Part shown: positions 1-64,000 of the stretch, in pieces
Numbering within the stretch: position 1 is the first letter of the stretch
Layout of the letters: every line of letters begins with the position of its first letter
Made by a program: the position numbers and the translations under genes
The notes under the pieces: model-generated
Database searches by the model: none
What the model was told of the DNA's origin: nothing
The model's input: only the letters and a program-made list of their open reading frames with translations
Assembly (NCBI GenBank): GCA_002269645.1
Contig: NIVC01001422.1
Coordinates: 155,987-219,986, forward strand
Direction: 5' to 3'
From: Macrostomum lignano
Taxonomy: Eukaryota
DNA length: 64,000 bases

Positions 1-885
1 GACGGCGGAGGCCTGGTGTCTACGCAAAATGCCACAGTTCGCTGCGACTCCTTCCCGCCTGAGGACTACGTGGTGCTAATCTACACAGAGTTGTCAGAGA
101 GCAGCTTCAACATGATGCTGACTAGCCTCACTGCCAGCCTGAACTCCACCCTGCAGGATGTCCACCCGGGCAGCTCAGTGAGGTTCTGGAAAAAGCAGAA
201 GTCTGGAATCTACTGGGTTGGATACTTCTATGCTCTAAGCAGCCTTAGCACTGATAGCATCTCCAATATTGGCCAGGACAAAGAATTCCTGACCAAGTCT
301 CAACTGTTGGACAAGTGGCGACTTAAGTCAGACGGGACACCTACCAGCGTCCTCACGAGCAGCAGCTTCAGCAACTACCGGGTCAACAAAGTGGAGCCGT
401 ATCCAGACTCCGACAGTGACGCGTCAACAAACTGGTTGGATACGTGGTGGGGCAAACTCTGCCTGGCTCTGGGGGCCGCCGCCGGCGTTGCTTTGATTGG
501 CGCCCTTGTCTACGGCTTGGTTAACGCATGCGGCGGCGCCGGGGCTGGCGCGTCTGCCGCTGCGCCGACGGCTGCAGCAGCCGGCCAGACCACGGTAGCT
601 CCGGCGGCTGGAGTCGGAGGCGGCAAAGCAACCAGTCAGCTGGCCCGGCAGCCCATGAACCAGCGGCACCTCCTGCCCAATTCGCAGCAGCAGCCGAAGC
701 CGCCGCAACGATTCCAAGACACGCCGAGGCCGGACTTTAACGACAAGCAACAACAACAGCAGCAGCAGCAGCAGCAGACGCAGAACAACTCCAATAACAG
801 GCAGAATCAGAACCAATCCAGGCAGAGTAACAACGATTCTGGCCGGGGCAGCGCCGCATCCGACGTTGTGATCTTTGAGCTTTGA
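1..885 (+). CDS. 3' terminal coding exon of a single-pass membrane protein (possible cadherin-like ectodomain end, TM helix, Gln/Asn-rich tail); 5' part lies outside the window
   Basis: Frame is open from base 1 (DGGGLVSTQNATVRC, resembling the DGG strand that ends cadherin repeats). Hydrophobic segment WWGKLCLALGAAAGVALIGALVYGLV, poly-Q tail, stop at 883-885, AATAAA near 976. Confidence 0.6.
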   Translation, partial: DGGGLVSTQNATVRCDSFPPEDYVVLIYTELSESSFNMMLTSLTASLNSTLQDVHPGSSVRFWKKQKSGIYWVGYFYALSSLSTDSISNIGQDKEFLTKSQLLDKWRLKSDGTPTSVLTSSSFSNYRVNKVEPYPDSDSDASTNWLDTWWGKLCLALGAAAGVALIGALVYGLVNACGGAGAGASAAAPTAAAAGQTTVAPAAGVGGGKATSQLARQPMNQRHLLPNSQQQPKPPQRFQDTPRPDFNDKQQQQQQQQQQTQNNSNNRQNQNQSRQSNNDSGRGSAASDVVIFEL

Positions 886-2014
886 ACTGCTGCCGCCAGG
901 ACTGACGAGGACACTCATAGAGCCCATAAAACTTGAGACTGCCACCTTGCTGTAGCAGCTGTAGCATCCATGGATAATAAAAACCTAGATTGGCCACCAA
1001 TTGACAAAAAATTCCCATAACTATGGTTGAGGAAATAGCTGTAATCACAAGAGTATTTTATCTGAGACTCTCTGCAAGAAAATATTAACGATACTATTCA
1101 CAACGCACTACTAACATAAAAATTGCGCATTAAACTTATCAAATGGTCAATATAGGCTTTCTATTATCTATTAATCAGTTGAAATTTTCCAAAAGAGCTT
1201 CACCTCTTCATTGTTCGTCATTTTAAAGATATTTTATACTGAAATTTTTGTTAAATTTATTCCAAGGATATACGTATTCAAGTGAGCACACTTGAACTTA
1301 ATAGCTTTACCCCGATAATTATAGCACCTTAAATGCCCGGTCCAAAAACCCTTCAACTGACTTATTTTTTGGTAGTTTAGCGGACAGAAGCCTTATTTGT
1401 TGAAATGTATACTTATTCTAAGTAGTATGAAATGTGTATATACTAATCACTTCCTGCTTTGAGTTTGTTTTAATCATTTCGCTCGCATTTTCAATAGATC
1501 TCTATTTCTATTTTTAAATTGACGCGATTTTAGTTCGCTCGAATTAAAACAAATGTTTCTCTTTAAAAAACGGAATTTTACAGAAATAAAGCCAATTAGT
1601 TTCTACTTTTGTACCGATCGCACTCATTATTATTGCTAGGATTTTGTTTTATTTCATAATTTACACTTCCTAAAAAGCTGCCAAAATGTTAGGTCAAAAG
1701 TTAGGCACGCAAGAAAGCAGTTTCATGGACGGTAAAATGTAATCAATGCAATTTACAGATGGCTGTTGGAATATTCGAGCACTTGTTAATACAAGTATTG
1801 AGCTAAAAATTAAAATCACTTGGACAATGCGTAGCTAAAATCAAATTTACAATTTGATAGAAAAGTTGTGGCAGTGCAAATGCACTTTGACACAGGACAG
1901 AAAATGTAAAATTTCAGGTCCGGGGCTCGAGCCCCACCGATTTCATTTGCCTTCCCCTAGTCTGAAGCTAATTACTAGCTGGTTAATAATAATTGACTAC
2001 ACTTGCTCTAATGA

Positions 2015-2283
2015 GCAGATATGCTACCGACAGCTCAGCCGCAGCTATTGCGCGGCGCATCTGAAGGCTGCGTACGGCTGTTCAGTCCGAGGACTGGGAG
2101 GTCGCCACACACCCTCAATTACCCCAGCTAATGCTGGCTACCATTTTACAGCTCGGTGAACTGAAGCAATGCAGAGTTAAAGTGTCTTGCTCAAGGACAC
2201 AAATTGTTCCGAATGGGTTTAGAATCGAACCCCCGACCTTTCAGTCGTGAGTCCGACGCTCTGACCACTAGGCTACAACCCCT
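2015..2283 (-). mobile_element. tRNA-derived CORE-type SINE
   Basis: The minus strand begins GGGGTTGTAGCCTAGTGGTCAGAGC (A box) ... GGTTCGATTC (B box), then TGTGTCCTTGAGCAAGACACTTTAAC...CTGTAAAATGG, which resembles the MIR/CORE domain. A second copy lies at 7340-7476. Confidence 0.75.
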
Positions 2284-2579
2284 TAGAGCTTAGATTGGAA
2301 CTTTTCAGGCTTTTCAAACACTAAATTACAAAGTACGAGCCGTCCAAGCTGTGTTTCGAATGAACATGGTAACCAGTGATATTATTGTGTTATTATTCGA
2401 TTCGCATTGCTTGAGTGGACTTTTACGAGCTTCGTAGCACAGACACACACTTGAAGTTATACTTAATTATTGCAAAGCAACTTTTTTTTAACACAATACA
2501 ATAAAACACTCGCTAAATATTCTGCACTTGCTACTCCTCAGTAGGCAATCTCGTGAATTTAAAAAACGAACTTTAAGTC

Positions 2580-4714
2580 CTAGATCTTGCCAACGCCGGC
2601 AGCCTTCGCTGCGGGCGCCGCCTCACGCAGCCACCAGTCGGTGCCGGGCGGCGGAAAAGTCGGATCGGCTGCGCGAACAAAATCGGCCACGGCTGCTAGC
2701 AGGGCCCGCGGCCTGCGGTAGAACATGCAGTTCAGGGCGCAGCCAGACGGATCGCAGCCGGTGAAGGCGTCCACAGCTGATGGATTGCAGGGGCAGAGAG
2801 GGGGCACGGTGAGGCCGAGATGCTGGCAGCGGCTGAGCAGCCACTGCCACTTCTGCGAGTCCCTGACGCTTGTGCAGTCCCGACTGTCAGTCTTGTCGGC
2901 GGCTGTGGTGATATCGTCCAGCGACGAGCCGGAAGATGTCGAAGAAGCATTGGACGCCTGCACGGCCGGTGAAGGCTTTCGATGCCGCCTGGCGGAGGCA
3001 CCGTTGGACGATTTCTGTAGCGGGGTTTGGTGTAGAGCGCTTGCACTGATATAGCCAGTGACCTAATGATGCACTTTACCAGCCAGTTATAGCTGCGGGC
3101 ACTCTGGCACAACACCTTCAGCAACACGAAGACGGCTTAAGTAGGTCGGGAAATCTGGGTTTCTAAGAAAGATTAGCATCACACGAAAAATACACTAACG
3201 AGATTTGGGTGATTTTTTAAGTAGTTCAATAATTTCTATCTGAACATCAACTAGAATTATGAGAATTTCAATAAATTATTGCGTTTTCCGGTAAAACCGG
3301 TAAGCCATGATAAAACAAAAGTTTACTTTTTGAGTATAGGCAACCATTTCTAAGAAAAAATCGGAGCCAGAAAAAGCTGACTGACCTGCAGGCTCTGCAG
3401 GAAAAGCAGTTGGTTTTTCGGTCGATCCGCATCTCCGTTCGTCGGTTCCTCCTCAGGCTGGTCAGCCGCGATGCCGTTCGGACAGTCCCGACCCGTGGTT
3501 GCCAGGGTGAGCACAGTGTGAGTCAGCTCAGTCACGCTGGCTATGGTCTCGTCTCCTCCTTCGTCTCCGTTGACTCTGCCGCCGTCGCCATCGCACTCCG
3601 GGTCCGAGGCGGTGGCGTTCGCCGGAACTGCGCAGTCCGCGGCCAGCCGGGCCGCCGCCATCGCCTCGCCCTCCGCTTTGACCCGGCGCGCCCTGGCGCT
3701 GGCCTCTCGACGACGGCGCCAACGACGCGCCGATTCGCGCTCAGACAGCGCCGACAGGGAGCGCTGGGCGGCGCGCTGGCGTCTCGCTGATTCGGCCGCG
3801 GCTGCCGCGTTGGCGGCGTCGAATTTTGCGGCGGCAACGACGGCCGACGTTGCCAGCGTGGCGGAGCCGCGCCGACCGCCTCCGCTGCCGCCCCTGCCAT
3901 CGACAGTCGAGGAGGCGGCGGAGACGGCCAGATGGTCTTGGCCAAGTTGCTGCTGTTGTGGGCTGCCGAAACAATGATTGACATCGACGAAGCTGTTTAA
4001 CGGACCTGCCAACGGGCGCCGCAGCGAAGGCTCCGGCTGACGCCTGCCGACCAAGGCGCGTCGAGCAGCGAGGGTCTCCCGGTGGCAGCACTGGCGGAGC
4101 GTCTCCCAGTCTACAGGAGGAGGCTGCTGCGACCTCGGCGAAGCTGCTGACGATCCCGATGCTGATGCTGCCCGTCTAGCGGAGGCGGCGGCAGCGGAGC
4201 CGGCATTGGCGGCTGCCTGCAGTCGGGCAAGTCGTCGATAGGCGCGAACTCGGGCCGCTTCGCGAGCCTGTGGTGAGCGCAGGTTTTTTTATAAACTATA
4301 AATCACAAAGAGCTCTTTAGTTATTAAGAGAGAAGTAAGAAATCGATCGATCGAGACAATGACAAAATGTACACATAAAAGACCCGATGTCAACAAGGAG
4401 GCCCCCCGAGCAGGCACCGCAGACAGAGGGTGTACAGCGGCCCTGATACAAGCGTAACTGTAAATTCTCACTTGAAACTCCTGCAGCTGCCTCGCCTTCG
4501 CATCCGCCAGCCGCCGCATCCGGGCTGTCTCCAGCTCGGCCGCCTCGCACGCATCCGCTGGCGCTGGAAACTCTTCCTCATCTACAGTTGCCATGGAAAC
4601 TACAGAAAAAACGCCGTCTTCTTCGCTAAAACCGTCAGCAGAAGGATCGGATGGGCTGCCCCATGATCCAGGCCAGTTCAAGGCTGTGTCATCGAATTCG
4701 AATTCGGCAATCAT
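2580..4714 (-). CDS. CCDC15: CCDC15-like coiled-coil protein; exons complement(4472-4714, 3386-4267, 2580-3014)
   Basis: GT-AG junctions are all phase 0 and exon lengths are 243/882/435 nt. N-terminal KARQLQEFQAREAARV and C-terminal LGLTVPPLCPC...DPSGCALNCMFYRRPRAL match my recollection of the CCDC15 PPLCxC...CANNCxFY motif (not database-verified). Confidence 0.65.
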
Positions 4715-4754
4715 TGCTGCAATTGGCAGTCCACAATTTAGTCTAGTTGATAAG

Positions 4755-5513
4755 TTAATCAAAATTTGCTCTGGTATGAAACTTGGAAAATTTAAAGTTG
4801 CCAGTCTAATTTTATTATGGTGATAGATAGCGACTGAATTTTGTAGAATAAAATATAGAGCTATAATATAAGTATAGCTTAGATTTAGATTAATAAAAAT
4901 AATACTAATATAATCATGACTATAATAATGAAAAGAATGTCTTTAAGTAATGACAAATAATATTATAAACTATATTACCAATATCAATTTATCAGCTTTT
5001 TAACTATTTAAAAACTTTTATCATGTCAGGATAGTTGCTATTGTGAATAATTATATTATTGGAAACTCAAGGTTTTCTAAAACTTAGTTGCTTTCTAAAA
5101 ATCTTAGTTTATTGTAGGATAATGAATAGGTCTATCCCAATAATAATAGTTAGGCCATTAATATATAAAAATTTTAATATTTTATAATAGATTATTACAA
5201 AAAATGATAATTTGATAACTATAAAGCTATAGTATAAGTAATTTTGTTTATACTTGCATTAGAAGTAGGGATTGAGACTAGAGGCTAATTATAAACTTTG
5301 ATTAACTCTAGAAGAATACTGAATAGGCCAAAGTCAACACTTGATAGCCATGCCCAGCTAATACTTTATAATGCTATTCGCTTTAATTAAAATGCAATTA
5401 ATCAAAATTTGCTCTGGTATGAAACTTGGAAAATTTAAAGTCGCAAGTCTAATTTTATTATGGTGATAGATAGCGACTGAATTTTGTAGAATAAAATATA
5501 GAGCTATAATATA
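4755..5513. repeat. 116-bp near-identical direct repeats (4755-4870 and 5398-5513) flanking a very TpA-rich segment
   Basis: TTAATCAAAATTTGCTCTGGTATGAAACTTGG...GAGCTATAATATA occurs twice, differing only at TTGCCAG vs TCGCAAG. Confidence 0.85.
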
Positions 5514-6944
5514 GCATTTTATACCATTTAGTGAGCTCAGCGGACTATTGACTGCTATGGACTAACTTCTTTTAACTTATTGAGTTGATATTTTAACTCA
5601 AAATAATTTAACGCGGGAAACTAGGATTATATTAGCTGTAATAAAAAGTTAGAGAAATTAATGCAGCATCTTAATCTAAGTAAATTTATTATAGACTATT
5701 ATACATTGACACTTACAGGACTTGTGAAATTTGTGAAATTGAGGCTAAATACTTTCTATGTTCCCGTTCGCACAACTTGGACTTGATGGCATGCATGCAA
5801 GGCTCTGTAGTAAAAAATGCGGCGCTTTAATAAAAGTTAAATTTTAGGGGCCTTTTTTACAAGCAACTTGTACATACAAAGCCAAGAAATTATTTCTAAA
5901 ATATAACTCAAATTATAGAGTTAGCTAACAAATTTACTTGTTATACCGAACATCTGAAGCACTTCAAGCTTTCATTTGTTAAAATGGGAGATTTGTTTCT
6001 TCAAAATGACGCAATTCAAAGGCCTTATAAGGACCGAGTTTTTACCAAGCTAATTAAGCAAGCTTAGGGTAGAGAAAGTCCTTGAGTTTTTTCTAATTAA
6101 GACAATAAAATTCTTAACATTTTGAGCGAAATAAATTTCATACAAAATGCAGCTTTTCTTACAATCAGAAATTGGAATCAGAAAATCAAAGTACCAATTT
6201 CTATGTAGACTTTTAAAACTCAATTTATGTACATATACATGTATTCGCCCACTGCATCTGTCACTATCAGGGGTTAAATTCATTGTTTGAAGCAGTGTTC
6301 CCTGAGATAAATCTATAGGATTCTTCATACATTTAAAAAAGCTAACACTCATGCTTCTTCGTACGAGTAATTTAAGGAGTAATTTAATTGTAAAATTTTA
6401 CAAATATGTTGTAACCCTTGAAAATGATTTTGCAACATTTTCACAGATTAGTGCAGTTAAAGAATAACAAACAAACAAGCTATCACTGCTTTATTTCACA
6501 GCTGCTGGGTAGCAACTAGCAAAAGCTTATCTGACAGGTCTTTTGTCAGAACAAAATGCTTTAGTTATTTACTTTTATTATATAACCACCGGCTTATATA
6601 AAAACAGCAAAGATTATTACCAGAGTGAATTTCTTATTAACTAACAATGACTATGACACAAAATTGGAGTAGAGAGTTATTTAGGTATTGAATGCTGAAA
6701 CATCCGATGCCAGAATGTTGCTATCAAACTTATTTAAGTTAATCAGTCGCTAAGCCTACGGTTGATAATGCAAACAAACTTGAAGAAAAGAATTACATAA
6801 TAGTCGTAAGAAGCTTGACGCACTGTTTATTGATAAGAATTGCAAGCCAACAGTTTTAATAATTCAATCGTAAAACGAAAAAAATGTCAGTAGCACAACA
6901 CTAAACAGTCGTTCCACAAGCAAAATGTTGCAGAAAAAAGTCAA

Positions 6945-7906
6945 TTAAACAGCATCAACCACGGCCCACTCTTTGCCGCCCTCGACCTCGGATATCTCCG
7001 CCTCATCCGGCTTTACAGAGTCCGAGTTGTCGGCCTCGCCGTCGCCAGCCTCAGCGGCGGCCGCTTTTTCCGCCTCGGCAGCGGCCGCTTTGGCCGCCTC
7101 GGCAGCCGCAGCCTCGGCTTCGCGCTGCTTTCTGGCCTCCTCAATGGCGAGGCGTTCGGCTTCGAACAGGTCGACAAACGGCTGCCGGGCCGCGTTCACC
7201 GCGTCAAGAGCGTCGCGCAGCAGCTGGCGGTACTCTGCGTAGCCGCGTCTGGGGGGGGGGTTAAAGTTTAAAGAAAGGACAGTTATGATTTATGATAATT
7301 ATTATTGATTAAACCTATTACACCTGTCTTCATGGTCAGATCTGCGACCGACAGCTCAGCCGCAGCTGTTGCGCGGCGCATCTGAAGGCTGCGCACGGGG
7401 GTCGCCAGACCCTCAAGGACACAAATTACTCCGAGTGGGATTGGGAATCGAACCCGCGACCTTTTACTCGTGAGTCAAATTTCCTGATTTTCAAACAGAT
7501 AGCATTGACTAAAGTGCCATTCTATCGCATTTTTCTTCTAAGCTAAGAAGATTACGAAATTATTGTGAAAAGTTTCTGGTTAGTAAAAATACAAAAAGCA
7601 AACTATTTGCGTTAAACTTACGGAGAGTAGTATAGCTGGTACATTTATAACTCTTAAATCGAAATTGATAAAAAGCTTTGCTTGCTCTTCATTGTGCATC
7701 AGTTTGTTACATACTTTAATTCATAGATTTTTGTTTTCTTTGCAAATTTGTTATTATTTATTTATGCATTGCATAGTAACAGATTAAAAAATTTTGAATC
7801 AAGTATCTTACGCTTTCCGTCACTCACTAAAGTTCTTAACTAACGACAGACGGACAGACAGACGGATGGAGGGACAGACAGACGGACAGGGAGGGAGGGA
7901 GGCAAG

Positions 7907-7942
<36 letters not shown>

Positions 7943-8447
7943 TAGGCAAACATGTAGGTACACAGCTCACTTGTGCTCGGCGGTCTCCTGCGTGAGCGTC
8001 TCCACCCGCTCCTTGAGCTCGACAGTCTCAGTCTCGGCCTCGCGCCTCCGATTATCGGCCTCCTCAAGGCCGCTGGCGGCCAGCGGGATCTCGTCCCGGC
8101 AGAGCCGCTCCCGGGCGCTGACGGCAGCCAGGGTGGCCTCGGCCGATCGCAGCAGCCGCAGCCGCAGCCCGGCCTGGCCGCCGCCGCCGTCGGCCGGAAC
8201 CGGCGGGCAGCCACCGGCTCGCTGGAACACGCTGGGGCCGGGCGAGAGTCGCCGCTCTCCTGGGCGGCCGATTCGGCGGTGTAGCCAGCGTCGGCTTCGG
8301 CTGCGGTGACGGCCCGGTCAGTTAGGCGGCGGTAGCGCAAGGAGCTGGCGCCCTCCGTGCCGGAGGCCTGCAGTGTTGAGGAATTCCATGTTCGGGGCTG
8401 TGATAACAAGAGGACTACTACTACTACTACTACTACTTCTACTACTG

Positions 8448-8488
<41 letters not shown>

Positions 8489-8546
8489 GCTACTACTACT
8501 ACTACTACCACTACTACTACTACTACTACTGCTACTACTACTACTA

Positions 8547-8589
<43 letters not shown>

Positions 8590-11500
8590 CACTACTACTA
8601 CTACTACCACTACTACTACCACTACTACTATATCTACTACTTGTACTACCCAGCTCACCATATCAACCCAGCGCCGGATCTGGGAGCGGCTGTGCAGCAG
8701 CCCCAAAGACAGCACCAGCTCTTCGATGTCGCGCGAGGCCAGCTGGCCGGTTCGATCCCGGTCGAAGAACTCGCAGGCCTGCAGCAGGGCCGGACGAATC
8801 GTCCGGGTGAGCCCGGTTGCGGCTTCGTCGGCGCCCGCATCGGCGGCAGCGGAGGAGTCCAGACGCGGTCGCTTCCGCTGCGTCTCGCTGCCATCGTCGG
8901 CGGAGGTTGCGGCGCCCGTTCTGGATGTACCGATAATCCAAAATCTCAAATCGATAATCCCAGATTACAAACTGAATCTCACATCTCAAACCGATAACTC
9001 CACATCCCAAACCTATAATCCCTCATCTCAAACTGATAATCCCACATCCCTAACCGATAATCCCTCATCTCAAACTGATAATCCCACATCCCTAACCGAT
9101 AATCCCAAATCCAAAACCGATAATCCCACATCCCTAACCGATAATTTCAAATCTCCAACCGATAATCCCACATCCCTAACCGATAAACCCAAAATCCGAA
9201 ACCGATAATCTTACATTCCAAACCGATAATCCCACATTCCAAACCGATAATCCAGCATTCCAAACCGATAATTTCACATCTCAAACCGATAATCCCACAT
9301 CTCTAACCGATAATCAAACATCTCTAACCGATAATCCCACATTCCAAACCGATTATCCCGCATCCCTAACCGATAATTTAAAATCTCAAAGCGAGAATCC
9401 CACATTCCAAACCGATAATCCAAAATCTCAAACTGATAACTCCCCATTCTAAACCGATAATCTCACATTCGAAACCGATGATCCCAGTTTGAAAATATGT
9501 ACAAACCGATTAACCTATTAATATTTTAAAGAGCTATATAGCACTTCCTAAATCCCACAGTCAACTCTACTCAAATCTACACCCAGCATGCAGAACGCAC
9601 GTTCCAGCCTCGCCCTCGTTCTGCTCGCAGTCGGCCAAGGCGGTGCAGATGTTGTAGGCGCAGTCGCGGACCAGCATCTCGTGAAACTGCTCGCAGAACA
9701 GAGCCACCTCGAAAGCGGACTCGCGGCCGCCGGAATCCAGTCGGTTGGAGAGCAGCTGGCTGAGGCTGGCCGACTCCAGGCGAAGCCGGCCGCCCTTGGC
9801 TGTCCGGCTGGGCCAGGCGGGCAGGGCGGGCGTGTCGGGCAGCCGGTGATGGCGCCGGATTCGATCCTGCTCGCGATCCGACAGCGGCGACACGCGGGGC
9901 TTCTCTCTGGGTAGTGTAAGATAACGAAGCCGATTGATCAAAAGTTCCTTGCAAAAATATCCAGCAAAAAACCAATTAAAGCATTCTTATCCATGCAGCC
10001 TCAGCCAGCTTCTATAGTGTATCAAAAAGGAGAAAAGCGCCAGAAAATGTGGCAACTGTTGCTGTGCTCAGGGAGCTGAACAAGAAGCACCAGCGACTAA
10101 GGGCGCGCTCAAAGTCACTGACAGAAATTGTGAAAGTGCTGTAGGCAAAGAATATTGTGGATGAAGCTGCAGCATCCCATCTGCAGTTTCTGTCATCAAA
10201 TTCATTGTTGAGCTGTCTAGTGCCAACTAAAAACAAGAGGATAAAAAATTTCCTCCTGAAGTTCGGCGATTTGCTTCCACGTTGCACTATTACAGTCCTA
10301 AGGCATACAAATACGTGAGAAAGTTTTTCCAGCTTCCATGCATCCATCTTCTTTACGGAAATGGAGCTCAAGTGTGTACGATGCCTTCCAGGATTCTGCG
10401 TCCAAGCATTCCAAGAACTATACGTATTCTGCTGAACACCGAAACGATTATTCGCCGCTCCAGCTTTGATAGCTGCTTTTCAAGCCCAATCGCTGTTCAA
10501 GAGACTTTGAATTTGAATTTCACTTTGAATTTCAACCGCTATTCTGTGAATTGGATTCGCATTCAGCAGCTGTAGCACAGGTATTGAGTCAAGAAAGTTA
10601 TGAGCATTTTTTACATCAGAATTCGCATGAAGAAAATTGCGAAAGACATGTCGCACTTATTAAGAAAGGCAGGAAGGAGACAGAAGCTGCTGCGCACAGC
10701 AATTTTTCTTAATCTGAAAGCTGGGACTTCGAAGGACATTTCGGGGTAATTTAATTTAATTTCATTACTTTTATGTATTTGGTTTTCGTGGCGTTTTATG
10801 TAAAAAAGAAGGAAAAAATGTATCTCAATTGCATGTGTCCAATAGGAGCACAATGGAAAAGAGGCCCGCTCTGTACCACATATCGATCGAGCTGGGGTGG
10901 GTGAGAGGGACCAGTTTCTTATGGGGGAAAATGGCCCACTTTTTTCTTCACTTTACTGGTCTATATTCTATATGGTCTGTGGCCGCGCCCTAGAAACCGA
11001 AGATCCTTACCCGGATTCTTTAGCGTCGTCGTTTTCGGATGTTTCAGCAGCGGCATCTCCAGGCTTCTCTGGGTCGGCCTCCTTTGCCTCGGCCTCCTCC
11101 CGTAGGACTTCCTCCAGCCTAGCAACTAGCTGGGCCTTGAGTCCGCGAGAATCTCGACCTCGCGACTCCAGTTCGCGCCTCAGATCGGCAACTTTCATAG
11201 CCTGCAGATTGGACAGCTGGCTAGCGCTGCCAGCAGCTGACGTGTCGGCTTCGGAATCTTCAGCTGTTGCAGCTGTCGCCGAGGCATCTGCGGATTCGGA
11301 CTGTGGGGGGAGGTAACGTGTAGTACGGTGAAACACTATTATGTGTACTATCGACATTCGAGTGCTACACCACCTGGTACACTGGTAGCTACACCACCTG
11401 GTACACTGGTAGCTAAACCATCTGGTACACTGGTAGCTACACCACCTGGTACACTGGTAGCTACACCACATTGTACACTGGTAGCTAAACCACCTGGTAC

Positions 11501-12368
11501 ACTGGTAGCTACACCGTCTGGTACACTGGTAGCTACACCACCTGGTACACTGGTAGCTACACCACCTGGTACACTGGTAGCTAAACCACCTGGTACACTG
11601 GTAGCTACACCACCTGGTACACCGGTTAGCTACACCACATTGTACACTGGTAGCTAAACCACCTGGTACACTGTTAGCTACACCACCTGGTACACTGGTA
11701 GCTAAACCATCTGGTACACTGGTAGCTAAACCATCTGGTACACTGGTAGCTACACCACCTGGTACACTGGTAGCTACACCACATTGTACACTGGTAGCTA
11801 AACCACCTGGTACACTGGTAGCTACACCGTCTGGTACACTGGTAGCTACACCACCTGGTACACTGGTAGCTACACCACCTGGTACACTGGTAGCTACACC
11901 ACCTGGTACACTGGTAGCTACACCACCTGGTACTGGTAGCTACACCTCCTGGAAGAAATAGACTCACCTTCCCGTCATCGCCAGCGTTTTCAGTTTCGGC
12001 CGGCGCACTGCTGGCGTCAGCATCGTCAGCAGCAGGCTGCCCTTGCTCATCCTCTTTCGGCGGCGGGGGCGGCGGCGGCGGCGGTGGATAGATAAGAGCG
12101 TCAACTCGCTGGCCTATGATTTCGGTAAGCCGGCCCCATTGTTCGGCATCGGGAACGGCAGTCCAGACGTCGGGCAGAAAGTAAGTTACAGTTTCTAGTC
12201 GAGCCTGCTGCTGGCTCGAATCGCTGCTGCTGCTGCGACGCGGCTCTCGGTAATAGTGCAGCTCCATGAACTTGTACCTGGAATGTTGGGCAGCGGGGAA
12301 ACGTATATGGCATGTGATAATGAATAGATGGACTTAAGGAGGCAGTGGAAGAGAGGGGTTAGACAGTC

Positions 12369-12437
<69 letters not shown>

Positions 12438-14966
12438 GGCAGACAGACACAGACAGGCAGACACAGACAGACAGACAGAAACAAACAGACATGGTCTCAC
12501 CAGGTGCTGCAGCCCGACAGATCGACCCCAGCCAGGCGCCGGGCATGCCGGATAGCCGTGTTAACCAGCACCATGGGATCGCCCTCGACATCCTCGCCAT
12601 CAACAGACGGGCTCCACGGGCCACCGAGGGCCAGAGGATCGGGTGGGGCCGACTTGCTATCGCCGCTGCTAACGAAGCCGCAGAGGAAGCTCAAAGCGTT
12701 AGCCAGGCCGATGCAACGGAAACGAGAGTCGGCGGCGGCCTGGGCCAGCGAGCAGGTCTGACGGTAGAGCTCGGCCAGGCTGGGACAGCTCAGCAGCATC
12801 ACCTTGGCTGAGTAGCGATAGTCCTGGCGGAGGGGAGCAAAGGAGTTAGCTAACAGAGAAGGTGCCAGGTACTAAAGGGACGGCAGTTACAGAGAGGGCG
12901 CCAGATACAGAGGGGCGCCAGCTACAGAGGACGCCAGCTACAGAAGGGCGCCAGCTACAGAGAGGGCGCCAGCTACAGAGAGGGCGCCAGCTACAGAGAG
13001 GGCGCCAGCTACAGAGGGCGCCAGCTACAGAGAGGGCGCCAGCCACATACGGGGCGGGCGCCAGCTACAGAAGGGGCGCAGGTACAGAGAGGGCGCCAGC
13101 TACAGAGGGGCGCAGGTACAGAGAGGGCGCCAGCTACAGAGGGGCGCAGGTACAGAGAGGGCGCCAGCTACAGAGGGGCGCCAGCTACAGAGAGGGCGCC
13201 AGCTACAGAGAGGGCGCCAGCTACATACGGGGAGGGCGCCAGCTACAACAAGAGCGCAAGCTACATACGGGGCGGGTCTGGTGGGACGCCAGCTACATAC
13301 GGGGAGGGCGCCAGCTACATGGGGCGGGACACCAGCTACAACAGGAGCGCCAGAAAAAGATACGCAAACAATTGAGGTCGAGTCTAGAGTAACCGACTCA
13401 TAGAATCCCCACTTTTTTCGATGATCCCCATTTGAGAGACCCTCGATGGAGGATGGACAATGAAGGCTTTACTCTATGGGCCACAGAGAAGCAGCGTAAT
13501 ATTTAGCGTAAATAAATCGCAAATGCCTCACCTGATCCTGAGGCTCCAGAACCGGCGCGTCTGAGTTCCCAGTTAGAACGGACCATTCGTCCAGAGTTAG
13601 GGGATCTACTTCGCGCGGAAACACGTGATAATTAACCGTCCGGCAGCCCAGACGGATGGGACTGCCAATGGGGAAGGCAGCAGACCAGCCGTTGGTGACG
13701 TGGAACAGGTCCGAAGGCGGATGCAGACGGGGATATCGCTGGCGCAGTTCCATAACTGACAGTTCCGGCAGGCCCAGAACCCGATGAGGCACAGATGCCG
13801 CGTGAGCAACCGACGGAGCCGATGAGCGATGAGAGGAGTCGCCGCGATCTCGCCGTCCGCTGGCCTACAAAAATTGATCAGCGCAATTGTCTCAGGCGAC
13901 TTAAAGCTTTTATAGAGAATCACAGAGGGTAGTGACTAGTGAGTATCGTCAGGTCCAACCCTAGCATCAGAGGGTATTTATAATCTTCAGGTCTAACCCT
14001 AGCATCATAGAGGGTATTTATAATCTTCAGGTCTAACCCTAGCATCATAGAGGGTATTTATAATCTTCAGGTCTAACCCTAGCATCATAGAGGGTATTTA
14101 TAATCTTCAGGTCCAACCCTAGCATCATAGAGGGTATTTATAATCTTCAGGTCCAACCCTAGCATCATAGAGGGTATTTATAATCTTCAGGTCCAACCCT
14201 AGCATCATAGAGGGTATTTATAATCTTCAGGTCCAACCCTAGCATCATAGAGGGTATTTATAATCTTCAGGTCTAACCCTAGCATCATAGAGGGTATTTA
14301 TAATCTTCAGGTCCAACCCTAGCATCATAGAGGGTATTTATAATCTTCAGGTCCAACCCTAGCATCAGGGAGGGTATTTATAATCTTCATGTCCAATCCA
14401 AATCTAGCATTCGGGAGGCTGGGAGGGTATTTTATAAACTTCAGACAAAAATCCTAGCATCAGGGAGTGAATTTATAATCTTCAGGTCCAACCCACCCTA
14501 GCATCAGAGAGGGTATTTAGAATCATCAAGATCCAACTGTAGCATTCGGGAGGTCGGAGGGTATTTATAATCTTCAGACAAAAACCCTAGCATCAGGGGG
14601 GGGGGTATTAAGAATCCTCAGGCTTCAAAGATGTTAAGAATCAAGGATGCCAACAGTTTAAACTGAAGCTCTATAAAATTAAAAAACACAACGCGGAGAT
14701 CTGCTTACAAACAAAGGTGTTTAACAAACCTGACTGCCGCTGCTTCGATGCCTCGACTCGATTCGCACAGACCTAGCCGTCCATTTGGCCGCCTTGCCGG
14801 GCGTGTGGTCGGCCACCACAGACACATGGTCGCCAACACGGGGCTGGCCGCCAGTCACAAGGTTGCGCACGAAAAATATGTCATCATTCACGTAGCCAAA
14901 CTTTTCAAATAGCTTCGTGATGGTGCCGTGGGTTGTCTTTTGACTCTGGGGCCGCGATCCGAGCAT
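6945..14966 (-). CDS. CCAR1: CCAR1/DBC1-family protein (cell division cycle and apoptosis regulator); exons complement(14730-14966, 13532-13864, 12501-12823, 11968-12277, 11011-11300, 9601-9906, 8659-8920, 7971-8367, 6945-7248)
   Basis: Domain order matches CCAR1: S1-like (GTITKLFEKFGYVNDDIFF), ELRQRYPRLHPPSDLF, YSAKVMLL + GGPWSPSVDGED...TAIRH (DBC1/Nudix), SAP (MKVADLRRELESRGRDSRGLKAQLVARL), FEVALFCEQFHEML, EF-hand (FFDRDRTGQL), YRRLTD, coiled coil. Intron phases are consistent except for one frameshift in 7971-8367. Further 5' exons are possible. Confidence 0.85.
7340..7476 (-). mobile_element. Internally deleted copy of the SINE at 2015-2283, in the last CCAR1 intron
   Basis: Shares CCGACAGCTCAGCCGCAGCT.TTGCGCGGCGCATCTGAAGGCTGCG and CTCAAGGACACAAATT...GAATCGAACCC.CGACCTTT with the first copy. 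Confidence 0.75.
7845..7949. repeat. (GACA)n microsatellite, intronic
   Basis: Seen directly in sequence. Confidence 0.9.
8414..8640. repeat. (CTA)n microsatellite filling a CCAR1 intron
   Basis: Seen directly; it produces the spurious poly-V/T/L ORFs. Confidence 0.95.
8930..9485. repeat. ~21-bp minisatellite (AAACCGATAATCCCACATCYC), intronic
   Basis: Tandem copies seen directly. Confidence 0.9.
9990..10730 (+). mobile_element. Internally deleted P-element/THAP9-like transposase relic in a CCAR1 intron
   Basis: Translation FPPEVRRFASTLHYYSPKAYKYVRKFFQLP (about 10250-10340) resembles the P/THAP9 motif F.LTLHFYSPKAY.YVR. The later FYIRIRMKKIAK...RQKLLRTAIFLNL resembles the family C-terminus. 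Stops and frameshifts are present. Confidence 0.65.
11011..11300 (-). CDS. CCAR1: CCAR1 exon encoding the SAP domain
   Basis: LQAMKVADLRRELESRGRDSRGLKAQLVARLEE; acceptor CCCACAG, donor GTAAGG. Confidence 0.85.
11366..11950. repeat. 21-bp minisatellite (CACCTGGTACACTGGTAGCTA), intronic
   Basis: Tandem copies seen directly. Confidence 0.95.
12361..12490. repeat. (GACA)n microsatellite, intronic
   Basis: Seen directly. Confidence 0.9.
12885..13350. repeat. ~19-21-bp minisatellite (GCGCCAGCTACAGAGAGG), intronic
   Basis: Tandem copies seen directly. Confidence 0.9.
13970..14620. repeat. ~41-bp minisatellite (TCAGGTCYAACCCTAGCATCATAGAGGGTATTTATAATCT), intronic
   Basis: Contiguous tandem units with no unique spacers; it degenerates toward 14620. 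Confidence 0.9.
14730..14966 (-). CDS. CCAR1: CCAR1 exon encoding the S1-like (OB-fold) domain
   Basis: MLGSRPQSQKTTHGTITKLFEKFGYVNDDIFFVRNLVTGGQPRVGDHVSVVA...KWTARSVR; AG immediately before ATG, donor GTTTGT. Confidence 0.8.
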
Positions 14967-16041
14967 CTTTGGACAGCATGAATAGGGGAATGCGATTAAA
15001 TATATTTCAGTTTGAGTCAGTTCATATAAAAAATGAACAAACTTTCTATACAAACTAATATTATTATGATTACTTAAAAATGCTAATAATATCGTCTAAG
15101 CTAAGACAGCAAACTTGATGTTGATTGTTGTGAATTGTGAAATATCTTCACGAGGGGAGCCAGATACAGAGTCAGAGGCAATACTATAGAGACAATCATA
15201 ATATATATGGAATCTTGCCCACTAGATCTTTCAAACTAAAAACACATTAACAATGTACTGGTGCCATTTAAATTAGAGTTATTTTGTAAATTAAATTCTT
15301 TTGCTATTTATTTAAATCCTTCTTTCATAAATAAAATATTATACAATATACTATTAGAAAAACTAGCAGAAAAGAATATAAATAAATAGGCCTAGAATTC
15401 TTAAAAAACACAAGATTATTGAAATCTTTTAAAACTTTGCAATAGGCCTAGGGTGGCCCATGGGCCACATGCAGCTTACAAAGCCTTTCTATATAGCCTT
15501 CAGTTCTTTTGAGGCTTAAAATTAATAATCTAGCCTATTCAATGTTTCTATCTTTTCTCTTCTTTCTTTCCTTTTTTCTTTTTGTCTTATTTCTTCAGCT
15601 TTATTCCTTACTTTACATTTCTCCTATTTTTTCTTTATTCCCTTTCCTTTCGATTTCTCTATTCTACAATCATATATTAAGTTCTCTATTTAGCCTTTAA
15701 GATAAAAATTTGCTAATCCTTAGCTTAGGGCTAAGGGTTCAAATAAGATTTTAAAAGTTTTTTATACTATTTTGTATATTACTATATATAAGTCCTATTT
15801 GCCTAAGTTTTTATAGTTTTTATATATAATAGATAAAAATAAATCTACTATAGCTAAAACAACTAAAACCTTTATAATATTGCCTAAAATGTAGGTGCTA
15901 AAAAAATTGTCAAATGGCTAGAGTCTGACTAAGATAGGAAAAATCTGGTTGGGCGAGATTGGGTGAGATTGGATTCATAAAATTCAAGACTTGGGATTGG
16001 TTGAGATTGGGATCAAGGTCTACCATTTGCATTTAGACTTA

Positions 16042-18093
16042 CGAAGGTTATGTCATAAATTTGCTGACAAACTTACATAGTATCTGTTTCTTTTGTACTT
16101 TGGGACAGAATTTTTGTTACAGACTAAGGCTTCATTGATCTTATTGTCTATGGAGTATCTTCCCTCTGGCTTTTGAGATAAGGCAGAAATTGAGTGGCAT
16201 TCAAACCACCCTTCTAGCCAGTATGGAGAAAAGTGAAGCTGCCAAGTGCACTGTCATTTGGTCATTGTGGAAGCAGCAGAAGAAGCAGGCTAATATTTAC
16301 CGCGAGCGGCTGCAAATCTTTGGTGAAGATGCACCTTCGAAACAAACTGTGTCAAAGTGGGTGCAGCCCTTTGAGGATGGCTGGGAGACAGTTTATGATG
16401 CTCCCTGCACAGGTTCACTACAGTCATCCACTTTCAGTGACAATATCTAGCGTGTGCAGCATGCCCTGAACAATGATTATGGAGCAACCCTGAGGTAGTT
16501 AAAGGACTTGTTGGCAATACCAATGAAGAACATTCATCACATCATCTCTGACCATCTGCATATGACACGAGTTGTTGCACAATGGGTCCCTAAACTGCTG
16601 ACTCCTGTCCAACTGCAAGAAAGGGTCTAGATATGCCGCCACCTGCTCAATGCTAGTGATAGATCAAAATTTGATTTTGATTTCGATATTCCAAATTTTG
16701 AAACTAATTTTGCATTGCAATAACTTTGATTTTGATTTCAAATTTCGACACCATTCATCAAAAATCATTTCAAAATTTTGGTTATATTTTAACAATTTAG
16801 ACATTGATGATCATGCTACACGATTAAGAAAATCTATAGGAAGTGAAAGGAAGCGCAGTTCAAAGACTCAGTGGGGAGGTGAGAATCGCCTTTTCTATAA
16901 GAAAAGATTGTGCAGGGCACACACTGTTCCAGGCCTTGTGCTGCACCCACCTCAACCTCCACAAGCCCACTGGCTGAACTCATTGGCGTGGATTTTAATT
17001 GGCTAAAGACTTAAAGCCTTAATGAAATGGATATAGGCTACTCATATCTAGATCTTCAGCTTAAACAGTGGTGAAGTATAATACAACTTCTACTGTATTT
17101 TTATGTACAAGTTTATAATACATAATACACTAGCATTTTCTATTTTCTATTTTTAAAGTAAGTTAAATCTAAAGTATTCTGGTTTAAACATATTAAAGAT
17201 ACTTTTTATAAAACATATAAGCTCTACAGAGGCAAGGTGTTAACCTTTTTGCATGATTAGCGAAAAAGTAAAAATTTGTTAAGCTCTAAAAATTTCAATT
17301 TTGATTTCAATTTTGATTCTAAGGAACCGAAAATTTCGTTTTTGATTTTGATTTGAAAAATAATTTTGATCCATCATTACTCAATGCCTATCAAAACAAG
17401 CCCAACTTTCTTGGCCGCCTGGTGACTAATAATGAAATGTGGTTTCACTTCTATGAACTGGAAACGAAACAGCAGAGCAGCGTCTAGAAGGCTACTCACG
17501 AACTCCCACTGGTCAAGGCCAATGTGGTGCAGTCAGCAGGTAAGCACATGGCCACCGTGTTCTGGGACAGAGAAGGCATCTTGTTAATCGAGTGGCTACC
17601 TGAAGGCAGAACCATCAATGCCCAGTACTACTGTGAAATATTGGAACGGCTGCATGAGAAGATCAAGAGTGAGTGCCGAGAAAGGATCACCAGGGGCACT
17701 GTGCTGCAGTAGGACAACGCTAGGCTGTATACTTGCAATGCAACTATGGATGTCATCAGGAGACTAGGCTTCGAGTTGCTGCCTTACCCTGCCTATTCTC
17801 CTAAACTGGCCCCTAGTGACTATTGGCTGTTCCTTAAAATGAAAGAGCCTCTTTGTGGCCATCGCTATGGAAGCCTTTTTGCACCCAGCTTGGCTATCAG
17901 CCAGTAGGTATGTGGGACCCCCACAGAATTCTTCACCCAGGGCATCAGCAAGCTCCCAGAGAGATGGCACAAATGTGTGCAGCTTGGGGATGACTATGTT
18001 GAGAAGTGCAATGTTGACAATTAGCTGTTCTTTATTTTGTTTCTTGTTTGTTTGCAGTTTGTAGTTTTTAGTGAATTTATGACACAACCCTTG
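16042..18093 (+). mobile_element. Mariner (D34D) DNA transposon, inactivated; transposase pseudogene 16223-18024
   Basis: Degenerate TIRs (TA|CGAAGGTTATGTCATAAAT ... ATTTATGACACAACCCTTG|TA) with TA TSD. Translation shows the WVPKLL, ATVFWDREG, DNAR and YSPKLAPSDYWLF motifs, with 34 residues between the second and third Asp. Confidence 0.9.
16654..17379. mobile_element. hAT-type MITE nested in the mariner transposase
   Basis: 8-bp TSD CTCAATGC (16646-16653 and 17380-17387); TIRs TAGTGATAGATCAAAATT / AATTTTGATCCATCATTA. Removing the element restores the transposase frame. Confidence 0.85.
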
Positions 18094-18334
18094 TATTTAG
18101 ATATAGGATGGCTAAGGATTATTTATAATAGTTGGCATGTATATCAATTAGTATTAGTAGTCATGATATTACTCCCACTATATTCTATTAGTCTAACTTT
18201 TAGTTTAGTATAAGTTAATACTATTGAGTGTAAAGCCTAGACAAACTCAGGTTTTGGTTAAGTTTAGTACTTGACTAAACTTTGAGATTTGAGCTCAGTA
18301 TTCAAGTTGAGTTTTGTTGAGTAGTCAAATAGAA

Positions 18335-19839
18335 ATGTGAGGGTTTCCCGACAGATATTCAGACAGATATTCAAAACAATCATCTACTACTTTTAACAAA
18401 ATGGACCAAATGGAACCATATTTTTGGCAGATGTTTACGCATGTGTTTGCAATCAAATGAGCCCAAATTTGTTTTATAAAATAAAAAACTTTACGAAGTG
18501 CATTGTTTCAAAGATTGCTTGGCAACACCCTGATTCAGCATCTCTTCAACGTTTTCTGAAAATGATTCAATTTTTACATCCCATAAATGTGCCCCGTATC
18601 CCAAAAAGACAATGGACTAACTCTTACGCATGTTTCAGCTGTAAAATGCCGCATCACGCGTCTAATAAAATACTTTACTTCCTGAATTATTTTCTTTTAA
18701 AGTGTGCTTGGCGATTTGCTTTTTTGAAGGCAAGCCAAGAAACAGCGCATATTTGCTGATGTCAGAACTCGATTTCGCTCTCAAATTAAATGAATTTATA
18801 GTTCCATTCTTACACACATCCCAGCTTTAGAATGACACCATTGAAGCTGAAAAAGAAACAGTATTTCCTGAGATATTTGACTCTAAAGTGTGCTTTGCTT
18901 TTGAGTCAATAACGCTTGACGTTGTATATCAAAATATACGCCAAGAAATTGTGACACCATTTTTTGCTTACGAAACATAAAACTAACTTGCTCTTTTAGG
19001 CACGTCCCAGCTTTAAAATGACACCTCAGGCGTCGCCAAAGACGCCACCGTTCGTGAGATATTCGACTCGAAACATTGCTCGGCGTGTATAGACATTTAC
19101 CTTGAGAAGTCAATTGCAGTCAATCTTGGCGAAACTTTAATGAAGATATTTGATTTGAAACATTGCTTGCCATTTAGTTTGACAGGTGTGTAAACACAGG
19201 TGGAGCACGTGCACAAAGATTGGGAATACATTTGATTTATAAGGTGAATGTCTGTACACGCCGAGCAATGTTTCGAGTCAAATATCTCACGAACGGTGGT
19301 GTCTTTGGCAACGCCTGAGGTGTCATTTTAAAGCTGGGACATGCGTAAAAAAGTGAGTTAAGTTTTATGTTTCGTAAGCAAAAAATGGTGTCACAATTTC
19401 TTGGCATATATTTTGATATACAACGTCAAGCATTATTGACTCAAAAGCACAAAAGCAAATTGCCAAGCACACTTTAAAAGAAAATAATTCAGGAAGTAAA
19501 GTATTTTATTAGACGCGTGATGCGGCATTTTACAGCTGAAACATGCGTAAGAGTTAGTCCATTGTCTTTTTGGGATACGGGGCACATTTATGGGATGTAA
19601 AAATTGAATCATTTTCAGAAAACATTGAAGAGATGCTGAATCAGGGTGTTGCCAAGCAATCTTTGAAACAATGCACTTCGTAAAGTTTTTTATTTTATAA
19701 AACAAATTTGGGCTTATTTGATTGCAAACACATGCGTAAACATCTGCCAAAAATATGGTTCCATTTGGTCCATTTTGTTAAAAGTAGTAGATGATTGTTT
19801 TGAATATCTGTCTGAATATCTGTCGCAAAACCCTCACAT
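18335..19839. mobile_element. Foldback-like non-autonomous DNA transposon (almost wholly palindromic)
   Basis: Termini ATGTGAGG...CCTCACAT with 8-bp TSD AAATAGAA (18327-18334 and 19840-19847). Outer arms about 18335-18720/19455-19839; inner arms about 18885-19110/19250-19455. Confidence 0.85.
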
Positions 19840-21391
19840 AAATAGAATGAAAATTTAATAGTTAGAAAATTTCAAACCTCAACCTTGCTCTATTTGACTA
19901 TTGATATATTTTTTGTATTAAACTTTTTTTGTTAGTTTAATACTTCCAATAATTAAGCCTATAAATTCTCAAATGCCACCTTTAGTACAAAATCTTGCTT
20001 TTCAATTAATTTTTGTTTGAGTAAGTTAATTCATTTATTCAAGTGACCATTTTCTAGGAAATTAGAATAACCAAACCTCAAACTAAATAAACATTTAAAA
20101 AATCAATTTGGTATATTTGCCTTATTTAGTCTTTTCATACTCACTTCTAAATGGTGTTTATAGTATACTTAAAATGTAAAAACTTTTTATTAATCCTGCC
20201 CAACTTTTCCTAACTCCTGACATTTACTCTTGACATGGTCAAGAATCTGAAAAAAATACCCAGGTCCCAACCAAGTTAGGATCGCAATGAGAATCTTGGT
20301 CAGGCTCTAAAACTGGCCTAGTTGCATAGTAAATTTGTCAATAGGTAAATTTGTCAACTGGTAAATTTCTCAATACAGTACAATAATGTCACTATGTGAA
20401 GCTATTTCAGTGCATAGATAAAATAGATTCATAAAACCAGTGAGCAGAACTATGTCATTTTAATGGTTTTTAGACATTGGCCTAGGCCTATGACATAACA
20501 ATTGTGACAATTATGACAATGCTTTTACTGCTGCCAGATTTTTGCTGGAATGTCCTATTGCTAAGATTTATTGGATACGAGACAATAGGCCTACATATGT
20601 AACCCAATAGTTTCCTAGATGTACAAATGATTAAATATGAGATAGGCCTACAATTATAAAAATAATGAAACTGGGAATCTTCCATGGCAAAAACTAGGGA
20701 TAGTAATCTTGGGATATCTGCAATCTCTTAATCAATTTCAAATTTGATTAGTTTCAATCAATGTAAATCAATCAAAATCAACTCATTTATGCATATATAA
20801 ATTAAAACTTTATTGGTTTTGCTTTTGTTTGTATCACTTACTTCTGGCCTATACACTTCATTATATTGCATATTAGTTATATGCTAAGTATCATTATCAC
20901 TATCAATATCTCATCTCAATTCTTTCTAAAAAATCTCTTTACTTTCTGTCTCATGTTTTATTTGTTCGAGGAAGTTAAGTCGGCTGGCCGCTGTTAATTG
21001 GATCGGCGGCAGTTTATCTGCAATTTTAAACGAGAGACTTTTTAAAGTAAAAAATAATACGATAATCAACTAAACAAAAATTAATAAGTAGTCAACGTTA
21101 GTTTTTGTTTAAAAAAATAGTTAGTTTAAGTCTTAGTGTTGTGGATTTTAAACAATTATATTACCGTTTAATTTAAAGTTTTTAGCTGGAAAAACCGAAT
21201 AGTAAACTGCCCAGGGAACTGGGGTAAATACCGGGTATCAAAAACGGGTGCCTCAGGAATAAGAATAATCTAGAGCTAGATTCATGGTGTCAAGTCTCGA
21301 AGTATCAGTATCTCAACTCCATCTAAACGTCTCAGCATTTCAGTATTTGTAAATTTATATTAAGCTAGGATATTAAGTAATGGTCATGCAG

Positions 21392-21993
21392 TGTAACGTA
21401 GGACGTAAAAATCAAAGATCGAGTATTTTTGGGGGCTAATTTCCTGGATTTCACTGCATGCATGCAGGTACGATCTTAACCGTAAGTTGGGTCTTGGCCT
21501 AAAAAATGATAGTTTCCTAATGACTATAGGTCAACAACAATTTAATATGGGAAATGATATTAGTAAATAAACATTGTCTGCATTTTATTATTTAGACGCA
21601 TTTTAGACAGTATAGCTACGCCTTGATGAAACAATATCTACATTAATGGTTTTACGATTACCTGCATGCAACATTTTATTACAATAATACTTGATTCAAG
21701 AAGGAAAAAAACTAAAAGTTCAGCTAATACCACTTGTGAGTAGTTCCAAACTCTGGGATTACGAAATAAAATAAAACAATGTAAAAATGAAACTTCAACT
21801 CAACAACCATATAAAATATATAGAGTAACATGTTAAGCATGCTTAATTAAAAGAATGGTAATCTACTCTGCCCCAGATGAAATGCAATCATAGATTTTGA
21901 GATGAAAAAAATTTCTCATCTTCTCCAGTGTTATTTTTTTAGGAAATTGGCCTCCTAAAATCTACACGATCTTTGAGTTTACGTCCTGTTACA
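21392..21993. mobile_element. Non-autonomous element with ~55-bp imperfect TIRs
   Basis: TGTAACGTAGGACGTAAAAATCAAAGATCG...CTAATTTCCT versus AGGAAATTGG...CGATCTTTGAGTTTACGTCCTGTTACA; no convincing TSD. Confidence 0.6.
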
Positions 21994-22335
21994 ATACAGT
22001 GGTCCTTGAGTTAAATTAGTATGAGAAATATAAAAATTAATAATTACTAGTTACTAATACATAGCTCGTAATTAGTAATGCAATACATGTAACTTTAAAC
22101 TTATTAATAAAGAAGTATTTTTTTTTTTTATGTACGCATTTGTTTTGTATCATACCAAAATCTATCATCTCGGCTCTGTGGTATTGAATTTATTAACAGC
22201 AATTTTAAGTAGCATGCGCATATACTGTACACGTACATGTAACTGGTAAGGTGCTAATTCATCTAACGATGTTTAATCAATATTAACAAGCTATTGCAAA
22301 ATTTAAGACAATGAGGGGACGTTATCGAAGTATAG

Positions 22336-22725
22336 TCAGAGCAGGGTACATTTATTGAGGCTATACTTCATATGAACGATCTGGTTGCTTCTCTTGTACT
22401 CGTCAATGACAAAAGTCAGCTCTCGGACCAGAACTTGCAGGTTCAGGTTGTCCCTGTACCCGTCAGGCAGTTCGATGGCAGAAAATATTAGCGTGCCGTT
22501 CATCTCGATTTCGAAAGCGTACCACAGGTCCATCTTGGATTCCATGTTAATGTAGAAGTCGCTCAGCAGCATGTGCTCACGGAGCATGCGATATATTTCA
22601 AAGTTTTTCTCATTCCTGATGCAGAATGACACAACAAGCTCGATCCGTTGTTGAGACACGTTTTTTTCTATTTTGAACGTGCTGTGGGTGAAGGAGCAGT
22701 AGTTATATAGATTTTTTGGACGCAT
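22336..22725 (-). CDS. Intronless 129-aa orphan ORF, function unknown
   Basis: ATG to TGA with coding-like codon bias (TTC, ATC, AAC, TAC, GAG, CTG) inside AT-rich DNA; AATAAA overlaps the last codons. Confidence 0.5.
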   Translation of the reverse strand: MRPKNLYNYCSFTHSTFKIEKNVSQQRIELVVSFCIRNEKNFEIYRMLREHMLLSDFYINMESKMDLWYAFEIEMNGTLIFSAIELPDGYRDNLNLQVLVRELTFVIDEYKRSNQIVHMKYSLNKCTLL

Positions 22726-24911
22726 GTAGGTGGATTTTCACAATTTCTGTTAGCCGTTCTATTTAGAAGATCAACCCAACTGACTCCCGAGAATGTGCTT
22801 TTAAGAATTAAATAAGCCTTATGCATGTAAGCTCAAAGTTATCAACTCTCTCACCGGCTTCTGATGCGAGACAGCACGTCCAACGTACCAAAAGAAAACC
22901 GCCGAGTGGATTATTCATGACTGCAGATGCTAAAAGTATTTCAGTATTGCGTCTTGAGTGTTTCTGGTTTTCATGTTCGAAAACCTTACTGGGACTACTG
23001 TGTTACAGTGTGCTTTGCAATATTTCAGGCAAAATTCTATGGCTCAACTTCCCTTTTCCTGTGTACACGTAGAGAATTTTTATACAAAATACGAGCATAA
23101 AATGTTCAATAGTAAGTTTGTAAAAAATGACCTTTTAATGTCGCTTGTTATAAGTAATAAATACGTTCGCAGGCAGCATACCACCCAATAATGCGTTTTC
23201 AGTTTTCACTGCTCTTCAAGCAATACTCCTACACTTTACTGTATATATACATAGACGGCACTTTACCTTAGTAAAGTCGACCCCCTCAAATAAAAACGAC
23301 TTGTTATAATTACGAGTATTTCAAACGAAGAAATAAAGAAGACTGCCTGATTGTCCCTTTGACATTCTCTGCGTCTGGCTTACAACGATCGTAGCAAAAT
23401 AGTTGGTTTAACAAGTTTTCCTCTTGCTTAACAAGTAGAAAGCTGCGCTGCCAGCATATTCGACGTGACTGTGTGCTCGAAATGCTTTGAGTGAGTAAAC
23501 CAAGCGAGAGTGACAAAGAGAGAACGGGCGAATGTAAGCAAATGACGGGCTTAGCAAACAATTCACTGTTCAACTGCCATGAGCTGCGCCACTCTAGGCG
23601 CATTCGTACATGTGGGCGCTTGCGCTCGGCTAAAGCTGACTTCTATAGTGCATCCTAACTTCCATCTAGCCCACTCTCCTCATATTATTTCCACCTGGAC
23701 TCGAGACAGCCAAGCCAAGGCCTGCTGCTGCCAGTCTCAACTCCCGGGGCAACTAGGCGAATCCTGCCAAAGTAGAAAAAAAAATTGGCGTCAAGGAGCT
23801 AAACCCGCAGCGCGGCTAGAATAGTCGATGGCTGCCGAGGCGACGGATGCGGCTTTGAGTCATCAAAGGCGCCGAGCATCAGCGCTGGTGCAGCCGCCAC
23901 AAGCGGCAGGTCGCGGCAGAGTTGACATCAAAAGTCGCGACGGCGTGAGGAATTCACTTCGTGGTGAGGCGACGAAGCGTAACCAAGTTTGCCCGTAGCA
24001 ACTAAAATAGGTATAATTTTGCATCGAGCAGTTATATTACTCAGACCGGAGACTCTAGAAAAATTGCAGGCAGTTATTCAGTCAATTTGTTGTTTTCACT
24101 GGGGTTTTCAACTTCTGTTGAATTGATTCACTTCGCCAATCACTCTGAGAGCATGCTTTCAGACCAGAACTTCCTATTTCCCATTTTTACGATCCAATCG
24201 CATTTACGCCGTAAAAAGATAGGCTACAGTGGACGCCCATGAAACTGTATATGGAAAATATTTTTACTGCAACTTTATGACATTTGCATTGGGTGTTGCA
24301 TTGTTTAGAATAATTAGCCGTATGACAACTGAGGCATGAGGTGGATCCCCTGCCTACGCATGCCTAGTGCAGCTCAGGTCACGCTGAGGATGAAAAATCC
24401 TCGCGTACACCTGCCGTTTCCTGGTTCTCAACAGCCTTTGCAGTCCCGTCCAATAAGACATGGTGGTTGCCGGCAAGGGGACAATAACGTGCATTCTTTT
24501 TGGAAGCAATCGAAACAAAAATCCAGCTCTCCCGTTTCCTATTTGATTGTTTTTTTACAATCCCCCCCTCTAGCTGAGGATGATGCCTTGCTCAGCATCC
24601 CCGCTGCTCTTCAGTCAATGAAAAACGCCTTGGTTTAGCGCATCTTCCTTCCTCATCAATCCTAACCAATCCCATCATCCCGCACGCTCGGCTCAGCGCA
24701 CCTCAGCTTACTCGCTTTGATAGCAAAGGAAAGGCAAAGCGAAAGAACCATTGAAATGAAGTTATAGACGCTCTGGGATGCTATTGCTTCTGCAGTTCAT
24801 TTATTGAGTTATCCGCCATCCCGGAAGTCCCACCGGTTGAGCGGGAAGTGCAGCCTGGCTGGATGAGCGGCTAACAACGTCGGTCATCGAATTCGGGCAG
24901 CCTTTGCAAGG

Positions 24912-61847
<36,936 letters not shown>

Positions 61848-62179
61848 GTAAGTAAGAGACAATAATCTATTGTGACGCGTCGTCGCATTTAGATATGCAA
61901 AATTTTTATTTGAAACTAACAATTAGATTGTTGCACGATTGTCAGCTTGCAGAGTAGTCTGATTGGTTGATTGATTTTGCACAATTTAACCATAGCTTTT
62001 TCCCATTGACTGCGCAATAGAATGTGAGCAGCAGTGAAGTTGTTATTCACATCAATTCGGTCAGTGAAGTTGATAATTAAACCAATCAGGCGAAGACCCC
62101 CCCCACAGAACTGCACTTGGCCATAGACAATTGAGCCAATCAAGCAGACAGCTCTACTTATACTCTACATATACATATA

Positions 62180-62295
62180 GGGGTCGTACTATTAAGCTGT
62201 CGTAGCGTAAGTTCGGTCGTACGTCGGAACTTTTACACGGTGGAGATATGAGCTAAGAACGATCTTATCTTACGATGGCTTTATAGAACGGGCCC
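62180..62295. mobile_element. Small MITE, possibly PIF/Harbinger-like
   Basis: Imperfect TIRs GGGGTCGTACTATTAAGC / GCTTTATAGAACGGGCCC. Confidence 0.45.
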
Positions 62296-62700
62296 ATACT
62301 CTACATCTACTTATAAATTGTAGATTTAAATCACTGCATATTTCTTCATCATTTTGTGATAAAAAGTTTTTGGACATAGCCAACCCCGATCCTTCCTCGA
62401 GCTATTCTATCATATATGGCCCGAGAGAGTGCCTTCCAAAATAAGCAACTGAATTTCATATACGATAAAAGGCGTTTGATTTGTCCTAGAAAATAATTCT
62501 AACCATAGAATTAGAATGTGGATTAAACGACATTTATTGTATACTTCTACACTTTTGGCGCCGATTATCCACTTGCTTAGCTATATTGTATAAGGCCCAG
62601 TACAGTTCTGTGTGGCAGTGCATGAAGCAATATAGCTTTTTGCAGCTTATTTGGGCTTACGCGCATTTAATTTAATCCAAGATAGGTTTGCCAAACAACG

Positions 62701-63258
62701 AGCTTTTGTCTATGGTGGCGGGGCTGGCGCAGCGGCATTTAATTTGGTCCGCGTCTAATTAGGAATGTCAGCGTCTCTACCAGCAATTTTCAGTCGCTTT
62801 TCCAGAGCTCTGCTGATAGTCAAAATCTGATAACCAACTGGAACTGTTCCTTCAACTGCTGCATTTTCTGCAACGTCAACAAAGGGTTCGTCTCAATTGC
62901 ATTAAGTAGCAGTGGACCTGAGTCTCTAACAACTTGCCTTGGCGATTGCCACCTTTCACAGGCGACCTCTGCCAGAAGTGGTTTCAACACACTGATGGAT
63001 GCTGTAAACCATCTTTATTCTATATTCAGCAACCTTGCAATGTCCTTTGGGTGTTCACCTCTGTTGAGTGCTTTGATCACAAGCCAGTAGCATACGTTCG
63101 ACAACCTAGCATGGTTCACAATTCTGGGGCTGATCTTGCTCCTTCGCAACAGTTGCAAATAAAGCTATGGACCAAATTGATGCTTGTTGGACTTAATAAA
63201 TTAATAAATTAATAAATTAAGTGCCGCTGTGCCAGCCTTGCTACCATAGACAAAAGCT
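62701..63258 (-). mobile_element. Element bounded by 16-bp inverted repeats, carrying a degenerate Tc1/IS630-like HTH fragment
   Basis: AGCTTTTGTCTATGGT (62701-62716) / ACCATAGACAAAAGCT (63243-63258). Minus-strand pieces IKALNRGEHPKDIARLLNI and IETNPLLTLQKMQQ...TISRAL resemble transposase N-terminal HTHs. Confidence 0.45.
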
Positions 63259-64000
63259 GTTACATTGGCAAACCCAAAACCATATACACAATCTATCATT
63301 ATTCAAGGCTAATACATACTACACACGCTCATTATTCTATGGCCTAAACGAGTCCCGCGACCATTGCGTACCGCATAGATGTTTTCATTGCGTACCGCTT
63401 AGAATTGTCTCAAAGGATTGGCCATAGACAATTTTAGAGCTTGGATAGAGAGACTAAAGGGAAGAGTTAGAGGGTATACGGTCGACCATAGACTATTATT
63501 TTCCTAGACTAAAGACTCTTTAAAGGCTCTGTTTTCTAAGGCAGGGCCAGGTTATACGCATATTTTATATTTACGTGTATGTACGAGCATGTTCTCAATT
63601 GCCTAGTGTATTTATCGTCACTTCTGTTAAATATACTGTTTTGTCTATGGTTGAAATGCGCGTTGGAAGCCTGGAATAATGGCGTTCCTTGGACAATCAT
63701 TAAAGCTCGGGTAGGCCATAGAATAATATAGGTAATATAGAATCTATGGTTTTAAGGATTTTAAGCCGACTACTTTAAATCCCTTTTTAACAATTGTAAT
63801 GTTAAAAAACAACATTACATTACAAGTGGGAAAATATTCATAGGAGATATATAGGCAAATATTCTATCGACTTTTAGTAGTAATTTAGTAGCTTATAGTA
63901 TGTAGCTCTATATACATACCTGCATATTTAATTATTTAACGCAAATTTCGAAAATCGTACTTTTAAAACCATAAAAGTACATTATGTGCACAGAGCTTGC

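What the first reader, a model, noticed from the sequence alone, without database searches (positions are those of the whole stretch)
16042..18093. RIP-like (CpA/TpG->TpA plus CpG) hypermutation of a transposon in an animal genome
After removing the nested MITE, the mariner transposase has no frameshift but six premature stops, all TAG (16448, 16496, 16628, 17485, 17710, 17905). Most sit where mariner proteins have Gln (CAG->TAG) or Trp (TGG->TAG). Other apparent changes fit the same spectrum: VTGDETW->VTNNEMW (GGT GAT->AAT AAT), ARPHT->ARLYT (CCG->CTG, CAT->TAT), HP->YP. CpG-only deamination would mainly give CGA->TGA stops. CpA->TpA on both strands is the hallmark of fungal repeat-induced point mutation. 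Host exons nearby keep abundant CpG and CpA, so the process appears repeat-targeted. This could be an undescribed TE-defence system (heavy CpA methylation or RIP-like deamination). The ancestral codons are inferred from family knowledge.
Basis: partly seen in the sequence, partly recalled or inferred. Interest (0 to 1): 0.8.

Follow-up and report, generated by a model that had tools for sequence, protein, structure and literature searches.

The report
C-to-T-riddled dead mariner in flatworm
A dead mariner transposon in the flatworm Macrostomum lignano has been mutated almost only by C-to-T changes, mostly at CpG sites, which fits decay of methylated cytosines better than a fungal-style RIP defence, although an unexplained excess at other cytosines remains.

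Summary
Window 16042-18093 is a mariner with TA target-site duplications, split by a 726-bp MITE. Without the MITE it reads as one 355-codon frame with six premature TAG stops.

The window is Macrostomum lignano, contig NIVC01001422.1. An intact relative, identical on three contigs, gives the ancestral codons: CAG x4 and TGG x2.

Against that relative, 80 of 99 substitutions are C>T or G>A, and only 4 are T>C or A>G. Rates by context:
- CpG 35.5%
- CpA 9.7% (CAG alone 17%)
- CpC 5.5%
- CpT 5.4%

So CpG dominates, not CpA, and the RIP indices stay negative. Duplicated non-transposon DNA 2-15 kb away shows no C>T bias. Codon usage explains most of the all-TAG pattern (P about 0.03).

M. lignano keeps DNMT1 and DNMT3, so deamination of methylated cytosine is the economical explanation. 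The hypermutation is still real. Scaled to the other substitution types, C>T is about 13-fold in excess at CpG and 5.5-fold at non-CpG sites, with only 2 indels where about 18 would be expected. The non-CpG excess is unexplained, and the evidence comes from one locus plus one younger copy.

The parts
16040..16041 (.). TA target-site duplication, left side of the mariner
   Evidence: Sequence read directly. The intact copies L001 and L002 are also flanked by TA.
16042..16061 (+). Left terminal inverted repeat, CGAAGGTTATGTCATAAATT. The consensus reads CGAGGGTTGTGTCATAAATT.
   Evidence: 30-bp self-complementary ends in BLAST.
16042..16653 (+). Mariner, 5' part: 5' UTR and codons 1-143 and part of 144. 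The ORF starts at 16223.
   Evidence: Translation. Pfam HTH_48. 92.3% identity to consensus positions 1-614.
16448..16450 (+). Premature stop 1, TAG. The ancestral codon is CAG (Gln).
16496..16498 (+). Premature stop 2, TAG. The ancestral codon is CAG (Gln).
16628..16630 (+). Premature stop 3, TAG. The ancestral codon is CAG (Gln).
16646..16653 (.). 8-bp target-site duplication CTCAATGC, left copy, of the nested element. The consensus mariner reads CTCAACGC here, so this CpG>TpG change happened before the nested insertion.
16654..17379 (.). Nested non-autonomous element (MITE), 726 bp, GC 0.31. Its terminal inverted repeats are TAGTGATAGATCAAAA and TAATGATGGATCAAAA. The 8-bp duplication points to the hAT superfamily (inference).
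   Evidence: No other copy in the window, L005 or L008.
17380..17387 (.). 8-bp target-site duplication CTCAATGC, right copy.
17388..18093 (+). Mariner, 3' part: the rest of the transposase (natural stop TAG at 18022-18024), 3' UTR and right terminal repeat.
   Evidence: Transposase_1 domain. 91.5% identity to consensus positions 607-1314.
17485..17487 (+). Premature stop 4, TAG. The ancestral codon is TGG (Trp); the G>A change is at 17486.
17710..17712 (+). Premature stop 5, TAG. The ancestral codon is CAG (Gln of the QQDNARPH motif).
17905..17907 (+). Premature stop 6, TAG. The ancestral codon is TGG (Trp); the G>A change is at 17906.
18074..18093 (-). Right terminal inverted repeat. Its reverse complement reads CAAGGGTTGTGTCATAAATT.
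18094..18095 (.). TA target-site duplication, right side of the mariner.
24609..33893 (.). Non-transposon control DNA: the 5' region and first exons of the nesprin-like gene. It has paralogous copies on contig NIVC01001808.1 (L008), one direct and one inverted. It was used to measure the local background substitution spectrum.

Best explanation
This is a dead copy of a Macrostomum lignano mariner (Tc1/mariner superfamily). It inserted at a TA about 13 kb upstream of a nesprin-like gene, and an 8-bp-duplicating MITE later inserted into it.

After insertion the copy decayed without selection. The decay is overwhelmingly cytosine-to-thymine on both strands.

The most likely cause is spontaneous deamination of 5-methylcytosine in an element that the germline keeps methylated through DNMT1 and DNMT3. 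Methylation would be dense at CpG, where a third of sites are already converted. De novo methyltransferase spill-over at non-CpG sites, preferring CAG, would account for the smaller excess there.

The six TAG stops are by-products of C>T acting on a frame rich in CAG and TGG and poor in CAA and CGA.

**Shown:** the anatomy, the ancestral states, the substitution spectrum, its contrast with nearby non-transposon DNA, and the host identity.

**Inferred:** that methylation is the cause, that it is aimed at the element rather than at its whole AT-rich compartment, and that the non-CpG component is also due to methylation.
For: **Spectrum**
- 80 of 99 substitutions are C>T or G>A (44 and 36).
- Rates are CpG 39/110 = 35.5%, CpA 22/226, CpC 9/164 and CpT 10/185. 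T>C is 4/626.
- CpG against non-CpG gives an odds ratio of 7.2, P=1e-13.
- All four NCG contexts run at 33-38%, as expected for general CpG methylation.

**Non-CpG detail**
- CAG is 13/76, but its complement CTG is only 4/76.
- From my own knowledge, that asymmetry resembles animal DNMT3 non-CpG methylation and not symmetric plant CHG methylation.

**Polarity is sound**
- Three contigs with different flanks carry an identical intact element.
- More distant relatives agree with the intact copy at 42 of 51 amino-acid differences, and with the window at 3.

**Decay is neutral:** substitutions fall 27/26/25 over the three codon positions.

**A second genomic copy shows the same proportions.** L005, 98.2% identical to the consensus, has CpG 7/110, CpA 4/226, CpC 2/164, CpT 2/185 and T>C 2/627.

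**Background contrast**
- Polarised differences among three paralogous non-transposon copies give C>T 48/6957 and T>C 38/7980.
- The mariner differs from this at P=8e-10.
- Scaled to T>C plus transversions, 2.9 CpG and 7.4 non-CpG C>T changes are expected. 39 and 41 are observed.
- The host indel-to-substitution ratio of 0.186 predicts about 18 indels for 99 background substitutions. Only 2 are seen, P=2e-6.

**Composition:** CpG observed/expected falls from 0.62 in the consensus to 0.27 in this copy, while host exons stay at 1.03.

**Host**
- The window is M. lignano.
- The species retains DNMT1 and DNMT3 and has low-level 5mC (PMC11292947, PMC9246332, PMC10658182).
Against: - CpC and CpT sites, which animal DNMTs methylate poorly, also show about a 4% excess over background. 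A flat, context-independent component is not what methylation alone predicts.
- No methylation data exist for this locus. Reported 5mC in adult worms is low.
- The control DNA is GC-richer (0.45) and partly coding. GC-biased gene conversion or selection there could hide a genome-wide AT-biased mutation pressure.
- The AT-rich flanks of the element are also CpG-poor (observed/expected 0.48-0.68, with single kilobases at 0.2). The process may therefore be regional rather than aimed at transposons.
- Only two genomic copies of one family could be examined.
Confidence: 0.55

Rival explanations
1. Ordinary neutral decay under a genome-wide, strongly AT-biased mutation pressure plus CpG methylation of the AT-rich intergenic compartment. 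Nothing is aimed at the transposon. A GC-rich element (52% GC) dropped into a compartment of about 30% GC simply relaxes toward local composition. The nearby control DNA looks different because GC-biased gene conversion and selection filter its substitutions.
For: - The flanks are AT-rich and CpG-poor: GC 0.28-0.34, CpG observed/expected 0.2-0.7.
- The same holds around the second copy in L005.
- Unpolarised paralog differences show that CpG transitions are also over-represented in non-transposon DNA, 27 of 91 transitions.
- The lower confidence bound on the non-CpG ratio of GC>AT to AT>GC changes is about 4, by my own calculation from the counts. From memory, that lies inside the range seen in some animals.
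Against: - The measured bias is 8.5-13 fold per site. That implies an equilibrium GC of 7-10%, far below the 28-34% of the flanks (my calculation counts, with flank GC).
- Only 2 indels are seen against about 18 expected from the host's own indel-to-substitution ratio. Conversion or selection would have to remove about 80% of GC>AT changes in the control.
- T>C changes and transversions in the mariner fit a young age of about 1.5%, while C>T stands at 11.7%.
Confidence: 0.25
2. Enzymatic cytosine deamination aimed at the transposon. This would be an animal analogue of RIP (a DNMT-like or RID-like enzyme) or an AID/APOBEC-like deaminase, acting in one or a few episodes on all cytosines with some preference for CpG and CAG.
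For: - The changes are C>T only, lie on both strands, and show an excess in every dinucleotide context.
- About 70 excess transitions sit beside a 'young' count of other changes and indels, which suits a burst.
- There is weak strand coordination of non-CpG events: 16 runs against 21 expected, P=0.075.
- Pyrimidine-C contexts are slightly favoured, 9.1% against 5.3%, P=0.10.
- Some basidiomycete RIP-like processes do target CpG-containing triplets (PMC3318451, abstract only seen).
Against: - CpG is the top context with no 5' neighbour preference. That is the signature of 5mC decay, not of a known deaminase.
- RIP indices are negative.
- 3.8-kb duplicates at 98.6% identity, including an inverted pair, show no C>T bias: 17 C>T against 13 T>C on the sister lineages. 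Duplication alone therefore does not trigger the process.
- There is no spatial clustering (dispersion index 1.19, P=0.6).
- At least one CpG change predates the MITE insertion and is shared by both duplication copies, which is compatible with gradual accumulation.
- No such enzyme is reported for flatworms in the literature searched.
Confidence: 0.12
3. The pattern comes from comparing with the wrong ancestor. The intact copies come from Namib salt-pan metagenomes, so the differences might reflect evolution of that active lineage toward GC rather than decay of the window copy.
For: - The reference copies are not from the M. lignano assembly.
- Six differences are shared by both M. lignano copies and may mark a subfamily.
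Against: - Relatives at 51-56% identity side with the intact copy at 42 of 51 amino-acid differences.
- The window states include six stops and loss of conserved motif residues.
- Differences are spread evenly over codon positions and the UTRs.
- The M. lignano copy L005 is 98.2% identical to the reference.
- Removing the six shared sites leaves 75 C>T changes out of 93.
Confidence: 0.03

Closest known systems
Methylation-driven CpG decay of transposable elements, as in vertebrate and plant genomes (5mC deamination to T)
   Same: - C>T and G>A on both strands.
- CpG is by far the most mutable context, at 35.5%.
- TpG and CpA are the products, so the (CpA+TpG) index does not fall.
- CpG observed/expected drops from 0.62 to 0.27, while unmethylated-looking exons keep about 1.0.
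- The host has DNMT1 and DNMT3.
   Different: - Non-CpG cytosines are also about 5.5-fold in excess, with CAG at 17% and CpC and CpT at about 5.4%.
- The host is a flatworm with reportedly low 5mC, and no methylation pattern has been published for any free-living flatworm (PMC9246332).
- Typical invertebrate methylation targets gene bodies, yet here the exons look untouched.
Fungal repeat-induced point mutation (RIP; Neurospora crassa type, RID-dependent)
   Same: - Exclusively C:G>T:A transitions on both strands of a repeated mobile element.
- Many nonsense codons arise from CAG and TGG.
- 11.7% of G:C pairs are hit, while other substitution types and indels stay low.
   Different: - The context order is CpG >> CpA > CpC and CpT, instead of CpA dominating.
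- The RIP indices are not met (0.76 and 1.57).
- Nearby duplicated non-transposon DNA is not affected.
- The host is an animal, and no RID homologue is known to me there.
AID/APOBEC editing of mobile elements in vertebrates
   Same: Excess C>T or G>A on a mobile element, including non-CpG sites, with a weak hint of strand-coordinated runs.
   Different: - Both strands are hit about equally.
- No TC, CC or WRC preference is significant.
- There is no clustering.
- The element is a cut-and-paste DNA transposon with no cDNA intermediate.
Animal non-CpG (mCAG/mCAC) methylation by DNMT3 enzymes
   Same: CAG is the only elevated non-CpG triplet, and its complementary CTG is not elevated. That asymmetry matches mammalian mCH (from my own knowledge).
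   Different: - In mammals this is known mainly from stem cells, oocytes and neurons, and is not known to leave a strong mutational footprint on transposons.
- The statistical support here is modest: P=0.001 raw, P=0.065 without the stop-making events.

Membership tests
mariner (Tc1/mariner superfamily) transposon | Transposase with an N-terminal Mos1-type HTH and a DDE/D catalytic domain | tested here: met
   Pfam HTH_48 (2e-5) and Transposase_1 (1.7e-17). 86% identity to an intact 355-aa transposase.
mariner (Tc1/mariner superfamily) transposon | Short terminal inverted repeats and a TA target-site duplication, with total length about 1.3 kb | tested here: met
   About 20-bp repeats, TA on both sides, and 1318 bp once the nested MITE is removed.
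mariner (Tc1/mariner superfamily) transposon | Coding capacity intact (an autonomous copy) | tested here: not met
   Six TAG stops, 51 amino-acid replacements including GDE>NNE and SPD>SPK in conserved motifs, and a nested insertion. This is a dead copy.
Fungal-type RIP | Almost exclusively C:G>T:A transitions on both strands | tested here: met
   80 of 99 substitutions: 44 C>T and 36 G>A.
Fungal-type RIP | CpA is the preferred dinucleotide (CpA>TpA, TpG>TpA) | tested here: not met
   CpG 35.5% > CpA 9.7% > CpC 5.5% and CpT 5.4%. CpA against CpC plus CpT gives P=0.067.
Fungal-type RIP | RIP indices: TpA/ApT at or above 0.89 and (CpA+TpG)/(ApC+GpT) at or below 1.03 | tested here: not met
   0.76 and 1.57 in the window copy. 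The consensus gives 0.54 and 1.55.
Fungal-type RIP | Triggered by sequence duplication as such, so any long duplicate is mutated | tested here: not met
   Non-transposon paralogs 3.8-6 kb long at 97-98.6% identity, including an inverted pair, show C>T roughly equal to T>C: 17 against 13 on the sister lineages and 48 against 38 overall.
Fungal-type RIP | RID/Masc1-type cytosine methyltransferase homologue in the genome, with action in a premeiotic stage | not testable with these tools
   No proteome search of M. lignano was possible.
5-methylcytosine deamination decay of a methylated transposon | CpG is the most mutable context, whatever its 5' neighbour, giving TpG and CpA | tested here: met
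   ACG 9/25, CCG 8/21, GCG 10/30, TCG 12/34. Odds ratio against non-CpG is 7.2, P=1e-13.
5-methylcytosine deamination decay of a methylated transposon | The host has maintenance and de novo DNA methyltransferases and detectable 5mC | not tested
   Literature only: DNMT1 and DNMT3 are conserved and 5mC is low in M. lignano (PMC11292947, PMC9246332, PMC10658182). The primary paper (Wasik 2015) is not held.
5-methylcytosine deamination decay of a methylated transposon | The element is methylated in the germline | not testable with these tools
   Needs bisulfite or nanopore data.
5-methylcytosine deamination decay of a methylated transposon | Non-CpG cytosines mutate at the background rate (classical CpG-only model) | tested here: not met
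   41 observed against 7.4 expected. An added non-CpG component is required.
AID/APOBEC-type editing | Strand-coordinated clusters of C>T or G>A | tested here: inconclusive
   Runs test gives 16 observed against 21 expected, P=0.075. No spatial clustering, P=0.6.
AID/APOBEC-type editing | Characteristic 5' neighbour preference (TC, CC or WRC) | tested here: inconclusive
   TC 9.2%, CC 9.1%, AC 6.6%, GC 4.4%. Pyrimidine-C against purine-C gives P=0.10.
hAT-superfamily MITE (nested element) | 8-bp target-site duplication and short terminal inverted repeats, with no coding capacity | tested here: met
   CTCAATGC appears twice, with 16-bp imperfect terminal repeats and a length of 726 bp. The superfamily assignment rests on duplication length only (inference).

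The most novel reading that the evidence does not exclude
Macrostomum lignano has a transposon-directed process that converts cytosines to thymines in every sequence context: CpG > CAG > the rest. It would work either through dense CpG plus non-CpG methylation of transposons, or through an enzymatic deaminase. It would act faster than ordinary mutation and spare genes and non-transposon duplicates. In function this would be an animal counterpart of RIP, though not a member of that family.
Probability: 0.15. Interest if true: 0.75.

Novelty: new member of a known kind. Interest (0 to 1): 0.35.

Why it matters
If the pattern holds genome-wide, Macrostomum lignano methylates and mutationally erodes transposons rather than gene bodies. 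That is unusual for an invertebrate, and reviews say the methylation pattern of free-living flatworms is unknown.

About three quarters of this genome is repeats (from memory, not checked here), and the species is a regeneration model. A mutational footprint of transposon silencing would give a cheap, sequence-only handle on that biology.

The non-CpG excess would deserve a specialist's attention if confirmed. On present evidence this is one decayed element behaving mostly as methylated DNA is known to behave.

Tried and rejected
**Ideas considered and rejected**
1. A fungal origin, which would make this ordinary RIP. I considered it because the AT-rich flanks look RIP-like by eye. The host gene is a nesprin-like CH plus spectrin protein, and the window matches the M. 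lignano assembly at 100%.
2. A variant genetic code in which TAG is a sense codon. The natural stop is also TAG. Two of the six sites are TGG in the intact relative, and the intact relative uses CAG or TGG at all six.

**Searches for more copies of the family, to build a real consensus**
- The metagenome scan returned only a relative at 47% identity.
- A degenerate Y/R pattern tolerant of C>T found nothing in genome contigs or viral contigs.
- Window self-BLAST found no second mariner copy, and the MITE has no other copy in the window, L005 or L008.
- L008 holds no mariner copy.

**Host identification**
- A search with a 484-aa spectrin exon found nothing.
- Exact-product look-ups of two window ORFs found nothing.
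- The 1096-aa ORF then succeeded.

**Control for the AT-rich compartment**
- The paralogous contig is nearly identical to the window over 20334-23334, with 2 differences in 3 kb. No spectrum could be measured there.
- The paralogous locus stops 2.2 kb short of the mariner. Whether the insertion is present there is unknown.

**Other**
- The inverted-repeat arms of the neighbouring element differ at only 6 sites, too few to use.
- The primary M. lignano genome paper, with its methylation data, is not in the library.
Full report
**What is there.** Window 16042-18093 is a mariner transposon.
- It is flanked by TA on both sides (16040-41 and 18094-95) and ends in about 20-bp inverted repeats.
- A 726-bp AT-rich non-autonomous element sits inside it at 16654-17379. 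That element has 16-bp imperfect terminal repeats and an 8-bp target-site duplication, CTCAATGC, at 16646-53 and 17380-87.
- Removing this element and one duplication copy leaves 1318 bp with a single 356-codon frame, 16223-16653 plus 17388-18024.
The natural stop is also TAG.
- Pfam finds the Mos1-type HTH and the mariner transposase domain.

**Host.**
- The long GC-rich ORFs at 36-60 kb are spectrin/nesprin repeats, and a CH domain lies at about 31 kb.
- A 1096-aa ORF matches PAA68132.1 of Macrostomum lignano at 100%.
- The fetched genomic locus L007 equals window 21293-52762 at 100%.
- The window is therefore the last 64 kb of contig NIVC01001422.1 in GCA_002269645.1, and the mariner lies at contig positions 172028-174079. 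It sits about 13 kb upstream of the annotated, partial gene.

**Ancestral sequence.**
- A protein search found an intact 355-aa transposase, P0001, at 86% identity.
- It is encoded on three short contigs from Namib salt-pan metagenomes. These contigs are identical across the whole element but have different flanks.
- A fourth contig differs at 2 sites.
- A genomic M. lignano copy, L005 9517-10831, is 98.2% identical to it.
- At the six stops the intact copy has CAG, CAG, CAG, TGG, CAG, TGG.
- Polarity is well supported. Six relatives at 51-56% identity agree with the intact copy at 42 of 51 amino-acid differences, and with the window at 3.
- Substitutions are spread 27/26/25 over codon positions and occur at similar density in the UTRs. 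The copy has therefore decayed without selection.

**Substitution spectrum.** Over 1311 aligned bases there are 99 substitutions. 44 are C>T, 36 are G>A, and only 4 are T>C or A>G; 15 are transversions.

| Ancestral context | C>T events / sites | Rate |
|---|---|---|
| CpG | 39/110 | 35.5% |
| CpA | 22/226 | 9.7% |
| CpC | 9/164 | 5.5% |
| CpT | 10/185 | 5.4% |

- CpG against non-CpG gives P=1e-13. CpA against CpC plus CpT gives P=0.067. Non-CpG C>T against T>C gives P=6e-10.
- All four NCG triplets run at 33-38%.
- The CpA excess lies entirely in CAG, at 13/76 or 17%. CAA, CAC and CAT are at 4-9%, and CTG is at 4/76.
- CAG against the other non-CpG sites gives P=0.001. The finding was selected for its TAG stops, and without those events the figure is 8/71, P=0.065.
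- Non-CpG events are not spatially clustered (P=0.6) and are only weakly strand-coordinated (16 runs against 21 expected, P=0.075).
- The younger L005 copy shows the same proportions: CpG 7/110, CpA 4/226, CpC 2/164, CpT 2/185, T>C 2/627.

**Why all the stops are TAG.**
- The ancestral frame has 17 CAG and 12 TGG, but only 5 CAA and 3 CGA.
- With the measured rates, 5.0 stops are expected, of which 2.8 are TAG, 1.7 TGA and 0.5 TAA.
- So P(all six TAG) is about 0.03, and P(no TGA or TAA) is 0.11.
- The pattern is a by-product of a C>T-dominated spectrum and codon usage. It is not a separate signal.

**Is it RIP-like?** In the narrow sense, no.
- CpG is the main target, not CpA.
- TpA/ApT rises only from 0.54 to 0.76.
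- (CpA+TpG)/(ApC+GpT) stays at 1.55-1.57, because CpG decay makes new TpG and CpA as fast as CpA>TpA removes them.
- Duplication as such does not trigger the process. A paralogous locus (L008, contig NIVC01001808.1) aligns to window 20334-33893 at 97-98% and carries a third, inverted copy.
- Polarised singletons among these three copies give non-CpG C>T 34/5796, CpG C>T 14/1161, T>C 38/7980 and 61 transversions.
- On the two safely polarised sister lineages, C>T is 17 against T>C 13.

**Is it hypermutation at all?** Yes, relative to that local background.
- The C>T to T>C contrast is 80:4 in the mariner against 48:38 in the control, P=8e-10. For non-CpG sites alone it is 41:4 against 34:38, P=1e-6.
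- Scaling by T>C plus transversions makes the mariner 2.2 times the control. On that scale 2.9 CpG and 7.4 non-CpG C>T changes are expected, and 39 and 41 are observed.
- Independently, the host paralog alignments have 29 indels per 156 substitutions. On that ratio, 99 background substitutions should come with about 18 indels, but the mariner has 2, both outside the ORF (P=2e-6).
- About 25 background substitutions would predict 4.6 indels, which fits.
- By its 'clock-like' changes the element is about 1.5% diverged, yet it carries about 70 extra C>T transitions.

**Mechanism.**
- Reviews state that M. lignano, unlike planarians and parasitic flatworms, keeps DNMT1 and DNMT3 and has low-level 5mC. 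They also state that the genomic pattern of methylation is unknown in free-living flatworms (PMC11292947, PMC9246332, PMC10658182).
- The CpG-dominated, neighbour-independent, two-strand pattern is what deamination of 5mC produces.
- The asymmetric CAG preference is what animal de novo methyltransferases do at non-CpG sites (my own knowledge).
- I therefore favour germline methylation of this element followed by spontaneous deamination (confidence 0.55).
- One step in the order of events can be read directly. The CpG>TpG change inside the MITE's target site is present in both duplication copies, so it predates the MITE insertion.
- What this explanation leaves open is the flat excess of about 4% at CpC and CpT.

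**Rival explanations.**
1. *A compartment-wide or genome-wide AT-biased mutation pressure*, hidden in the control by GC-biased conversion and selection (confidence 0.25).
   - In favour: the flanks are AT-rich and CpG-poor.
   - Against: the implied equilibrium GC of 7-10% is far below the flanks' 28-34%, and the indel test argues the same way (my calculation counts).
2. *An enzymatic deaminase or RIP analogue* (confidence 0.12).
   - It would explain the context-independent part and the burst-like excess.
   - It is not supported by context, clustering or the behaviour of duplicated non-transposon DNA.
3. *A wrong-ancestor artefact* (confidence 0.03). The polarity tests exclude it.

**Limits.**
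- Only two genomic copies of one family could be examined, and attempts to retrieve more failed.
- The control DNA is GC-richer and partly coding.
- The AT-rich stretch of the paralog alignment is nearly identical between copies, so it carries no information.
- The paralogous locus ends 2.2 kb short of the mariner site.

**Verdict.**
There is a real, C>T-specific, apparently element-enriched hypermutation in an animal. Its signature is that of methylated-cytosine decay with an unexplained non-CpG component, and it is not RIP.
- It is a new example of a known kind of process in a phylum where the relevant methylation biology is undescribed. Interest is moderate (0.35).
- The most novel reading still open is a transposon-directed, all-context cytosine-to-thymine process in a flatworm. 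I give it a probability of about 0.15.

Noticed in passing
window 16654-17379: A 726-bp AT-rich MITE is nested in the mariner, with an 8-bp target-site duplication (hAT-like). Its two terminal repeats differ from each other only by G/A transitions. No other copy exists in the roughly 107 kb of M. lignano DNA held.
   Followed up: partly
window 18335-19839: A 1.5-kb foldback-like element lies 240 bp downstream of the mariner. Its 392-bp terminal inverted arms are 98.5% identical, differing by 4 transitions and 2 transversions. Its CpG observed/expected is 0.92, so it is not CpG-depleted, unlike the mariner.
   Followed up: partly
L001, L002, L003, L006 (whole loci): Intact mariner copies that are identical or nearly so occur in four Namib Desert salt-pan metagenome or read-set contigs. 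They have different flanks and are 98% identical to the M. lignano genomic copy. This implies a Macrostomum-like animal in those mats, very recent horizontal transfer, or sample contamination.
   Followed up: no
window 20334-33893 vs L008: A paralogous locus on contig NIVC01001808.1 carries an inverted duplication of the gene's 5' region. Divergence from the window is mosaic: 2 differences in 3 kb over 20334-23334, against 2-3% elsewhere. The copy tree also differs between segments. Recent gene conversion or assembly of haplotypes or homeologs could explain this.
   Followed up: partly
window 36222-59658 (long ORFs) vs AT-rich non-coding kilobases: Exons of the nesprin-like gene are 62% GC with CpG observed/expected of 1.03. 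AT-rich non-coding kilobases fall to 0.2-0.7, and GC correlates with CpG observed/expected per kilobase (Spearman rho 0.49). This is the reverse of the usual invertebrate pattern of gene-body methylation.
   Followed up: partly
window 8414-8649, 8929-9486, 11364-11952, 12848-13353, 13945-14602, 26134-26718, 34726-35353, 50303-50771, 51334-51933, 54906-55141: There are about ten tandem-repeat arrays, with periods of 3, 18, 19, 21, 24, 38, 40 and 42 bp. They include an (ACT)n array at 8414-8649 and its reverse complement (GTA)n at 54906-55141, and a 19-bp array that is expanded in the paralogous contig.
   Followed up: no
window 11674-12267 (-): An ORF overlapping the 24-bp tandem array gives a weak DBC1-domain hit (E=1e-5, below the Pfam cutoff). 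This may be a second gene or a chance match.
   Followed up: no
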